A stretch of DNA of 64,000 nucleotides from an uncultured virus (IMG/VR IMGVR_UViG_3300028835_001893) (IMGVR_UViG_3300028835_001893); one strand, 5' to 3'; counted from the first letter of the stretch, positions 1 through 64,000 are shown. Notes: generated from the letters alone by a model not told the origin. Translations and numbers: made by a program.

Positions 1-358
1 GTCCGTGTCCTACCAATACGTTACAAGTATATATGAACGTTTTCTCCTTGAAGTTATCGAACTTAATTGGCTGTTCATTTTCATCAAGGAATGGAATAAA
101 ACAGTCCTCGATTTTCACAAAGGACTGACAGACACGATAATAGTCTGCCCAGTTCTTTCCTTCAAATACTCGAACACACCCACCATTCCTCTGGCTAGTT
201 AGGAAAGCACGTATATTCATACTAGGAAATGAAATAATACCATCGTTGATGTACATTTTTGCTTCGGGTGGTCTTTTCGTTTTACTTTGATCGTAAAAAC
301 GATCAAACATAATATCAGTCAGACCCTTAACTTTTATGTCTATTTGCCATTCTTTCAT
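1..358 (-). CDS. RAMP/Cas7-like phage protein (candidate Vipr-type), 3' end runs off the window
   Basis: Not in the ORF track. ATG at 358 with AAGGAG RBS; open to position 1. Translates as MKEWQIDIKVKGLTDIMFDRFYDQSKTKRPPEAKMYINDGIISFPSMNIRAFLTSQRNGGCVRVFEGKNWADYYRVCQSFVKIEDCFIPF... The N-terminal beta strand and 'IISFPSMNIRAFL' resemble the RAMP 'hhP.SSh+G.h' motif. The fold call is by eye. Confidence 0.6.
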   Translation of the reverse strand, partial: MKEWQIDIKVKGLTDIMFDRFYDQSKTKRPPEAKMYINDGIISFPSMNIRAFLTSQRNGGCVRVFEGKNWADYYRVCQSFVKIEDCFIPFLDENEQPIKFDNFKEKTFIYTCNVLVGHG

Positions 359-384
359 AACTATTTCTCCTTCTCGTTAAGTTA

Positions 385-437
385 ACTATGTTTCGCTAGG
401 TTGCGCTCGGCTGTGTTTGGCTTTGCTATACTCCGCT
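385..437 (-). repeat. 11-unit pentamer array (ARY-NN)n, candidate guide-type ncRNA
   Basis: Minus strand reads AGC gg AGT at AGC aa AGC ca AAC ac AGC cg AGC gc AAC ct AGC ga AAC at AGT. Exact 5-nt period, fixed triplet with variable dinucleotide, intergenic. Confidence 0.85.
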
Positions 438-450
438 CTCCTTAAGTATG

Positions 451-651
451 TTAATATTCTACAAGATTATCAACCCAAAGGGACGCTCGATTTCCGATCT
501 TATTTTCCCTGACTTCTGCAATCCGAGTCGGGTCTGAGCCGATCCGGTCTCTTTCCTGCTTTAACCAATTAATATAGTCCATTGTACCTTTTATAGTTTG
601 AACTTTTCCTGTTTTGAAACCTTGTTTGTATAATTCTATCATTTCTCCCAT
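451..651 (-). CDS. Small phage protein, paralog of 701-913
   Basis: Start moved to the RBS-supported ATG at 651. Shares MIELY.Q..KT.K..T.KGT.DY..WL.QERDRI.SDPTR..EVRE with the neighbouring gene. Confidence 0.75.
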   Translation of the reverse strand: MGEMIELYKQGFKTGKVQTIKGTMDYINWLKQERDRIGSDPTRIAEVRENKIGNRASLWVDNLVEY

Positions 652-700
652 AAGTAACTCCTTCCGTTTAAAATTAATTACTTTGCTGCATTCCGCTGGG

Positions 701-913
701 CTATACTCTGATACGTTTACGTTTCGTAACATCAACCCAGAGAGATACTTGATCACCACTCTTACTTTCCCTGACTTCTACAGTCCGAGTCGGGTCTGAA
801 CTAATCCGGTCCCTTTCTTGTTCTAACCAATCAGAGTAGTCCACTGTGCCTTTTGCGGTTTTAATTTTCTCCGTTTTAGGACTCTGTATATATAGTTCTA
901 TCATTTTTGTCAC
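701..913 (-). CDS. Small phage protein, paralog of 451-651
   Basis: GTG start with AAGGAG RBS; clear similarity to the adjacent gene. Confidence 0.75.
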   Translation of the reverse strand: MTKMIELYIQSPKTEKIKTAKGTVDYSDWLEQERDRISSDPTRTVEVRESKSGDQVSLWVDVTKRKRIRV

Positions 914-947
914 AAGTTATACTCCTTTCTTGATTCCGATATTCTCT

Positions 948-1229
948 TTAATCATCAAACCAGGGGTGTTTACCCCATAAAAGTCTTACTTCATCTGGAT
1001 GCATAAAGCCAAGATATATAGCTCTGTGTTTCATAGCTTTATAATTTCTTATCATTGGACGTACAGTAATCAAGTTAAGTAGGGTTTTCCACCAAGGTCG
1101 ATACCCAAAAAGTGATTCACGATACTGAAACCACCAGTCATTATTCACCCCGAATCTATTGGTATGCAGGACGAGATGAATTCCTAGTTTCCAATGATCT
1201 AAAAGATATTCTATTTTTTTCTTATTCAT
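948..1229 (-). CDS. Hypothetical protein
   Basis: ORF with AAGGAG RBS in a tightly packed minus-strand run. Confidence 0.65.
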   Translation of the reverse strand: MNKKKIEYLLDHWKLGIHLVLHTNRFGVNNDWWFQYRESLFGYRPWWKTLLNLITVRPMIRNYKAMKHRAIYLGFMHPDEVRLLWGKHPWFDD

Positions 1230-1240
1230 GCTCCTTCCTT

Positions 1241-1465
1241 TTATCTTACTTTTTCAAAACCAAAAAACGCAAGTTTGTCACAATGAGGACACTGTGGTAT
1301 TTTTTGGTTTTGGTCCAGACCTGCAATTTGAAAATTATCTGGAAGACCATCTTGAAATTTCATTTCTTTTCCAGGAAATTCTTTATTACAGTTGGAGCAT
1401 TTATATATTGACTTTTCGTCCTCAATTTGCTCATTAAGAACTTCTGGTTTTGGAAAGATTGACAT
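1241..1465 (-). CDS. Zinc-ribbon protein
   Basis: CSNC...CPHC motifs; RBS present. Confidence 0.7.
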   Translation of the reverse strand: MSIFPKPEVLNEQIEDEKSIYKCSNCNKEFPGKEMKFQDGLPDNFQIAGLDQNQKIPQCPHCDKLAFFGFEKVR

Positions 1466-1480
1466 GTTATCTCCTTTCTT

Positions 1481-1768
1481 CTAATTATGACATTGAAGAT
1501 CGTTTAACAGATCCTGAACCTCTCCTTTACGTTGACAAGCGGGACATTTACAGTTAGGACCACCAGCTTCTGGATTCTCTCTTTTAAACCGCTCCAAACA
1601 TTCTTCTTCTGTTTCATTTTCCCTAATTATTGGTACATGGTGTTCCGTTTCTATATGTTGAAAAAGTTCCTCATTGGTTTTAGGAAGTTTATCGATATCA
1701 CTTCCCTTTAGTCCCTTAGTAGCGATACAATATTTACAGGCTATCGGCATCTGCTTCTCCTTTGGCAT
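1481..1768 (-). CDS. Cys/His-rich hypothetical protein
   Basis: CKYC, HIETEH and CKCPAC motifs. Confidence 0.65.
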   Translation of the reverse strand: MPKEKQMPIACKYCIATKGLKGSDIDKLPKTNEELFQHIETEHHVPIIRENETEEECLERFKRENPEAGGPNCKCPACQRKGEVQDLLNDLQCHN

Positions 1769-2013
1769 CAGTATTTAATTCTTTTTTTTCGAGCCTTTCA
1801 ATCCAATAATTTAGGATCTTATTGATATTTGAGAAAGAGCTCATTATCCTTTCTACTTCGTACCTTATTTTCTTGAGATCTTCAATATCTTCTTTTTCCA
1901 TCTGGTTTCTCCTTCTTATGAATAATGGAAGGTGATGACTGGCTGAAACATGCTTTCCGCGCCATTTTTGGTGGGTATGGTGGGAAAATCATCACCTTCC
2001 AAACTTTAGTTTC

Positions 2014-2391
2014 TTAACTAAATCTTTCTCTTAGACTAGATCCATGGTCCAATGTAATTTTCAGATCTTTTCTATGTTCTTTTTTGTAAGGACACCATGG
2101 TGGGGGGTCTTCTTCTGTTAAATGTACTTGAGAATCAAAGATTCCGAACTGACTTTCAATGAGACCAAGTTCCCATTTTTCGAACAATCCAGATTTTCTT
2201 ATCTTTTCTAATGCCCTCTCTCTCCATCTCTCAAGTATGGGGTAGGGACAATGTACATGACCTGGACGGATTACTGTCCCACCCACTTTGTATATGTATG
2301 GATCGAACCACGATTCTGTGAACTCGTTCCATCCTTTACTACTATTGAATTCCTTTATACGACATCTCTTACATATTTTTTTTTCTAACAT
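2014..2391 (-). CDS. Hypothetical protein
   Basis: ORF with RBS; CKRC and CPY motifs. Confidence 0.65.
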   Translation of the reverse strand: MLEKKICKRCRIKEFNSSKGWNEFTESWFDPYIYKVGGTVIRPGHVHCPYPILERWRERALEKIRKSGLFEKWELGLIESQFGIFDSQVHLTEEDPPPWCPYKKEHRKDLKITLDHGSSLRERFS

Positions 2392-2555
2392 AATTCCTTC
2401 CTTAACCTTTCAAAGTTTCTTTTCTAAGGATCCATTCTTCAATTATGTCTTGTATGAACTCGTCTATTTCATCTAAATCAGTTTTTTTGTCGCAGCTCTC
2501 TTTTGCGATGTCTTTAACTTTGTTGATTACATGTTCATCAATCTCAATTAACATT

Positions 2556-2900
2556 TTATCTCCTTGGTATTGGTATTGGATAGTGTTGGTGAGGATATAC
2601 TTGTTGTGTTTCTTGCCACATTTCGACATGTATGACACGGAAAGATATTTTAGTATATTTTGCATTGAGAAGTTTGAGAAGTCTGATAGCAACCTTCTTG
2701 TTATAACATCCTCGTTCTCCGATTGTTTGCCAACATTTCCCACTTAATGTAAAACTTCTATAGGGTTCTTCAAGCGGGTTGTAAGCATCTTTTTGACTTA
2801 CACCAATAAAGTTCTCAAGCTTGAGTTCTGTCCACTGGTTAGATACTGTGGAAAGATACTGAACTGTATAGAACTTAACTCTTCCATCTTTACGTAACAC
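2556..2900 (-). CDS. Hypothetical protein
   Basis: GTG start with AAGGAGG RBS. Confidence 0.6.
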   Translation of the reverse strand: MLRKDGRVKFYTVQYLSTVSNQWTELKLENFIGVSQKDAYNPLEEPYRSFTLSGKCWQTIGERGCYNKKVAIRLLKLLNAKYTKISFRVIHVEMWQETQQVYPHQHYPIPIPRR

Positions 2901-2917
2901 TGTAAGCCTCCTTTCTA

Positions 2918-3196
2918 TTAACTTAGTTTTATTATGAGGTTAGCTATACGTTTTACGTACCTATATTCATAGTGGCCACAAGGACAATTACTTATTGTTC
3001 TTTCTGGTTTTTCTTTACCCTTGATTCCTGGAAATATTTTCTCACAATAATAACATCGACGTTTAGATTTAAAACCAAATAATCTGAAGCTAGGTAATTG
3101 ATAAATGAATGGACAATAATTCCATTTACTACCTTTGACCCACTTTTTTATTCGACGTATTATTCGTCTATTTAAAAAACTTAAATCTCGTTTCAT
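2918..3196 (-). CDS. Cys-rich small protein, tandem paralog of 3210-3491
   Basis: Identical MKRDLSFLN start; shared YCEKIFPGIKG and NCPCGHYE.RYVKRIANLIIK. Confidence 0.8.
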   Translation of the reverse strand: MKRDLSFLNRRIIRRIKKWVKGSKWNYCPFIYQLPSFRLFGFKSKRRCYYCEKIFPGIKGKEKPERTISNCPCGHYEYRYVKRIANLIIKLS

Positions 3197-3209
3197 CGTA
3201 GTTGCCTCT

Positions 3210-3491
3210 TTATTTAGGTATTTCTTTGATTATGAGATTGGCTATACGTTTTACATATCTGAACTCGTAGTGGCCACAAGGACAATTTCTTATTGTTGTC
3301 TTTGGGTTTTGTCTCCCCTTGATTCCTGGAAATATTTTCTCACAATAATTACAGTGGTGTGTAAGTCCAGATTGAGGATCCATGTATATAACATTATAAA
3401 GGAATGGACAATTCCATTTATTACTTTCGATAATCCACTTTTTTATTCGATTTGTTATTTCTTTATTTAAGAAACTTAAATCTCGTTTCAT
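3210..3491 (-). CDS. Cys-rich small protein, tandem paralog of 2918-3196
   Basis: As above; the upstream AGAGGCAACTACGATG is identical in both copies. Confidence 0.8.
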   Translation of the reverse strand: MKRDLSFLNKEITNRIKKWIIESNKWNCPFLYNVIYMDPQSGLTHHCNYCEKIFPGIKGRQNPKTTIRNCPCGHYEFRYVKRIANLIIKEIPK

Positions 3492-3642
3492 CGTAGTTGC
3501 CTCTTGTTAGATTTGTTTTACTATTAGATGTGGAATAAAGGAAGGAGTCACTGGAGAAACTTCTAGGAGCGCTTTTTAAATTTTCATCTTGGATGTTGGC
3601 TCGATAATCCAGTTTCTCCAGTGACTTTAAAATAGACGCTAA

Positions 3643-3984
3643 TTATACTGACTTAACTTTTCTTTCTATTTCTCTATAATATTTAAACATCTTTTCAGTG
3701 TCGTCTTTATCAAGATATTGTAGTGACATAAATGCCGGACAGCCATTTATAGACCTCGGCAAAGCTTTATCAAGATACTCAAAAATGAAATGTACATCAT
3801 TATTTTTTAGTTCTTCTAATTTTTCTTTATCTAACATTGGAAGTACCATGAATACTGAAGTAAGCATGTTAGGTTCATTTATCAAGTGTCGATCCGAAAA
3901 AATAATACCCTTAAATAAGTCTAACGCGACTTGTTTCAGTTCTTCGTCTGTTTTGCTGACATACGTCTTTCCTATAGTTTCCAT
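3643..3984 (-). CDS. Hypothetical phage protein
   Basis: True start is probably ATG 3984 (METIGK..., GGAG RBS); the longer ORF call overlaps the tmRNA. Confidence 0.75.
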   Translation of the reverse strand: METIGKTYVSKTDEELKQVALDLFKGIIFSDRHLINEPNMLTSVFMVLPMLDKEKLEELKNNDVHFIFEYLDKALPRSINGCPAFMSLQYLDKDDTEKMFKYYREIERKVKSV

Positions 3985-4006
3985 TAGTTTCTCCAGTAAC
4001 CTTGGA

Positions 4007-4359
4007 TGGAGGTGTCGGGAATCGAACCCGAGTCCGAAAACTTTCAACACATGCTTCTACGTATATATTCTGGATTATAAATGTCATCTTCTTACTCGTA
4101 TCCAGACAACTTGTATGAAGATTAAGTCCACAGTGTCTCGCCTGATTTTTGTGGACAGAAAATCAAGCTATCTCCGTTAAAGTCGACGCTCTTTTCGAGT
4201 CCACGGAGAGGGACGGGAAAAGAACGGAGTTACGCAGCTAAGCGCATCTCTTGGTAATAGTCATCTGCGACTATGTTTAATTTGACTGGTTTTAACACGG
4301 TCAGCCGCCCGCGATACGCAACATATATTTCATTGTCCCCGTCGAAGCCATTCACCCCC
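4007..4359 (-). ncRNA. ssrA: tmRNA
   Basis: 5' GGGGGTGAATGGCTTCGACGGGG; 3' GGACTCGGGTTCGATTCCCGACACCTCCA. Acceptor stem GGGGGTG/CACCTCC with the G3.U alanine identity pair, T-arm TTCGATT, 353 nt. Tag frame 4268-4230 encodes ADDYYQEMRLAA*. Confidence 0.96.
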
Positions 4360-4371
4360 ATTTATTTTGTT

Positions 4372-4635
4372 CTAAGTTGAAATAGAACCAATCCAAACTC
4401 CTGCAAAGTCTTTTTTTATTTCAACGTATGGGTATGTAATTGTTTGTATATCCCTAGCCATCTCAGAACGACAGTCTGGACATACTAACTTTTCCCCGTT
4501 TTCGGAAATAGAACAATCTGCACAGAACTCTCCATGTTTAGGACATTTTGTTATCCACATTCTCTCTTGCCATTCACGTCCACATCTTTCGCAAACGTAG
4601 TGATTTACTTTAATATTTTTAACTATTATTCTCAT
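4372..4635 (-). CDS. Zn-finger protein, paralog of 4619-4984
   Basis: CERC..W, CPKHG..CA.C, CP.C and G.WIGS shared with the neighbour. Confidence 0.7.
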   Translation of the reverse strand: MRIIVKNIKVNHYVCERCGREWQERMWITKCPKHGEFCADCSISENGEKLVCPDCRSEMARDIQTITYPYVEIKKDFAGVWIGSIST

Positions 4636-4984
4636 CAACTGCCTCCTTTTTAGAACCAATCCAATAACCTGATGAATCGTCTCGTATTATTACGAAAGAT
4701 TCTGGCAAAAGTATTTTGTCCCACTGACAGTTTGGACCAGTTGGAGGGTTATTGTTCTGGTACTGGTAACTTATAATTTCATTTCCTGTAATTTTACATT
4801 CTGGACATATTACAAAAGGGAAGACTAGCTTCTTAGGGTCTATATTTGTAGCGCAATGAGCACAAAGATCACCATGTTTAGGACAACAAACAATATATAT
4901 TTTAGAACCTAACCATCTGTAGTTACATCTTTCACATATGTAATATGTATTTGTATATTCAACATGTTCTTCTTCTGTTCTCAT
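4619..4984 (-). CDS. Zn-finger protein, paralog of 4372-4635
   Basis: As above; AGGAG RBS. Confidence 0.7.
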   Translation of the reverse strand: MRTEEEHVEYTNTYYICERCNYRWLGSKIYIVCCPKHGDLCAHCATNIDPKKLVFPFVICPECKITGNEIISYQYQNNNPPTGPNCQWDKILLPESFVIIRDDSSGYWIGSKKEAVDENNS

Positions 4985-4999
4985 TATGTTCTCCTGTTT

Positions 5000-5281
5000 C
5001 TAGAGATCTTCAACTAGAACATTAATAATAACAATGATGCTAATAATAAGACATATTGTTTGTGTTGAACCGAAAATTACTAATAGTAATGCTGATGTTG
5101 CAAAAACTGGCCAAAATCCTGATGGAGATATCAACCACCAAAAAAGTAAACCAATATAGAACGGTATAAAACAAATCGCTGCAACAATCAAGATGAAAAT
5201 TGTTTTGGCGAGACCACTAGAATGTTCTCTCGCAAACCTTGATGATCTAACTTTTAGTTTTGTGGACAAGTTATTAAACAC
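5000..5281 (-). CDS. Membrane protein
   Basis: Two to three hydrophobic segments; RBS present. Confidence 0.7.
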   Translation of the reverse strand: MFNNLSTKLKVRSSRFAREHSSGLAKTIFILIVAAICFIPFYIGLLFWWLISPSGFWPVFATSALLLVIFGSTQTICLIISIIVIINVLVEDL

Positions 5282-5293
5282 TTCTTCTCCTTT

Positions 5294-5548
5294 CTATGAC
5301 CACTCATTTAGTTGTAGTCCATATTTGTTTGTAAGTTGTATGATAAGTCTTGCTTGAATTTGTCTCTTTGTAAATACAGAAACTTTATCTATTTTTATCA
5401 CATATTTTATATGCTTTATCATTTCTTCAAAACTTCCATTGAAGACTATATCAGCAAGACTTCCATTAGAGTCAAGTTCAATTTGTATAGATTCTCTGTC
5501 CTCAGAAAAATCTATTAACCATTTAGTTATTGTTTTATGGTCTATCAT
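5294..5548 (-). CDS. Hypothetical protein
   Basis: ORF in an operon-like run. Confidence 0.6.
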   Translation of the reverse strand: MIDHKTITKWLIDFSEDRESIQIELDSNGSLADIVFNGSFEEMIKHIKYVIKIDKVSVFTKRQIQARLIIQLTNKYGLQLNEWS

Positions 5549-5560
5549 AGTCTTATCCCT

Positions 5561-5935
5561 TTAATCTAATACTTTTACTGCTGGATAGAAGATTGTTCCT
5601 TTTGGTGTTATTGACCTGTCTATAGCAAAATCAAGAAACTTAGGACATTCTGATAGTTCATGATAAAAGAAATTCAATGAATCTTCATCTTGACTACCAA
5701 AAACAAGACTGAAAGTTTTTCCTCTGCCAATTGGTTCTACAGTTATGATTTGTCCTACGACATGTCTATCTATGAATTTCTCAGCGTTCTGTTTCTTTTT
5801 AAATACTGCAATACCAATTGTATGTTTCTCGGCAGTTACGATTTCACCTTTATTGTATATTTTACAATATTTCCCTTGAGCATAGTAACTAATACGACGA
5901 TTAGTTATTACTACTTTAAACTTAACTTTTCTCAT
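5561..5935 (-). CDS. Hypothetical protein
   Basis: ORF with AAGGAG RBS. Confidence 0.65.
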   Translation of the reverse strand: MRKVKFKVVITNRRISYYAQGKYCKIYNKGEIVTAEKHTIGIAVFKKKQNAEKFIDRHVVGQIITVEPIGRGKTFSLVFGSQDEDSLNFFYHELSECPKFLDFAIDRSITPKGTIFYPAVKVLD

Positions 5936-5951
5936 GATTGTCTCTCCTTAT

Positions 5952-6209
5952 TTAGTTTTTCATAAGAAATGAGAAAATTGCTACTAATATACTAATTGTT
6001 AGTAAGACAACAGAAAATACTTCTACTCTATTAAATCTTACTTTTTTTACGTCGTTAACGGTTATGGGCATTGTGCTACTGCCTTCTCTCAGTTTATTGA
6101 AAACCTCAACAAATTTTTCTTGAGAAAGACCAGTTGAAAATATATCTGTAATGTTTTTCAATGAATAACCGTCTCTACTTCTTCTTTGATATTTGACTTT
6201 GTATTTCAT
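5952..6209 (-). CDS. Small protein with a C-terminal TM helix
   Basis: Start moved to MKYKVKY (AGGAG RBS); hydrophobic C-terminus. Confidence 0.6.
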   Translation of the reverse strand: MKYKVKYQRRSRDGYSLKNITDIFSTGLSQEKFVEVFNKLREGSSTMPITVNDVKKVRFNRVEVFSVVLLTISILVAIFSFLMKN

Positions 6210-6408
6210 GATTAACTCCTGTACTTTCTTGTATACATTGTTTACATAATCCCCATGTATCAGCCCATTCTCCATCAGATTTATGTTTTGGTATAGAGAA
6301 TTCTTCGTCCTCCCAACGACCACATGCTCCACAATGGAAACCAGGATAAGTAAGCATTGGTTTACCGTCTCGTAACCATTTTATGTACTCTATAAGTTCT
6401 CGTAACAT
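6175..6408 (-). CDS. Zn-ribbon protein
   Basis: CGACG...CKQC. Confidence 0.65.
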   Translation of the reverse strand: MLRELIEYIKWLRDGKPMLTYPGFHCGACGRWEDEEFSIPKHKSDGEWADTWGLCKQCIQESTGVNHEIQSQISKKK

Positions 6409-6411
6409 AAC

Positions 6412-6927
6412 TTATTCCTCTTGTTTATTTGACATAGTTATCTTTATAATAATGTCGTCATCAGAATAACAATCATATTTAAAACCGTGGTCTGCAAGTT
6501 GCTGAACAATTTCATCTGCAAGTGTAGAATAATCTACAAATGAATCGCCACTAAATGAGAAGTCTATTTCAGTGTCTTTTTGAATTTCAGTTATTACTTC
6601 TGGATGGAATTCACCACTTCCTCGCATTCCCCATTCATATAAATGATACGTTTTCACAACTTTTTTAGGTTCTTTTGTTTTTGTTTGTTTGATGCTTAGT
6701 CCTAGTCTTTCTCGTACCATTGTATGTAACGAACCTGATATCTTTTTTCCACTTAATGTATGGAATTGAATTCGAATTCCTGAAGCACCTTGTGCTTCGT
6801 AAAGACCAAAGTCATCATAAAGAAGACCGTTTGGAGATGTTTCTTTTCCTCTAAATTCTATTGGGTCGTCTGAACTATAAAGTGCTTCTAAGATCTGGAT
6901 TGCCTCACCTATATTTAGTTTTATCAT
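6412..6927 (-). CDS. Hypothetical protein
   Basis: 171-aa ORF with RBS. Confidence 0.7.
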   Translation of the reverse strand: MIKLNIGEAIQILEALYSSDDPIEFRGKETSPNGLLYDDFGLYEAQGASGIRIQFHTLSGKKISGSLHTMVRERLGLSIKQTKTKEPKKVVKTYHLYEWGMRGSGEFHPEVITEIQKDTEIDFSFSGDSFVDYSTLADEIVQQLADHGFKYDCYSDDDIIIKITMSNKQEE

Positions 6928-6938
6928 AATGGTCTCTC

Positions 6939-7469
6939 CTAACTAAACTTGTATTGTCTTGGAACCTGGTCAAGTTTGTATTCTTTCAGTTTGTCTACGA
7001 ATAATCTCAATCCTTCGACTGTGTCAATATGATACAAATATACTGCTGAACCCTCTGTTCCATAGGGTCCATCATAGGGATTTAACCAAGGATCCTTTGG
7101 TGGTGGACATGTACAATTACCAGTAACTCGTACAGACTTCTTTCCAATTTCAGTTGAATATAATTCTTTAGCTACTGTTAATGGTACCGGACCATGACAA
7201 ACCCAGTATGTCCAAGCTCTCGAAAAAATATATCTGAAAAGGTCCTTTGTCAATTCTAAAAAGTCCATTTCTTGGAGTATTCTAGACTTATTTAAACTGA
7301 CTTTTATTTCTTCAGGATCGTACCAACAACCAAGAACTCCTGCTACAGACGTTTTTACTTCCGAATGTTTGAGAGTAACTGGATATATTGGTATAATACC
7401 AGCGTGTGTTAATTCTTCTCTTACTTCTTCATTACAAGTTTTTCCTGCCATGTTTTTGAAATAATACAT
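6939..7469 (-). CDS. Conserved-type phage hypothetical protein
   Basis: F.RAW.YW..G.VPL..A..LY, VRV.G.C.C.PP and YHIDT.EGL motifs of a recurrent phage family. Confidence 0.7.
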   Translation of the reverse strand: MYYFKNMAGKTCNEEVREELTHAGIIPIYPVTLKHSEVKTSVAGVLGCWYDPEEIKVSLNKSRILQEMDFLELTKDLFRYIFSRAWTYWVCHGPVPLTVAKELYSTEIGKKSVRVTGNCTCPPPKDPWLNPYDGPYGTEGSAVYLYHIDTVEGLRLFVDKLKEYKLDQVPRQYKFS

Positions 7470-7471
7470 AT

Positions 7472-7969
7472 CTACCCCATAAATTTTGAGAATAAAGAAT
7501 GTTTGTTATTTTGTATATACATTAATACATTATCTCCAACAAATTCAGCATAAGACTCTTCATAACCCATTTGTGTTAAGTCAGCAACAAAAGTTGAAAC
7601 AGTTAATTTAATTAAGTCAGTACTCATAACTTGCCTACCCAGAGAACGAAGAAAAACTTGGAACTTTTGGTCTATTGGAGAAATTATTTTTACTTTTTCA
7701 ATATCTTTTTTATCTCGTCGTTTAATATCCTTACGCCAAGAATTACAAAAGCTTGAACTACATCCCGTTCCTGCATATAATTCCTTCCTATAAACTCTAC
7801 CAAGTTCTCCTGGTAATAACATTAGTCCACAATAATATCTTGTATCTTCACCATTCCAAATAAGTTGTGGACATTGTTTACTATTTGGGTACAATCTTAA
7901 AGCAGCTGAACACTTAGCTTTTATACAACAATATCCACAACCTATACACTTTGCATATTCTGTCATCAT
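7472..7969 (-). CDS. Cys-cluster (Fe-S or Zn binding) protein
   Basis: CIGCGYCC...C...CP.L...YYC pattern. Confidence 0.65.
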   Translation of the reverse strand: MMTEYAKCIGCGYCCIKAKCSAALRLYPNSKQCPQLIWNGEDTRYYCGLMLLPGELGRVYRKELYAGTGCSSSFCNSWRKDIKRRDKKDIEKVKIISPIDQKFQVFLRSLGRQVMSTDLIKLTVSTFVADLTQMGYEESYAEFVGDNVLMYIQNNKHSLFSKFMG

Positions 7970-7975
7970 AACACC

Positions 7976-8770
7976 TCAATCTATAAAGGCAACATTTCTC
8001 ATAGCTCGAGCTCGAAACTCAGTATTCATTATAATCTCATGCCAGAATTGGAGGACGATAGTTTTATGATCTTTATGAGTAACCCGTCCTCTTCCAAAAA
8101 CTGTAGGATTGACTCTTCGAACTTCCCAGTGTGTTTTTTTAAGTTCTGGATTTGATTTAATCAAATCTTGATACCTATTTTCAGAGAGTCCGTTTGGATA
8201 TTCTCTACTGATGTAAAGATTTTCCCCTCCTCTCCGGAAAACTTCTTCAACCATGTGAGGAGTTCCTCTACTTCTTTGAATTGGTTCGTTCTTTAATATT
8301 AAGCTTTTTTGAACTTGAAATTCTGGAACTGGAATAAAGAACCATTCTCCTTGTCTCACGAAAGCTTTAGTTCTTCTTTTTTCTGAGTCTTTCTTTTTAA
8401 CACCGGCTCTCTTTTCAGAGAATTTAACATCCCGAGGTTTGAGCGACTCTTTCGCCTCTTTAACATTAGAAGCTCTACTATCTTCTGGAATTGCAGCTAT
8501 GAACCAATTCCTTTCATCATGCCCGCATAGGAATCGCCGTAACTCTGGGTCTCTCGCAAAAAGTAGTAGATGTCTGTCGACTTTTTGCACATCAGGTATA
8601 TCAACAAAAACTTCATCTTTGGCATCGATGAGGTAGTATTCACCAAGACGATCTGTTCTAATGTCAATCCTGATTTTTTCTCCTTCTGATTCACGAGTTG
8701 GTCGGATTTCACCAAATTTTACTCTTGCGCCAACCTCTTCGAACTTTTGAGTAACCAAACTTGTATCCAT
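7976..8770 (-). CDS. Conserved hypothetical protein
   Basis: 264-aa ORF; FLCGHDER.WF.AA.P and RQGEWFFIP motifs. Confidence 0.75.
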   Translation of the reverse strand: MDTSLVTQKFEEVGARVKFGEIRPTRESEGEKIRIDIRTDRLGEYYLIDAKDEVFVDIPDVQKVDRHLLLFARDPELRRFLCGHDERNWFIAAIPEDSRASNVKEAKESLKPRDVKFSEKRAGVKKKDSEKRRTKAFVRQGEWFFIPVPEFQVQKSLILKNEPIQRSRGTPHMVEEVFRRGGENLYISREYPNGLSENRYQDLIKSNPELKKTHWEVRRVNPTVFGRGRVTHKDHKTIVLQFWHEIIMNTEFRARAMRNVAFID

Positions 8771-8806
8771 GTTTTTTTCCTTTCTAGAATAAATTAAAAT
8801 AAAACG

Positions 8807-8833
8807 ACCTGGGACCTTTCGCAGATCCCAGGT
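8807..8833 (-). terminator. Intrinsic terminator
   Basis: ACCTGGGA/TCCCAGGT stem followed by a U-rich tract on the minus strand. Confidence 0.6.
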
Positions 8834-8845
8834 TATTCTTAAACA

Positions 8846-9079
8846 TCATAAGATAGATTCTCCCATAAGGATGACTTCTCCTTTAGTGGGACCACTCGTT
8901 ATACTACCACATTCTGGACAACGATATTCCTTCTTTCTCAGCTGGTCCTTAAATTTAGATATTAAACCAGCTGTTAGAAGCATTAGACAGAGATGTGAGA
9001 AATAATTAATTTTCTCACGTTCTGCCATAACGTTCTTCCTACAAATCTTACAGAACTCTCCTTTCTTTTCTATTTTCAT
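8846..9079 (-). CDS. Zn-ribbon membrane-associated protein
   Basis: CKIC...hydrophobic stretch...CPECG. Confidence 0.6.
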   Translation of the reverse strand: MKIEKKGEFCKICRKNVMAEREKINYFSHLCLMLLTAGLISKFKDQLRKKEYRCPECGSITSGPTKGEVILMGESIL

Positions 9080-9119
9080 AATTCCATCCCAGTTTGAAGT
9101 TAAAGTTTCTAAATTGAAA

Positions 9120-9566
9120 TTACGGGTCTAAGACTACAATCATTTTCCCAAGTTTCCTGGCGTATCTAATAGTTGCCCACGTTCCAGACCTTCTTTCTTC
9201 TCTTAATATTCTAGGAGTAGTAAAAAGTATATCGCAACTTTTCGCTATATCCATATCTCTTTCCAACGGTGGTTTTTCATCTAATCGTTCATCATTAGCA
9301 TCAAGGGTACAATCAGCTCGACTTACAGGATTGTTTGATGGATGAACAATGATCTTTACATTTTCACTTAGAGGATATGTAAGGTTGATAGATTTGTCGT
9401 TCCGTATTCCAAATATAATATCATGTGCTTGTTTGTCAGAACCTATACATCCACCATGGTGAAAAGTTCTAGTATTCATTATAAGATCCATCATTATCGT
9501 TTTAAATACTCTCATTTGACGACGAGACATTCCTAATCTATTTCCTGTAAAACCAATGTTCATCAC
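9120..9566 (-). CDS. SLOG/DprA-like Rossmann-fold nucleotide-binding protein
   Basis: IGFTG.R, HHGGC.GSD and SGTWATIRYARKLGK motifs. Confidence 0.7.
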   Translation of the reverse strand: MMNIGFTGNRLGMSRRQMRVFKTIMMDLIMNTRTFHHGGCIGSDKQAHDIIFGIRNDKSINLTYPLSENVKIIVHPSNNPVSRADCTLDANDERLDEKPPLERDMDIAKSCDILFTTPRILREERRSGTWATIRYARKLGKMIVVLDP

Positions 9567-9775
9567 TTCAATACCTCCTGAAGAAGATCTGAGAAGTCTT
9601 CTTCTATTTTTTCTTCAACGAGCTGGCCATATTTTTCTAACCATGTGTTAACATATGATCCATCGTCTTTCTCAAGATGTTTGAGTGCCTCTTCTCCATC
9701 TTCAATCATTTTATTCAGAAAGACTGGATCTTCAAAAGTTTTCGTCATCCTGATCTCCTTCCATTTTTTCTCCAA
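9563..9775 (-). CDS. Hypothetical protein
   Basis: ORF overlapping the next start; the exact start is uncertain. Confidence 0.55.
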   Translation of the reverse strand: MEKKWKEIRMTKTFEDPVFLNKMIEDGEEALKHLEKDDGSYVNTWLEKYGQLVEEKIEEDFSDLLQEVLK

Positions 9776-9788
9776 TTAATTGACTATA

Positions 9789-9920
9789 TTAAACTGAATC
9801 CCTTGAAATGCGTTTCTTGGCAGCCTGCCTTTCCTGTTTGGCTTGCACACGTTTCCATGATCTCAAATGCTTCCACCATTGCTTACACCGTGTGTACGTA
9901 TCATTTCTGGAATGTGCCAT
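9789..9920 (-). CDS. 43-aa basic peptide (not in the ORF track)
   Basis: GAGG RBS; MAHSRNDTYTRCKQWWKHLRSWKRVQAKQERQAAKKRISRDSV; fills the intergenic gap exactly. Confidence 0.65.
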   Translation of the reverse strand: MAHSRNDTYTRCKQWWKHLRSWKRVQAKQERQAAKKRISRDSV

Positions 9921-9921
9921 G

Positions 9922-10416
9922 TTATCCTCTCACTATTCTAAGATGATTTCGTTTTTCTGATACTTCTTTTTCTTTTGAGTTCAGAACTTCTTCTATTGTG
10001 GTATATAAATCAGTCACTTGTTTCATAAATGTTTGTGCCTTTCCATAGACTTTTATATCAATTTCTTTTATGAAGAAATGCAAGATATTTGGTCCGTTGA
10101 CTTCAACATAGGCTCTTTCTAGAAGACTGGAAAGTTCTTCAGCTCTGTTAAAATAAAGACTTACCAAAGGTTCATTTTCTATATTGTATTTACAGAATTT
10201 GGCGATTTCTTTTAGAGTTTTTGTCGAACATTTGGACAAAATCTTTATACTCTCTTCACGAATCTTCTCTAAACTCCTGGCTAGGTCTTCCGCTTTGAAA
10301 AAAACCATTACTGAACTGTCGGAAAATTCTACTTTAAAAAACTTTCCTTTATTTTCTACTTTTATGATTTTTTTCTCGAAATGATCCTCTATTATTCTTA
10401 TTTCTTTTAAGTTCAT
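9922..10416 (-). CDS. Hypothetical protein
   Basis: 164-aa ORF with GGGGGTGG RBS. Confidence 0.7.
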   Translation of the reverse strand: MNLKEIRIIEDHFEKKIIKVENKGKFFKVEFSDSSVMVFFKAEDLARSLEKIREESIKILSKCSTKTLKEIAKFCKYNIENEPLVSLYFNRAEELSSLLERAYVEVNGPNILHFFIKEIDIKVYGKAQTFMKQVTDLYTTIEEVLNSKEKEVSEKRNHLRIVRG

Positions 10417-10454
10417 TTTTCCACCCCCATTTTTTCTAATTAATTTTTTCTAAT

Positions 10455-11273
10455 TTACTTTAATAGCTTTATGTTTGTTTCATCGTTTTTTTCCTGCTCC
10501 TCTAATCCATTAAAATTACGTAAATATACAAGATAATGATAATCAATCAATACCTGATTTATGTAATCTTTATCATTTTCTCCATAGTACAGTTTTAGAG
10601 ATTCCAGAACGTTGCCCTTTCCTAGTTGAAATTTGTCGTTCCAAGCAAATTCTGTGGCTTTGACACCCTGTGGAATATTAAAGATGTCTCTCCACTCAGA
10701 TATGATTCCAGCTTGGATTAGTAGTTCCTTGTAGTCCTTTGGCATCTGTTGACCGATTCCAGAAGCTCCTTTGGACGAAATTGAAGATGGATCAAAACTG
10801 CTTTCGATTTTCATTATGGCTAGATGCATCAGTGGAAAGTTGGTTGCTAACGTGTAACTAACTATTTCTTCTGCTGTTTTCCTTGAGATCTTAGAAGAGT
10901 TTTTATAAACCCACTCAACAAGTTTTTCATAGTTCTTCTTATCTCTGACCAACTTTTCTTCTGCCAAAGCTTTTTGTTTATCTAACAGTTCAAGATATTT
11001 TGACATTTGTTCTTTGGAATTTTCAATTTCTTCTGTAAGCAACTCAACATGTTCTTCGTGAATTTTAATCTCTTTTTCAAGAAACTCAATACGTTCTTCT
11101 TTATTGTCCATTATTTTTTTATACTGAATTGCAGTGACTAAGTAAGAACATATAGCGGCTATTGCTATTATAACAATAACAGTAAACCATGATGGTTGTT
11201 TCTTTTTTGGTTCTTGAATTTCCTCATTTGAATTTTCTGTAATTGTATCTTCTGTAGTTGTATCGTTTCCCAT
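10455..11273 (-). CDS. Membrane-anchored lytic transglycosylase (SLT domain)
   Basis: N-terminal TM, coiled coil, AIMKIESSFDPSSISSKGASGIGQQMP (SLT catalytic ES motif) and L..YYG. Confidence 0.85.
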   Translation of the reverse strand: MGNDTTTEDTITENSNEEIQEPKKKQPSWFTVIVIIAIAAICSYLVTAIQYKKIMDNKEERIEFLEKEIKIHEEHVELLTEEIENSKEQMSKYLELLDKQKALAEEKLVRDKKNYEKLVEWVYKNSSKISRKTAEEIVSYTLATNFPLMHLAIMKIESSFDPSSISSKGASGIGQQMPKDYKELLIQAGIISEWRDIFNIPQGVKATEFAWNDKFQLGKGNVLESLKLYYGENDKDYINQVLIDYHYLVYLRNFNGLEEQEKNDETNIKLLK

Positions 11274-11284
11274 TCTTTAACTCC

Positions 11285-11659
11285 TTATTTTAAGATTCTT
11301 GATTCCTTTAGTAATTCTTTATGGTAATTGCAAGAGTTTGCAAGAGAAACTATAGTTTCGAAAACTTTTTCCTCTGTTTTATATTCTGTAACAAAATGAT
11401 GTAATGTTGCATCATTTGCTTCAGAAGAGAGGAGAAGACCCTGTAGAAGGGAAATTAAACCTGATTTGTTATATGCTTTTAGTGCTTCTTCAATAGTGGC
11501 TTCCCACATTTCATTTTTTGACATTTCAATCGCTTGGTTTACTGCTTCTACATCTTTTTCAGTATATTTTAAAAAATATTTTAGAAAGAAGTCACCTGCT
11601 TTTTCTTCACGAGCGCTATGTACGGCAACTCCGAGCAAGTAATGATATTTTTTCTTCAA
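11285..11659 (-). CDS. Hypothetical protein
   Basis: TTG start with AGGAG RBS. Confidence 0.6.
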   Translation of the reverse strand: MKKKYHYLLGVAVHSAREEKAGDFFLKYFLKYTEKDVEAVNQAIEMSKNEMWEATIEEALKAYNKSGLISLLQGLLLSSEANDATLHHFVTEYKTEEKVFETIVSLANSCNYHKELLKESRILK

Positions 11660-11673
11660 GAGATCTCCTATTT

Positions 11674-11688
11674 AGAACAAACTATAAA
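11674..11688 (+). promoter_or_regulatory. Late-type phage promoter motif RGAACAWA-N4-AAA (first of 11 copies)
   Basis: Copies start at 11674, 12379, 12590, 29936, 32863, 40566, 43916, 45324, 48360, 51601 and 53544. Ten lie 28-90 nt before a plus-strand gene start; 12379 has no ORF close downstream. Confidence 0.7.
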
Positions 11689-11716
11689 TGGTTAAAAGAA
11701 TTGAAAGGAGAACGAA

Positions 11717-12376
11717 ATGAGTGAATCTCTACCCTATCCTAAGCTTGATGAAAACGAGAAAGTAGTTTGTCAGATTTGTGGAAAAGCATTTCTCGTTATT
11801 TCTCCAAAACATCTCTCAAGGATACATGATGTAACACTTGCTCAGTATAGAACTAGATATCCTGACGCTCCACTTTCATCAAAAGAATTCAGATCTAGAG
11901 GAAAGTTTGGAAAACTTCATCTGTTTAAAAAAGAAGATGAAAGAAAAGGTGAGCCTGTAATAGAAGATATAATAACCGATGAAGAATTATCGGTTGAAGA
12001 ACCAGAAGAGCTAAGATTAGAAGAAGTTCCTGAAGTTGTTATAGAGTTACCTAAAAAGAAACAAGACCCTATGAGCAGAGCTAAGGATAACATTTTAAGG
12101 TTTCTAAAAGAAAGTTTTCGTAATATAGAGCAGGACTATATGATCAGAATATTTGCTCCAGATGGAAGGTTAGAATATGAGTTTATTACAGACTTCGCTG
12201 ATCCTATTTTGAAGGTAGACTTTGAATTTCCTCGTGCTTTCTGGCATAATGAAGACCGGTACATGGATTTAGCCAGAAATGTGAAACTTCGTAATAATGG
12301 ATGGAAAGTTATCGAAGTTAATTCTAATAGTCCTTTAATAGACGATTTGGTAAAAGCCACTGATCTGATCAGTTAA
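11717..12376 (+). CDS. Zn-finger plus DUF559/Vsr-like nuclease-fold protein
   Basis: CQICGKAF...HL..IH..T...YR.RYP zinc finger; C-terminal DFADP..KVDFEF...FWH...D..RN..LR..GWKVIEV. Confidence 0.65.
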   Translation: MSESLPYPKLDENEKVVCQICGKAFLVISPKHLSRIHDVTLAQYRTRYPDAPLSSKEFRSRGKFGKLHLFKKEDERKGEPVIEDIITDEELSVEEPEELRLEEVPEVVIELPKKKQDPMSRAKDNILRFLKESFRNIEQDYMIRIFAPDGRLEYEFITDFADPILKVDFEFPRAFWHNEDRYMDLARNVKLRNNGWKVIEVNSNSPLIDDLVKATDLIS

Positions 12377-12437
12377 TTAGAACAAAATACAAACTTACTA
12401 CTCATATTAAATACTATTAAGTTATGAATGATGTTAC

Positions 12438-12467
12438 GGGAGATGTCGTGAAAGTACGGCATCTCCC
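12438..12467. terminator. 13-bp hairpin, probable terminator
   Basis: GGGAGATGTCGTG-AAAG-TACGGCATCTCCC. Confidence 0.6.
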
Positions 12468-12525
12468 ACTCTTATTATTTCATCATATCTCTCCTCTTAG
12501 AAATTAACAAACTTACCTTCAGGTA

Positions 12526-12538
12526 TTAATATATATAG
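12526..12538 (-). promoter_or_regulatory. Early-type phage promoter motif CTATATATATTAA (first of 5 copies)
   Basis: Copies at 12526-12538, 29891-29903 (one mismatch), 51017-51029, 51586-51598 and 53488-53500. Each lies 27-53 nt upstream of a minus-strand start codon. Confidence 0.7.
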
Positions 12539-12650
12539 AAAACTAATTAATAACTTCGAAGTTAGTTTGTACCGATAACTACAATATGTAGAACAAAAAT
12601 AAAAGGAGTCTCTCGAACGTTTAGGAAATTTCTAAAGGAGATTTAGATAG

Positions 12651-14012
12651 ATGGCTGACACAATATATCCAGATCAAGTACGAAATGTTGACCCTTATGC
12701 TTCATATAATTCGAATGTTGTAAATCTAATCCATAAATTGGCAACGAGAGGGGCAGATTGTATTGATCACCACCATTCAGTAGATATTGAAATTTCTGAT
12801 TCTACTGCTATTATTATAACTACAGGAATAGTTTATAAAGACCAAGTTCTTGTAGAACTCACTTCTAACTTTACAGTCGACATGACTGACTCAGACTTTT
12901 ATATTCCTCATACAAATCCATGGGATCGACAAGGATACTACTACATAGCAGTTAACTATTCGTTCGCAAAAGCTCGCCCATCACCAAAAGCTTCAATAAG
13001 AATCCTTAGACCAGACCAAAGAGGTAATATAACCGACGCTGCGTACTTATTCTTAAAAGCAGTTTTAGTACAAGGAGACGGTGATGCTCGTCATATTGTG
13101 TCAATCCATGACTACGATCCTACAAACGTAACTATAAAAAGAGAATATGTACCTATATGGGCAGGAGTTGAATATACTCTTCCAACATTTGATCAAGATG
13201 AACATGAATCTAAATTAATTTATGTTATCGACCAAAATGAGTTATTCTTTGGTTTATCAAATAGATGGGAATCATTCGCAAACTTAAGAGATGTAGCTGA
13301 TACTGGAACTTGTACTGTGGGACAACTTGCTTACTTAGCAACAGACGGTAATTTACATCCTGCTATCGCTACAGATTTTGATACATTAGCCCAAGTAGCT
13401 GTGATACAAACTGGAACTAAAACTACTGGTGGAAAAGCTAGATTATATGGTAAAGTCGAAAATGTTCCCATAGAAGCAGGAAGGACAATTTCAGAAGGAG
13501 AAGAAGTTTATCTTTCTGCAGTGACTGCTGGTGCTATTACTGATTCAACAGCAGTTTTCACTCAGTGGATTGGAGTTTGTGTTGAAGAAGGAAGTCATAC
13601 AATTAATTGTGATATTTGGTTTATGCCATACAAGTCACTTGAAGTACAGTTAAACTTAAGAATTGAAGCTTTAGGAAAAGAAGTTTTTGGAGACGCCTAT
13701 GCTTCAGACCCTGCAGGTCCATCTGCTAGAGGAATTGGAGTAATGACAGATGGTGATGCAACACCCGATTTATCTGACTATAGAACATGGAAAACAAATT
13801 CTTCAGCTCCAACCACAATTACAAACTTTGATGGTTGTAGAGCTGATGATGTGAAACGTATTATCTTTACAGATAGTAATACAACATTTCAACATAATGT
13901 TAACATAACTCTACAGGGTGGTGCTGATTTTATTGGAGTTGCTGACGATACGATATCGTTACTTTTTGACGGGTCAGTTTGGTACGAATTAACTAGGAGT
14001 TTAAATAGCTAA
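12651..14012 (+). CDS. Virion structural protein (tail/baseplate associated)
   Basis: 453 aa, beta-rich, first gene of a late block, with a fibre-like C-terminus. Confidence 0.65.
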   Translation: MADTIYPDQVRNVDPYASYNSNVVNLIHKLATRGADCIDHHHSVDIEISDSTAIIITTGIVYKDQVLVELTSNFTVDMTDSDFYIPHTNPWDRQGYYYIAVNYSFAKARPSPKASIRILRPDQRGNITDAAYLFLKAVLVQGDGDARHIVSIHDYDPTNVTIKREYVPIWAGVEYTLPTFDQDEHESKLIYVIDQNELFFGLSNRWESFANLRDVADTGTCTVGQLAYLATDGNLHPAIATDFDTLAQVAVIQTGTKTTGGKARLYGKVENVPIEAGRTISEGEEVYLSAVTAGAITDSTAVFTQWIGVCVEEGSHTINCDIWFMPYKSLEVQLNLRIEALGKEVFGDAYASDPAGPSARGIGVMTDGDATPDLSDYRTWKTNSSAPTTITNFDGCRADDVKRIIFTDSNTTFQHNVNITLQGGADFIGVADDTISLLFDGSVWYELTRSLNS

Positions 14013-14782
14013 TGGCTGAACGAGAATGGAATTTGCCAGACGTTTTTGCAAAAATTATATCCTTTGGAACGAATACTGAAACACTAACTGGTGATAAAAC
14101 TCTACTTTTTAACGACAGAAGAGTTCAGTTCCTAAACCCAGGAGGGTCTGATAGAGATGTTATACTTCCTTCTGAAGCTCTTTCGGATGGTATAATTTTC
14201 TGGATAACCAATACTGCTGGACCAGCTGGTAATCTCTTGACAGTTTATGCTAGTGATGGAGTTACTCCTAAGTCTTATCTTAGCGGAGCTGAGTCTTGTT
14301 TTGTTATGTGTGATGGTATTGTTTGGCGAGCGGGCGCAACTGGTTCTGGAAGATATGGAACTGATATTCCAACTGGCACTCCAATGTGGATTAATCAAGA
14401 CGTAGCACCAGTTGGTTGGACTATTGATGGAACAATTACAGATGAGCTTCTAGCAGTTAAGGGTGGAGCTAATGCATATAATGTAGCTGGTGGGAGCGGT
14501 GCAGGAACGTGGACACAACCAAACCATTTACATACTACAGATGACCATACATTAACGATAGCTGAGATGCCGGTACATCACCATAGTTATGTTCATAATA
14601 CATATGGTTTGACATATTCGTCTTCTGATAATTGGTTAAATACAAGAAGTGGTACTGAAACTGTATATACAGGCGATACTGGTGGAGGTCAAGCACATAA
14701 TCATGGTAATACAGGTAATAGTGCTACTGTAAATACTTATAGACCAAAAGCACGAGTTGGTATTATTTGTACAAAAGATTAA
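14012..14782 (+). CDS. Tail fibre protein, paralog of 14802-15554
   Basis: APVGWT, HLHTTDDHTLTIAEMP.H.H and TGGGQAHNHG tail-fibre tip motifs. Confidence 0.8.
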   Translation: MAEREWNLPDVFAKIISFGTNTETLTGDKTLLFNDRRVQFLNPGGSDRDVILPSEALSDGIIFWITNTAGPAGNLLTVYASDGVTPKSYLSGAESCFVMCDGIVWRAGATGSGRYGTDIPTGTPMWINQDVAPVGWTIDGTITDELLAVKGGANAYNVAGGSGAGTWTQPNHLHTTDDHTLTIAEMPVHHHSYVHNTYGLTYSSSDNWLNTRSGTETVYTGDTGGGQAHNHGNTGNSATVNTYRPKARVGIICTKD

Positions 14783-14801
14783 TTAATAAGGAGAAAGTTA
14801 A

Positions 14802-15554
14802 GTGACTGAAAGAAGATATTCTTTGTCGGACGTTCTATTAATATTGTCTTCACAAAGTACTAATACTGAGACTCTAAATGCAAATAAGACGTTAGCAACG
14901 GATAGTGAAAGGATTCAATTCTTAGATCCAAATGGTGTTGATAGAAAGATAACATTGCCAACTGAAGCAGACTCAGATGGTATAATCTTTTGGATAACTA
15001 ATACGGATGGTGGGAATGTACTTAATGTTTATGCTAGCAATGGAATTACATTACTTGCTACTATTTCTGGGAGTGAAACTGGAATTTTTGTATGTGATGG
15101 GTCGGCATGGACTGCTGGACCCGTAGCAGCTGGACCTCCTGTTCCATCTGGTTCTAGCATGTGGTTCTATCAAGATGTATCTCCTGTTGGATGGTCTTTA
15201 ATTGCTGCGGCTGATAGTTTACTTGCAGTAAAGGGTGGAGCTAATGCATATAATGTAGCAGGTGGAAATAATGCTGGAACATGGGTACAACCAAATCATT
15301 TACATACTACGGCAGACCATCAATTAACAAAAGCTGAGATGCCAGCTCATACACATGATAGGCCAGACCGTTATACTTGGAGAGTTGAGGGTGGTCAGGG
15401 TGGTTTGTATTTTTCTCCTTATGCTACAAATACTGTTCCAACTAGTAGTACAGGAGGAGGAGATGTTCATAATCATGGGAATACATTAGATTCTGGAACT
15501 CCAAGTACATGGAGACCGCAGGCATATGTAGGAATTTTGGCGAGAAAGGATTAA
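14802..15554 (+). CDS. Tail fibre protein, paralog of 14012-14782
   Basis: Same motifs; identical LLAVKGGANAYNVAGG; divergent tip loop. Confidence 0.8.
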   Translation: MTERRYSLSDVLLILSSQSTNTETLNANKTLATDSERIQFLDPNGVDRKITLPTEADSDGIIFWITNTDGGNVLNVYASNGITLLATISGSETGIFVCDGSAWTAGPVAAGPPVPSGSSMWFYQDVSPVGWSLIAAADSLLAVKGGANAYNVAGGNNAGTWVQPNHLHTTADHQLTKAEMPAHTHDRPDRYTWRVEGGQGGLYFSPYATNTVPTSSTGGGDVHNHGNTLDSGTPSTWRPQAYVGILARKD

Positions 15555-15557
15555 TTC

Positions 15558-15902
15558 ATGGAAGATACATGTAGAAAAGGCGAATGTCCTATGTGGAAGA
15601 AGTTTAAAGATAAATGTCCTAATTATATTGAAAGTTGGTGGCAACCCAAACAACCAGGAGGAGATGGACAACCATTATTAGTTCATGATTGTGCTCCTCG
15701 AAGAACTTTTCTATTGATTCAAGATTTAAGTAATCGATTAATTGGAGTAGAGAAAAGTAGTGAACAACAGAGGAATACAAATATTGTTGTGTTAAGAACG
15801 ATATCTGATATGGTAAAAAATAGTGGTGAAAGGATTGGAAATCAAGAAGTTCTTAATCTACCTTTTATTGAGATTATAGAAGAAACTAAACCAGGAGGTT
15901 AA
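15558..15902 (+). CDS. Cys-containing tail-fibre-associated protein
   Basis: C...CP.W...CP...W...DCAP, coiled C-terminus; follows the fibre genes. Confidence 0.55.
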   Translation: MEDTCRKGECPMWKKFKDKCPNYIESWWQPKQPGGDGQPLLVHDCAPRRTFLLIQDLSNRLIGVEKSSEQQRNTNIVVLRTISDMVKNSGERIGNQEVLNLPFIEIIEETKPGG

Positions 15903-15906
15903 TAAC

Positions 15907-16119
15907 ATGGGTTTTGAATTTGAAGTTATACAACATGGTGTAAAGTATCATTTAGGTGCAGACATAGTTAAATGTCCAGAATGTGACGCAGAAATAGATG
16001 TTCAAAAAAGACGTCCATCGCCCCTACCAGACGATCCAGAAGGTATTAAAGGTCTTATATTCTACTGTGAATCATGTGGTTGCGTTTTCGAGGGTAGGAA
16101 ACCTAAAAAAAGTAAATAA
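15907..16119 (+). CDS. Zn-ribbon protein
   Basis: CPEC...CESCG; GGAGG RBS. Confidence 0.65.
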   Translation: MGFEFEVIQHGVKYHLGADIVKCPECDAEIDVQKRRPSPLPDDPEGIKGLIFYCESCGCVFEGRKPKKSK

Positions 16120-16143
16120 GAGTAAACTAGGGAGATATAAGTT

Positions 16144-16437
16144 ATGTCACAGGTAAATAAAATTACTCTGAAATTCCTTCAGGAACTTAATTCTAGTAAA
16201 GAGATGATAGATACTCTCAATTTTCTAATAAAGATTTTAGAAAATAAAACTGACCCTGAGCCAGAAGAAATTCAGATTGTCGATTCTGCATATCAATTTA
16301 TTGAGAAACTAAAGTCTTTAGAAAGTAATATTAGAATTTTTCAAGGAAACAGTTATGAAAATCTTCCTGGTAACAAATTAAGTAAACTATATAATACACG
16401 ATCACGAGCTACTGGAACTCAATCTCTATTTGAATAA
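16144..16437 (+). CDS. Hypothetical protein
   Basis: ORF with RBS. Confidence 0.6.
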   Translation: MSQVNKITLKFLQELNSSKEMIDTLNFLIKILENKTDPEPEEIQIVDSAYQFIEKLKSLESNIRIFQGNSYENLPGNKLSKLYNTRSRATGTQSLFE

Positions 16438-16448
16438 GGAGACAATTT

Positions 16449-16856
16449 ATGCCTGCCAATGAGGAATACAAACAGATACTGATACTATTAGGTAAACTTG
16501 AGTCTGTGCCGCAAGATATTAAAGATATTTATGATAGAACTGACGATAGTAATAATAAGATTGGGGAGTTAAAAGGTAAAATAGACGTGTTAAAAATTAA
16601 GATGGATAATGTACAGAAATGTACGGAAGATTCGAGACAACATTATGAAGATTGTCATAAGGAGAGACTTGAAGTAGAACATGAACTAACAACAAGTATT
16701 GGAAATATGAAAACTAATTCTGCTGTGATGGGACAGAAAGTTTCGTTTACAGAAAAGTATATGAATAAAATTATTGGTATGGGCTTTTTAATAGTTCAAG
16801 CAGTGATTATATATCTTGTTACAAGAATGGTAATTGGAGGAGGAACGGGAGGATAG
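16449..16856 (+). CDS. Coiled-coil protein with C-terminal TM (holin/XhlA-like candidate)
   Basis: Heptad pattern with one TM; directly precedes the M15 peptidase. Confidence 0.55.
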   Translation: MPANEEYKQILILLGKLESVPQDIKDIYDRTDDSNNKIGELKGKIDVLKIKMDNVQKCTEDSRQHYEDCHKERLEVEHELTTSIGNMKTNSAVMGQKVSFTEKYMNKIIGMGFLIVQAVIIYLVTRMVIGGGTGG

Positions 16857-16857
16857 A

Positions 16858-17343
16858 ATGAGAGATTTACAAGCAAGAATTCCTGGAGCACCAAGTTTTA
16901 AATATAAAGAATTTGTTAAATCAGACGCAGCTATAAGACTTGGAATAAATAATATTCCTACTGATGAAGAGTGGGAAAAGATTGAGCTCCTTGCTGTAAT
17001 GGTTCTGCAACCAGTTAGAAACCACTTTGGACGAATTAGAATAACTAGTGGATTCAGAGCTAAAAAATTAAATAAAGCTATAGGTGGAAGTATAAATAGT
17101 AATCATTGTAGAGGAGAAGCTTCCGATATAGAACCATTAGAAGAAGGAGTTACTTTGTTAGATGTAATTAAGTGGATATATAAGAATCTTGAATTTCGGA
17201 CTTTAATCCTTGAGTTCCCGCCAGATGGTTGGGTTCATGTAGTTTATAGAGAAGGAGGGAATCTAAAAAGGTTAAAGCTAAAAGATAGGAATCATAACTA
17301 CCAGAATGTTTCTATTGACTATTTAGAGGAATTATACTTATAA
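16858..17343 (+). CDS. Peptidase M15A (endolysin)
   Basis: LQPVR..FG.I.ITSGFR..LN..IGGS..S.HC.GEASD and WVHV motifs; start moved to ATG 16858. Confidence 0.88.
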   Translation: MRDLQARIPGAPSFKYKEFVKSDAAIRLGINNIPTDEEWEKIELLAVMVLQPVRNHFGRIRITSGFRAKKLNKAIGGSINSNHCRGEASDIEPLEEGVTLLDVIKWIYKNLEFRTLILEFPPDGWVHVVYREGGNLKRLKLKDRNHNYQNVSIDYLEELYL

Positions 17344-17501
17344 AAAGATTTGAGAAAGTTACTTTTTAGAATTTTCCAGAAAAAAGTATCAATGATTATA
17401 ACTAGTTAGAGCTGGTAAAAAGACTAGATTTCTAAGTTCAATATAAACTTAAGGGGTCGAAATTTTAGATCAGATCTTTAACATTAGGAGCAACGAAAGA
17501 A

Positions 17502-17813
17502 ATGAGAGAGAATCCAATTACGGGTTATCTAGACAGGTTATATCAAACTGAACAGAAAGTTAGGATTGCTGTTAAACATCCTGGAATATTAGAAGTCCCA
17601 GAAGGAGGAGATGTTGAGAAACTTCCTTTGAGTCATTTCCAAGGTTTGATTAGAAAGAAGGGTTGGGAAGAAATTAGTAAAGCTCTAATAAACCTAAAAG
17701 TTTGGATGAAGAAGTCGAATCCAAAAATTTCTAAATGGGCAGACGATACTCAAGAGAAATTGGCTAAGTGGGTTGAAACTCAAAGAGAAAAAACACCTGA
17801 ATTTGGTGATTAA
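17502..17813 (+). CDS. Hypothetical virion-associated protein
   Basis: ORF with AGGAG RBS in a late block. Confidence 0.6.
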   Translation: MRENPITGYLDRLYQTEQKVRIAVKHPGILEVPEGGDVEKLPLSHFQGLIRKKGWEEISKALINLKVWMKKSNPKISKWADDTQEKLAKWVETQREKTPEFGD

Positions 17814-17842
17814 TTAACAAACATTAAAAGGAGACTTAAATA

Positions 17843-18295
17843 ATGTCTGCAAGATTGATAGGTACTGAAGTTACGTACTCGATGCCTCCAAATATCATTG
17901 CTACGTGGGAGATTACGGATGCTACTGCTTTAGTAGAACTTAAACTTCCTGGTCTTGCGAATGATGAACCTTCATATCGACAAATGCCAAATCTCAGAAC
18001 GACTGGAGGAAAGTCATACGCTATACAGTTACTTGTGTTTTCGATTTCTGGCGGCTCAACAGATTTTAATATGAGAATTCTCAATATAAATGATGTTACT
18101 AAACTTAATACGATTTATGAAGTCTTATCTTATGATAGTATTAACTTAGATCATTCAGATGAGAATTTTCAAGATTTTGTTATTAAGAACCGAGATACTC
18201 CAGTAACTAATAGTTTGTATGTGTATCTTGAGAATGCTTCTGGAACTACATTACTTTCTCTAACTTATGTTACTTTACAAGATCGACCGTTTTAA
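17843..18295 (+). CDS. Putative structural protein
   Basis: 150 aa, beta-rich, AAGGAG RBS. Confidence 0.65.
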   Translation: MSARLIGTEVTYSMPPNIIATWEITDATALVELKLPGLANDEPSYRQMPNLRTTGGKSYAIQLLVFSISGGSTDFNMRILNINDVTKLNTIYEVLSYDSINLDHSDENFQDFVIKNRDTPVTNSLYVYLENASGTTLLSLTYVTLQDRPF

Positions 18296-18314
18296 AAAAT
18301 TTGGAGGCAAATAA

Positions 18315-19838
18315 ATGGCAGTACGGACAAAACCAGCAATACCAGCTTCTGCTGTTGCAGGTGTTATGACAAATCCAGCTGCTTCTAACCTTGATATGAA
18401 CAACAAAAGTATTAATAATGTCAAGGATACTTCTTTGGGATTTAAAAGTGGTGGTTCTTTAACTAGGGCTAACTATCTTGATTCAATCTCTAAGAAGCAT
18501 GCCCAGAATACAGATATTTTACTCTTAGATGGGCATTTTATACCTACTCCTATGCCTACATATGGCCCTAACATAGGTAGTGCATCTCCTCAACAAGCCG
18601 ATGTTAATGCCGTTAATGATAATGTGTTTTATGTAGCTCATATTAATTGGGATACAAAACCTGCTTTGAGGAAGACTGTAGATAATGGTGCAAATTGGCC
18701 AGCTGCAATTCTTATACATGATCTGGCTGCTCAAGATACAATCAGGCTTGAGACTATAGATGTTAATAACATTCTAGTCATTTTTGGAAAAGATAGTGAC
18801 AAGCTCTATTTCAAGAAGTCTGTTAATGCTGGGGTTGACTGGGCTGGTCTGAAAGAGGTCTCTAGTAATATTCATGTCAGGTGTGCTGACATTTGTTCAT
18901 TGGATGGGACCACAATCTACGTATTTTTCATAAGTGGGGTCGATGATTGTCTCTATCTTACAAAGTCAGTCAATAGTGGTGCGAATTGGTCATCCCCAGT
19001 TAAGGTCTATGCAACAGCATATACTTCTCCCCAAGCTGTGAGATGCGAGATTATTAGTGTTGATTTAATTTATGTTACAGTCTCTGAAGCAAGCAATCTA
19101 CACTTTCATAAGACTCTTGATGGAGGTACTAGTTGGACGAAAGTTGATATTGATACTGGTGGTACATACGGGTTGTCCGATTTGTCTGTTGTTGATGCCG
19201 ACAATATGGTTATAATTTATGTCGATTCTTCTGGTGGGAACGATACGTTTGTTTCTGTTACTGAGAATGGGGGAGCAACCTGGACTAAACGAGATTTTAT
19301 GGTTGGTACTGGAGTGGGTGACGTCGCGATTTGGGCCTACACCAAAGAGATATTTTTAGCTATAGGTAGATATACTGCTTCTACTGGTAGAGTTTGGTAT
19401 TCCGCAGATTCTGGTAGGAGCTGGGTGCGTTTGAGAGCAGAGAGTAGCGATGCTGTTGGACAAAGTACTTTTTCTGCTATTGCTGGTAATTCATTAGCTG
19501 GTTTTATGATTCTTAGTCATCAAACAAATACTTTCTACATATTTAGGCGGGACGAACTCAAAGTAGCATTAGGTAACCCTTCCAATCTTTGGAGTATTCC
19601 TCTTGGGGGATTATTGGATGCTTATAATAAGAAACATCAAAAGGATCATGATGATTACCTTGACAGGCTTGGTACTTTTGAAGTTTCAGCATCTTCAATA
19701 AAAGCTGGGCTAACTAAGTTAGCTAGTGGAAATTGGGAAGGTTATTTTGATGATGGTGTAAATTTTAAAGTTACAGTTTCTGATGGGCTTATATTCAGTG
19801 TTGGGGGCTCAGAAGCGGGTGGTTATGAAGAAGATTAA
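18315..19838 (+). CDS. Asp-box (BNR)/sialidase-like beta-propeller virion protein
   Basis: Repeated S/T-x-D/N-x-G-x-x-W: TVDNGANW, SVNAGVDW, SVNSGANW, TLDGGTSW, TENGGATW, SADSGRSW. Confidence 0.8.
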   Translation: MAVRTKPAIPASAVAGVMTNPAASNLDMNNKSINNVKDTSLGFKSGGSLTRANYLDSISKKHAQNTDILLLDGHFIPTPMPTYGPNIGSASPQQADVNAVNDNVFYVAHINWDTKPALRKTVDNGANWPAAILIHDLAAQDTIRLETIDVNNILVIFGKDSDKLYFKKSVNAGVDWAGLKEVSSNIHVRCADICSLDGTTIYVFFISGVDDCLYLTKSVNSGANWSSPVKVYATAYTSPQAVRCEIISVDLIYVTVSEASNLHFHKTLDGGTSWTKVDIDTGGTYGLSDLSVVDADNMVIIYVDSSGGNDTFVSVTENGGATWTKRDFMVGTGVGDVAIWAYTKEIFLAIGRYTASTGRVWYSADSGRSWVRLRAESSDAVGQSTFSAIAGNSLAGFMILSHQTNTFYIFRRDELKVALGNPSNLWSIPLGGLLDAYNKKHQKDHDDYLDRLGTFEVSASSIKAGLTKLASGNWEGYFDDGVNFKVTVSDGLIFSVGGSEAGGYEED

Positions 19839-19919
19839 TAATTTAACGGAAATGGGATAATTGAATGTGAAATCTTAACTTTACAAGATCGACCATTCTA
19901 AAAACCTAGAGGTAAATAA

Positions 19920-20165
19920 ATGGCAGAACGAACAAAACCAGAAGAAGCTGCTGGTGGTGGTGTTTCCGCTCCTGAAAATATAGCTGACCATACAATTGTT
20001 AGAGGTAGTGATGGAGCAAAGGGAGTGCAGGGTACTGGTATAACTGTATCGGACACCGACGACGTTGTACTGCCAACAACATCAAGTCTCACATGTCCTG
20101 AAAAGATAGTCATTCCATTAAACGAACCCACAGATTTAGTTAACGGTTGTATATGGATTGCATAA
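19920..20165 (+). CDS. Short tail-fibre-like protein
   Basis: D.TIVRG.DG..GVQ.TGI...D.. motif; shares its N-terminus (MA.RTKP) with 18315. Confidence 0.6.
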   Translation: MAERTKPEEAAGGGVSAPENIADHTIVRGSDGAKGVQGTGITVSDTDDVVLPTTSSLTCPEKIVIPLNEPTDLVNGCIWIA

Positions 20166-20176
20166 AGAGATAAGAT

Positions 20177-22090
20177 ATGTCTTTTATAGAACTAAATGAT
20201 ACTTCATATAGAGTAGAAAGAAAGACCTCTAATGTGGTTGAGATAGGTGATGTTAAACAAAGTAATTTTTATCCACAGGTAAAATTTCTTCGTTGGGACA
20301 ATGAATGTAATTTTTCTATTCGTCTAAAGGAGGATATTGAAGGGGGTTCTCATAAAATAATAAATGATAAAATTTGCTGGAGTTCAAAGAATAAGAAATT
20401 AGAAGTCAATCTATATGATTTACCTGTTTCTCCAACAGAAGGTGGTGAGATTTGTTGCACAGAGGAAGGGGGATTTGAACTCGAAACTATTTTATACGAG
20501 AAGCCTGACAGTAATATTCTTGAATATACTATTGAAAGTAAAGAATTGGATTTTTTCTACCAGCCTCCACTAACACAGGAAGAAATAGATGAAGGATGCT
20601 TTGCACCAGAAAATGTAATAGGTTCTTATGCGGTATATCATAAAACGAAGAAAGATAACTATTCAAGAATAGGTGGGAAGAATTACAAGACAGGTAAAAT
20701 AGCACATATCTATAGACCTTATGCAATTGACTCAGAAAACAAAAGAGTGTGGTGTGAATTAAATATAGATGAGAAAAGATTTGGAAGAGGTCAGCAACTT
20801 GTATTAACTATAAGTATACCACAAGATTTTCTTAATACTGCTATTTATCCTATAACGGTTGATCCTATTTTCGGTTACGATACCTGTGGAAGTTTAAGTA
20901 CATCAATGCCAGCTGACTATGCTTATGCTACGAAAGTTGTTATACTAGGAGATATAACTGACCCTAAGAGTATCACATCTTTATCTGCCTGTTGTAATGT
21001 AGCTGCTGGTTCAACTAATATTAAAGGAGTTATATGGACGGATGCAATACCTGGTGTTATAGTAAGTAATGCTATTACTCCTGCTGTATTAGTTGACACG
21101 GTCAAAGAATTTAAAACGGGAACATTTGGTACATCCCCAGAAGTAACAGCTGGTAATTATTATGTTGGTATAGTAGTTCAGGCTACTGTTTCTCTTTATT
21201 ATGATTCTGATACAGGTTCATTCAGAGGAGACAATGAAAATAACTATGGTACTCCAGAAAATCTAGCTGTAAATATATCTGGATCTGGTAAAAAGTATTC
21301 TGTATATTTTACTTGGTATGAAGGATTTACTAACGATCCTATAACAGAAGAACTGCATTGTAAAGGTAGTACTAATCCAGATCTAACTTCTGATAATTTC
21401 GACGATAATTCGTTAGGCGCTTGGTGGACGACAGGTAACAGTTATGGCGTTTATACTATAAATGAACAAAATAATAGGTTGGAATTGACCGCTGATGGAG
21501 ATGCACAAGCAGCTGTATCTCAGTCAATAGTAGGTAATTTTGATGTAAGCGCAAAACTTGTTGACTATGGAGGATCAGGCGGATTTCTTTTGTCATGTGA
21601 TTTAATGTACAGGGATGGGATTACTTCTTTCTATATTGGGGCTGTAAGTTTTAATGGTGGTTTAAGCTGGGTATTAGAGTGGACTGGTGGAAGTACAACG
21701 ATACCATCTACCCCTTTTTGGTTAAGAATGACATTAACAGATGGCACAGCAAAAGTTTATTCATCAACAAATGGTACTGAATGGACAGAGAGAAGTTCTA
21801 AGAGTATGGGGCCTTCCGGTGGAGTAGATTTAGAGTGTTATGTTTACGAGAGTCCAGATGATGCATATGTTTATTGGGATGATTTTGTTGTGACAACTGT
21901 TTTTTCAGTACAGAATATGAAAATTTATCCTAATTCAAATGGTATAGCCAATTATCTTAATGCTTATGTTGGTGCGGTAAGATATATTCCCTTATCTTCA
22001 AATTTAAGTCACATCCTTGCAACAAGTTTAAGAGTAAGAAAAGGTGGAGTAACATATGCAGTGTTATCAGAAAGAGATGTGTGGGAGTAA
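20177..22090 (+). CDS. Large virion/tail accessory protein with a lectin (ConA-like) C-terminal region
   Basis: N-terminal domain with NV.GSYAVYH, K..HIYRP and YPI.VDP.FG; DNFDDNSL..WW lectin-like domain. Confidence 0.6.
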   Translation: MSFIELNDTSYRVERKTSNVVEIGDVKQSNFYPQVKFLRWDNECNFSIRLKEDIEGGSHKIINDKICWSSKNKKLEVNLYDLPVSPTEGGEICCTEEGGFELETILYEKPDSNILEYTIESKELDFFYQPPLTQEEIDEGCFAPENVIGSYAVYHKTKKDNYSRIGGKNYKTGKIAHIYRPYAIDSENKRVWCELNIDEKRFGRGQQLVLTISIPQDFLNTAIYPITVDPIFGYDTCGSLSTSMPADYAYATKVVILGDITDPKSITSLSACCNVAAGSTNIKGVIWTDAIPGVIVSNAITPAVLVDTVKEFKTGTFGTSPEVTAGNYYVGIVVQATVSLYYDSDTGSFRGDNENNYGTPENLAVNISGSGKKYSVYFTWYEGFTNDPITEELHCKGSTNPDLTSDNFDDNSLGAWWTTGNSYGVYTINEQNNRLELTADGDAQAAVSQSIVGNFDVSAKLVDYGGSGGFLLSCDLMYRDGITSFYIGAVSFNGGLSWVLEWTGGSTTIPSTPFWLRMTLTDGTAKVYSSTNGTEWTERSSKSMGPSGGVDLECYVYESPDDAYVYWDDFVVTTVFSVQNMKIYPNSNGIANYLNAYVGAVRYIPLSSNLSHILATSLRVRKGGVTYAVLSERDVWE

Positions 22091-22131
22091 TAATATACAG
22101 TTCTGTAAAGGACGTCATTATAGGAGAAGTA

Positions 22132-22977
22132 ATGAACCTTCAAGACTATCTAATATTACTAGAATACGATAGAATTGTAGAGGACTACTCCTTTGTTGAT
22201 TATGAAATGTATTGTGAAGCATTAGATTTAGTTATGTCTAACAAGTTATCAGAAGAGTTTTTTCTAGAACATTTATCAGAAGGTCTTTGGGACCAGATTA
22301 AGAAACTCAGACTTTCCAGAGAACTCGTCCGAGTTTTCTCAGAACTAAAAACAAGTCTTATAAAGATATCTAAGGAATTTAAAATCAATACGTCTACTAT
22401 CGTTGCGTCGTTCAAACAAAGAGATATATTTGGTTTACTAAAAGCTTTTGCGTTTAATCTCAGATTGATTTTCAGAGCTCTTAATGAACTATCTGGATTT
22501 ATCAGAAATGGTTTGTTTGAAATTTTCAGAGAAATCTTTAGATTAAAGATATTTGAAAAAGTGAGAAGAGGCGCTATGAAAGTAGATGAAGTACTAAATC
22601 GTTATCCTCTATTAAAGAAAATTACTGGTATTGTCTTAGCAGGGTTAATTCTTTATATGTGGTTACATATGACTTTCATTGGAGACCTTGAATATGACTT
22701 TAATTTTGAAACTATTGTATTAGCTCTCAAAGGTGTTTTTACAATTGAAAGTTTATTTGTAAGTCCAGAAGGACTTATGTTAATAACATTGTTTGGAGTT
22801 GGAACTGTTTTTGGTCTGTCAGTTCCTTGGATGGGAAAGTCTTTATATAATCTTGGATTAGCCCTATTCTATACTGCTTATGCAAAATTAAAAGAATTGT
22901 GGGGAAAACCAGAACATAAAAAGACAGTAGCTAAGATAAGACGAAAACTTAAAGTAGTAAGACTAACAAAAAAATAA
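22132..22977 (+). CDS. Membrane protein
   Basis: Start at ATG 22132 (AGGAG RBS); several hydrophobic helices. Confidence 0.65.
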   Translation: MNLQDYLILLEYDRIVEDYSFVDYEMYCEALDLVMSNKLSEEFFLEHLSEGLWDQIKKLRLSRELVRVFSELKTSLIKISKEFKINTSTIVASFKQRDIFGLLKAFAFNLRLIFRALNELSGFIRNGLFEIFREIFRLKIFEKVRRGAMKVDEVLNRYPLLKKITGIVLAGLILYMWLHMTFIGDLEYDFNFETIVLALKGVFTIESLFVSPEGLMLITLFGVGTVFGLSVPWMGKSLYNLGLALFYTAYAKLKELWGKPEHKKTVAKIRRKLKVVRLTKK

Positions 22978-22986
22978 ACAAAAAAA

Positions 22987-23017
22987 TGGTAGAGGAGATT
23001 CTAAGTCCCCTCTACCA
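22987..23017. terminator. Hairpin between convergent genes
   Basis: TGGTAGAGG/CCTCTACCA stem preceded by an A-tract (U-tract on the minus strand). Confidence 0.65.
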
Positions 23018-23051
23018 CTCGCCATTATACCGAGGCACGAACCGGTATAAT

Positions 23052-23762
23052 TTACTTGCCTACCTTAAGTGCTGTCCACTGTAACCAGGGATTATCCTTA
23101 ACAGTAGCTTTGGCACCAGCGATACCAGTACCGCCACCAGCAACACTTCCGGCAGTTTCATCATGGTTAATCGATGCACGAGTCATTGCGAGACCAATAC
23201 CCCACCCGAAGGACTTCAACTCTCGATTTACACCTTCAGCATTCATGTGGATAGCATTAGCACCCATTTTGGCTGCTCGAACACAGGCCATCGCAAACAC
23301 ACCAACCGAGTTGGCACCGTTTTCTGACTTGCTGGTTCCGAAACCAATAACAGCAGCGTTTTCAGCTTTCCCATTAGAAACGATGACTCGGATAGTCTTG
23401 GCCAGGACCTTCTTATCCGTGATCAACTCATGCTTCTTTACCAGTTTATCCTTGATGAGGATATTCTGGAGGTCTTTAAGCTTCCAAACGTTGGAATACA
23501 GAACGATCTGTTTCATACTCCGGAAGTTTGAAGACGCCATGGCTGGGCCAGAGTAACCGATTAGACCAGGATAGTGATATTCCGGGGCCATTGGAAAAGC
23601 TCTTGGAATAGGAGCACCAATTTGGTTTACAACAGCGACAGCCTCAACATTAGCCTCAGCCGTAATACTGTCATCGTCTATATAGTCAAGAAAAGCCATC
23701 GCTGGCATGGTGAACACAAACAATAACGCAATTATTGAAAGACTTATGATTAACTTTCTCAT
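23052..23762 (-). CDS. Secreted protein
   Basis: Sec signal MRKLIISLSIIALLFVFTMPAMA. Confidence 0.75.
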   Translation of the reverse strand: MRKLIISLSIIALLFVFTMPAMAFLDYIDDDSITAEANVEAVAVVNQIGAPIPRAFPMAPEYHYPGLIGYSGPAMASSNFRSMKQIVLYSNVWKLKDLQNILIKDKLVKKHELITDKKVLAKTIRVIVSNGKAENAAVIGFGTSKSENGANSVGVFAMACVRAAKMGANAIHMNAEGVNRELKSFGWGIGLAMTRASINHDETAGSVAGGGTGIAGAKATVKDNPWLQWTALKVGK

Positions 23763-23872
23763 AACTTTTTCTCCTTAAATCTTAAGTTAGTAACTATGTT
23801 CCTTTCAAGTTGTTAACATTTTAAGGTTTGAGACTGATCATAGAAAACAGTCCCCACCAGGTTAAGATTGTC

Positions 23873-24949
23873 TTAGTGAACCGTGCTGGTCACACTCATA
23901 CCTGCACTGGCAGTATTGATACTTCCGTTCATGTTTTTGGCAGTAGTAACAGATGTAGCACTGTAACCATTAGCACTTCCAGTGTAGTTGGTGTTCAAAG
24001 GACCTGACCCACTATAGGATCCAACTGCATAAGCTCCTGCTCCACCTATACCTGGGGCGTTCTGTACAGTCGCCGTTGCAGCAAAACCACCAGCAGTCCA
24101 TCCGCCATCAACATTACTATAGGCAGGTGGGCCAGGTGGGCCAGGATTGCCATTAGGTTCGTAACCATTAACGACGTATCCGACGCCGTATCCGTAAGAT
24201 TCGATGTCGGTTCCAGCACCAACATATGTACCCATACCTTCGGTTTTATACCCATTATGCCAGCCTACAAACCGATATGATTCGGAGTATGAGTAACCAT
24301 CCATGGCAATTTCGGCATCTATTTCAACCCCTAAAGGGGTAGAGCCTGTATTGATACTGCCCTCGCCATGGAAACAACCGATAGAACCCTGACCCGCAAT
24401 ACCACCGGAAAATCCCTCAGTGTCAAAATACCGAGGAGATTCGGTGACATAGGAAGCATTCAGAGTACCCTGAGTAGCGGCACCACATATTTGAGTTGCG
24501 GCATTACCAAAACCATTGGGATCAACTCCGATTCCAGCACCAGCACCAGTAATGGCTTCATTTTCGCTGTGACTTCCAACACCAATTCTCTTATCACCAA
24601 GAGGATTTTCATCTTGATCTTTTGGTGTCCAACGATAGGCATCCGTTCCAGAGAGGCCACCACCGATAGTGTAAACATCACCCGAAGTAGTTCCACCGTC
24701 TATATAGCCATAAGCACTGGCTCCGGCAAGTCCACCGGCTCCGCTGATACCAAACGCTCCACCATTGGGAATCTTTTTCCAATCAATATCACATCCAGCA
24801 CCAAATGATCCAGCTCCGATATTAAACGATCCAGTACTAATGACCGCACCATCACCATCAGGATGATCATTAAGATCATTTGCCAGGGCCATCCCGGTAA
24901 ACGTAAAGATTAACGTTAACGCAAAAAGTAATGTAAATAACTTTTTCAT
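23873..24949 (-). CDS. Secreted Gly-rich protein
   Basis: Signal MKKLFTLLFALTLIFTFTGMALA; Gly/Ala/Ser-rich body. Confidence 0.8.
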   Translation of the reverse strand: MKKLFTLLFALTLIFTFTGMALANDLNDHPDGDGAVISTGSFNIGAGSFGAGCDIDWKKIPNGGAFGISGAGGLAGASAYGYIDGGTTSGDVYTIGGGLSGTDAYRWTPKDQDENPLGDKRIGVGSHSENEAITGAGAGIGVDPNGFGNAATQICGAATQGTLNASYVTESPRYFDTEGFSGGIAGQGSIGCFHGEGSINTGSTPLGVEIDAEIAMDGYSYSESYRFVGWHNGYKTEGMGTYVGAGTDIESYGYGVGYVVNGYEPNGNPGPPGPPAYSNVDGGWTAGGFAATATVQNAPGIGGAGAYAVGSYSGSGPLNTNYTGSANGYSATSVTTAKNMNGSINTASAGMSVTSTVH

Positions 24950-24990
24950 AATCTTTTCTCCTTCTTAACATTATCTGTTAGTTGTAACTA

Positions 24991-25053
24991 AATCTTAAAC
25001 AAAAATGGACTTTAACTTGTTCTTATTTATTTCACCTCCTCTTTTTTAGAAGA
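24991..25053. repeat. 63-bp exact direct repeat, also at 27229-27291
   Basis: AATCTTAAACAAAAATGGACTTTAACTTGTTCTTATTTATTTCACCTCCTCTTTTTTAGAAGA occurs in both leaders. Confidence 0.9.
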
Positions 25054-25098
25054 AAGACAAGTCCTTGGCCTCTCCTCCGTTTATTCGGTTAAGTCACT

Positions 25099-25190
25099 GA
25101 GAATCGGAAAGTTTAACCGCCCGAGCTTTTGGTTGTTTGTTTCTCGTCCCTCAGCTGAACTTTCAAATCATCAATGATTGCGAGATCAAC
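25099..25190 (-). pseudogene. Degraded, internally deleted copy of the 3' end of gene 27350-27883
   Basis: Matches about 27336-27372 (TCGGAAAG.TTAACCGCCCGA) and about 27513-27560 (TCTCGTC.CTCAGCT...CTTTCAAATCATC.ATGATT). Confidence 0.7.
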
Positions 25191-25290
25191 ACCACCGCCA
25201 TTAGTCGGGGTAGAGTAGCTAATTCACTAAGGCTGGAAGACCATCTGTTTGGACAGTCTTCCAACCTCGGGCACCTCACAATAGGTGAGA

Positions 25291-27186
25291 CTATTCGGAT
25301 GTTGTACCTATAAAGCAAGGACCGTTATCATCACCTCGTAGTGGCGCTGGTTCAGGCTCCGGTTCTACATTAACGATACAGATATCAGTAGATTGTAGGC
25401 CACCATCGTCGATCACAAGAAGTAGAAACTCCAGGCGTGTACCGCTAGGAGCAACAATTGGAGTCACAAAAGTGGGCTGAACAGCGGAGGCATCTGACAG
25501 GGTTACCGGGGGCCCAACGGTCTGAGTCCAGAGATAACCTTGAATCTCACCATCCGCATCCTTTGAATCGGACCCATCAAGGGTAACCGTGACACCCTCA
25601 CCCACCACTGTTTGATCAACTCCTGCATCTGCGATGGGAGGATTGTTATCCCAAGTTACATTGACGATACAAGTATCCGTATCTTCCAGTCCCTCATTAT
25701 CTGTAACTGTTAGTTGGAAGGTAAATGACTCACCATCTGGTCCAACATCTGGAGAGGTGAAAGTTGGTTGAACTGCATTGATATCAGAAAGGGTCATTGA
25801 GATTCCACTCGTCTGCCCCCACAGATAAGAAACAATCTCACCATCCGCATCCTTTGAATCGGACCCATCAAGGGTAACCGTGACACCTTCATCCACATTT
25901 TGGTCTAATCCAGCATTCGCAACTGGTGTGCTGTAAAGTTCTTCCAACCAAGGACAGTAGTCTACATTATTACTTACGCTATCACCTGTGCCAGATGTCC
26001 ACATGTCATTAACATAGACACCACCGCAAGGTGGAACCATTACATCCCCAATATCATCAAATGGGCCAGAGGCGTCACCCCACCAGTTGTTCTCGGCATC
26101 AAGTATATAGGTCGTATGAACGTTACAGACAGCTCCCACATACGTCTCGTCTCCACTAGTCCATTCAAGACCTGGATTGTTCACAAAGTTATTGTAATGA
26201 ACTACATTACCACCACCCATTGCAGAACCGCAGCGTATGGCAAAATCATTGTCATGTAGGTCATTGTACTGAATAACGCTGTTGGCAGCACCTGACTCCA
26301 TCTTGACACCAGTATGACAGTTGTACGCTTCATTATGCTCAACCACCGTACCGCTGGTATTTTTAGCCAGGGCAAAGGCATTCTGGACATTAGAGATGGT
26401 ATTATAAGCAAACGTGATGTTAGCTCCGGCATTATAGGTTCCTATACCCGTACTCCGATATGTTTCTCCAGTATATGATAAGTCTGTTACAGTATTGTAA
26501 GTAGCCGAACCATTCACACCTCTAAGGAAGAATATGCCATTGGGAACTCCTGCTGATGCATCACCTGGTCCGTTAATTACATTGTGGTGATAATTAGCTG
26601 TCATTGTTTCACCAAGAGCATATATTCCTGCCCTAGTATAGACTTCTACACTACAACCGGTTACCTCTAGGCTAACAGATTCAGTTATAGCAGCGGCAAA
26701 TATACCTGCAGTACGATCAGGCAGAGTTGAGCCTCCATTGACTGTCACGCCTTCTACTTTGCCACTGGTCTCAAGGTAAACTAGACCACCTTGCCAAGTA
26801 GTTGATTTGCTGGTAATTAGAGATCCGTCAATTTGTAGATCTCTTATGGTAACTTCACCACCAGCCGTCTCAACAGAGACTATTGCTGACATAGTACCAG
26901 TACCGCCACCAATCCAAGGAATGCTAGGTGTAGGCATCAATTCTGGTCCAGATGGCTGAATAATAGTGGTCTCACCAGCACCTTGAAGTGTTAGACTTTT
27001 GTTGTAAATAACCACCTGCTCATCATAGGTCCCCGCCGCCACGTTGATGATATCACCAGATGTAGCACCATCAATTACCGCCTGAATGGTTCCATCGCCA
27101 GGAACATTCCATTCTACAGCATTTGCTGTGATGCTAAAAGCAAACATAAAAACTACTACTGCACAAATTGTAAGTAACTTTCTCAT
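25291..27186 (-). CDS. Secreted right-handed beta-helix protein with two PKD-like repeats and a truncated CFI-box-like tail
   Basis: Signal peptide; TIQAVID.A..GD.I.V.AGTY.E; parallel beta-helix repeats; two P.A.AG.DQ.V..G.TVTLDGSDSKDADGEI..YLW.Q repeats; ends GPCFIGTTSE. Confidence 0.8.
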   Translation of the reverse strand: MRKLLTICAVVVFMFAFSITANAVEWNVPGDGTIQAVIDGATSGDIINVAAGTYDEQVVIYNKSLTLQGAGETTIIQPSGPELMPTPSIPWIGGGTGTMSAIVSVETAGGEVTIRDLQIDGSLITSKSTTWQGGLVYLETSGKVEGVTVNGGSTLPDRTAGIFAAAITESVSLEVTGCSVEVYTRAGIYALGETMTANYHHNVINGPGDASAGVPNGIFFLRGVNGSATYNTVTDLSYTGETYRSTGIGTYNAGANITFAYNTISNVQNAFALAKNTSGTVVEHNEAYNCHTGVKMESGAANSVIQYNDLHDNDFAIRCGSAMGGGNVVHYNNFVNNPGLEWTSGDETYVGAVCNVHTTYILDAENNWWGDASGPFDDIGDVMVPPCGGVYVNDMWTSGTGDSVSNNVDYCPWLEELYSTPVANAGLDQNVDEGVTVTLDGSDSKDADGEIVSYLWGQTSGISMTLSDINAVQPTFTSPDVGPDGESFTFQLTVTDNEGLEDTDTCIVNVTWDNNPPIADAGVDQTVVGEGVTVTLDGSDSKDADGEIQGYLWTQTVGPPVTLSDASAVQPTFVTPIVAPSGTRLEFLLLVIDDGGLQSTDICIVNVEPEPEPAPLRGDDNGPCFIGTTSE

Positions 27187-27349
27187 AATTGTTTCTCCTT
27201 CTTATTCTTAACATTTTTCGGTTAATTGAATCTTAAACAAAAATGGACTTTAACTTGTTCTTATTTATTTCACCTCCTCTTTTTTAGAAGAGAGACAAAC
27301 TTCTCGTCTCTCTTCTATTATTTAGTAAAGGTCCTTGAGATCGGAAAGA

Positions 27350-27883
27350 TTAACCGCCCGACCCTTTGGTTGCGTCTGCGAGAGCGGAAAGGTTAACGGG
27401 TCGAGTCTTTTTACTATTCAATTCAGCGTTCAACTCAATGACCCGTTTCTGCGCTTGATCATAGGCGACCTTTATACCCCTGTTCTGCTCGACAAGGTCT
27501 TTGACTGCTTGTCTCTCGTCTCTCAGCTTGGCTTTCAAATCATCGATGATTACAAGAACTGACCTGCCAACATCAAGGTCAGTCAACTGCCTCCTGTAAG
27601 GCCGAGTCTGTTTTTTCGTATCTGGAGTTTCAGTTGGTCTTTCTTTTCTCCTATCACTTAGGACTGCAATCTTTTTGTAACAGAACTTACCGTCCAGTTT
27701 TCCCTCGATAACTGCCTCATTCCGAGGTATCCGATGGGACAAGAACCCCGAGACTATCTTTATGGTAGATTTATCTAACTTTGCTCTTTCCATGAGTTCC
27801 TTGGAAGTGATCTTGTCACCTATCGCAAGTTCCTCCCAAATCAATCTGGCTTGACCATGTATTGACATACCTTGTATTGCCAT
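27350..27883 (-). CDS. Putative DNA-binding (wHTH-like) coiled-coil protein
   Basis: AAGGAGG RBS; ITSKELMERA.L N-terminal segment and a C-terminal coiled coil. Confidence 0.55.
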   Translation of the reverse strand: MAIQGMSIHGQARLIWEELAIGDKITSKELMERAKLDKSTIKIVSGFLSHRIPRNEAVIEGKLDGKFCYKKIAVLSDRRKERPTETPDTKKQTRPYRRQLTDLDVGRSVLVIIDDLKAKLRDERQAVKDLVEQNRGIKVAYDQAQKRVIELNAELNSKKTRPVNLSALADATKGSGG

Positions 27884-27932
27884 TTTGTTTCCTCCTTAGT
27901 TAGTAATTAAATCATGTTTATAAATTTACTTC

Positions 27933-28445
27933 TTATTCTCCGATCCTGTATTTGGCCTCACCTATGTAAAAGATTTGGTTGCCTCTTTTGTCTCTTGCAA
28001 TAATTTTTACTCTAGCACTAACCACATTTTTTATAGGTAAGGCAACTTTGAAGAAATTAGCAGATAGTCCTCCTTTGTAGAAACAATGAGTCACAAAATA
28101 CGGAAACTTATTGTCTACATAAGTTACTTCTTTTTCCTCCCATAGGCTAAACTCCTCCTTTCTTGGGTTATGAATACGAACCATTATATGAGCTTCTTTA
28201 GTATCTCTTTTGAGTATAAGATTCTCACCTAGTGGTAGGTATTCTGGCCAAGTAACAACTTCTTTCCCTTCTGTTCTGGGAAAGAATCTAATAAATGAAA
28301 AGTGTGCCTCAATTCCCGTTCCAGGACTTCTCAAAAATCCAGTGAAGTTTGGAGCAGGCATTCCACCGATTTCAATAATCGGAGTAACAGCGCAACTCGT
28401 AACTATTCCAATAAGGAATAGTAGTAATATATATTTCTTTAACAT
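27933..28445 (-). CDS. Lipoprotein
   Basis: MLKKYILLLFLIGIVTSC lipobox. Confidence 0.75.
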   Translation of the reverse strand: MLKKYILLLFLIGIVTSCAVTPIIEIGGMPAPNFTGFLRSPGTGIEAHFSFIRFFPRTEGKEVVTWPEYLPLGENLILKRDTKEAHIMVRIHNPRKEEFSLWEEKEVTYVDNKFPYFVTHCFYKGGLSANFFKVALPIKNVVSARVKIIARDKRGNQIFYIGEAKYRIGE

Positions 28446-28681
28446 AATCCACCTCCAATAAAAAAAGTAATTTTAGATTCTTGTTTTTTGGTTGTCACCT
28501 ACCTGCTAGAGGTAAAAGCAACGAAAACCCTCTAACAGGTAAGTGAGCTGCGGCGATCCAATCCAACAGCACCCGACGTATAGACACTCCAATTACGGAG
28601 TTGCTTTACTTGCTTGCCGGTCAACCCACGTTGCCACGTGACATAGCAAGGCACAGCAAGGCAAAGAATAATTAGGAAAGC

Positions 28682-29242
28682 TTAAAATGTTCGAGATACT
28701 CCTACATAATGTTCGAAAGTATTCCATCCGAACTCCTTATCTTTGAACGGATTACTACGATGTCTTCCTTGAACTTCATATTTCAAACACCATCCAGCTT
28801 TGTTTAGGGGGAATATGATTCCTGCACCAACACCAAACGATCCTATTGTATGAGCTTTTAAGTCAGGTAGATCTTGTGATAAATATGAAAGACCACCAAG
28901 TGCTCCAATAAACAACTTTATTGGAGTAATCACAAATTCTCTTCGAAGCATGAGGTCTAAACCAACCATGTTGCCATGAACGGTTTCTTCATGTCTTTCA
29001 GCAGAAAGTATCAGGAAATTACCAGATGCTCGAAAATGCCACCTTTGGCTTTTGTCAATATATTTTACCACAGAAATTGCTACTCCATCGTAGCTTACAT
29101 TATGAGTGTTTGATTCCCAGTGACTATATGGAATCATATTCCCCCAGATTAGATCTATACCAATATCGTAAGAATAACATAACGATGGTATCAATACAAA
29201 CACACTAATCAACAAAATTGCTTTCTTGATTTTATGTTTCAT
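28682..29242 (-). CDS. PagL-like outer-membrane beta-barrel (acyloxyacyl hydrolase/lipid A deacylase family)
   Basis: Signal peptide, alternating beta strands, RHRSN (H-x-S-N) near the C-terminus and a terminal Phe. Confidence 0.65.
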   Translation of the reverse strand: MKHKIKKAILLISVFVLIPSLCYSYDIGIDLIWGNMIPYSHWESNTHNVSYDGVAISVVKYIDKSQRWHFRASGNFLILSAERHEETVHGNMVGLDLMLRREFVITPIKLFIGALGGLSYLSQDLPDLKAHTIGSFGVGAGIIFPLNKAGWCLKYEVQGRHRSNPFKDKEFGWNTFEHYVGVSRTF

Positions 29243-29310
29243 ATTTTCCACCCCCGTTCTTACTCGAACAACTTAAAAAATTAGGGAGACTGAAACTAAC
29301 TAGTCTCCCC

Positions 29311-29850
29311 TCAGAAAATTGTGACTTTTCCATCTTCATCGATTCTTCCTGTTACAGTAAACGCATTCTTAATCGATGTTACAATGACTACGGCTTCGAA
29401 ATCTGTTGCAGCAATACTAACGTCAAAGCCATGACCAATAGGTACCTTCAACTTCAATGCTTCCTGAACTTCATCTCTGTCACCAGTTCCACCATGAGTT
29501 AACAGGATTGTATTATTTTCAGGATAATAATAACCATGTTCAATATAGTAGTTAAGTTCTCCATCCAATAGGTTCTTACATGTCACCAAAGCTTCTGTAC
29601 GTATAGCCTTGCGTTGATACATCCTTGACATTAAAATTCCACCCGTAGCTGCTAGAATTCCTAGAACGACCATTACTACCAGGATTTCTATAATTGTAAA
29701 GCCGTCTCTCTTTGGAAGTTGTAATCTGATCATCCTTCGTCCCATTTTCATGACATTCTTCTGATCGCCCTTTCGGAGTTTGGTGATCTTCTCCAAAGCC
29801 TTTGTCCAATTAAGTTTTAATTGGGTCGTATTACAGAAGTCATATTCCAT
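29311..29850 (-). CDS. Type IV pilin-like protein
   Basis: G|FTIIEILVVMVVLGILAA N-methylation motif; GGAGGTGG RBS at 29850 gives an unusually long leader. Confidence 0.85.
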   Translation of the reverse strand: MEYDFCNTTQLKLNWTKALEKITKLRKGDQKNVMKMGRRMIRLQLPKRDGFTIIEILVVMVVLGILAATGGILMSRMYQRKAIRTEALVTCKNLLDGELNYYIEHGYYYPENNTILLTHGGTGDRDEVQEALKLKVPIGHGFDVSIAATDFEAVVIVTSIKNAFTVTGRIDEDGKVTIF

Positions 29851-30011
29851 AATCCACCTCCACTTGAAAACAAATACTTCCTTCTAATAATTTATATATA
29901 TAGTAATTTATGTTTACTTAGTATAAAAGTGGTTCAGAACAAATATTAAAAGGATTAATTACTTATGACAATAAATGAATGTAAGTCACTAAGAACTGGA
30001 GTGGATTAATC

Positions 30012-31289
30012 ATGTCTACATGGAATCCGAGTGATAAGGCAGCTAATATTAGTCTTTCTAATGGAAATCTGACTGCGACGTTTGACGAAAACGGCTATGG
30101 TATAGTTCGGGGAACAACATCAAAGAATACCGGAAAGAAATACTTCGAGATAGTATGTACCTACATTGCGCTTGCCAGTAAATTAGGCATCGCCACTTCG
30201 AGTGCTAACTTAAATGATTACTTAGGATCTGATACTGGTGGTTGGTGTTTTGACCATCGTGGATACAAGTATCATAATACAGTATTTACAGAAACAGATG
30301 CTGGATATGCCGTTGACAATGTGGTTCAAGTAGCAGTAGATCTTGATGCTGGGAAGGTTTGGTTTGGTGTTAATAACTCATGGATAGACAGTGGAGATCC
30401 AGCTAACGGTACTAATGAGGCATACCTTGATAGCTATATTTATGATTATGATATTTATCCCGCTGCTGGTTGTTATTATAATCTTGAATCATACACACTG
30501 AGATGCTCATCTGGAGATCAAACTTATTCACCACCATCGGGCTTTACAGCGTGGGATCCAGAAGTTACAACGTCAACTAGTACTACAACCACAACTACAA
30601 CAACTTCAACAAGTACATCTACGTCGACATCGACTAGTACTACAACAACAACTACGTCAACATCTACGAGTACTACAACAACATCGACAAGTACGTCTAC
30701 TTCTACAAGTACTTCTACGTCAACGACAACAACAACTACAAGTACTTCTACTTCTACTTCTACATCTACGTCAACGACAACAACATCGACAAGTACTTCT
30801 ACATCAACTACAACAACAACTACAAGTACGTCTACTTCTACGAGTACTTCCACGTCAACTACAACAACAATTACAAGTACGTCTACTTCGACAAGCACTT
30901 CTACGTCAACTACAACAACAACTACTTCTACTAGTACAAGTACTTCTACGTCAACATCAACAAGCACAAGTACTTCGACCTCAACTACATCTACTACTAC
31001 TACAGCTGAATGTACTCATGATATGATTATAGCTTTACTGGACGAAATTGATTTAGAAATCGATAATATCTTGGTCGATCAAAGACGGTTACTTGGTTTA
31101 GCACACCAAAATATATGTATTGACGAAACTGAATATGATGAACATGATAATCTCATATCTGCTAGAGTTAGAATCTACTCAGACTCAAGTTCAGTTGGAA
31201 CAAATTATAATATAGTTGGTACCTATCAAATAACATCTGAATCAGATGGAATATGTAAATTTAAAACTTGGAAACAAGTCCGAGTTTAA
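30012..31289 (+). CDS. SPRY/ConA-like domain, T/S linker and C-terminal virion domain
   Basis: WNPSDK..NISLSNGNLTA, GKKYFEI and VAVDLDAGKVWFG; about 145-aa T/S tract; C-terminus paralogous to 31311. Confidence 0.8.
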   Translation: MSTWNPSDKAANISLSNGNLTATFDENGYGIVRGTTSKNTGKKYFEIVCTYIALASKLGIATSSANLNDYLGSDTGGWCFDHRGYKYHNTVFTETDAGYAVDNVVQVAVDLDAGKVWFGVNNSWIDSGDPANGTNEAYLDSYIYDYDIYPAAGCYYNLESYTLRCSSGDQTYSPPSGFTAWDPEVTTSTSTTTTTTTTSTSTSTSTSTSTTTTTTSTSTSTTTTSTSTSTSTSTSTSTTTTTTSTSTSTSTSTSTTTTSTSTSTSTTTTTTSTSTSTSTSTSTTTTITSTSTSTSTSTSTTTTTTSTSTSTSTSTSTSTSTSTSTTSTTTTAECTHDMIIALLDEIDLEIDNILVDQRRLLGLAHQNICIDETEYDEHDNLISARVRIYSDSSSVGTNYNIVGTYQITSESDGICKFKTWKQVRV

Positions 31290-31310
31290 CTTTAAAATGA
31301 GAAGAAAAAT

Positions 31311-31580
31311 ATGAGCATATGTACTAGGTTAGAAACTATAAGAGACAATCTTAGTGATGTTAGTGATAATCAAAACCTTCTTTTAGGATTACTACATGAA
31401 AACATTTTTATAGACCAAACAAGTTACGGCGATTGTGGGAGTCTGATATCTGCCAGAGTTAGAATCTACTCAAACCCAGGTTCAGTTGGAACAAACTATA
31501 ATATAGTTGGTACCTATTCAATGCGAGTAAATTTGGCTGGAACATGTAAATTTGACACTTGGGAGCAAATAGAATCATGA
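31311..31580 (+). CDS. Small virion protein, paralog of the 30012 C-terminal domain
   Basis: Shared LLGL.H.NI.ID.T.Y...LISARVRIYS...SVGTNYNIVGTY. Confidence 0.75.
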   Translation: MSICTRLETIRDNLSDVSDNQNLLLGLLHENIFIDQTSYGDCGSLISARVRIYSNPGSVGTNYNIVGTYSMRVNLAGTCKFDTWEQIES

Positions 31581-31756
31581 GCGTTTCGATAGCAACACTA
31601 GGTATGTTTTCTCGTTGTAGAGGAGTAGCTCCAGAAGGAGGTGGTGCGGTCTTAACGAAAGAAATAGAAAAAGCAAAACCTCGAATTTTAGTTACGAAAA
31701 TTGAATCTGAGGACCGGAAAGAGAAGATGTCTATCGATATAATTGACATAAAATAA
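31577..31756 (+). CDS. Small structural protein
   Basis: MSVSIATLGMF...; overlaps the previous stop codon. Confidence 0.55.
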   Translation: MSVSIATLGMFSRCRGVAPEGGGAVLTKEIEKAKPRILVTKIESEDRKEKMSIDIIDIK

Positions 31757-31769
31757 TGAGGACAATATT

Positions 31770-32543
31770 ATGATAAAATTAAATATCAACGAAAGAAAAT
31801 CACTTAGTTTTCAGATAGAATTGAGTGGAATAGATCACAGTCAGTTGGAAGGTTCTCTAAGGTTTATAGTTGACAATGTAGAGTACGGTTTTCCAGCTAA
31901 AATCGAACAAGGATTGATTTCGGTTGATATTCCAACATTAGCAAATATAATACCAAGAGATATCGAAGAAGGAGAGAAATTACAAGCGAAGTTAGAAGTA
32001 CAAGGAAATGGTTATTATATGAATCCTTGGAATGGTGAGTTTATAGCAGAAATACCTATTAAGATCGAAGCTAAGATAATAGAAACAGAAACACCTAAAA
32101 AACCTTCTGTTAAAGTTGTAACTCCTAAGGTAACTAAAACTAAAGAACCAATAAAAGAAAGTGAAGAAGACGTTAAAACTAAAAGCGAAAAATTAGTAGC
32201 AAAGAAATTAAAATCAATGGAGAATTTAATAGAAAACAAACTAAGACCAAGGAGAAATCCACTTAAAAAACCAGTTCCTGGTGGACTTAAAAAACCAACT
32301 CCCGCAGGACCGTCCCCTAAACTTTCTGAGAAACCAAGAGAATGTTCAGAAGAAGATATCTTTAGATTAATCGAGTCTGTTGGAATTAAAAAAGAGTCAA
32401 CTAAACAGTCAATTCTAGAACGGGCGAAAGAAATGTCTGGTGACTTAGACTCTACTTATGATGTCGTTTCTAAAATGTTAGGAGCTGCACCAACAAGCGA
32501 ACTTGAGATGATCCAGAACTTAGTTGACAGGAAGAAAAAATAA
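31770..32543 (+). CDS. Phage structural/hypothetical protein
   Basis: Ig-like N-terminus (L.F.VDNVEYGFP, YY.NPW.G) and Lys/Pro-rich linker. Confidence 0.65.
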   Translation: MIKLNINERKSLSFQIELSGIDHSQLEGSLRFIVDNVEYGFPAKIEQGLISVDIPTLANIIPRDIEEGEKLQAKLEVQGNGYYMNPWNGEFIAEIPIKIEAKIIETETPKKPSVKVVTPKVTKTKEPIKESEEDVKTKSEKLVAKKLKSMENLIENKLRPRRNPLKKPVPGGLKKPTPAGPSPKLSEKPRECSEEDIFRLIESVGIKKESTKQSILERAKEMSGDLDSTYDVVSKMLGAAPTSELEMIQNLVDRKKK

Positions 32544-32818
32544 TGGATATTTTGAGACAATATCTAATTGAAATAAGTTTACCACTAAGCTCGAGAAAAG
32601 TATTTAGTAGACTAAAAGATCTAACTCCAATATTATTAAAAAAGCTAGACAGTAAAATTCTTCTTGACTATCATCGCAAATGTCATATGTTATATCAGGC
32701 GCATATAAAACGAAAAGACAAAGACTTTATAAATTCAATAGTAGATATACATGATATGATAGTTAAAGAAATGGAAAGAAGAAAGTTCAAACACAAAAGT
32801 CCCTTGAAAAAAATCTAG
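32543..32818 (+). CDS. Hypothetical protein
   Basis: HRKCHMLY and HDMIVKEM.RR..KH motifs; translationally coupled. Confidence 0.6.
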   Translation: MDILRQYLIEISLPLSSRKVFSRLKDLTPILLKKLDSKILLDYHRKCHMLYQAHIKRKDKDFINSIVDIHDMIVKEMERRKFKHKSPLKKI

Positions 32819-32905
32819 TGATTTCCCACCTGAATTTCTAACCTTAATATAGAAGACAGTTCAGAACAAAATATAAATAGTTTGTACGCAAAAAGGAGAA
32901 AAAAC

Positions 32906-33181
32906 ATGATAAAACAATATTGGATTTCAGTAGGAAAAAGAGTGATTGATCTTTGTCTCTCGGTTAAAGTTCTTACTATTGCTGCTCTACTAACCATTTC
33001 TACATTTGCTCTGTTTAGAGGATTTATGGATGGTGTTACTTGGGCTACATTAAACGGTGGTTTAATCACTGCTGTAATTGCAGTAAGAGAAGGGTTTAAA
33101 GTGGCTAGAATAAGAACTTTAGAGAACGGTAGTATTAGTCCTGAAGAGAAAACAAAGATCCTCGAAGAAACCAAAGTATAA
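32906..33181 (+). CDS. Holin-like membrane protein
   Basis: Two TM helices, own late promoter motif, precedes a spanin-like pair. Confidence 0.55.
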   Translation: MIKQYWISVGKRVIDLCLSVKVLTIAALLTISTFALFRGFMDGVTWATLNGGLITAVIAVREGFKVARIRTLENGSISPEEKTKILEETKV

Positions 33182-33192
33182 GGAGATAAACT

Positions 33193-33522
33193 ATGTCAGC
33201 ATTACCAGTTTTACTTGGAATTGGTGGGGGTCTTGGTGTAGCTTACCTTTTCTATGCTTGGGGATCTGGAGGTAAATTAAATATACTGGCTAAAGTCCAT
33301 AAAATGTTCCAGAAAAAGAAAGTAGAAGAAATAAAAGAAATTGAGAAGAAACAAAATGTAGTCAGAACCGAGATAGCCACTAAAGAGAAAATCTCTAAAC
33401 AATCTCAAGAAAAGATTAAAACTATCCAGAAGAAAGCAGCAGACGAAATTGAAGAAGTATTGAAAAAAGAGAATGTTAGTGATATTCACAAATCTATTAC
33501 AAGTGATTGGGGGGATATATAA
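33193..33522 (+). CDS. i-spanin-like protein
   Basis: N-terminal TM plus coiled coil. Confidence 0.55.
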   Translation: MSALPVLLGIGGGLGVAYLFYAWGSGGKLNILAKVHKMFQKKKVEEIKEIEKKQNVVRTEIATKEKISKQSQEKIKTIQKKAADEIEEVLKKENVSDIHKSITSDWGDI

Positions 33523-34088
33523 TGTTTCCTAATATGAATCCTACAGTGAAGAAAGTACTTTACTCTGCTGGTATTTTCACTATTGTATTAATTTTGATCT
33601 TTGCTCTATCTGTTTTTTCATCTTGTGCTCCAGCTAAATTTACTCCAGCTCCTATTCCTAAGGTGGAATTTACTCCTACAGAACGTTACGTTATTGACTT
33701 ATCTGTTATACCAAAACCAGAGATGTTGAAACCGAGATTTGTGGACAAAGATTTCAAAGAAACTACTCCAGATAAAGCTGTATATATAGGTTTGGATTCG
33801 AAAGAATATGCTAAAGTAGCTGCTCTTGTAAAACTATGTAAGGCTTATAAGGAGATTATTAAAGAACAAGAATTTCTAGTAAATACTCACATTGATATAA
33901 ATAATTCTCTCAAGGAGTATTTAGAACTCGAGATCCAAAAGAGTGAAGCTTATAAAGCATTGTGGGCAGACTCTGAAAATATGTATCGACAAGAAAGGTA
34001 CTACCATAAACTAGACAACGTCGTAAATCGAGGAGCTTTAGGAGTAGTTAGTATAGTATCTATATTAGCAATTATATTATTGTTATAA
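33522..34088 (+). CDS. Lipoprotein (o-spanin-like)
   Basis: Hydrophobic signal ending FSSC, Pro-rich segment, coiled coil, C-terminal hydrophobic segment. Confidence 0.55.
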   Translation: MFPNMNPTVKKVLYSAGIFTIVLILIFALSVFSSCAPAKFTPAPIPKVEFTPTERYVIDLSVIPKPEMLKPRFVDKDFKETTPDKAVYIGLDSKEYAKVAALVKLCKAYKEIIKEQEFLVNTHIDINNSLKEYLELEIQKSEAYKALWADSENMYRQERYYHKLDNVVNRGALGVVSIVSILAIILLL

Positions 34089-34131
34089 ACAGAGAAAAAG
34101 AGTATGTAGTGAAGGTTTATTATGTCTGCTT

Positions 34132-34272
34132 GTAGAAATTACAACAACTACGTCTACTTCAACTAGTAATACAAGTACTACAGAAGAGTTTGGTGCTACT
34201 AAAATTGTGTACGTTACTGAAGATAGAGAATACTACTACACAACTGTAGATAAGTATTATAGGTTTGAATAG
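34132..34272 (+). pseudogene. Orphan fragment of a T/S-linker gene
   Basis: Frame reads VEITTTTSTSTSNTSTTEEFGATKIVYVTEDREYYYTTVDKYYRFE* with no in-frame ATG nearby. Confidence 0.45.
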
Positions 34273-34422
34273 ATAGAAAATAAAAGGAAACAAAAAATTA
34301 GAGAGGAACAAGTCTAATTAAACAACCTGAAGAAAATAAAGATTAGATTAGGAGGCGATATGAAAGTTATAAAGTACTCTTTTTCAAAATTAAAGATAGT
34401 AAGAGTTGGAGACTAATATAAA

Positions 34423-37119
34423 GTGGCACTTACTGCTCAAACCGATTCCAGAATAGCTGACTCCAATAGAGCTTGGCAACAAGCTTGTAATGTTGATGTT
34501 ACTGGTTGGAACGTTGCGAATGAGTTTATTATATCAACATGGGCGTTAGCCGATTCTGTTAATCCTGATTCAGATTGTAAGTTACAATGGAAACGAACAG
34601 GAGGTGTCTTCGCTGACGTTGCGGTTGATACAGAAATATGTTGGGGAACCAATACAGTATTGGTTGATGCTGCACCACTTTTAGAAGCAAACACAGCAGG
34701 ATGTTTTGTTGATTGGGATACGGGTGTTGAAAATGAGGGTGACAATCTTGCCAATCTTCTTAATGTTAAAAATGGAGATTATGGTGAGATACAATGGGCA
34801 CTAGGTTTTGGTTCTGGGGCATTAGGTAATCAAGAGTATGAAATACAATTTGTGGTTATTGATTGGGGACCAAGTACAGCAGTATGTCAAACATCAATTA
34901 CAACAGCTGCGATAACCACATCTACGTCAACTAGTACTACTAGTACATCTACATCTACAACATCTACGTCAACTAGTACTACTAGTACATCTACAACATC
35001 TACTTCTACTTCTACTACTAGTACATCTACATCTACTACAAGTACTAGTACTTCTACAACATCTACGTCAACTTCTACGACTAGTACATCGACATCTACA
35101 ACATCTACGTCAACTAGTACTACTAGTACATCGACTTCGACAACTAGCACAAGTACATCGACAACATCTACGTCGACTTCTACGACTTCGACTTCTACAT
35201 CTACTACTAGTACGAGTACATCTACAACATCGACTTCTACTTCTACTACTAGCACAAGTACATCGACAACGTCTACTTCTACTTCGACAACTAGTACGAG
35301 TACATCTACAACATCTACGTCAACTTCGACGACAAGTACATCTACTTCTACAACATCTACTTCTACATCGACAACATCTACTTCAACAAGTACAACTTCG
35401 ACTTCTACTTCTACTTCTACTACTAGCACAAGTACATCGACAACGTCTACGTCAACTTCGACAACATCTACTTCTACTTCTACAACGTCTACGTCAACTT
35501 CTACTACTAGTACAAGTACATCGACAACGTCTACGTCGACTTCTACTACTAGTACAAGTACATCGACAACATCTACGTCGACTTCTACTACTAGTATGAG
35601 TACTTCTACTACATCTACTTCTACTTCGACAACATCTACGTCGACTTCTACTACTAGTACGAGTACTTCTACAACATCTACGTCAACTTCGACAACATCT
35701 ACGTCAACTTCTACAACGTCTACGTCAACTTCGACAACATCTACATCTACTTCGACAACGTCTACATCTACTTCTACAACATCTACGTCAACTTCGACAA
35801 CGTCTACATCTACTTCTACAACATCTACGTCAACTTCGACAACGTCTACTTCTACTTCGACAACAAGTACTTCTACATCTACTAGTACATCGACAAGTAC
35901 TTCGACATCTACGAGTACGAGTACATCTACAACATCTACGTCAACTTCTACAACATCTACGTCAACTTCTACTACAAGTACTTCTACATCGACTAGTACA
36001 TCTACAAGTACTTCTACAACATCTACGTCGACTTCGACAACGTCGACTTCTACTAGTACTAGTACTACTACAACAACGACATCGACGTCAACTAGTACTT
36101 CTACATCAACTAGTACCAGTACTACTACAACAACGACATCGACGTCAACTAGTACTTCTACATCAACTAGTACCAGTACCTCTACAAGTACTACTTCAAC
36201 AACTACATCTATTATTATAGGTATCACTACTTCTACGTCAACTAGTACCACAACGACAACTACAAGTACATCTACTTCAACTAGTACTTCTACAACTACT
36301 AGTACGACAACTTCTCTTATTAATTCTTCGACATCAACTACTAGTACTTCAACTAGTACTTCTACAACTACTAGTACGACAACTTCTCTTATTAATTCTT
36401 CGACATCAACTACTAGTACTTCAACAACGTCTACTACAACAACTACATCGACAAGTACCAGTACCTCGACAAGTACTACTACAACAACTACATCTATTAT
36501 TATAGTCCCCTCGACAAAATTTGTACCGGAATTAGCTTATTGGTTCGACAATTTCGTAACAAATAGTATTGTAAATAAAAACCAAGTTCCGAGTCCAGTT
36601 TCAGTCCCACAAATATATCTTCCACAAAAGTCTTTTATTGAACTTTTGTTTAATGAAGATTACTCATATACCAAATATAACTACGTCTACACAGAGCATT
36701 CATGTGACCATAACACGCCATACATTGTGAGGAATCGTCTTTGTATATATCCTAGCTCAGCTAGATACCTAGTTTGTGGCGAGACTGGTACAAACTCTTT
36801 TGCTTTAAAACAACATGATTTTGTTCTATTAGACGCTTTACTTGCTTATCGAATTGACTCAACAAATGTTACAATAGTGGACAGTACGGTAGTAGAACTT
36901 ATTGATACTACTGCAGGAATTGTACTTAAAGTACGGTACGATATTCTAGGTACAAAATTATCAAAGCTGATTTATCTCTATCTAGACTTAAAGATTTATA
37001 ACAACTATTCACACTACGATAATAATTTAATAGTTTCCTCAGGAAGACTTTTAGAAAGCTGTTATGAGGTTTATGTTTTAGATCAAATCTACAAAATAAT
37101 CTCGGTTAGAGGAACGTAA
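34423..37119 (+). CDS. Virion protein with an about 525-aa Thr/Ser tract
   Basis: N-terminal beta domain, (STSTT/TS)n at 34915-36493, C-terminal phage structural domain. Confidence 0.8.
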   Translation: MALTAQTDSRIADSNRAWQQACNVDVTGWNVANEFIISTWALADSVNPDSDCKLQWKRTGGVFADVAVDTEICWGTNTVLVDAAPLLEANTAGCFVDWDTGVENEGDNLANLLNVKNGDYGEIQWALGFGSGALGNQEYEIQFVVIDWGPSTAVCQTSITTAAITTSTSTSTTSTSTSTTSTSTSTTSTSTTSTSTSTTSTSTSTTSTSTSTTSTSTSTTSTSTSTTSTSTSTTSTSTSTTSTSTSTTSTSTSTTSTSTSTTSTSTSTTSTSTSTTSTSTSTTSTSTSTTSTSTSTTSTSTSTTSTSTSTTSTSTSTTSTSTSTTSTSTSTSTTSTSTSTTSTSTSTTSTSTSTTSTSTSTTSTSTSTTSTSTSTTSTSTSTTSTSTSTTSMSTSTTSTSTSTTSTSTSTTSTSTSTTSTSTSTTSTSTSTTSTSTSTTSTSTSTTSTSTSTTSTSTSTTSTSTSTTSTSTSTTSTSTSTTSTSTSTSTSTSTSTSTSTSTSTTSTSTSTTSTSTSTTSTSTSTSTSTSTSTTSTSTSTTSTSTSTSTTTTTTSTSTSTSTSTSTSTTTTTTSTSTSTSTSTSTSTSTSTTSTTTSIIIGITTSTSTSTTTTTTSTSTSTSTSTTTSTTTSLINSSTSTTSTSTSTSTTTSTTTSLINSSTSTTSTSTTSTTTTTSTSTSTSTSTTTTTTSIIIVPSTKFVPELAYWFDNFVTNSIVNKNQVPSPVSVPQIYLPQKSFIELLFNEDYSYTKYNYVYTEHSCDHNTPYIVRNRLCIYPSSARYLVCGETGTNSFALKQHDFVLLDALLAYRIDSTNVTIVDSTVVELIDTTAGIVLKVRYDILGTKLSKLIYLYLDLKIYNNYSHYDNNLIVSSGRLLESCYEVYVLDQIYKIISVRGT

Positions 37120-37129
37120 GGAGACAATT

Positions 37130-40100
37130 GTGTTTAATATAAATGACCTCTGGAAGATACTTAAAGTGATAAGAGGCGAAGAAGTTACAGACTTAGCTGA
37201 CACTGTGAAAGCCGAAGCGATATCTGAACAAGGGAAATCCAGTAGGTTGTTCTCGAATGTATTAGACCAAAATGTATTTGCTAGTGATGACTATAGAAGA
37301 TTTAGAGACTTCTTAATTGATTTATATGCCGCTCTTAGAACTTTGACCACTACACAGACTCATGCGTCTGACCCCTTCTCACTACCAGAGGATTATTTAG
37401 ATGAACTTTTTAGAAGTTTTGGTTACCTCTATTCTACAGACCTTTCTACTTATAATTATAAAGTAAATACTAATAAAGCTACTTTCTTTCTTGATTTAGT
37501 AAATTTATATAAAATAAAAGGAACTCCACAGTCTCTTGTTGAAGTACTTCAATATTATGGAGTAAAAAGTCTAGACGTTTTAGAGTTCTGGTTACAATAT
37601 AGTGCTAATCCTGGAGAATTGATTTTCCACGGAGAAGTTGTTGCATCTGGAATACCAAGTACAACACCAATAAGTCATGATCTGTCTTTTGAAAGGGCTA
37701 CTGAAGGCGACCCACATTGGATGATAACTAAGGAACAAGTTGAAATACTTCATGCTTTAAACAAAATAAATCTTCCTTCCAAAACTCCTTATTTCTCAAT
37801 TCGTCCTAAATATGATGTTCTTAATGCAGTTATGGCAATCTTATTTAGAAAAGTTTCAGATGAGTATGAAGAATGGCAATCGACAGGAACAATTGCAGAA
37901 CACTTTGTTCCAATAGATGCTGTTGGAATCGAAGCATCTCTTTTAGAACTTTACTTATCTTGTGTCTATATTTTCAACAAAGACCATCCTACTGGATTCG
38001 GAACTACAACTACATCAACAAGTACTTCTAGCACATCTACTACTTCAACTAGTACAAGTACTTCTACATCGACTACTACTACATCAACAACTAGTATATC
38101 TACAAGTACTTCTACATCAACAAGTACTAGTACAAGTACTTCAATCAGTACTTCAACGAGTACATCAACAAGTACTTCTACTACTACCAGTACTTCAACA
38201 TCAACAAGTACTAGTACATCTACTACATCAACATCTACTACAATATGTCTTGAATGGATTTCATATTTTGATAATGTAGATTGGCCAGAAGATACTGCTA
38301 TTGATATGGCTTGGGATGGAACAGCTAGGACATGGCTAGTTATCTCTGAAATGGCAGGATTAGTTGCTAATGATGTATGGAATCCAGGATTCAGACCATA
38401 TATGATTAGAATTAGCTTTAGTGGCAATCCTATAAACTTTGTACTCTATGATAGTGTATGGAATGTTATCGCTAGTAGTTCAGGATATACATCTGGTCAA
38501 GAAGTAGACATTACTTTTGTTGGAAATGATATAGATAGGTTAGAATTTAGCGATTCTTCAAGTGTTGTAATTACTAACATCGAATTCTATGGTCCATGTT
38601 TGACAACAACAAGTACTTCTACAAGCACTTCTACTAGTACTACAACAACTTCGACGTCAACTAGTACATCTACAAGCACTTCTACATCTACAAGTACTTC
38701 TACTAGTACATCAATTAGTACTACGACTACTGAATGTTTCGAATGGGAACAACATTTCTACCCAAGTGACTGGACAATAGTAGACCCAGATAGTCAATAT
38801 TGGGATTCTACTTCTAATGTATGGATTATAAAGAAGTTTATATCAGCAATGCTTCCTACTGGTTGGGAAGTGGATTATAGACCGACTAAAGTTAGATTAA
38901 CTTATGATAGTACTGCAAGTATAATCTTCTTTCTGTTTGACTCTACTGCCAATATAATTGCTGAAGCACTTAATTATGTATCTGGAACAGAAGTAGATAT
39001 AACTTTTGTTGGATTCGATCTAGCAGGACTACAGTTTATGAACTCTGAAGGTGCAATCATAACTAATATCGAGTTCCTTATTCCTTGTTCAACCACTACA
39101 ACTACTAGTACATCTACTTCTACTTCAACTAGTACGACAACTATAAGTACTTCGACATCAACTAGTACGTCAACATCTACTAGCACTAGTACTTCAACGA
39201 GTACTACCTTTTCAACTACTACTATCTGTGAAAGAGAATTCGGTGAAAATTGGCAGCGAAAAATGTGGTTTGATGATGTTAACGATTACTATTGGAGAGC
39301 TAGATGTCTAGCAGAAGACTCAACAGCTATTATGGTAATAGAATATATATCTAGAGCCGATGTAGAAAATGATGTAGACAATTGGATAGAAAACACTAAC
39401 GCTCGAATTGTTTGTCTTGATTTTGGTGGAATTAAAGCTGACTTTACTATTCGAAGTGCAGAGTCAAATCTACCAGTTACTGTATTCTATTCTGACGGTA
39501 CTGACGTCTACATCGCTGAAAGTGATGAGGCTAGTCCTACTGGATGGGCGTGGGAGAACGTAAATAAAGTATTTGATGCTTCAGAGATTGAAGGTGCTAT
39601 ATACCAACGTGTTAATTTCGCAGCGAACCGTCAAACTCCAACTTCTTTTATATGGGCAACAGCTGTTTGTAAGATCGATATTGGTGGAGGTGGGTTTACT
39701 TATCAAGTTAAAACTAAACATCAAACAAATGCTGGCGATTTAACTAATTGGGACGCAGCAGTAGATATCAGTGATGTGATTGATGGAACAAACGGAAACC
39801 AAATCTGGGGTCAATCTGTACGATCAATGGGTGAATCTGGTGCTCAAAAGAAAGAGATGATTTTTGTTTGGAAGGAAGACGTTTATTTAAAATCTAGATA
39901 CCATGCACTTGGATGGGAAAACATCCAAAACATTCCAGACGGAGCTGCTGTTCCACATTATCCAGGTGTAGCGAGATTTGATCTCGAACACGGAATTACT
40001 GCTGGGGAAGATCATGCTCATATTATATATGTAGAGGCTGATAATACTATTCAGTGGAGTGAAAGAGATCCTGGTGTTAATGGTGTTTCTCAGTGGAATG

Positions 40101-40549
40101 CAGCTACTTGTATAGCTGACTCAACAGCTGCTATTCATGGTGCAGTTGGTATAATTGAGCATGGCTCTGGTAATTTGTATGTAGCTTGGAAACATAACGA
40201 CGTAATTGAATATAGAACACACCCTTGTGACACTGAAATTTGGAGTCCGCTAGTAAGCCAGGAAGCTTACGTCTTTGATCCAAGCGTTGACGCGGTTGTG
40301 ACTACTTCTACTATATGGCAGATCCAAACTGCAGACTCTGTGTCAGCAGATGACCACGTTATACTAAACTGGATAGGTCATAAATTAGGAGATTGGTGTG
40401 ATATAGGATGGGGTAAATTAGCACTACCATATACAACTAGTTCAACGAGTACTACTACTAGTACGAGTACTTCTACATCAACTAGTACTACAACAACAAC
40501 TACTAGTACAAGTACTTCTACGAGTACGACATCATCAACTACTACATAA
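37130..40549 (+). CDS. Baseplate wedge-like protein (N-terminal part) with T/S-linked accessory domains
   Basis: LDELFRSFG and LYKIKGTPQSL..VL..YG (P2 gpI/T4 wedge-like motif); four T/S tracts; two internal repeats. Confidence 0.7.
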   Translation: MFNINDLWKILKVIRGEEVTDLADTVKAEAISEQGKSSRLFSNVLDQNVFASDDYRRFRDFLIDLYAALRTLTTTQTHASDPFSLPEDYLDELFRSFGYLYSTDLSTYNYKVNTNKATFFLDLVNLYKIKGTPQSLVEVLQYYGVKSLDVLEFWLQYSANPGELIFHGEVVASGIPSTTPISHDLSFERATEGDPHWMITKEQVEILHALNKINLPSKTPYFSIRPKYDVLNAVMAILFRKVSDEYEEWQSTGTIAEHFVPIDAVGIEASLLELYLSCVYIFNKDHPTGFGTTTTSTSTSSTSTTSTSTSTSTSTTTTSTTSISTSTSTSTSTSTSTSISTSTSTSTSTSTTTSTSTSTSTSTSTTSTSTTICLEWISYFDNVDWPEDTAIDMAWDGTARTWLVISEMAGLVANDVWNPGFRPYMIRISFSGNPINFVLYDSVWNVIASSSGYTSGQEVDITFVGNDIDRLEFSDSSSVVITNIEFYGPCLTTTSTSTSTSTSTTTTSTSTSTSTSTSTSTSTSTSTSISTTTTECFEWEQHFYPSDWTIVDPDSQYWDSTSNVWIIKKFISAMLPTGWEVDYRPTKVRLTYDSTASIIFFLFDSTANIIAEALNYVSGTEVDITFVGFDLAGLQFMNSEGAIITNIEFLIPCSTTTTTSTSTSTSTSTTTISTSTSTSTSTSTSTSTSTSTTFSTTTICEREFGENWQRKMWFDDVNDYYWRARCLAEDSTAIMVIEYISRADVENDVDNWIENTNARIVCLDFGGIKADFTIRSAESNLPVTVFYSDGTDVYIAESDEASPTGWAWENVNKVFDASEIEGAIYQRVNFAANRQTPTSFIWATAVCKIDIGGGGFTYQVKTKHQTNAGDLTNWDAAVDISDVIDGTNGNQIWGQSVRSMGESGAQKKEMIFVWKEDVYLKSRYHALGWENIQNIPDGAAVPHYPGVARFDLEHGITAGEDHAHIIYVEADNTIQWSERDPGVNGVSQWNAATCIADSTAAIHGAVGIIEHGSGNLYVAWKHNDVIEYRTHPCDTEIWSPLVSQEAYVFDPSVDAVVTTSTIWQIQTADSVSADDHVILNWIGHKLGDWCDIGWGKLALPYTTSSTSTTTSTSTSTSTSTTTTTTSTSTSTSTTSSTTT

Positions 40550-40593
40550 TTGGAGATTTATAAAGGGAACAAATCTAAAAGAGAGGAATATTA

Positions 40594-43500
40594 ATGGCAA
40601 TACCTCCTGGTCAATATTATCTATGTTATGATGGAACCTCTACTGACTACATAGAGATTATAAATGTATACAATACATTGATCGGGAACCCTTCTTCTAG
40701 AGATGATAAACGAACTAAGTACTTTCAATTTTTTGATTTATTCACAAGACACAGATCAAGAAATTTTCTAGTAAATAGGGACTCAGCTGGTCAAGTCCTT
40801 AATCTAGTAAACACAGATCTAAAGTCTGCATTAGATGACTTATACAATAAAACTGAGAAAGATGAACTCCTATTATCACTTCTGAAAAATCTTAGAGACT
40901 GGGTACGAGCAAACATTGGTTATGGTTATCTAGATCTTGCCTTCTTATTCCTTGGTCATGAAGCGATTCTTAAAGAATTAGGAAATGTAATAGACTTCTT
41001 CAAACCTTACAGAGCGAGAATTCTTCCATTAGAAATGATTGAGTTTAAGAATAGATTAATGAACTCAGTTCGACTTGACGACAGTCTTATTCTAGATATT
41101 GGACAAGACATCTATGACTGGGTAACGGCTAATAGTAATCCTTGTTGTCCAGATCCTTTATTATTATGTCCAGACTCAACCGCAGCATCGCAATGGTACT
41201 CACGAATAACTTACGATTGTGGGTCTTACTATGACATTGGTTGTTGTCTTGATATAAGACCGCTTGAGATTTATATTCAACAGATTTTTCATGACCATTA
41301 TATTTGTAGAGATGCTTCGGTTACTAGTAGAGACTCAACATCTACTTACAATATTATGGTTCATAGTAGATATGAGATGTACGACCCGTCACATTTAACT
41401 GACTCTACTAGTTGCGTAAAAATTGCGTACCAAGATGGTGGTGTAGTTAATTATGATGGTGGGTGGTCGTTTGACTGTCCTTATGCAAGCGATATATGTG
41501 AAATTACCGTGACTGTTCCAACGACAACAACTACTACTACAACTACAAGTACTTCGAGTACGTCTACTTCTTCGACTACAACCACTTCAACTACTAGCAC
41601 GACTTCGACTTCTACTACATCAACTACAACCACTTCAACTACGAGCACTACAACAAGCACTACAACAACAGAGTTCTTAGTTGGTTGTGGAATATTAAGA
41701 CCAGATCCTGGAGCAGATGATGAGAGATTATATCCACCTTGCTGGATTTCTACTACATCGACTAGTACTACTACATCGACTTCAACAAGTACTTCTACAA
41801 GTACAAGTACATCTACGTCAACTAGTACTTCAACTTCTACAACAACTACATCTACAAGTACTTCAACTTCTACAACAACTACATCTACGTCAACTAGTAC
41901 GACAACAACATCCACAAGTACTTCCACATCTACGAGTACATCAACTACTACAAGTACTACAACTTCATTAGCAATTTCAGAGACTTTAATTTCTAATGAT
42001 ACAAACGATTGGGGAGATATAAATGGCGTACTTGGTTCGTGTATAGTTTATTGTACTTATGGACAAGCAACTCCACTTGGACCTGTATTTGGAAAATCAA
42101 TAACTTGTGGAGATAGTTGGAATACTACGTTATTACCAACTGCTGTCAATCCTGGTGTTATTGATGATATAAGAACAAGAATACATGCTATAGACCAAAA
42201 TAACATAGTTATGGCCTATTCAGAAAATATTACAGATATAAAACTATATTTCGCTAAAAGTATTGATGGTGGTTCTACATGGAGCGCTACTGACACAACT
42301 AGTTGGATAGAAGTTACAACAATAAGTGAAATTCCAGGTCAAATACATGTAGTTCCATTTGATATATTTGCTTCAGATATTAACACAATTTTTGTAGCTG
42401 CAAATATAGGAAATCAAATAACATTAGGCAAGTCTGTAGACAGTGGAGTAAATTGGGACTTCAATACGATCTATAACTCTGAAGCTGATCATATTAGAAT
42501 TCAAGCTATAGATTCTACTGCAGTATATGTTGCATGGAGGTGGCAGTCTACGGGTTACTTCAGTAAAACAACTGATGGAACAAATTGGACTACAATTACA
42601 GTATTAGAAGCTTTCAAATGTGATAAAATCGACTTCTATGCTTTAGATGAAAATAATTTATATTATGCCACACAGTCTGAAGATAATGAGAGAATTTCTG
42701 TTTTCATTTCAAATAATGCTGGTGATAACTGGACTGAAAAAGTTGTTGAAACATCACCAGGACAAGAACCAGAAGGAGAAAATCAAGTCGGAGTTTGGGC
42801 AGCTGATACTAGTAATATCTTTGTATTCTATAGTTATGAAGAAGGTGCGCAACTAAAATTCGCTTATACTCAAGACGGTGGAGATTCTTGGCGTAATGAA
42901 GTAATACTTAACAATCCTGTTATATCCACATTTATACATGGATGTGACATTAATAATGTATTTGGACTTGCTTTAAGAGATTCAAATTATATTTATAGTT
43001 TTACAATCGGTGGAACATGTCCAGAAACAACTACAAGTTCAACAACTACTACTAGTACTACTACAACGACAAGTACGAGTACTTCTACTACGAGTACATC
43101 TACTTCGACAACATCTACGTCTACTTCTACAAGTACTACATCTACATCTACATCGATATCTACTTCGACAACGTCTACTTCGACTTCTACGACAAGTACA
43201 TCTACTTCGACAACGTCTACGTCGACTTCGACAACGTCTACGTCGACTTCTACTACAAGTACATCTACTTCGACAACGTCTACGTCGACTTCTACTACTA
43301 GTACGAGTACATCGACAACATCTACGTCAACTTCGACAACGTCTACGTCGACTTCTACTACAAGTACATCAACTTCGACAACATCTACTTCTACTTCAAC
43401 GAGTACAAGTACATCGACATCTACTAGTACCACAACAACAACTACAACAACAACGACGTCGACTAGTACTACTAGTGGAAGTACTACTTGTACTGAAGAA

Positions 43501-43854
43501 TGGATTTCATGTCATGACAACACATATTGGACAGGTACTCAGAATGTAAGCTGGAATGCGGGAGAAAGCAGATGGGAGACTTCTGATATTGCTAAGTTAG
43601 AAGTTACAGGAACATGGGCAAACGGTTTCAGACCAACTAAGTTTCGTATGACATTTACTGAAGTTGCAAGTATTGACGAGCTCCAACTACTAGACTCAGA
43701 TTCGCCAGCAAATCTTATAGTCTTTGTGTACGACTATACGTCGTTAGAGGAACGAAATTGTACATTTACTGAGCCCTATAATATTGCAGAACTAAGAATA
43801 AACGATACTACTCCCATTTATATAACAAACATAGAATTCTTTGCATGTCCCTAA
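40594..43854 (+). CDS. Baseplate-associated protein with Asp-box propeller and T/S linkers
   Basis: VIDFFKPYRAR motif; SIDGGSTW, SVDSGVNW, SNNAGDNW and TQDGGDSW Asp-boxes; three T/S tracts. Confidence 0.7.
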   Translation: MAIPPGQYYLCYDGTSTDYIEIINVYNTLIGNPSSRDDKRTKYFQFFDLFTRHRSRNFLVNRDSAGQVLNLVNTDLKSALDDLYNKTEKDELLLSLLKNLRDWVRANIGYGYLDLAFLFLGHEAILKELGNVIDFFKPYRARILPLEMIEFKNRLMNSVRLDDSLILDIGQDIYDWVTANSNPCCPDPLLLCPDSTAASQWYSRITYDCGSYYDIGCCLDIRPLEIYIQQIFHDHYICRDASVTSRDSTSTYNIMVHSRYEMYDPSHLTDSTSCVKIAYQDGGVVNYDGGWSFDCPYASDICEITVTVPTTTTTTTTTSTSSTSTSSTTTTSTTSTTSTSTTSTTTTSTTSTTTSTTTTEFLVGCGILRPDPGADDERLYPPCWISTTSTSTTTSTSTSTSTSTSTSTSTSTSTSTTTTSTSTSTSTTTTSTSTSTTTTSTSTSTSTSTSTTTSTTTSLAISETLISNDTNDWGDINGVLGSCIVYCTYGQATPLGPVFGKSITCGDSWNTTLLPTAVNPGVIDDIRTRIHAIDQNNIVMAYSENITDIKLYFAKSIDGGSTWSATDTTSWIEVTTISEIPGQIHVVPFDIFASDINTIFVAANIGNQITLGKSVDSGVNWDFNTIYNSEADHIRIQAIDSTAVYVAWRWQSTGYFSKTTDGTNWTTITVLEAFKCDKIDFYALDENNLYYATQSEDNERISVFISNNAGDNWTEKVVETSPGQEPEGENQVGVWAADTSNIFVFYSYEEGAQLKFAYTQDGGDSWRNEVILNNPVISTFIHGCDINNVFGLALRDSNYIYSFTIGGTCPETTTSSTTTTSTTTTTSTSTSTTSTSTSTTSTSTSTSTTSTSTSISTSTTSTSTSTTSTSTSTTSTSTSTTSTSTSTTSTSTSTTSTSTSTTSTSTSTTSTSTSTTSTSTSTTSTSTSTTSTSTSTSTSTSTSTSTTTTTTTTTTSTSTTSGSTTCTEEWISCHDNTYWTGTQNVSWNAGESRWETSDIAKLEVTGTWANGFRPTKFRMTFTEVASIDELQLLDSDSPANLIVFVYDYTSLEERNCTFTEPYNIAELRINDTTPIYITNIEFFACP

Positions 43855-43948
43855 TGAAACAATCTAGACAAAACTATTTGGTAGTTTATTTAAATATAAT
43901 ATCAAGGAGAAACTTAGAACAAAACTAAAATAGGAGGTTTTAGAAGTA

Positions 43949-44200
43949 GTGGCAAACCCTGTTATAAGTGGAATCGTAAGAGACAAAGACGGAAACATCA
44001 TTACGGGTGTTCAATGTAACATCGACGTATATGATAAAGATGACCGTTCTCTTCGAATACTTGCCATCAAAACTGATGGAACTCTATGGGCTTGGGGATA
44101 TATAACATACCGTTCTTCTCCAGTACAAGTAGGTTCATTAACTAACTGGGTAGATGTAGCTGCTGGAAGAGATCATACAATTGCTATCCAGATTCAGTAA
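43949..44200 (+). pseudogene. Internally deleted chimera: 45357-type N-terminus fused to a terminal RCC1-like repeat
   Basis: The first 36 aa are nearly identical to 45357; the rest (AIKTDGTLWAWG...RSSPVQVGSLTNW) matches the repeats of 46833. Confidence 0.65.
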
Positions 44201-44217
44201 AACATAGGAGATAAAAA

Positions 44218-45336
44218 ATGTCAACAATCCGTGAAATGTTAGAAGTAGCAGGAAGTTTAGAAAAAGCTGAGAAGATGGCACAAAAATTTATTAAAGAAAA
44301 AGGACCTGAATATCTACTTGACCTTCAACTTCTATATTCTATGCAGGGAAAAGTAAAGAAATCTTGGGAAGTTTGTCAAGAAGCAACTAAAGTATTTCCT
44401 GACGATGATCGGGTTGCGTATGACAGAGGTTGGCATATTATGATGCAAGGAGATTTGCTTGGAGGATTTACTCTTATGAACAGAGGTAGAAACGTTGAAA
44501 CCTGGGGGAATGCTCCTATTGGAAGTATCAGACCAATATGGAACGGAGAAGATATTAAGGGAAAGCATATACTTTTTAATTGTGAGGCAGGTTTCGGAGA
44601 TGAAATAACTTTTATAAGATTTGCAAAAGAAATTACTAAATTAGGAGCCCATGTAATTGTTGTATGTAGTCCAGATCTTGCTCCATTGTTTGCTAGAATT
44701 CCAGAAATGTCTGCTGTTGTACAAAGAGAGACAGCTTTAGGAGTTTATCATGATTACTGGGTTCCTTCTATGTTAGCACCAGTAGTTTTGAAAACACAAT
44801 TTAGTGACTTATCTGGAAAACCATATTTAGAACCAAACTTAAAACATGTAAAGAAGTTTAACATAGTTATAAATAGTAATAAACTAAAAGTTGGAATTAG
44901 ATGGTTAGGAAGAGAAGGAGAAGATTATATAAATAGAATCTTTTCAAAAGAATTATTTTTTGATGCAGTTACTCAAGACCATATCCAGTTATATTCTTTA
45001 CAGAAAGATCATAACGAAGAAAGTTTACCTAAACATATTGTTGACTTAGAACCGATGCTTGAAACTTGGGAAGATACTGCAGGGGCAATCGCTAATCTTG
45101 ATCTTGTAGTATCATCTTGTACTTCAGTAGCTCATCTAGCAGCAGCAATGGGGAAACCAACTTGGGTTATACCTCCACTGATGATGTATTATGTTTGGTC
45201 TTACCCTGGAAACAAGTCTCCTTGGTATGACTCTATTACTTTGTTTAGACAAGAAAAGTATGACGAATGGGAACAACCTTTTAACAAAATGAAAGAAGAA
45301 CTAAATAGGGTTAGAACGTCCTTAGAACAAAACTAA
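44218..45336 (+). CDS. TPR-containing GT9-like glycosyltransferase
   Basis: GFGDEITFIRFA, KVGIRW, LYSLQK, WEDTAGAIANLDLVVS.CTSVAHLAAAMGKPTW and SPWYDSITLFRQ. Confidence 0.85.
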   Translation: MSTIREMLEVAGSLEKAEKMAQKFIKEKGPEYLLDLQLLYSMQGKVKKSWEVCQEATKVFPDDDRVAYDRGWHIMMQGDLLGGFTLMNRGRNVETWGNAPIGSIRPIWNGEDIKGKHILFNCEAGFGDEITFIRFAKEITKLGAHVIVVCSPDLAPLFARIPEMSAVVQRETALGVYHDYWVPSMLAPVVLKTQFSDLSGKPYLEPNLKHVKKFNIVINSNKLKVGIRWLGREGEDYINRIFSKELFFDAVTQDHIQLYSLQKDHNEESLPKHIVDLEPMLETWEDTAGAIANLDLVVSSCTSVAHLAAAMGKPTWVIPPLMMYYVWSYPGNKSPWYDSITLFRQEKYDEWEQPFNKMKEELNRVRTSLEQN

Positions 45337-45356
45337 AATAGGAGGTTTTAGAAGTA

Positions 45357-46532
45357 GTGGCAAATCCTGTAATAAGTGGAATCGTAAGAGATAGAAACAG
45401 AAATGTGATAACAGGAGTACAATGTAATATTGACGTATATGATAAAGATGACCGTTCTCTTCGAATAGGAAGTAGTAAATCAAAAGCTGTTAATGGTGAG
45501 TGGTACACTGAACTTCCTGGGATTCCTCATAATACAAAAGTTCTGACTATGTTCTCCTTACAAAACAGTCAGTTCATAGCTGGTGCTGAGTTTATGCAAG
45601 CTACAACTACTACAAGTACTTCTACTTCTACAACAACAAGTACTTCTACTAGCACTACAACAACGACTACATCTACGTCAACTAGTACATCGACAACGAC
45701 TACATCTACTTCAACTAGTACATCGACAACAAGCACTACTAGTACATCGACAACAAGTACTATTAGTACATCGACAACAATTACTACTAGTTCCTCTACT
45801 ACTTCTATATCTACAACAAGTACTACTAGTACTTCAACAACTAGTGGTTCTACTACCTCAGCTAATGGTGAGGCAGAGTGTGACTGTGATACTCGTATAT
45901 TAGCATTTGATGATGAGAGTACACCTGACACTATCAATCAGGATGATTCAATAACTATATTTCTTAATGATGGATGTCCGCCTTATGAATGGTCTGTAGA
46001 AGGAACTGGTTTTTCGATGACTCTTGCCCAAACACAAGATAAAAATAATACACTTAACGCTAGTCCTACAGCTTGTGGACCTGCTAGTATTACTATAACA
46101 GATCACTGTGAGAGAACAGTCTATGCTTATATACGATGTACAACTGGTAGCTGGACAGTTAGTTATGTAGAATATTTGCACCAACCTTGGACAGTAGGTT
46201 ATTGTCTTTTCGATAATTTAAATTGTTCTGGTTGTGATGGCGAACCATTAACTTACGAAGAGATTTATGGAAAGTATAAATTTGTACTGGAGGGACCTAT
46301 TTGTCTTGCTTCTTACCAACCATCCTGTGGGGGTTCAGGAAGTTGTCCCAACGATTTTGAATGGAAACAGACTAATGGAGATCCACCTACAGCAATTCCC
46401 CATGCTGGAGACCCCAATCAATGTCATGTTGCCTATCATGGTGGTACATGTACTTGTGACCCCCCTAGTTGTTATGATCCTGTCAAAGGATGTATATATC
46501 GGTATGCAAAAAGATATGATTGGATATGTTAG
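45357..46532 (+). CDS. Virion accessory protein: N-terminal domain, T/S linker and Cys-rich domain
   Basis: Shared N-terminal domain with 46833; T/S tract 45603-45860; DGCPPYEWSV.GTGF Ig-like segment; Cys-rich tail. Confidence 0.7.
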   Translation: MANPVISGIVRDRNRNVITGVQCNIDVYDKDDRSLRIGSSKSKAVNGEWYTELPGIPHNTKVLTMFSLQNSQFIAGAEFMQATTTTSTSTSTTTSTSTSTTTTTTSTSTSTSTTTTSTSTSTSTTSTTSTSTTSTISTSTTITTSSSTTSISTTSTTSTSTTSGSTTSANGEAECDCDTRILAFDDESTPDTINQDDSITIFLNDGCPPYEWSVEGTGFSMTLAQTQDKNNTLNASPTACGPASITITDHCERTVYAYIRCTTGSWTVSYVEYLHQPWTVGYCLFDNLNCSGCDGEPLTYEEIYGKYKFVLEGPICLASYQPSCGGSGSCPNDFEWKQTNGDPPTAIPHAGDPNQCHVAYHGGTCTCDPPSCYDPVKGCIYRYAKRYDWIC

Positions 46533-46767
46533 AAATGGGCGAAAAACTATAGACCAGATACTTGCAGCTTTTTCTAAGGGCCATATTCAGGATGCTTTAA
46601 ATATTATATCCTTGATGGATAAGCATAATATTACAAAGGAAGATATTAAGAGCTTTTTAGAGACTTCATTGGTTGAGACAAATAAACCTATAAAAACTAG
46701 AAGGTTATCTAAAGAACAACGAGTCGATATGCTTGCAAGAACCAAATGGGGCTACAAACGAAGATGA
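46517..46767 (+). CDS. Hypothetical protein
   Basis: 3' part of ORF 46267-46767; the likely start (MIGYVRNG) is approximate. Confidence 0.45.
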
Positions 46768-46832
46768 GGGGAAACAATTTTACTTCCGGGGGAAGTAATG
46801 ACAGCATAAACAATAATGAGAGTAACTAATTT

Positions 46833-48332
46833 ATGGCTAAAATAAACGGAATTGTGAGAGACAAAAACGGAGATCCTATAGTAGGTGTCCAATGTAATAT
46901 TGACGTTTATTATAAGGACAACCGGAATGTGCGAATTGTAAGTAGTACATCAAGTGTTGTTGATGGTAGTTGGGAAATTGATTTACCTGGTTTCTCTTAT
47001 GGAAATAAAGTTATTGTTTTGTATTCCTATGAAGGAAATTACGGTGGAGATATTGATATTGCTGGTGCTGAGTTCTTATCTGCTTATGTAACTACAACAA
47101 GTACTTCATCGACAAGTACAACTACTTCTACAAGTACGAGTACATCTACTAGTACCTCAACTTCAACTAGTACTACTTCAACATCGACTTCGACTTCTAC
47201 TAGTACAAGTACGTCAACCAGTACAAGTACTTCTGCAAGTACTACTATATCAACAACTACTGCTGGTTTAGAAAGCTTTACTTCATGGACTTGGGGAAGA
47301 AATGATTATGGAGAGATTGACCATGGAGATATTACTCCCAGATCTAGTCCTACACAAGTAGGAGCACTTACAGATTGGAACATACTTTCTGCTGGTTGGA
47401 ATTGCTGTCATGCTGTAAAAACTGACAGAACTTTATGGGCTTGGGGAGAGAATTCTCTTGGAAAACTGGGACTCGGAGATACAGTTCATAGGTCAAGTCC
47501 AGTCCAAGTAGGAGCTCTAACTGATTGGAGTAAAGTTTTTCCTGGAGGTTATCACTCTTCAGCTATAAAAACTAATGGAACGCTATGGACTTGGGGACTT
47601 AATACTTATGGGTGTTTGGGACTCGGAGATACAGTTCATAGGTCAAGTCCAGTTCAAGTAGGAGCTCTAACTAATTGGAGCAAGCTCAGCCTTGGGTTTT
47701 TCCACTCTTTAGCTATAAAAACAAATGGAACTTTGTGGTCTTGGGGAAGAAGTAACCAAGGACAACTTGGTCAAGGTGACGCCACTGACAGGTCAAATCC
47801 AACTCAAGTGGGATCCGACACTAACTGGTCTGAAATTGCTACTGGAAGCTATTATAGTTTAGCAGTAAAAGCAGACGGAACTTTATGGGCTTGGGGATAC
47901 AATACTAATGGAGAACTTGGTCTTGGAGATATAATCCATATATCAAGTCCAGTGCAAGTAGGAGCACTTACAAACTGGAGTAAAGTTTATGCTGGTGCTA
48001 ACTCCTCATATGCTATAAAAACTGACGGAACTTTATGGGCTTGGGGGCTTAATAATTATGGTCAACTAGGTCAAGGTGACATTACGAAACAGTCAAGTCC
48101 AGTACAAGTAGGTGCTTTAACTAACTGGGACAAAATTGCTGCAGGAGAGTACCACGTAATAGCAGTAAAAACAGACAGTACCTTATGGGCTTGGGGACAT
48201 AATATTAATGGAGAACTTGGTCTTGGAGATGTAAACCCTAGATCAAGTCCAGTGCAAGTAGGAGCACTTACAAATTGGAGTGATGTAAGTAGTCGTACTT
48301 ACTTTTCTTCTGCTATACAATCTTTACCTTAA
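46833..48332 (+). CDS. RCC1/BLIP-II-like beta-propeller protein with T/S linker
   Basis: Seven repeats of W.WG.N..G.LG.GD....SSPVQVGALT.W. Confidence 0.88.
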   Translation: MAKINGIVRDKNGDPIVGVQCNIDVYYKDNRNVRIVSSTSSVVDGSWEIDLPGFSYGNKVIVLYSYEGNYGGDIDIAGAEFLSAYVTTTSTSSTSTTTSTSTSTSTSTSTSTSTTSTSTSTSTSTSTSTSTSTSASTTISTTTAGLESFTSWTWGRNDYGEIDHGDITPRSSPTQVGALTDWNILSAGWNCCHAVKTDRTLWAWGENSLGKLGLGDTVHRSSPVQVGALTDWSKVFPGGYHSSAIKTNGTLWTWGLNTYGCLGLGDTVHRSSPVQVGALTNWSKLSLGFFHSLAIKTNGTLWSWGRSNQGQLGQGDATDRSNPTQVGSDTNWSEIATGSYYSLAVKADGTLWAWGYNTNGELGLGDIIHISSPVQVGALTNWSKVYAGANSSYAIKTDGTLWAWGLNNYGQLGQGDITKQSSPVQVGALTNWDKIAAGEYHVIAVKTDSTLWAWGHNINGELGLGDVNPRSSPVQVGALTNWSDVSSRTYFSSAIQSLP

Positions 48333-48402
48333 TAAAACTAGAATACAAATAATATAAGAAGAACAAATATAAAAGAAATTCTGATAATTAGGAGGGTGAA
48401 TT

Positions 48403-49629
48403 ATGAAAATTGGAATCCTTACTCATTTCGGTTCATTTCAAGATGGTTATGCTCTTCATGTTGGTTGGCTTGAAAGGGCAAACCTATTAGACTATTTCAA
48501 ACAAGATTTTGATTTCCTTGTTAATCAAAGGTGTACTTCTGATATTTATCCCCACATCAAGAAAGTTTTAATACAATCTAAAGGTGGACAAAGTTTTCAA
48601 AACAAAGCAAAACATTATGAAGACCAATACAGAGAAATACTTACAGAATATGATGCAATTCTAACTGCAGATTTAATTTATCAACGTCGTGGAGACTTTC
48701 TAGCACAGAACCAAGCTATGCGGAAGGTAGCTCCTGACTTAAAGGCACATTGGTATCATTGGATCCACTCTTCTTGGATAAACCCGCCGAAGAATCTAAA
48801 TTTTCCAGACAGTCTTAGATTTACTCCAATGGAAAAGTCTACGATTGTTTATATGAATAGTTCAGAAAAGGCTGGAGTAGCTAAAATGTATAGCGTCCCA
48901 ATTGAAGATGTAGTTTGTGTTTATAATCCAAAAGATATTAGATCATTTACTGACTTCCATCCATTGTCTTGGGAGATTATAAATAGACTAAAGATTCCAG
49001 AAAAAGATACAGTTCAAATACTTCCTCATTGTAGTACAAGAATGGACGCAAAAGGATTAGACGTTACGATTAAAGCCTTTGCTGCTTTCAAAAGGAACGG
49101 ACTAAAAGTTGCTTTAGTATTCGCAAATGCTAACGCTAGACAAGTTCCTCAAGAACTACTTGTTAAGAAGAATTTCATGACTTCTCAAGGTCTTATAGAA
49201 AACGAAGATTTTCTTTTTACATCGGACTTAAACGAGAATCGGCCTCTACCAAGAAAGGCTGTTTCTGACATATTTAGAGTTTCTAATGTTTTCGTATACG
49301 CAACATATAGTGAGGTTTCTCCCAACGCTTTAATGGAAGCTAAAATAAGTGGAAATTTATTAGTACTAAGCAATAGACTACCTTCTTTAGCTGAGTTTGG
49401 CGGTCCAAGTGCAATTTACTTTGATGCTTCATTTAGGACTCCAGGTGTTCCAAGTGGAGAAGAAGGTGATTTACAAACAGTTACATATCATAATGAAACT
49501 AGTTATTTTGATGAACTAACAAAAAGGATTGTTAGTCAGCTTCCAAGCAGAAAGCATCTGTGGGAGTTCTCATACGAACGAATCTGGAATGAACAACTAA
49601 AACCACTACTTTATGGAGAGAAAAAATGA
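48403..49629 (+). CDS. GT4-like (GT-B) glycosyltransferase
   Basis: R...KGLD..IKAF; SNVFVYATYSEVSPNALMEA (E-x7-E); own late promoter motif. Confidence 0.8.
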   Translation: MKIGILTHFGSFQDGYALHVGWLERANLLDYFKQDFDFLVNQRCTSDIYPHIKKVLIQSKGGQSFQNKAKHYEDQYREILTEYDAILTADLIYQRRGDFLAQNQAMRKVAPDLKAHWYHWIHSSWINPPKNLNFPDSLRFTPMEKSTIVYMNSSEKAGVAKMYSVPIEDVVCVYNPKDIRSFTDFHPLSWEIINRLKIPEKDTVQILPHCSTRMDAKGLDVTIKAFAAFKRNGLKVALVFANANARQVPQELLVKKNFMTSQGLIENEDFLFTSDLNENRPLPRKAVSDIFRVSNVFVYATYSEVSPNALMEAKISGNLLVLSNRLPSLAEFGGPSAIYFDASFRTPGVPSGEEGDLQTVTYHNETSYFDELTKRIVSQLPSRKHLWEFSYERIWNEQLKPLLYGEKK

Positions 49630-50216
49630 TAGCAGGAATCATGCCCATTTGTAATTTTCCTATGGCTCCCGAATTGGCTGGTAAATTAGCAAAGAGAGTA
49701 AATCATATAAGTCTAAGGTTTGACAGTGGAGTTGGTAACAGAAAAGTATGGGAAGAATGTAAGAAAGCTGTAAAAGAAATATGTCAATCAACTCACTTCT
49801 TTGAAACAGATATTAAGTGGAATAGACATAATTGGAGGAGTGACCTCATAAGGTCACTTGATCATATTAGACCAGAATATGTTCTCTTTATTGACGAAGA
49901 TGAAGAATATGAAGATAATTTTAATGAGGACTTCGAACTATTTAAACTTTCTGAATTTCCAATGATGATGTTTGACTATCGAATGGCAACCGATGACGAA
50001 CGAGAAGTAATGAAATATCCTAAGGCAAGACATTGTAAAGCTTATAAATGGATGCCAGGAATAAAATACCAACCCTACCATGGTTACGCAATACCAGACT
50101 TCCCTGGTGAGCCAAAACCTACCTACCATATAAATAGATACAGAGCAAAAACTAGAATCAAACACTACTGTTTCTATACAAAAGAGATGGAAGAAACTAA
50201 AGCTCTCCATAAGTAA
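49626..50216 (+). CDS. GT2-like (GT-A) glycosyltransferase
   Basis: RSDLIR...PEYVLFIDEDE (DxD motif); coupled to the GT4 gene. Confidence 0.6.
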   Translation: MIAGIMPICNFPMAPELAGKLAKRVNHISLRFDSGVGNRKVWEECKKAVKEICQSTHFFETDIKWNRHNWRSDLIRSLDHIRPEYVLFIDEDEEYEDNFNEDFELFKLSEFPMMMFDYRMATDDEREVMKYPKARHCKAYKWMPGIKYQPYHGYAIPDFPGEPKPTYHINRYRAKTRIKHYCFYTKEMEETKALHK

Positions 50217-50375
50217 AGAAACGTTCCAAGGTAAAAATGGTTTGCTAAAGAACTTCGAAGCTAAGTTTTATATTTTTGAAGAAACAAAAAATGACTGGAA
50301 AAATTATAGTCATGATATTCCAGAACCAAAGATAACAGAAGCACTCTTTTTATAAACTAGATCGAAGGACTTAAA

Positions 50376-50573
50376 ATGTCTTGGAAAAATTTTACATGTA
50401 GTTCTAACTGCAAAGATCCCGAAAATAGAAAAAAGAAAAACTGTGTTTGCGGTGGTCACAACTGGAAGAACTTTAAACGAAACTTAAATTGTAACTCTAC
50501 AAGGAACAGATTAAACATTAAGAAAGAACGTCAGTTTAGAAGAGAACAAGAGACAGTGCTTCAGAACTTATGA
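50376..50573 (+). CDS. Small basic Cys-containing protein
   Basis: AAGGA RBS; C...C...CVCGG; Arg/Lys-rich tail. Confidence 0.5.
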   Translation: MSWKNFTCSSNCKDPENRKKKNCVCGGHNWKNFKRNLNCNSTRNRLNIKKERQFRREQETVLQNL

Positions 50574-50736
50574 ATGAACAAAAAAATTCTGAGTAAAAAA
50601 TGGGGAGACGAGAATCTTCCCATTTTGTCGTTGGTAATCTACCTTCTACATTTATATTTGCTATCCACAATTGGGACAACTATCATGCAGAAGATAATAC
50701 CCAATGTACAGAATACAACTTCCATTGTTCTCCTCC

Positions 50737-50964
50737 CTAGTCGAAGACTAATAATGTTACTTTTCCAACCATGGGATTCTCGGTTGAGTTAATACAATCG
50801 AGATTTATGTTATGTTGTTCCGCCCATACCATCATAGCGTGGACCATACCGTTTCCACCAATTTCTGAGTAGTTATCCTTTTCATAAAGGTCCTTAATCT
50901 CTTCTTTCCTGGAAACGATCTCTTCCACAACTGTTCTTTGTTCTTTTGTCAGTTTTGATTTCAT
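50737..50964 (-). CDS. Hypothetical early protein
   Basis: GGGAGG RBS, downstream of early motif 51017-51029. Confidence 0.65.
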   Translation of the reverse strand: MKSKLTKEQRTVVEEIVSRKEEIKDLYEKDNYSEIGGNGMVHAMMVWAEQHNINLDCINSTENPMVGKVTLLVFD

Positions 50965-51091
50965 CTATCCCTCCCAATTAAAAAGTTAAAATAATCATAT
51001 ACTAGTCTTCCACTAATTAATATATATAGTCACTAACTTTTATATGTTATAATTTTAACAAAAAAATAAGGGAACTTCTTCCCTTATTTTT

Positions 51092-51346
51092 CTAATACGG
51101 ACTCCTCGCCATAACTTCAATCACTGCGTCAATCACTGCAGTTATAAACTCAAGTCCAGCTCCTTTGGTTGGTATCGGGATCTCAACCCCTCTACTTAGA
51201 CTTTGACTTACTTTAGGACCTTTTCTATATGCCTGAATCCTTAGACTTGGAGTACTAACAAATTCTGGACTTAAACATGTAATTCTTATATTCTCAACAT
51301 CCCAGTATAGTTGTCCATGTTTATCTGTGCTTTTAGGTATAGGCAT
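51092..51346 (-). CDS. Hypothetical protein
   Basis: AAGGAG RBS; followed by a terminator hairpin at 51061-51091. Confidence 0.65.
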   Translation of the reverse strand: MPIPKSTDKHGQLYWDVENIRITCLSPEFVSTPSLRIQAYRKGPKVSQSLSRGVEIPIPTKGAGLEFITAVIDAVIEVMARSPY

Positions 51347-51410
51347 TCTAATCGTCTCCTTTCTAATTGTTAAAAAAATAGGAACCTAAGTTCCTATTTT
51401 CTTGGTATCT

Positions 51411-51542
51411 TTACATACCAAATACTGAGGTGAGAAGTTTTATCGGGCATTCTCCATGTATCCAAGCTATCCCGATTAGTGCACATCCGAACATCACAGC
51501 AATTATTACTTCTGCTCTGTACCTTCGAATTATTCTTCTCAT
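51411..51542 (-). CDS. 43-aa membrane peptide (not in the ORF track)
   Basis: AAGGAGGTG RBS; MRRIIRRYRAEVIIAVMFGCALIGIAWIHGECPIKLLTSVFGM; downstream of early motif 51586. Confidence 0.6.
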   Translation of the reverse strand: MRRIIRRYRAEVIIAVMFGCALIGIAWIHGECPIKLLTSVFGM

Positions 51543-51690
51543 GATTTTCACCTCCTTAAAAAAACAGTTACCTTCTATCTACCAATTAATATATATAGTT
51601 AGAACATATTATAAATGCTCATTGCACTATAAACCCAATGGACTTTAAGCTTAAACAAGGTCGTAGTCCAAGACCTTAGGAGGATGTATC

Positions 51691-52548
51691 ATGGTGTATA
51701 ACGATAATTTTGTAGTCGTTGTAAAATGCGACGGAAAAATCCTTCGTGAGAGGGATGGGGCAGTAATCCTACCTTTTGGAAGTCATTATTCACTTCAACT
51801 AAAAAATCTAGAACCTAGAAAAGCCAATATTAAAGTTAGCGTTGACGGACAAGATGTTCTAGGGAGTTCGTCTCTTATTATGCAATCAAATTCTGACTTC
51901 GAGTTACAAGGTTTTCTAGAGGGTATGACAGTTAGAAATAAGTTTAAGTTTATCCAGAAAACAAAAGAAATCCAAGAACATAGAGGCGATAGAATTGATG
52001 ATGGTATTGTCAGAGTTGAGTTTGCTTTTGAAAAACAAGTAATTCGAAGAAGTGTAATTCATGACCATCATGATGTTTATCATCACCGTGACGTCTATCA
52101 TCACTATCCTCCTTACAGACCTTATTGGCCTCATTGGCCTTACCCGCCTTGTGAGCCACATTTTACTTCGGGTTCTTTTACTTATAGTGATGACGTAAGC
52201 AAAGGATTTACTAATGATGACGGAAGTCAAGGAATTGGAGAAGAAGTTAGTTGTTATAACTCAAATGTAAGATCAATAAGTTCTCCTGCAGACAAGTTGT
52301 TTGAACCTTCGGAAGATGAGGGAATTACAGTAAAAGGAGAAGAAACAAGACAAGATTTTATTTATGGGTCAATAGGAGAACTTGAACCCTCTAAAGTAAT
52401 AACCATTTTACTAAGAGGAACAAAAAGTAATAGTACCATTGTTTCAGAACCAGTCACTGTAAAAACAAAACTAACTTGTCCTACATGTGGGAAAAGGTCA
52501 GTTTCTAGTTCTAAGTTCTGTTCCGGTTGTGGAACATTCTTAGAGTAA
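51691..52548 (+). CDS. Conserved hypothetical protein with C-terminal zinc ribbon
   Basis: LPFGS.YS..LKN, V.VDGQDV, DGIVRVEF.FE, His/Pro-rich linker and CPTCG...FCSGCG. Confidence 0.8.
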   Translation: MVYNDNFVVVVKCDGKILRERDGAVILPFGSHYSLQLKNLEPRKANIKVSVDGQDVLGSSSLIMQSNSDFELQGFLEGMTVRNKFKFIQKTKEIQEHRGDRIDDGIVRVEFAFEKQVIRRSVIHDHHDVYHHRDVYHHYPPYRPYWPHWPYPPCEPHFTSGSFTYSDDVSKGFTNDDGSQGIGEEVSCYNSNVRSISSPADKLFEPSEDEGITVKGEETRQDFIYGSIGELEPSKVITILLRGTKSNSTIVSEPVTVKTKLTCPTCGKRSVSSSKFCSGCGTFLE

Positions 52549-52573
52549 ACAAAAAAAGTGTAATGAGTATTTA

Positions 52574-52604
52574 CAGGGATAACATCATAAAGATGTTATC
52601 CCTG
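52574..52604. terminator. 13-bp perfect hairpin between convergent genes
   Basis: CAGGGATAACATC-ATAAA-GATGTTATCCCTG. Confidence 0.7.
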
Positions 52605-52607
52605 GAA

Positions 52608-52985
52608 TTAATGAATTGAACCTTTGTTCTTCGCACGGATCATTTCGAGTTCACTTATAAACGAGTCAAGTTCGGAGAGTAATATCTCTTTTGGAAAAAT
52701 ATCCCAAGCAAATGAGAACACGTCAATAACTTTCATGATTCTCACAAACTTCTCCTTCTCGGTACCACATATCTTGTCCAAAGGACATTCAGGACAAACA
52801 CGTTTATGAATAATACAAAACGGAACAATCAACCCGGAAGAATCTAGTACAGGCCCAAAGTCTTCCTCAGAGTTTACAGCTTCTGAGAATTTTCTAATCC
52901 TAGTCCACTTCTCAATAGTTAAATCAAAAGCGTCTTCCTTTTCAAACCTTTTTTTCATTTCTTCTATAAGTAATAATTCAGTCAT
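52608..52985 (-). CDS. Cys-cluster hypothetical protein
   Basis: FC.....CPECPL..IC; RBS present. Confidence 0.65.
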   Translation of the reverse strand: MTELLLIEEMKKRFEKEDAFDLTIEKWTRIRKFSEAVNSEEDFGPVLDSSGLIVPFCIIHKRVCPECPLDKICGTEKEKFVRIMKVIDVFSFAWDIFPKEILLSELDSFISELEMIRAKNKGSIH

Positions 52986-53101
52986 TTAGGTCTCCCTCTT
53001 AAAGTTTTAAGGTTCTTTACTAAAAAATTGGTAGTAAATCTTATCGTCTAAGGGGCCGAAATTCTTAAGACGATAAACTACCAATTTTTGTTTTGTACCG
53101 G

Positions 53102-53461
53102 TTATACAGCTTCCTTAATCGCAGCGAGTTCTTCCTTGATCTGGTTAAGTTCGGAACGAAGTGGAATTTCTTTTGCGGCCCTTCTATACATAATGACCGC
53201 TCTTAAACCCCAGAAGACATAACCACCAACAATGAATGATATAGAAAGTGTCATACGTCTCCAAATCTCTGACTGATTCCAAACCCGCTGAAGAACTCCA
53301 TCGGCGAGACCAAGAGCTGTAAGAAGATAATAGATACCTACTACGACACAGAATATCGTAGCGAATCTAAGGAAAGTTATAGATATGACCACTCTGCGTA
53401 CTCTGTTGAGTACTCTGTTGGCTATTTTGAATATTCTTTCCATAATAGTTTCCTCCATCAA
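53102..53461 (-). CDS. Membrane protein
   Basis: Two TM helices; downstream of early motif 53488. Confidence 0.65.
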   Translation of the reverse strand: MMEETIMERIFKIANRVLNRVRRVVISITFLRFATIFCVVVGIYYLLTALGLADGVLQRVWNQSEIWRRMTLSISFIVGGYVFWGLRAVIMYRRAAKEIPLRSELNQIKEELAAIKEAV

Positions 53462-53598
53462 AGATTAACAAGGCCCCTCTCTACTATTTAATATATATAG
53501 AAAACTTACTTAATATATAACAAACTAACATGTTCTGAACTTAAGAACAAAATATAAAGTTTATCATTCAACTATCTCTTCACTAAGGAATCTTAAAT

Positions 53599-54264
53599 AT
53601 GAAAAAGAAAGTAGAAGACATTTTAATCCAAATAGAAGAAAAATATGGTGACCAATGTCTTTCTGATTCTCAAGGAAAGTCATCAGGTGGTGTTAGAAGA
53701 CCACAAGGACATGTAGAAATTTATGAAATAGATAACGAAGGGGTAAAACAATTAATTAGAAAGAGTAACTTAGTCGTTTATGAGGGAAGAGAGTTAATAA
53801 CTCAGAAAATTTTTGACTTAGAAAATACGCATGTTGATACAGATAAAGATGAGTTTCTTTACTGGTTTGGGTTAGGAAGTGGGGGCGTAAATCCAGCTGA
53901 TCCATTTGACCCAATTCCACCAGTAAATAGTGATACTGACTTATATGAGGAAATTCCGATAAGTGCTACAGACACAACTTGTGCCGATTTTCATGATGGA
54001 GCTTATTATAAACATCCATTCGATAGTGTTGTGTTTGAACAGGATTCAGATAATGATGGGAAATACTTGATAGCAAAAGTTATAACTACAATTGATACAG
54101 ATGACGCCAATGATGAGGAGGTAAATGAAGCAGGACTTTTCTCCAACTTAAGTAATGCAGGAGGTGCTCTTGTACCGTTCCACTTATTTGCTCGAGTTAC
54201 ATTCCCCACGATCTTGAAGACTAATCTAAGGAGACTTACTTTTGTTTGGTATCTTTATTTCTAA
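53599..54264 (+). CDS. Myovirus baseplate/tail structural protein
   Basis: GHVEIYE...NLVVY.GRE, GLGSGG, NEAGLF and LFARVTFPTI.K...L.FVWYLYF. Confidence 0.7.
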   Translation: MKKKVEDILIQIEEKYGDQCLSDSQGKSSGGVRRPQGHVEIYEIDNEGVKQLIRKSNLVVYEGRELITQKIFDLENTHVDTDKDEFLYWFGLGSGGVNPADPFDPIPPVNSDTDLYEEIPISATDTTCADFHDGAYYKHPFDSVVFEQDSDNDGKYLIAKVITTIDTDDANDEEVNEAGLFSNLSNAGGALVPFHLFARVTFPTILKTNLRRLTFVWYLYF

Positions 54265-54376
54265 ATTTTTGAGATACAAGAAAAAAAAAGGATTTTAAAA
54301 AAATAGACTCCAACTGAAAGGTAATTTGTATTTAGAGAAACTATAACTTAGAAAAAACCATTTGGAGGAATAGAAG

Positions 54377-56359
54377 ATGGCAATAAATATTTCGCCTGGA
54401 GTCTATACTAAGATAATCGACCTCTCAACATATGTCCAAGTAGTTCCAAGTACTATTGGGTTTATTTGCGCGCTTACTAAGAAAGGTAGAGATAATCAAC
54501 TTCTTCTTATTGCATCTCGTTCTGATTTGATTAGTGAATGGGGTGAACCCAATATTCAAGACTATGGAAAACATTATGGACAGGGTCCATATTGCGCATA
54601 CAATTTCCTTGGTGAAGCTGGAAGTTTATACTTCATGAGATGTCTTCCTGAAGACGCTGCTTTTGCAAATATGAGAATTGACGCAAAAATGGCTGCCGCC
54701 GACGCCACCGCATCGATAGTTATTACCTATGTTAGTGACATGGAGACATTAACTGACTTAAATACAAACTTAGCTGACGATGATCCTAAATATCCAATCG
54801 CTTTTCTATATCCTATTGGAAGAGGAGAATACTACAACGCAATTGGAGTAAGGTTTACAGAACATTCGAATCCACTTCTAAGCGATGTGTATACTATGGA
54901 CATATACGAAAAACAATCTGACGGAGATGATGTAATTATTGAGTCATTTGAAGTGTCGTTTAATCCTAAAGCAGTTGATGATGTAGGTGAGTCTATTTTT
55001 ATTGTAGACGTTCTAAACATGTATTCTTCAGTTCTTAGAGCTGATATGACCTTAACGTCTGGTGCTTATACTGGAGGATATGAGTTAATTGCTAAAGTTT
55101 ATGATAAAGATATTGGAACTGTGTCAACAGTTAAAACTGTTGGTTCTGCAACTATTACTGATAATAAACAAGACTTCTCAGATTGGCAAACTACAGAAGC
55201 AGGTGGTGTTACTCTTGAATATGTAGTAATTGCAACTGATGGAAAAGGAAATAAAATTTGGGGTTGGTTAGGTGACGCTAGTGGTGATGATAATGAAACA
55301 ATCAACGTTTTTGACGAAAGACATTATAGTAGTGCAACACAGTCTTGGAAAGGAGATACAAGTCTCTTTAACGTACCTGCTGGAGAAATTACTTATATAA
55401 TCAAGAAAGCTAATACAAGTATAGCAAGTGCTTTTACTTCGAGCGAACCAGTTCCTCTAAAACGAGGTTCTGACGGTGAATTACTAGACGATTCTGGTGA
55501 TCTTGATACTACTATAGCTAAACAAATTCTAGCACAAGGTTATGCTGGAGTTTTAGATGACCAAGTTCTTGATGATGAGAACATTTATTTTACATTAGTT
55601 TATGATTGTGGTTATCCAGATGAAGTAAAAACTAGTATTAGTTCTTTAGTTCAAACAAGACGAGATTGTGTAGGTATCTTAGATAATGGTGATAACTCAG
55701 TATGTGGAGGTCCAAGTAGCACTAGTGGCGCTGTTTATGAACGTCTAAACAACCATACATACAATACTTATCTGTTAGCGCTTTATGAAGAATACAATAA
55801 AGTTTATGATATATTTACTGGAAAAGATGTATGGTTCTCACCAACTTATCATATGTCTTACATACTTCCAAGAAATGATAATGTCTCTGAACTTTGGTAT
55901 GCCGCTGCTGGATTCAACCGAGCCGCGATTGACTCAATTAAGGAGTTACGGTTCAATCCAAATCTTGACCAAAGAGATACAATGTACTTGAAACAGTTAA
56001 ACCCAATTGTTAAATTTAATCCTGGATATGTTGTTTGGGGACAATTAACAACACAAGCGAAAGCAAGTGCATTACAAGACTTAAACATTGTAAGACTAGT
56101 TCTATATTGTAAACGAGCACTATCCGAATATTGTAGATACTTCATTTTCGAACAAAACGATGCTATCACTTGGAATATGGTTTCTGGTGATATAGTTGAA
56201 TTCTTAGAAGTAATTAAGAAACGAAGAGGCTTGTATGACTATAATGTTGAAGTCAGTGCTACTAACTATGAGAAGAAACGAAAGATTTTCCATGTAGATG
56301 TTATCTTGAACCCAACTAGAGTAGTTGAGAAGATTGAACTAAACTTCTTTATTAAATAA
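54377..56359 (+). CDS. Tail sheath protein
   Basis: ISPGVYTKIIDLS; WYAAAGFNRA; LNPIVKF..G.VVWGQ.T; LN.VRL; FIFEQND; P.RVVEKIELNF. Confidence 0.95.
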   Translation: MAINISPGVYTKIIDLSTYVQVVPSTIGFICALTKKGRDNQLLLIASRSDLISEWGEPNIQDYGKHYGQGPYCAYNFLGEAGSLYFMRCLPEDAAFANMRIDAKMAAADATASIVITYVSDMETLTDLNTNLADDDPKYPIAFLYPIGRGEYYNAIGVRFTEHSNPLLSDVYTMDIYEKQSDGDDVIIESFEVSFNPKAVDDVGESIFIVDVLNMYSSVLRADMTLTSGAYTGGYELIAKVYDKDIGTVSTVKTVGSATITDNKQDFSDWQTTEAGGVTLEYVVIATDGKGNKIWGWLGDASGDDNETINVFDERHYSSATQSWKGDTSLFNVPAGEITYIIKKANTSIASAFTSSEPVPLKRGSDGELLDDSGDLDTTIAKQILAQGYAGVLDDQVLDDENIYFTLVYDCGYPDEVKTSISSLVQTRRDCVGILDNGDNSVCGGPSSTSGAVYERLNNHTYNTYLLALYEEYNKVYDIFTGKDVWFSPTYHMSYILPRNDNVSELWYAAAGFNRAAIDSIKELRFNPNLDQRDTMYLKQLNPIVKFNPGYVVWGQLTTQAKASALQDLNIVRLVLYCKRALSEYCRYFIFEQNDAITWNMVSGDIVEFLEVIKKRRGLYDYNVEVSATNYEKKRKIFHVDVILNPTRVVEKIELNFFIK

Positions 56360-56367
56360 ACAAAAAA

Positions 56368-56402
56368 TTGAGCAGGAAAGTATCTCTCACTTTCCTGCTC
56401 AA
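56368..56402. terminator. Bidirectional terminator
   Basis: TTGAGCAGGAAAGT/ACTTTCCTGCTCAA 14-bp stem between convergent genes. Confidence 0.75.
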
Positions 56403-56405
56403 AAT

Positions 56406-56762
56406 TTATTTCTTAGTCTCTTCTATTATAATGTCAAGTTTATCTTTCAAGTTATTTATAACGTTAATAATACATCCAACATCAGGACCACCTTCAAACT
56501 CACAAACAACTAAATTCAACTCTTTCAACATAATACCCAGAAAATCAAAATAAGAAGTACCTACCTCAAATTCGTGAGTAAAACCCATACATTTTAACTC
56601 TGTAAAACGTTCAGATAATTCTTCTATTTCAATATCGTCAGGTAGATTAATCCCAGCTTGTTCTCGTATTGAAAGACATTTTTCCAAAGACAATTTAGAT
56701 GGGATTAGTACTACATAATTAGTCGACGAACTATTGGTTATAAAATCTGTTTTAACTTTCAT
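56406..56762 (-). CDS. TNSS-motif protein 5
   Basis: MKVKTDFITNSSSTNYVV. Confidence 0.8.
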   Translation of the reverse strand: MKVKTDFITNSSSTNYVVLIPSKLSLEKCLSIREQAGINLPDDIEIEELSERFTELKCMGFTHEFEVGTSYFDFLGIMLKELNLVVCEFEGGPDVGCIINVINNLKDKLDIIIEETKK

Positions 56763-56765
56763 TCT

Positions 56766-57128
56766 TTATCCTCGCTCTATTACTTCAATCCATATTGACT
56801 TGAAACCAAAAGTTTCTGATAATTCTTTTTGTCGAATCTTAGAATCTATAATAATATGTCGCATATAGTGGGGAATATCCTCATAATTATTGTACATACT
56901 AGTAGATTCGGTTATTTTAAATATACCTTCTTCTTTTTCTTCAATCGTTTGTGGATTGTAAAATCTTAAAGTAGAACATTCTCCAGTGTATTTATACTCT
57001 TGTATATATTCTTCTAAATAACGGTTAAAACTATCTTGAAAACTATTTAAGTTCTTATCTGTTGATGCAAAATACAATATAAAACTTGCTGAACTACTAT
57101 TAGTCACAAAATCTGTTTTAAATTTCAT
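56766..57128 (-). CDS. TNSS-motif protein 4
   Basis: MKFKTDFVTNSSSASFIL. Confidence 0.8.
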   Translation of the reverse strand: MKFKTDFVTNSSSASFILYFASTDKNLNSFQDSFNRYLEEYIQEYKYTGECSTLRFYNPQTIEEKEEGIFKITESTSMYNNYEDIPHYMRHIIIDSKIRQKELSETFGFKSIWIEVIERG

Positions 57129-57139
57129 TCTAATATTCC

Positions 57140-57646
57140 CTAATGGTGACTAATTTGGAGGTGTGGAAGTTTTCTAAAAATTTCTCCATGTTCCATATCT
57201 GACCAAAAAGCTCCACCTTCATCAGAATAACTAAAGAAGTAAATTACTCGTCCAATATTTTTTTTTATAAATTGCACAGCGAGTTCTTTCGCTATTTTCC
57301 TTCGTTCACGGTCTTGTATTCTATAAGCTTCTTCGATAGGCATTCCACCTCTTTTAACAAGGTTGTCAGCATAATCCCATCCAAGATCACCTTCGAAATG
57401 CCCAGACTGAATCTCTTCGGTAAGTTTGTCAGTAACACCCCCTAATACTGGTTCAAAGTCAAACTCAAAATAACTCTCTTTTAATATCAAAGGTTCCTGC
57501 GTTTGTATATCTTCCAAAACTGCTCTTGCTTGTTCAGTATACATTATGTATTTCTTAACATCTTCAAATGACTCCACTACTTTATCCCAGGCAACTATAA
57601 AACTTGAAGAACTTGAGTTTGTTATAAAATCTGTTTTTGTCTTCAT
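57140..57646 (-). CDS. TNSS-motif protein 3
   Basis: MKTKTDFITNSSSSSFIV; C-terminal EHG.IF..LPH..ISHH. Confidence 0.8.
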   Translation of the reverse strand: MKTKTDFITNSSSSSFIVAWDKVVESFEDVKKYIMYTEQARAVLEDIQTQEPLILKESYFEFDFEPVLGGVTDKLTEEIQSGHFEGDLGWDYADNLVKRGGMPIEEAYRIQDRERRKIAKELAVQFIKKNIGRVIYFFSYSDEGGAFWSDMEHGEIFRKLPHLQISHH

Positions 57647-57652
57647 TACGAT

Positions 57653-58030
57653 CTAACACATCCGACTTCCAAAAAATAACTTAAAGTCTCTTGCCCCAAA
57701 AGTCGTTTTAAGATGTCTCTTATTTTCGCTAATTATTCCTAGGTCTTCTTCACCACTTTCTTCACAATTAGAATCAAATACGAAGATTGGTACTCCAACT
57801 AGAATAGAATATTCATCGGGTGCACCCGCTTCTTCACTAACTAAGAAAAAATTACTACTGAGTTGTTTCTCTATTTCATTTATTTCTTCATCTGTTTCAT
57901 TCTGAAAAACTAGTTTTAGTATATCGCTATATGACATCTCACATGCAACTTCGTCTGTTTTAACTTTAAATCCTAATAATATAAAATTGCAAGTTGAACT
58001 ATTTGTTACGAAACTTGTTTTTATCTTCAC
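57653..58030 (-). CDS. TNSS-motif protein 2
   Basis: MKIKTSFVTNSSTCNFIL. Confidence 0.8.
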   Translation of the reverse strand: MKIKTSFVTNSSTCNFILLGFKVKTDEVACEMSYSDILKLVFQNETDEEINEIEKQLSSNFFLVSEEAGAPDEYSILVGVPIFVFDSNCEESGEEDLGIISENKRHLKTTFGARDFKLFFGSRMC

Positions 58031-58554
58031 TTTTTTAAACTCCTTTTGATTTTTTCTTTTTCTTTTTCTTTTTCCTCTTTTATCGCTTCCAGTTCTTTTT
58101 CAAATTGTTTACTTTGTTCTCGTTTAAACTGAAGTCTTGTTTTTATTTTGAAATCTGTTAAGTCTAGAAACAAGTCTGATTCCCTATTTTCATCATAATA
58201 ATCATCTTCACCAAGATAACGTTTTATCATCAATCCTTCATCTTCCCAGTTTTCATTTCTACATGTATCTACTCTAAGACTACGACCTCTAGCAACGTCA
58301 ATCCAGTCACCATCATAAATAAAAGTTTCGTAATTACAAGTCCATGGAATAACAATATTTCCGTCAAAATCAGGATTATCTTTTAACCATTTTTTAACTA
58401 TCATCTCATGTGGATGTGGTGCATCTCTTGGACCCTCTTTCCAGTTCTCAAAAAATATATCTAACATCTTCCTTGCCGCGTCAATCGGTTTTCTATAGTC
58501 CACAATGTATGCAGTACTAGAACTGTTAGTTACAAAATCATGTTTTATCTTCAA
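58027..58554 (-). CDS. TNSS-motif protein 1
   Basis: MKIKHDFVTNSSSTAYIV (TTG start, GAGGA RBS). Confidence 0.8.
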   Translation of the reverse strand: MKIKHDFVTNSSSTAYIVDYRKPIDAARKMLDIFFENWKEGPRDAPHPHEMIVKKWLKDNPDFDGNIVIPWTCNYETFIYDGDWIDVARGRSLRVDTCRNENWEDEGLMIKRYLGEDDYYDENRESDLFLDLTDFKIKTRLQFKREQSKQFEKELEAIKEEKEKEKEKIKRSLKK

Positions 58555-58588
58555 AAAACGTTCCTCCTTGAAAAAACTCAGTTATAGT

Positions 58589-58753
58589 TTATATTCGGAC
58601 GGCTCGAATACCCCTATTTTGACTTCTCCTATTCTTTTTACAAGAGGGGCAGTACACTCGTACCACCCCCCTACCTTTCCATTCATATTCCATTCTTGCC
58701 ATATATGTTTTTCGACAACCAGGACAAATCGCCTTAACTTTAAATTTACTCAT
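58589..58753 (-). CDS. Zn-ribbon peptide
   Basis: CPGC...CPSC; GGAG RBS. Confidence 0.6.
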   Translation of the reverse strand: MSKFKVKAICPGCRKTYMARMEYEWKGRGVVRVYCPSCKKNRRSQNRGIRAVRI

Positions 58754-58928
58754 TTTTTTTACTCTCCAGTTCATTTGGTTTTCGAGTCATCATTAAACAA
58801 AACAAAACAAAAATAGCAACTATCAAATTGCTAATAGAGGAGAGAAACAAACTAAGAGGAACATTAATTATGAATGTAAACCACAAAAACATTCGAATAT
58901 CTCTTCTCATTTCTTCTTTTGCTTCCAT
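58746..58928 (-). CDS. Small membrane protein
   Basis: GGAGGTGG RBS; hydrophobic sequence. Confidence 0.55.
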   Translation of the reverse strand: MEAKEEMRRDIRMFLWFTFIINVPLSLFLSSISNLIVAIFVLFCLMMTRKPNELESKKNE

Positions 58929-58938
58929 AATCCACCTC

Positions 58939-60036
58939 CTATAATTCATAAGGACATATATCTGGATGTTGTTTTAAAAGTTCTCTACATCTTATAAAAG
59001 GATCTGATCTATTCCATGCGTCCTCAATTGATTTATATTCAAGAGATACACTATGTTGTTTATAATTAGCAAAAGAACATGGAACTAATCTCATATCTGG
59101 AGTAATATAAACAGACATCCTTCCAGACTCACACGTATCAATTGACATTTCTTGCTGTGGTGAAAACTTAGCAAACTTTTTTACTTTGTTCACCATACAA
59201 CTATCAAGTCCCACCTTAAACTTACATTTCGGTTCTTTAATTAGTTTACTAAACTGACGTATTTGACTAATTTTTGGTACCCAGTATAGAAGCTCCTTAC
59301 CTCTACCTTGTGGTTTAAACAAAAGGAAAATAATTGCATTAAGTTTTTCTAAATCACCTTTACCATTCCATATATCTATACCCTTTAGTATCTTTACTGC
59401 AAGTGGGTGAGATACAGAAGAATATATAAAGTGAATATTGGTTTTCATTCCATTGTCTATAAATCTTCTTAACGAATTATATGTAAAGTCTTGTCCATAG
59501 TCAGATACAGCTACAGCACCGCAAAGTTTTGATATCTCTATTTGTTTATCTGTTAAGTTAATTCCACTAGTAGTATAGTTCGGAACTACATTATTACTCC
59601 TAGCATACTCAACAATCTTTTCAAAATCCTCATGAAGATTTGGATCTCCTCTTCCTCCTAATGCTATTTGATTTGTATGATGTTTACACTCATCTACAAT
59701 TCTTTTAAAATCTTCAAATTTCATATTTGGTTCTTGATTATCTCCCTGATAGCAAAAATCACATCTGTTCTTACAATGTCCCATTATCCCACAATCAATC
59801 ATTGACGGCATATCAAGAGAAAATGGATCAGGGTGACCCTTAATACCTCGTAAGGCTTCAAACCCTGTCAGTGTGTTAAATAACAATTCATAGCGATCAT
59901 TTTTAAAGCATTTATCAAAATAAGCACCTATTTCTATTCCAGTACGTTTGTCTTTCAATGTTCTAAATTTCATATTTGACAGATCAGAATCGAACCTTCT
60001 ACCCATCTTTATGAATTGTTCCATTTTCTTTACCAA
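58939..60036 (-). CDS. Radical SAM protein with SPASM/twitch-type C-terminal cysteines
   Basis: CKNRCDFCY (CX3CX2C), IALGGRGDP, NYTTSG, CESGR.S.YITPD..LVPCSF and C-terminal CP. Confidence 0.92.
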   Translation of the reverse strand: MVKKMEQFIKMGRRFDSDLSNMKFRTLKDKRTGIEIGAYFDKCFKNDRYELLFNTLTGFEALRGIKGHPDPFSLDMPSMIDCGIMGHCKNRCDFCYQGDNQEPNMKFEDFKRIVDECKHHTNQIALGGRGDPNLHEDFEKIVEYARSNNVVPNYTTSGINLTDKQIEISKLCGAVAVSDYGQDFTYNSLRRFIDNGMKTNIHFIYSSVSHPLAVKILKGIDIWNGKGDLEKLNAIIFLLFKPQGRGKELLYWVPKISQIRQFSKLIKEPKCKFKVGLDSCMVNKVKKFAKFSPQQEMSIDTCESGRMSVYITPDMRLVPCSFANYKQHSVSLEYKSIEDAWNRSDPFIRCRELLKQHPDICPYEL

Positions 60037-60547
60037 ACTTTGTATAAACTACACCATCGATCGTTCTTATTTGTCTAAATTTCCCCATTTTTAAAAGTAA
60101 AGGAGCATTTTTATGTAAGGACTTCTGATCTTCTGGCATTGAATTTTCCCATTCTTTTTCACTAATAACCTCGTCAGAAACCAAAATAATAAATTTGTTC
60201 TCCTTATCTGGGTCATAGTCATTTTGAACAATCAGTAGAGTCTTGTAGAATGTTTTTCGAAGGACTTGTCGCAAACATCTTCCACGAAACCGATTATGAT
60301 AGTCTCCCCAACAAAAACCATTGTCTTCTAATATTGATTCTATTTTATCGGCGTTCTCCCGGTTTTGTTCTACTATTTCATTAAGTTCATCAAAATGTTC
60401 GATTAAGAGTTTTAATATAGGTCTCCATTTTTTACCTACAGCTTTTAAGACCTTGTTTTTATTTTCTTCGTCTTCTAAATTGAAGATGATTTCTCGCCAG
60501 TAGTTATTTTTTGGAACTATAACAAATGTATCTACTAAGTTTCCCAT
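59999..60547 (-). CDS. Hypothetical protein
   Basis: 182-aa ORF in the operon. Confidence 0.65.
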   Translation of the reverse strand: MGNLVDTFVIVPKNNYWREIIFNLEDEENKNKVLKAVGKKWRPILKLLIEHFDELNEIVEQNRENADKIESILEDNGFCWGDYHNRFRGRCLRQVLRKTFYKTLLIVQNDYDPDKENKFIILVSDEVISEKEWENSMPEDQKSLHKNAPLLLKMGKFRQIRTIDGVVYTKFGKENGTIHKDG

Positions 60548-60843
60548 TTCTTGCCTTCTTCCTTTATTAAAATCTCCTGAAAACCTTCTGGATAATGAAA
60601 TGCTCTTATCTCTTCCATTTGTTCATCCATACTCATGTTAAGATCGTATACTTCTATTATCTTAATTGCACTATGTTTAGGACTATATTTATCATAAACT
60701 TCTTTAAACTTTTCTAGTCCTTTAGTATAAACAGGAAAGTCGTACCAGTCAATTTGGTCGCATAGAACTATCATATGGTCTTCTTTATTTTCGACTCCTG
60801 TTTCAAACCACGAAATTATATCTTGTTTTGTTGCTGCACTCAC
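60535..60843 (-). CDS. Conserved phage hypothetical protein
   Basis: HMIVLCD..DWYDFPVY and I.EVYDL....EQ..E.RA motifs. Confidence 0.7.
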   Translation of the reverse strand: MSAATKQDIISWFETGVENKEDHMIVLCDQIDWYDFPVYTKGLEKFKEVYDKYSPKHSAIKIIEVYDLNMSMDEQMEEIRAFHYPEGFQEILIKEEGKKWET

Positions 60844-60920
60844 ACTTACCTCCTATTTATCCTGTCCATCTGTAGTTGCATTTACTACAAGCTGGACAAG
60901 ATAAATGACGAAAAAGTTTA

Positions 60921-61160
60921 TTAAGATGTCTCAACATTCGCACTTTTTCTTGGTCTATTAGAAGTTTTTCTTCTTTTAATTATTGTAATAATATACTCAA
61001 CAGTCACGACTAAAGGACCAATAAATAATAATATGAGACAAACCCAAAGGTCTACAGCAGTAACAGAGCCATAAATCTTGTTATAGTATAACATCCGTTT
61101 AATACTTATAACAAACCCAGCTACAAACCATACTAATAATATAATATGTAAGACTGTCAA
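60921..61160 (-). CDS. Membrane protein
   Basis: Two TM helices; AAGGAGGT RBS. Confidence 0.6.
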   Translation of the reverse strand: MTVLHIILLVWFVAGFVISIKRMLYYNKIYGSVTAVDLWVCLILLFIGPLVVTVEYIITIIKRRKTSNRPRKSANVETS

Positions 61161-61163
61161 TTT

Positions 61164-62219
61164 TCACACCTCCTTGGTTAAATATGATTTTACTAATTTA
61201 ATACATAGTTCATCTACCAATTGCTCATTTGGTGATTCTGGTAGAGGACTAATTTCCTTAAGTTCTCTAAGTTGACTGGTAAGAACATCCGTAAGCGATA
61301 TTAACTCATCATAAGTAACATTCCCATTTAAAATCCATCGTAAGAGACCTACGTCTGGTCGAGGAAAAGTAATATGACCAGTTCCAACTATCTCTTCTCC
61401 TTCTGATAACAGACGATATAAATGGGCAGCATGTTTTGTATCATATCCAAACTTTTCTTCAAGTTTTGCTCTAGCTGGATGTCTGTTCTTTTTCCAGTTT
61501 TGATATGAATTCCATTCTCTCATAGCGTTCATATAAGCCTTTTCTCTCTCAAGAGCTTCAAGAAAATTGTCACTCACTGGAACAAGAGTTTTGATTGCTT
61601 TATAATCTAATGCTTTCAAATTTTGCGTTAAAGCAATAAAAGCAACCGTTTCTTCCATCTTATCTAATTGTTCTCTAAGACCATGAAACTTTCCAATTTG
61701 TTGTAAGTATAATGATAATAACTTATTAAAAGCTCCAATCTGGTCTTTTGGTATTAATGAACGATTATCTGGAAGACCATACTTCTCACGAGTTGGTTGT
61801 TCTTTGGGAGGATTTAGAAGCCAGTTTCTATGTCGTTTAATACGTTTTAGTTGTTCATGTGCATAACCTATAAATGAGTCAGTACATAATCTAGAAACAA
61901 TATGTTCTTCCATATGGATTATCGCAATCCATTCTTTTGTATGATGTTTCCAGAAAGATTCGGGAATAAATAGATACTCAATAATTGACGGGTTGTTAAC
62001 TAGCAACATCTTCATAAAACTACATATATCATAAAGCGTGGTGCTTTTTTCTTTATCTTCATAGTCTCGTAAATAAATCTTATTTAAGAAACCATAAAAG
62101 TACTCCTCACTTGGTATAAAAACTCCTCCTATATCAACATCTGAAGTTTCTATATCAGTTCCATATAAATTGCTTCCGACTATTGTTTTAAATATCAACT
62201 TAAAATCGTTTGGTATCAT
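61164..62219 (-). CDS. Pol-beta superfamily nucleotidyltransferase (YcgL/RlaP-like)
   Basis: GSNLYGT....SDVDIGGVF, NPSIIE.LF and GYDTKHAAHL.RL; start moved to ATG 62219. Confidence 0.85.
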   Translation of the reverse strand: MIPNDFKLIFKTIVGSNLYGTDIETSDVDIGGVFIPSEEYFYGFLNKIYLRDYEDKEKSTTLYDICSFMKMLLVNNPSIIEYLFIPESFWKHHTKEWIAIIHMEEHIVSRLCTDSFIGYAHEQLKRIKRHRNWLLNPPKEQPTREKYGLPDNRSLIPKDQIGAFNKLLSLYLQQIGKFHGLREQLDKMEETVAFIALTQNLKALDYKAIKTLVPVSDNFLEALEREKAYMNAMREWNSYQNWKKNRHPARAKLEEKFGYDTKHAAHLYRLLSEGEEIVGTGHITFPRPDVGLLRWILNGNVTYDELISLTDVLTSQLRELKEISPLPESPNEQLVDELCIKLVKSYLTKEV

Positions 62220-62577
62220 TACTATCCTCCCGTAATTTGTTAAGTAATTTCTTCTTTGCTTCACTTACCAATTCTGAAACAATGTCAGAGCTAGTTGTTA
62301 GGAATTTAAAAGTTAATCCATCTAACACTAAAGAAGTATATAGTTTCCTCTCAAAATCCCACTGATTGAGACCTTCCTTTTTACAAAATTCTCCTATAGT
62401 TTTTGTTAATATGTGAGGGATTTCTAAAGAAACTGGAGTTTCTTCTTTTTCACCAAACCATAGACTTGGCCCTACATCAACGATCGCCTTTGCTACGGCA
62501 TATATCATACTTCTTTCGACTTCAGAATATCCAAGAGGATTTCTCAGTTTTTCAAGTATCTCTTCTAGTTGGTTCAT
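62200..62577 (-). CDS. Hypothetical protein, paralog of 62574-62918
   Basis: NPLGYSE, GP..W.GEKE.TPVSLEIPH and QWDFE.KLYT shared. Confidence 0.75.
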   Translation of the reverse strand: MNQLEEILEKLRNPLGYSEVERSMIYAVAKAIVDVGPSLWFGEKEETPVSLEIPHILTKTIGEFCKKEGLNQWDFERKLYTSLVLDGLTFKFLTTSSDIVSELVSEAKKKLLNKLREDSNDTKRF

Positions 62578-62918
62578 AATTTATACTCCTCTACTTTTTC
62601 ATTTGCTTCTTTATTTAGTAAATCTCGCAGAACCTTAGATTTCCCTAACAAGAAAATAAATGTTAATCCTTCTAGTATTAAATGAGTATACAACTTAGTT
62701 TCGAAATCCCACTGGACAAGTTTCTTTTCTCTACACATTATGTTAATTTCTTCTATTATCTCATGAGGAATCTCTAAACTAACTGGAGTCTTTTCTTTTT
62801 CACCAGTCCATACTTCTGGACCTGACATTAACATCCTTCCTAACATTTCAAATATTATGTCTTTAACCTCTTCAGAATATCCAAGTGGATTTTTGTATCT
62901 TTCAATTATATCTTCCAT
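62574..62918 (-). CDS. Hypothetical protein, paralog of 62200-62577
   Basis: As above. Confidence 0.75.
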   Translation of the reverse strand: MEDIIERYKNPLGYSEEVKDIIFEMLGRMLMSGPEVWTGEKEKTPVSLEIPHEIIEEINIMCREKKLVQWDFETKLYTHLILEGLTFIFLLGKSKVLRDLLNKEANEKVEEYKL

Positions 62919-64000
62919 TATTATACTCCTCTATTAATTTAGTTAACTTCTCTTTTGTATTTAGTTCGGGTTCGTCAGTAACTTTATCTAAAAGAAAACT
63001 CAGAATCTTTCCAATTATTGGACTAGGACTAAAGCCAGTTATTTCTATTATATCATTCCCCTTCAAAACTAAATCTTTAAATCTATTTGGTGGTTTCTCG
63101 CTTATTACTTCTTCTATTGAACCCACCAAAGTCCTTGCTTCTTGTATACTATATGGGTGTCGTTTTAAGTTTCCTTTTTTGTCTGCTAATATCATACGAA
63201 GTAGGTCTTTGTATTCTATATTAGACTCATTTAATTCTCGTAGAACTCGTCTAATAGCCTTCTTATGGTTAGATCCAATATCTCGCATATGTAGATATAT
63301 TAGTTTAGAAATGTAGTTTACTTCTATATTTGAGAACTTCAAAGCACCTAATTCGTCTTTCACTAAATTGGACCCTGCTTCAACATGTCCCATAAATGTT
63401 AAGTCATTTGTTTTCGGATTTATTTTACATGCAACTGGCTTTCCTATATCATGTAGATAAGTTGCTAGTTTTAAAAGTGGATAACGAACTGAAATACAAT
63501 CACCACATATCATACTATGTTCAAATATATCTTCTAAATGATGTGGTCCATGTGGGTGGTCAATACAGTCTTCTAAAGAAGGAAAAATGTATTGTAAAGC
63601 TCGAATCTGATGTAGAGTTCTAAAAAAATTAGAAGCTTTTCTTATTTGCATTGTTTTTAGAACTTCTAATCGGACTCGTTCTGGCGAAACAAAAGTCTCT
63701 ATATATTCAGAATGACTAATTAAAGCATCCCATGAGTCCTTTTCGATAATTCCATCTAACTTCGTAACAAACCTACATGCCCTTATCATCCGGTTTGGAT
63801 CTTCAAATATTCTTTCACCTGGTTCTCCAACGAATCTTATTATCTTATGTTCTAAATCAAAAAGTCCATTATGTAGATCAATTACTTCTTTTTTGTTAAC
63901 ATCATAAGCCATTGCGTTAATAGTAAAGTCTCGACGAGATAAATCTTCTTCGAGAGTCACTGGGAAAGTAACTTCTACATCTTTGTTATTCCAACCATGA
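62902..64000 (-). CDS. cca: CCA-adding enzyme/poly(A) polymerase family nucleotidyltransferase with HD domain (5' end outside the window)
   Basis: DLSRRDFTINAMA, EDPNRMIRACRF, VSPERVRLE, HH.ED.FEH, LHDIGKP and L.GND...G..P.P.IGKIL. Confidence 0.88.
   Translation of the reverse strand, partial: HGWNNKDVEVTFPVTLEEDLSRRDFTINAMAYDVNKKEVIDLHNGLFDLEHKIIRFVGEPGERIFEDPNRMIRACRFVTKLDGIIEKDSWDALISHSEYIETFVSPERVRLEVLKTMQIRKASNFFRTLHQIRALQYIFPSLEDCIDHPHGPHHLEDIFEHSMICGDCISVRYPLLKLATYLHDIGKPVACKINPKTNDLTFMGHVEAGSNLVKDELGALKFSNIEVNYISKLIYLHMRDIGSNHKKAIRRVLRELNESNIEYKDLLRMILADKKGNLKRHPYSIQEARTLVGSIEEVISEKPPNRFKDLVLKGNDIIEITGFSPSPIIGKILSFLLDKVTDEPELNTKEKLTKLIEEYNNGRYN

Follow-up and report, generated by a model that had tools for sequence, protein, structure and literature searches.

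The start of the window (the whole stretch of 64,000 nt that was analysed, from the uncultured virus IMGVR_UViG_3300028835_001893) is the 5' edge of what is very probably a genuine VIPR (Viral Interference Programmable Repeat) locus, carried by an uncultured phage that is T4-like. The locus is an A-R-Y scaffold variant of the known VIPR kind and not a new kind of system. Four lines of evidence support this assignment: the repeat tracts, the homology and fold of the adjacent protein, the architecture of the locus and the covariation of the scaffold with a loop of the protein.

As far as the available text of the preprints goes, Vipr is a minimal RAMP whose vrRNAs consist of 9-16 YNNGG repeats and a 3' tail; in phage SUSP1 a single vrRNA precedes the gene, an array follows it and a 1-nt skip rule applies, and seven VIPR types are described, with NNNGG, YNNNG and NNNNG given as alternative repeats in the methods (10.64898/2026.04.26.720920). 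The type II exemplars are Escherichia phage SUSP1 and a Pseudomonas fulva prophage (10.64898/2026.04.26.720920, 10.64898/2026.04.26.720927). The initial annotation of this DNA had invoked viral VIPR systems that pair a RAMP-like protein with GGY-NN repeat RNAs specifying a gapped target, and this was accurate in that VIPR, GGY/NN and the 1-nt skip can all be found in the bioRxiv text (10.64898/2026.04.26.720920).

Leader tract upstream of vipr

The leader tract, U0, lies within the 92 nt (359-450) that separate two minus-strand ORFs and are bordered by the stop codon of the upstream ORF (451-453) and the ATG of vipr (358). The features at this edge of the locus are listed below; L002 coordinates refer to the locus including the part beyond window position 1, which was taken from a second virus record, G001.

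2..358, minus strand: 5' 119 codons of vipr (full gene 190 aa, L002 343-915)
359..384, minus strand: leader 3' stretch TAACTTAACGAGAAGGAGAAATAGTT, 26 nt, the interval from U0 to the ATG
385..437, minus strand: U0, a vrRNA1-like tract, NN = GG AT AA CA AC CG GC CT GA AT (TA)
445..473, minus strand: sigma-70-like promoter match, TTGATA-17-CATACT, 9/12 (L002 228-256)
451..651, minus strand: 66-aa ORF directly upstream of vipr
680..707, minus strand: short ARY-NN tract of six units, AGTAT AGCCC AGCGG AATGC AGCAA AGT
L002 881-910: second promoter match, ending 3 nt ahead of U1, the first downstream unit

Positions 385-437 read, on the minus strand, AGCGG AGTAT AGCAA AGCCA AACAC AGCCG AGCGC AACCT AGCGA AACAT AGT, which are 11 in-phase A-R-Y triplets ending 27 nt before the vipr ATG. 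The 11 units and ten dinucleotides listed in the initial annotation, its 92-nt gap and its distance from array to ATG were thus all reproduced. At a chance of about 0.08 for each A-R-Y+NN unit, runs of 11 units are expected about 5e-8 times per 64 kb, and when the window was shuffled 200 times by mononucleotide, the longest exact A-R-Y run, with both strands counted, reached 6 at most (mean 4.4). Tandem Repeats Finder reported no period-5 arrays at the tracts, as is to be expected where just three of the five letters are fixed; this indicates that the tracts are not slippage-type DNA, in agreement with the earlier argument that slippage does not produce a fixed triplet with a free dinucleotide.

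The 26 nt between U0 and the ATG contain AAGGAG, the ribosome-binding site of vipr, and an element, 'AACGAGAA', similar to the motif seen in the tails further downstream; no stable fold was predicted for this stretch (-1.7 kcal/mol, z -0.09). Since the ribosome-binding site lies inside the tail of the leader tract, it is conceivable from this arrangement that loading of the guide is coupled to translation of vipr. The shorter tract at 680..707 adjoins the ribosome-binding site of the 66-aa ORF on its upstream side and is possibly a remnant or a short guide, although its six units carry little weight alone because they equal the shuffle maximum.

Guide array downstream of vipr

The remainder of the locus was recovered from G001 (70,235 bp, linear, CheckV 22%), which is 100% identical to window positions 1-1500; the identical locus also occurs in a 124-kb record, and a search of the 'phages' collection with window 1-3000 gave zero matches. 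About 14 more ARY-NN tracts begin right past the vipr stop (L002 914-2263) on the strand of the gene, so that the search for further (RRY-NN)n arrays proposed in the initial annotation found many of them directly 3' of vipr. The feature as originally delimited holds U0 and the start of vipr, as claimed, and its bulk lies beyond the window edge. All 15 tracts (L002 264-2263) are on the vipr strand; within 20 kb, no ARY-NN tract was found on the opposite strand and just two runs of 5-6 units elsewhere. Fourteen of the 15 tracts hold 10-14 pentamers and one holds 6, with a spacing of 86-136 nt between the downstream guides. The array is closed by a terminal hairpin and T-run, an intrinsic terminator (-25 kcal/mol, z -6.3), and ORF maps show vipr as the sole gene from the leader tract to this terminator. 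This is the layout of a minimal viral VIPR locus, namely vipr with flanking non-coding guide regions.

In a set of 179 units parsed by hand, A makes up 98% of position 1 (0.14 bits of entropy), position 2 is G in 72% or A in 27% (0.94 bits) and position 3 is C in 80% or T in 16% (0.84 bits), while the two NN positions are variable (1.86 and 1.91 bits). None of these 179 units is GGY, and a wider count by a run-finder (190 units) gave AG 127, AA 54, GA 2 and GG 1, the last being GGC. The tracts therefore show the run length of 9-16 pentamers and the conserved triplet with hypervariable NN by which VIPR guides are recognized, with A-R-Y in place of the canonical triplet GGY (YNNGG). The missing GGY does not exclude membership of VIPR, because the publications admit 'a related consensus' (YNNNG and others).

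A further hairpin (L002 964-1050; 19 bp, -23.2 kcal/mol, z -5.0, without a T-run) follows U1, between the first and second downstream units, and may have a role in processing or attenuation; in related strains it differs by several substitutions and indels, at places 988-1022.

TRAP binds 11 (G/U)AG triplets, one every 5 nt. The position of U0, with its eleven period-5 units immediately ahead of a ribosome-binding site and with 6/11 triplets reading GAG or TAG when the frame is shifted one base earlier, would therefore also fit a leader-RNA site for another oligomeric, TRAP-like RNA-binding regulator and not a guide. We find this hardly credible, as the base preceding the A belongs to a high-entropy column (1.91 bits), about 14 equivalent tracts lie 3' of the gene and outside leaders, the neighbouring protein is a Vipr homolog, and the pairing of gene and tract recurs in relatives with GGC scaffolds. 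The tracts are thus best read as VIPR guides.

The Vipr protein

The ORF that runs off the window (2..358) translates as quoted in the initial annotation and proved to be a gene of 190 aa with the C-terminus ...GGKLIGFGNGRPQVGQFEIIKWDVRELQS. A phmmer search of PDB sequences gave one meaningful match, 36pp (36pp_D, 'SUSP1 Vipr protein'; E 5.8e-6, residues 75-180), and a 17-sequence profile matched 36pp with E 6.8e-8. No Pfam family was detected in the protein, and PHROGs returned an unknown-function family only. An AF2 model from the 17-sequence alignment had pLDDT 88.6 and pTM 0.85 (a single-sequence model reached just pLDDT 39.6), and its best PDB matches by Foldseek, in a library extending to April 2026 and without 36pp, were Cas7 proteins of the Csm3/Cmr4 type (E ~5e-6, probability 1.00, TM 0.55-0.61). 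The earlier suggestion of a RAMP/Cas7-like gene is therefore borne out by the sequence match to 36pp and by the Cas7/Csm3-like predicted fold. The family comprises 1137 representatives (50% identity) at E<=1e-3 and 264 at E<=1e-10.

The C-terminal Gly-rich loop, which had been proposed as a check on this identity, is present (GGKLIGFGNGRPQVGQF); in the G-loop itself, GFGNGRPQVGQF, the RPxxGxF core is conserved, and the thumb arginine is kept, with R129 here aligned to SUSP1 R138. The protein is thus a minimal RAMP, with RRM core, thumb and Gly-rich loop, that is homologous to Vipr. In the SUSP1 structures, according to the available text, G1 is read by H17 and D177, of which D177 hydrogen-bonds the base; G2 is held by R138 and W178, with W178 stacking on it; and the pocket for Y3 includes R179 and C173 (10.64898/2026.04.26.720927). 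The dipeptide at this site is N170-G171 here and D177-W178 in SUSP1.

In its general organization the locus resembles the SUSP1 and P. fulva systems, being phage-borne and encoding a single-RRM RAMP with thumb and G-loop. It shares with SUSP1 the arrangement of one tract 5' of vipr and an array 3' of it, as well as direct sequence similarity of Vipr, and with type II VIPR in general the tracts of 10-14 pentamers with a fixed triplet and variable NN, in units about 100 nt apart. It differs from SUSP1 in having the triplet A-R-Y and not GGY, in the N-G of the G-loop, and in an A-rich tail that is predicted to be unstructured, in contrast to the pseudoknot tail of SUSP1.

Altered pentamers are themselves known: the accessible text of 10.64898/2026.10.21.760802 gives 21 clusters and non-canonical pentamers that include GAC/NN, CAC/NN, WGT/NN and TGH/NN. 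Like the non-canonical repeats described there and in 10.64898/2026.04.26.720920, those found here keep the pentamer period and alter the fixed letters, beside a Vipr-like fold. The AGY units fall in the YNNNG class of 10.64898/2026.04.26.720920 as its available text defines it; unlike that class, 27% of the units here are AAY and keep neither G of GGY. An A-R-Y (YNNAR) scaffold is not named in the accessible text of the VIPR preprints, whose logo figures (fig. S17, fig. S10) may show one.

A type III CRISPR-Cas system was the other family to be considered. The modelled protein shares an RRM core, a thumb hairpin and a Gly-rich loop with Csm3/Cmr4 of the Cas7 family (TM 0.55-0.61), but sequence identity to these proteins is 8-16%, and the guide period is 5 nt here as against 6 nt. 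A search of L002 1-2600 for a repeat-spacer array was negative, and no CRISPR repeat family was detected in the whole window at Rfam gathering scores. With no such array and with vipr as the sole gene, the interval from leader tract to terminator does not have the make-up of type III CRISPR-Cas. Rfam families were likewise lacking in the locus, which indicates that it is not a hammerhead-interspersed array.

Relatives of the locus and covariation of scaffold and G-loop

Pentamer (period-5) tracts lie beside the gene in all 16 viral-contig loci (two of which are the present phage and two of which share one contig), and pentamer runs occur in all 12 metagenome loci examined, these being 12 of 16, the remaining four of which duplicate viral records. 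The NN positions vary within and between loci. Homologs thus have adjacent arrays with variable NN in 16/16 viral-contig and 12/12 metagenome loci, as the VIPR reading in the initial annotation predicts. Genome contigs yielded a single relative, in a Spirochaetes MAG (contig of 1967 nt), which is too little to point to a host.

In most relatives the scaffold is GGC; AGC is found in L008/L024, L015, L022 and two partial loci, L032 and L034. To relate the scaffold to the protein, we compared 19 full-length proteins at the residue aligned to SUSP1 D177. All 14 loci with Thr at this position are GG-dominant, and all five with Asn or Ala (the present locus, L022, L008, L024 and L015) are AG-dominant. 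Three later Thr/Ser loci were also GG-dominant, although one of the three was mixed (15 GG : 8 AG). A prospective search for further Asn-type loci produced new loci that were all of the Thr/Ser type. In a maximum-likelihood phylogeny, 3 changes of the A-first label are required, of which well-supported branches force at least 2; the independent evidence for covariation thus amounts to two or three switches, because some rows are near-duplicates.

The reading of the array as a variant ARY scaffold, made originally from the leader tract, proved right. The share of AAY is highest in the present locus (54/190 units, as against 3/38 in L022, 11/90 in L008 and 10/67 in L024). In the 127 family representatives whose G-loop could be recognised, the D177-equivalent residues are 74 T, 21 N, 17 A and 12 S, and if the residue rule is true A-first scaffolds would be common in the family.

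Perturbation of GGY abolished silencing in SUSP1, and the legend of fig. S12B lists GGY>AGY, >GAY, >GGA and >AAY (10.64898/2026.04.26.720920, available text). Because GGY>AGY and GGY>AAY are among these changes, activity of the ARY guides would hinge on a putative compensating change in the protein.

Tails, possible promoters and expression

A recognisable A-rich tail, ...AGCATAGYAAAGAACGAAAAATACTAAAAYATTTT, is common to about half of the units, in the context ...AGCAT AGYAA AGAACGAAAAATACTAAAAYATTTT. An anchor with an ACGA core occurs in 9/15 units, and the tail is fullest after U7, U9-U11 and U13. The final two or three pentamers (AGCAA AGCAT AGYAA) are conserved along with the tail. Tails mostly fold no better than shuffles, the exceptions being U7 (z -3.1) and the U1 hairpin (z -5.0). 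A scan for the tail motif returned 22 loci, two of them the present phage, and no ARY tracts were found at the other 20.

The -10 element of the promoter match at 445..473 ends 7 nt ahead of the first U0 pentamer; both promoter matches were scored against the sigma-70 consensus only, which may not be the promoter type of the host. The A-rich stretches could accordingly belong to the next unit, as its promoter or leader, and not be 3' handles, with guides starting at CAT|AGC. The tails hold TAAAAT followed by CAT-AGC 7 nt on, promoter-like hexamers end 7 nt ahead of U0 and 3 nt ahead of U1, and the tails have no stable fold, all of which would suit such a role. We nevertheless judge it rather unlikely, since conservation of the tail extends into the last pentamers (AGCAA AGCAT AGYAA) and the conserved part of SUSP1 vrRNAs is, in the available text, a 3' tail (10.64898/2026.04.26.720920). 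The choice between promoters and the 3' tails that we favour touches the processing model alone and leaves the identity of the system unaffected.

In one metatranscriptome, assembled contigs cover vipr codons (L002 348-698) and the capsid gene, and not the tracts; DNA carry-over is possible in these RNA-library contigs. Contigs from three other runs, roughly 95-99% alike, span vipr and its flanks. Strain contigs bridge or swap guide units at 1080>1141 (228 other letters) and 1213>2166 (183 other letters), with a further joint at 1596 or 1621>2252, and one unmatched contig end consists of ARY-NN units followed by an AACGAAA tail. These joints were placed at 85% likeness in repeat-rich DNA, some with short sides, and therefore give a mere hint that guide cassettes may turn over between strains.

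Targets and proposed mechanism

By analogy with the SUSP1 structures, a single Vipr protomer would bind each pentamer, sequestering the constant A-R-Y triplet and leaving NN exposed. The exposed dinucleotides would then pair with double-stranded DNA reading NNxNNx..., with one base skipped, and this pairing would lead to silencing of a competing mobile element.

The gapped-target search proposed in the initial annotation gave no convincing match, either in 222 kb of related sequence or in viral contigs. In the 222 kb (window, G001 pieces and relatives' loci), the best self-targets by 1-nt skip were at the level of the skip-0 and skip-2 controls, and the only perfect matches were the tracts themselves, at skip 3; the missing self-target is consistent with the published absence of self-targeting. 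Exact 9-unit patterns of U0, U7 and U2 with a 1-nt skip gave 0 matches in viral contigs. An 8-unit core of U0 gave 8 matches, the best of which, L043 in G002, agrees at 21/22 bases. All eight are within ORFs, in a phase that puts the skipped base at wobble, and encode [IM][NK][HQ]TRAL[DE] in unrelated proteins, a phase to which codon bias could contribute.

Two candidate targets were rejected. The match at L043 extends by three extra units at 5/6 bases (binomial estimate p ~0.005 per match, ~0.04 over the 8), but the other 14 guides do not rise above control level on the same contig, and the match is probably due to chance because it is unsupported by any other guide. A 9-unit match of U14, to one distinct sequence, extends to just 19/24.

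The composition of the NN dinucleotides fits codon positions 1-2 (sense) of the phage's long ORFs, at +22.9 bits over background, as against -18 to -47 bits in the other five frames, and 10/15 guides individually prefer this frame. Such a fit is predicted by a 1-nt skip at the wobble base. It offers compositional support, not proof, for guides that would be aimed at coding sequence with the wobble base skipped. The 'codon-like' reading of NN in the initial annotation therefore stands as regards composition and finds no support beyond it.

The empty target search bears on a further alternative, in which the locus belongs to the VIPR family and obeys a rule unlike that of SUSP1, such as another skip length, an RNA target, or guides that serve as decoys or competitors. 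SUSP1 Vipr is able to make guide-RNA duplexes in vitro, according to the available text of 10.64898/2026.04.26.720927. Such a rule would account for the zero targets obtained with the 1-nt skip, and it would sit well with the difference from SUSP1 in the G-loop residues by which G1 and G2 are held there and with tails that have no predicted structure. It is nonetheless improbable in our view: codon positions 1-2 are the only frame that suits the NN composition, both the thumb Arg and the RPxxGxF loop have been retained, and 8/8 U0-core matches place the skipped base at wobble, allowing again for codon bias. We therefore prefer a VIPR locus that would follow the SUSP1 rule.

Genomic neighbourhood

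After the array, on the opposite strand, lie genes for a Gp23 capsid protein, an S77 prohead protease and a T4-type portal, which identify the genome as that of a T4-like phage. In relatives, the terminase large subunit and portal lie near vipr in L006 and a portal in L008 (Pfam), and a partial ORF of L024 was grouped with the L006 terminase by blastp; these neighbours resemble the capsid/protease/portal setting here.

No neighbour gene is common to all relatives, in a clustering that was polluted by spurious ORFs reading through the tracts. At the present locus, no neighbour has a domain recognisable as that of a vap gene in Pfam, PHROG or Atlas. The 66-aa ORF (451-651) and a 70-aa ORF (701-913), both on the minus strand, are paralogous, with the common core ...MIELY...KG T.DY..WL.QERDRI.SDPTR..EVRE.K..., and neither received a Pfam, PHROG or Atlas assignment. 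The 66-aa ORF would be the sole candidate for an accessory (vap) gene at this locus and is, as such, unsupported. In two near-identical loci of the GGC type, L012 (877-2748) and L026 (1571-3442), a conserved gene follows vipr and the guide tract; that of L012 has UvrD/REP helicase domains (Pfam) and its L026 counterpart was grouped with it by blastp only. As helicases are mentioned in connection with some VIPR types, this UvrD-like gene is a candidate for an accessory gene of that sort.

Elsewhere in the window, a tmRNA at 4004-4359 on the minus strand matches Rfam RF00023 over its full length (172 bits), with the tag peptide ADDYYQEMRLAA by ARAGORN. The minus strand of 1241-3491 encodes small Cys-rich ORFs with CxxC pairs (74, 95, 125, 92 and 93 aa), of which those at 2918-3196 and 3210-3491 are paralogous (...YCEKIFPGIKG...NCPCGHYE.RYVKRIANLIIK).

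Implications

The covariation allows a broader proposal, which we advance tentatively and with some doubt. One G-loop residue may set the scaffold that is accepted, with D, T or S specifying G and N or A specifying A at triplet position 1, so that VIPR would divide into mutually orthogonal classes. Switches from GGY to ARY would then be arms-race events that make a phage deaf to the GGY decoy or solo vrRNAs of its rivals; decoy vrRNAs have been reported for satellites of SUSP1 (10.64898/2026.10.15.759431). The present locus, with position 2 loosened to R as well, would hold the most diverged scaffold of its clade and supply an orthogonal tool pair.

VIPR was discovered only months ago, and its published rules derive from two GGY-based systems of type II. 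The present locus is a natural system of about 15 guides whose scaffold, when SUSP1 is mutated to carry it, abolishes activity. As this scaffold is paired with a matching protein change at the residue responsible for reading the first G, it points to a concrete, testable determinant of specificity, and the ARY pair may give orthogonal Vipr/vrRNA pairs for multiplexed programmable repression.
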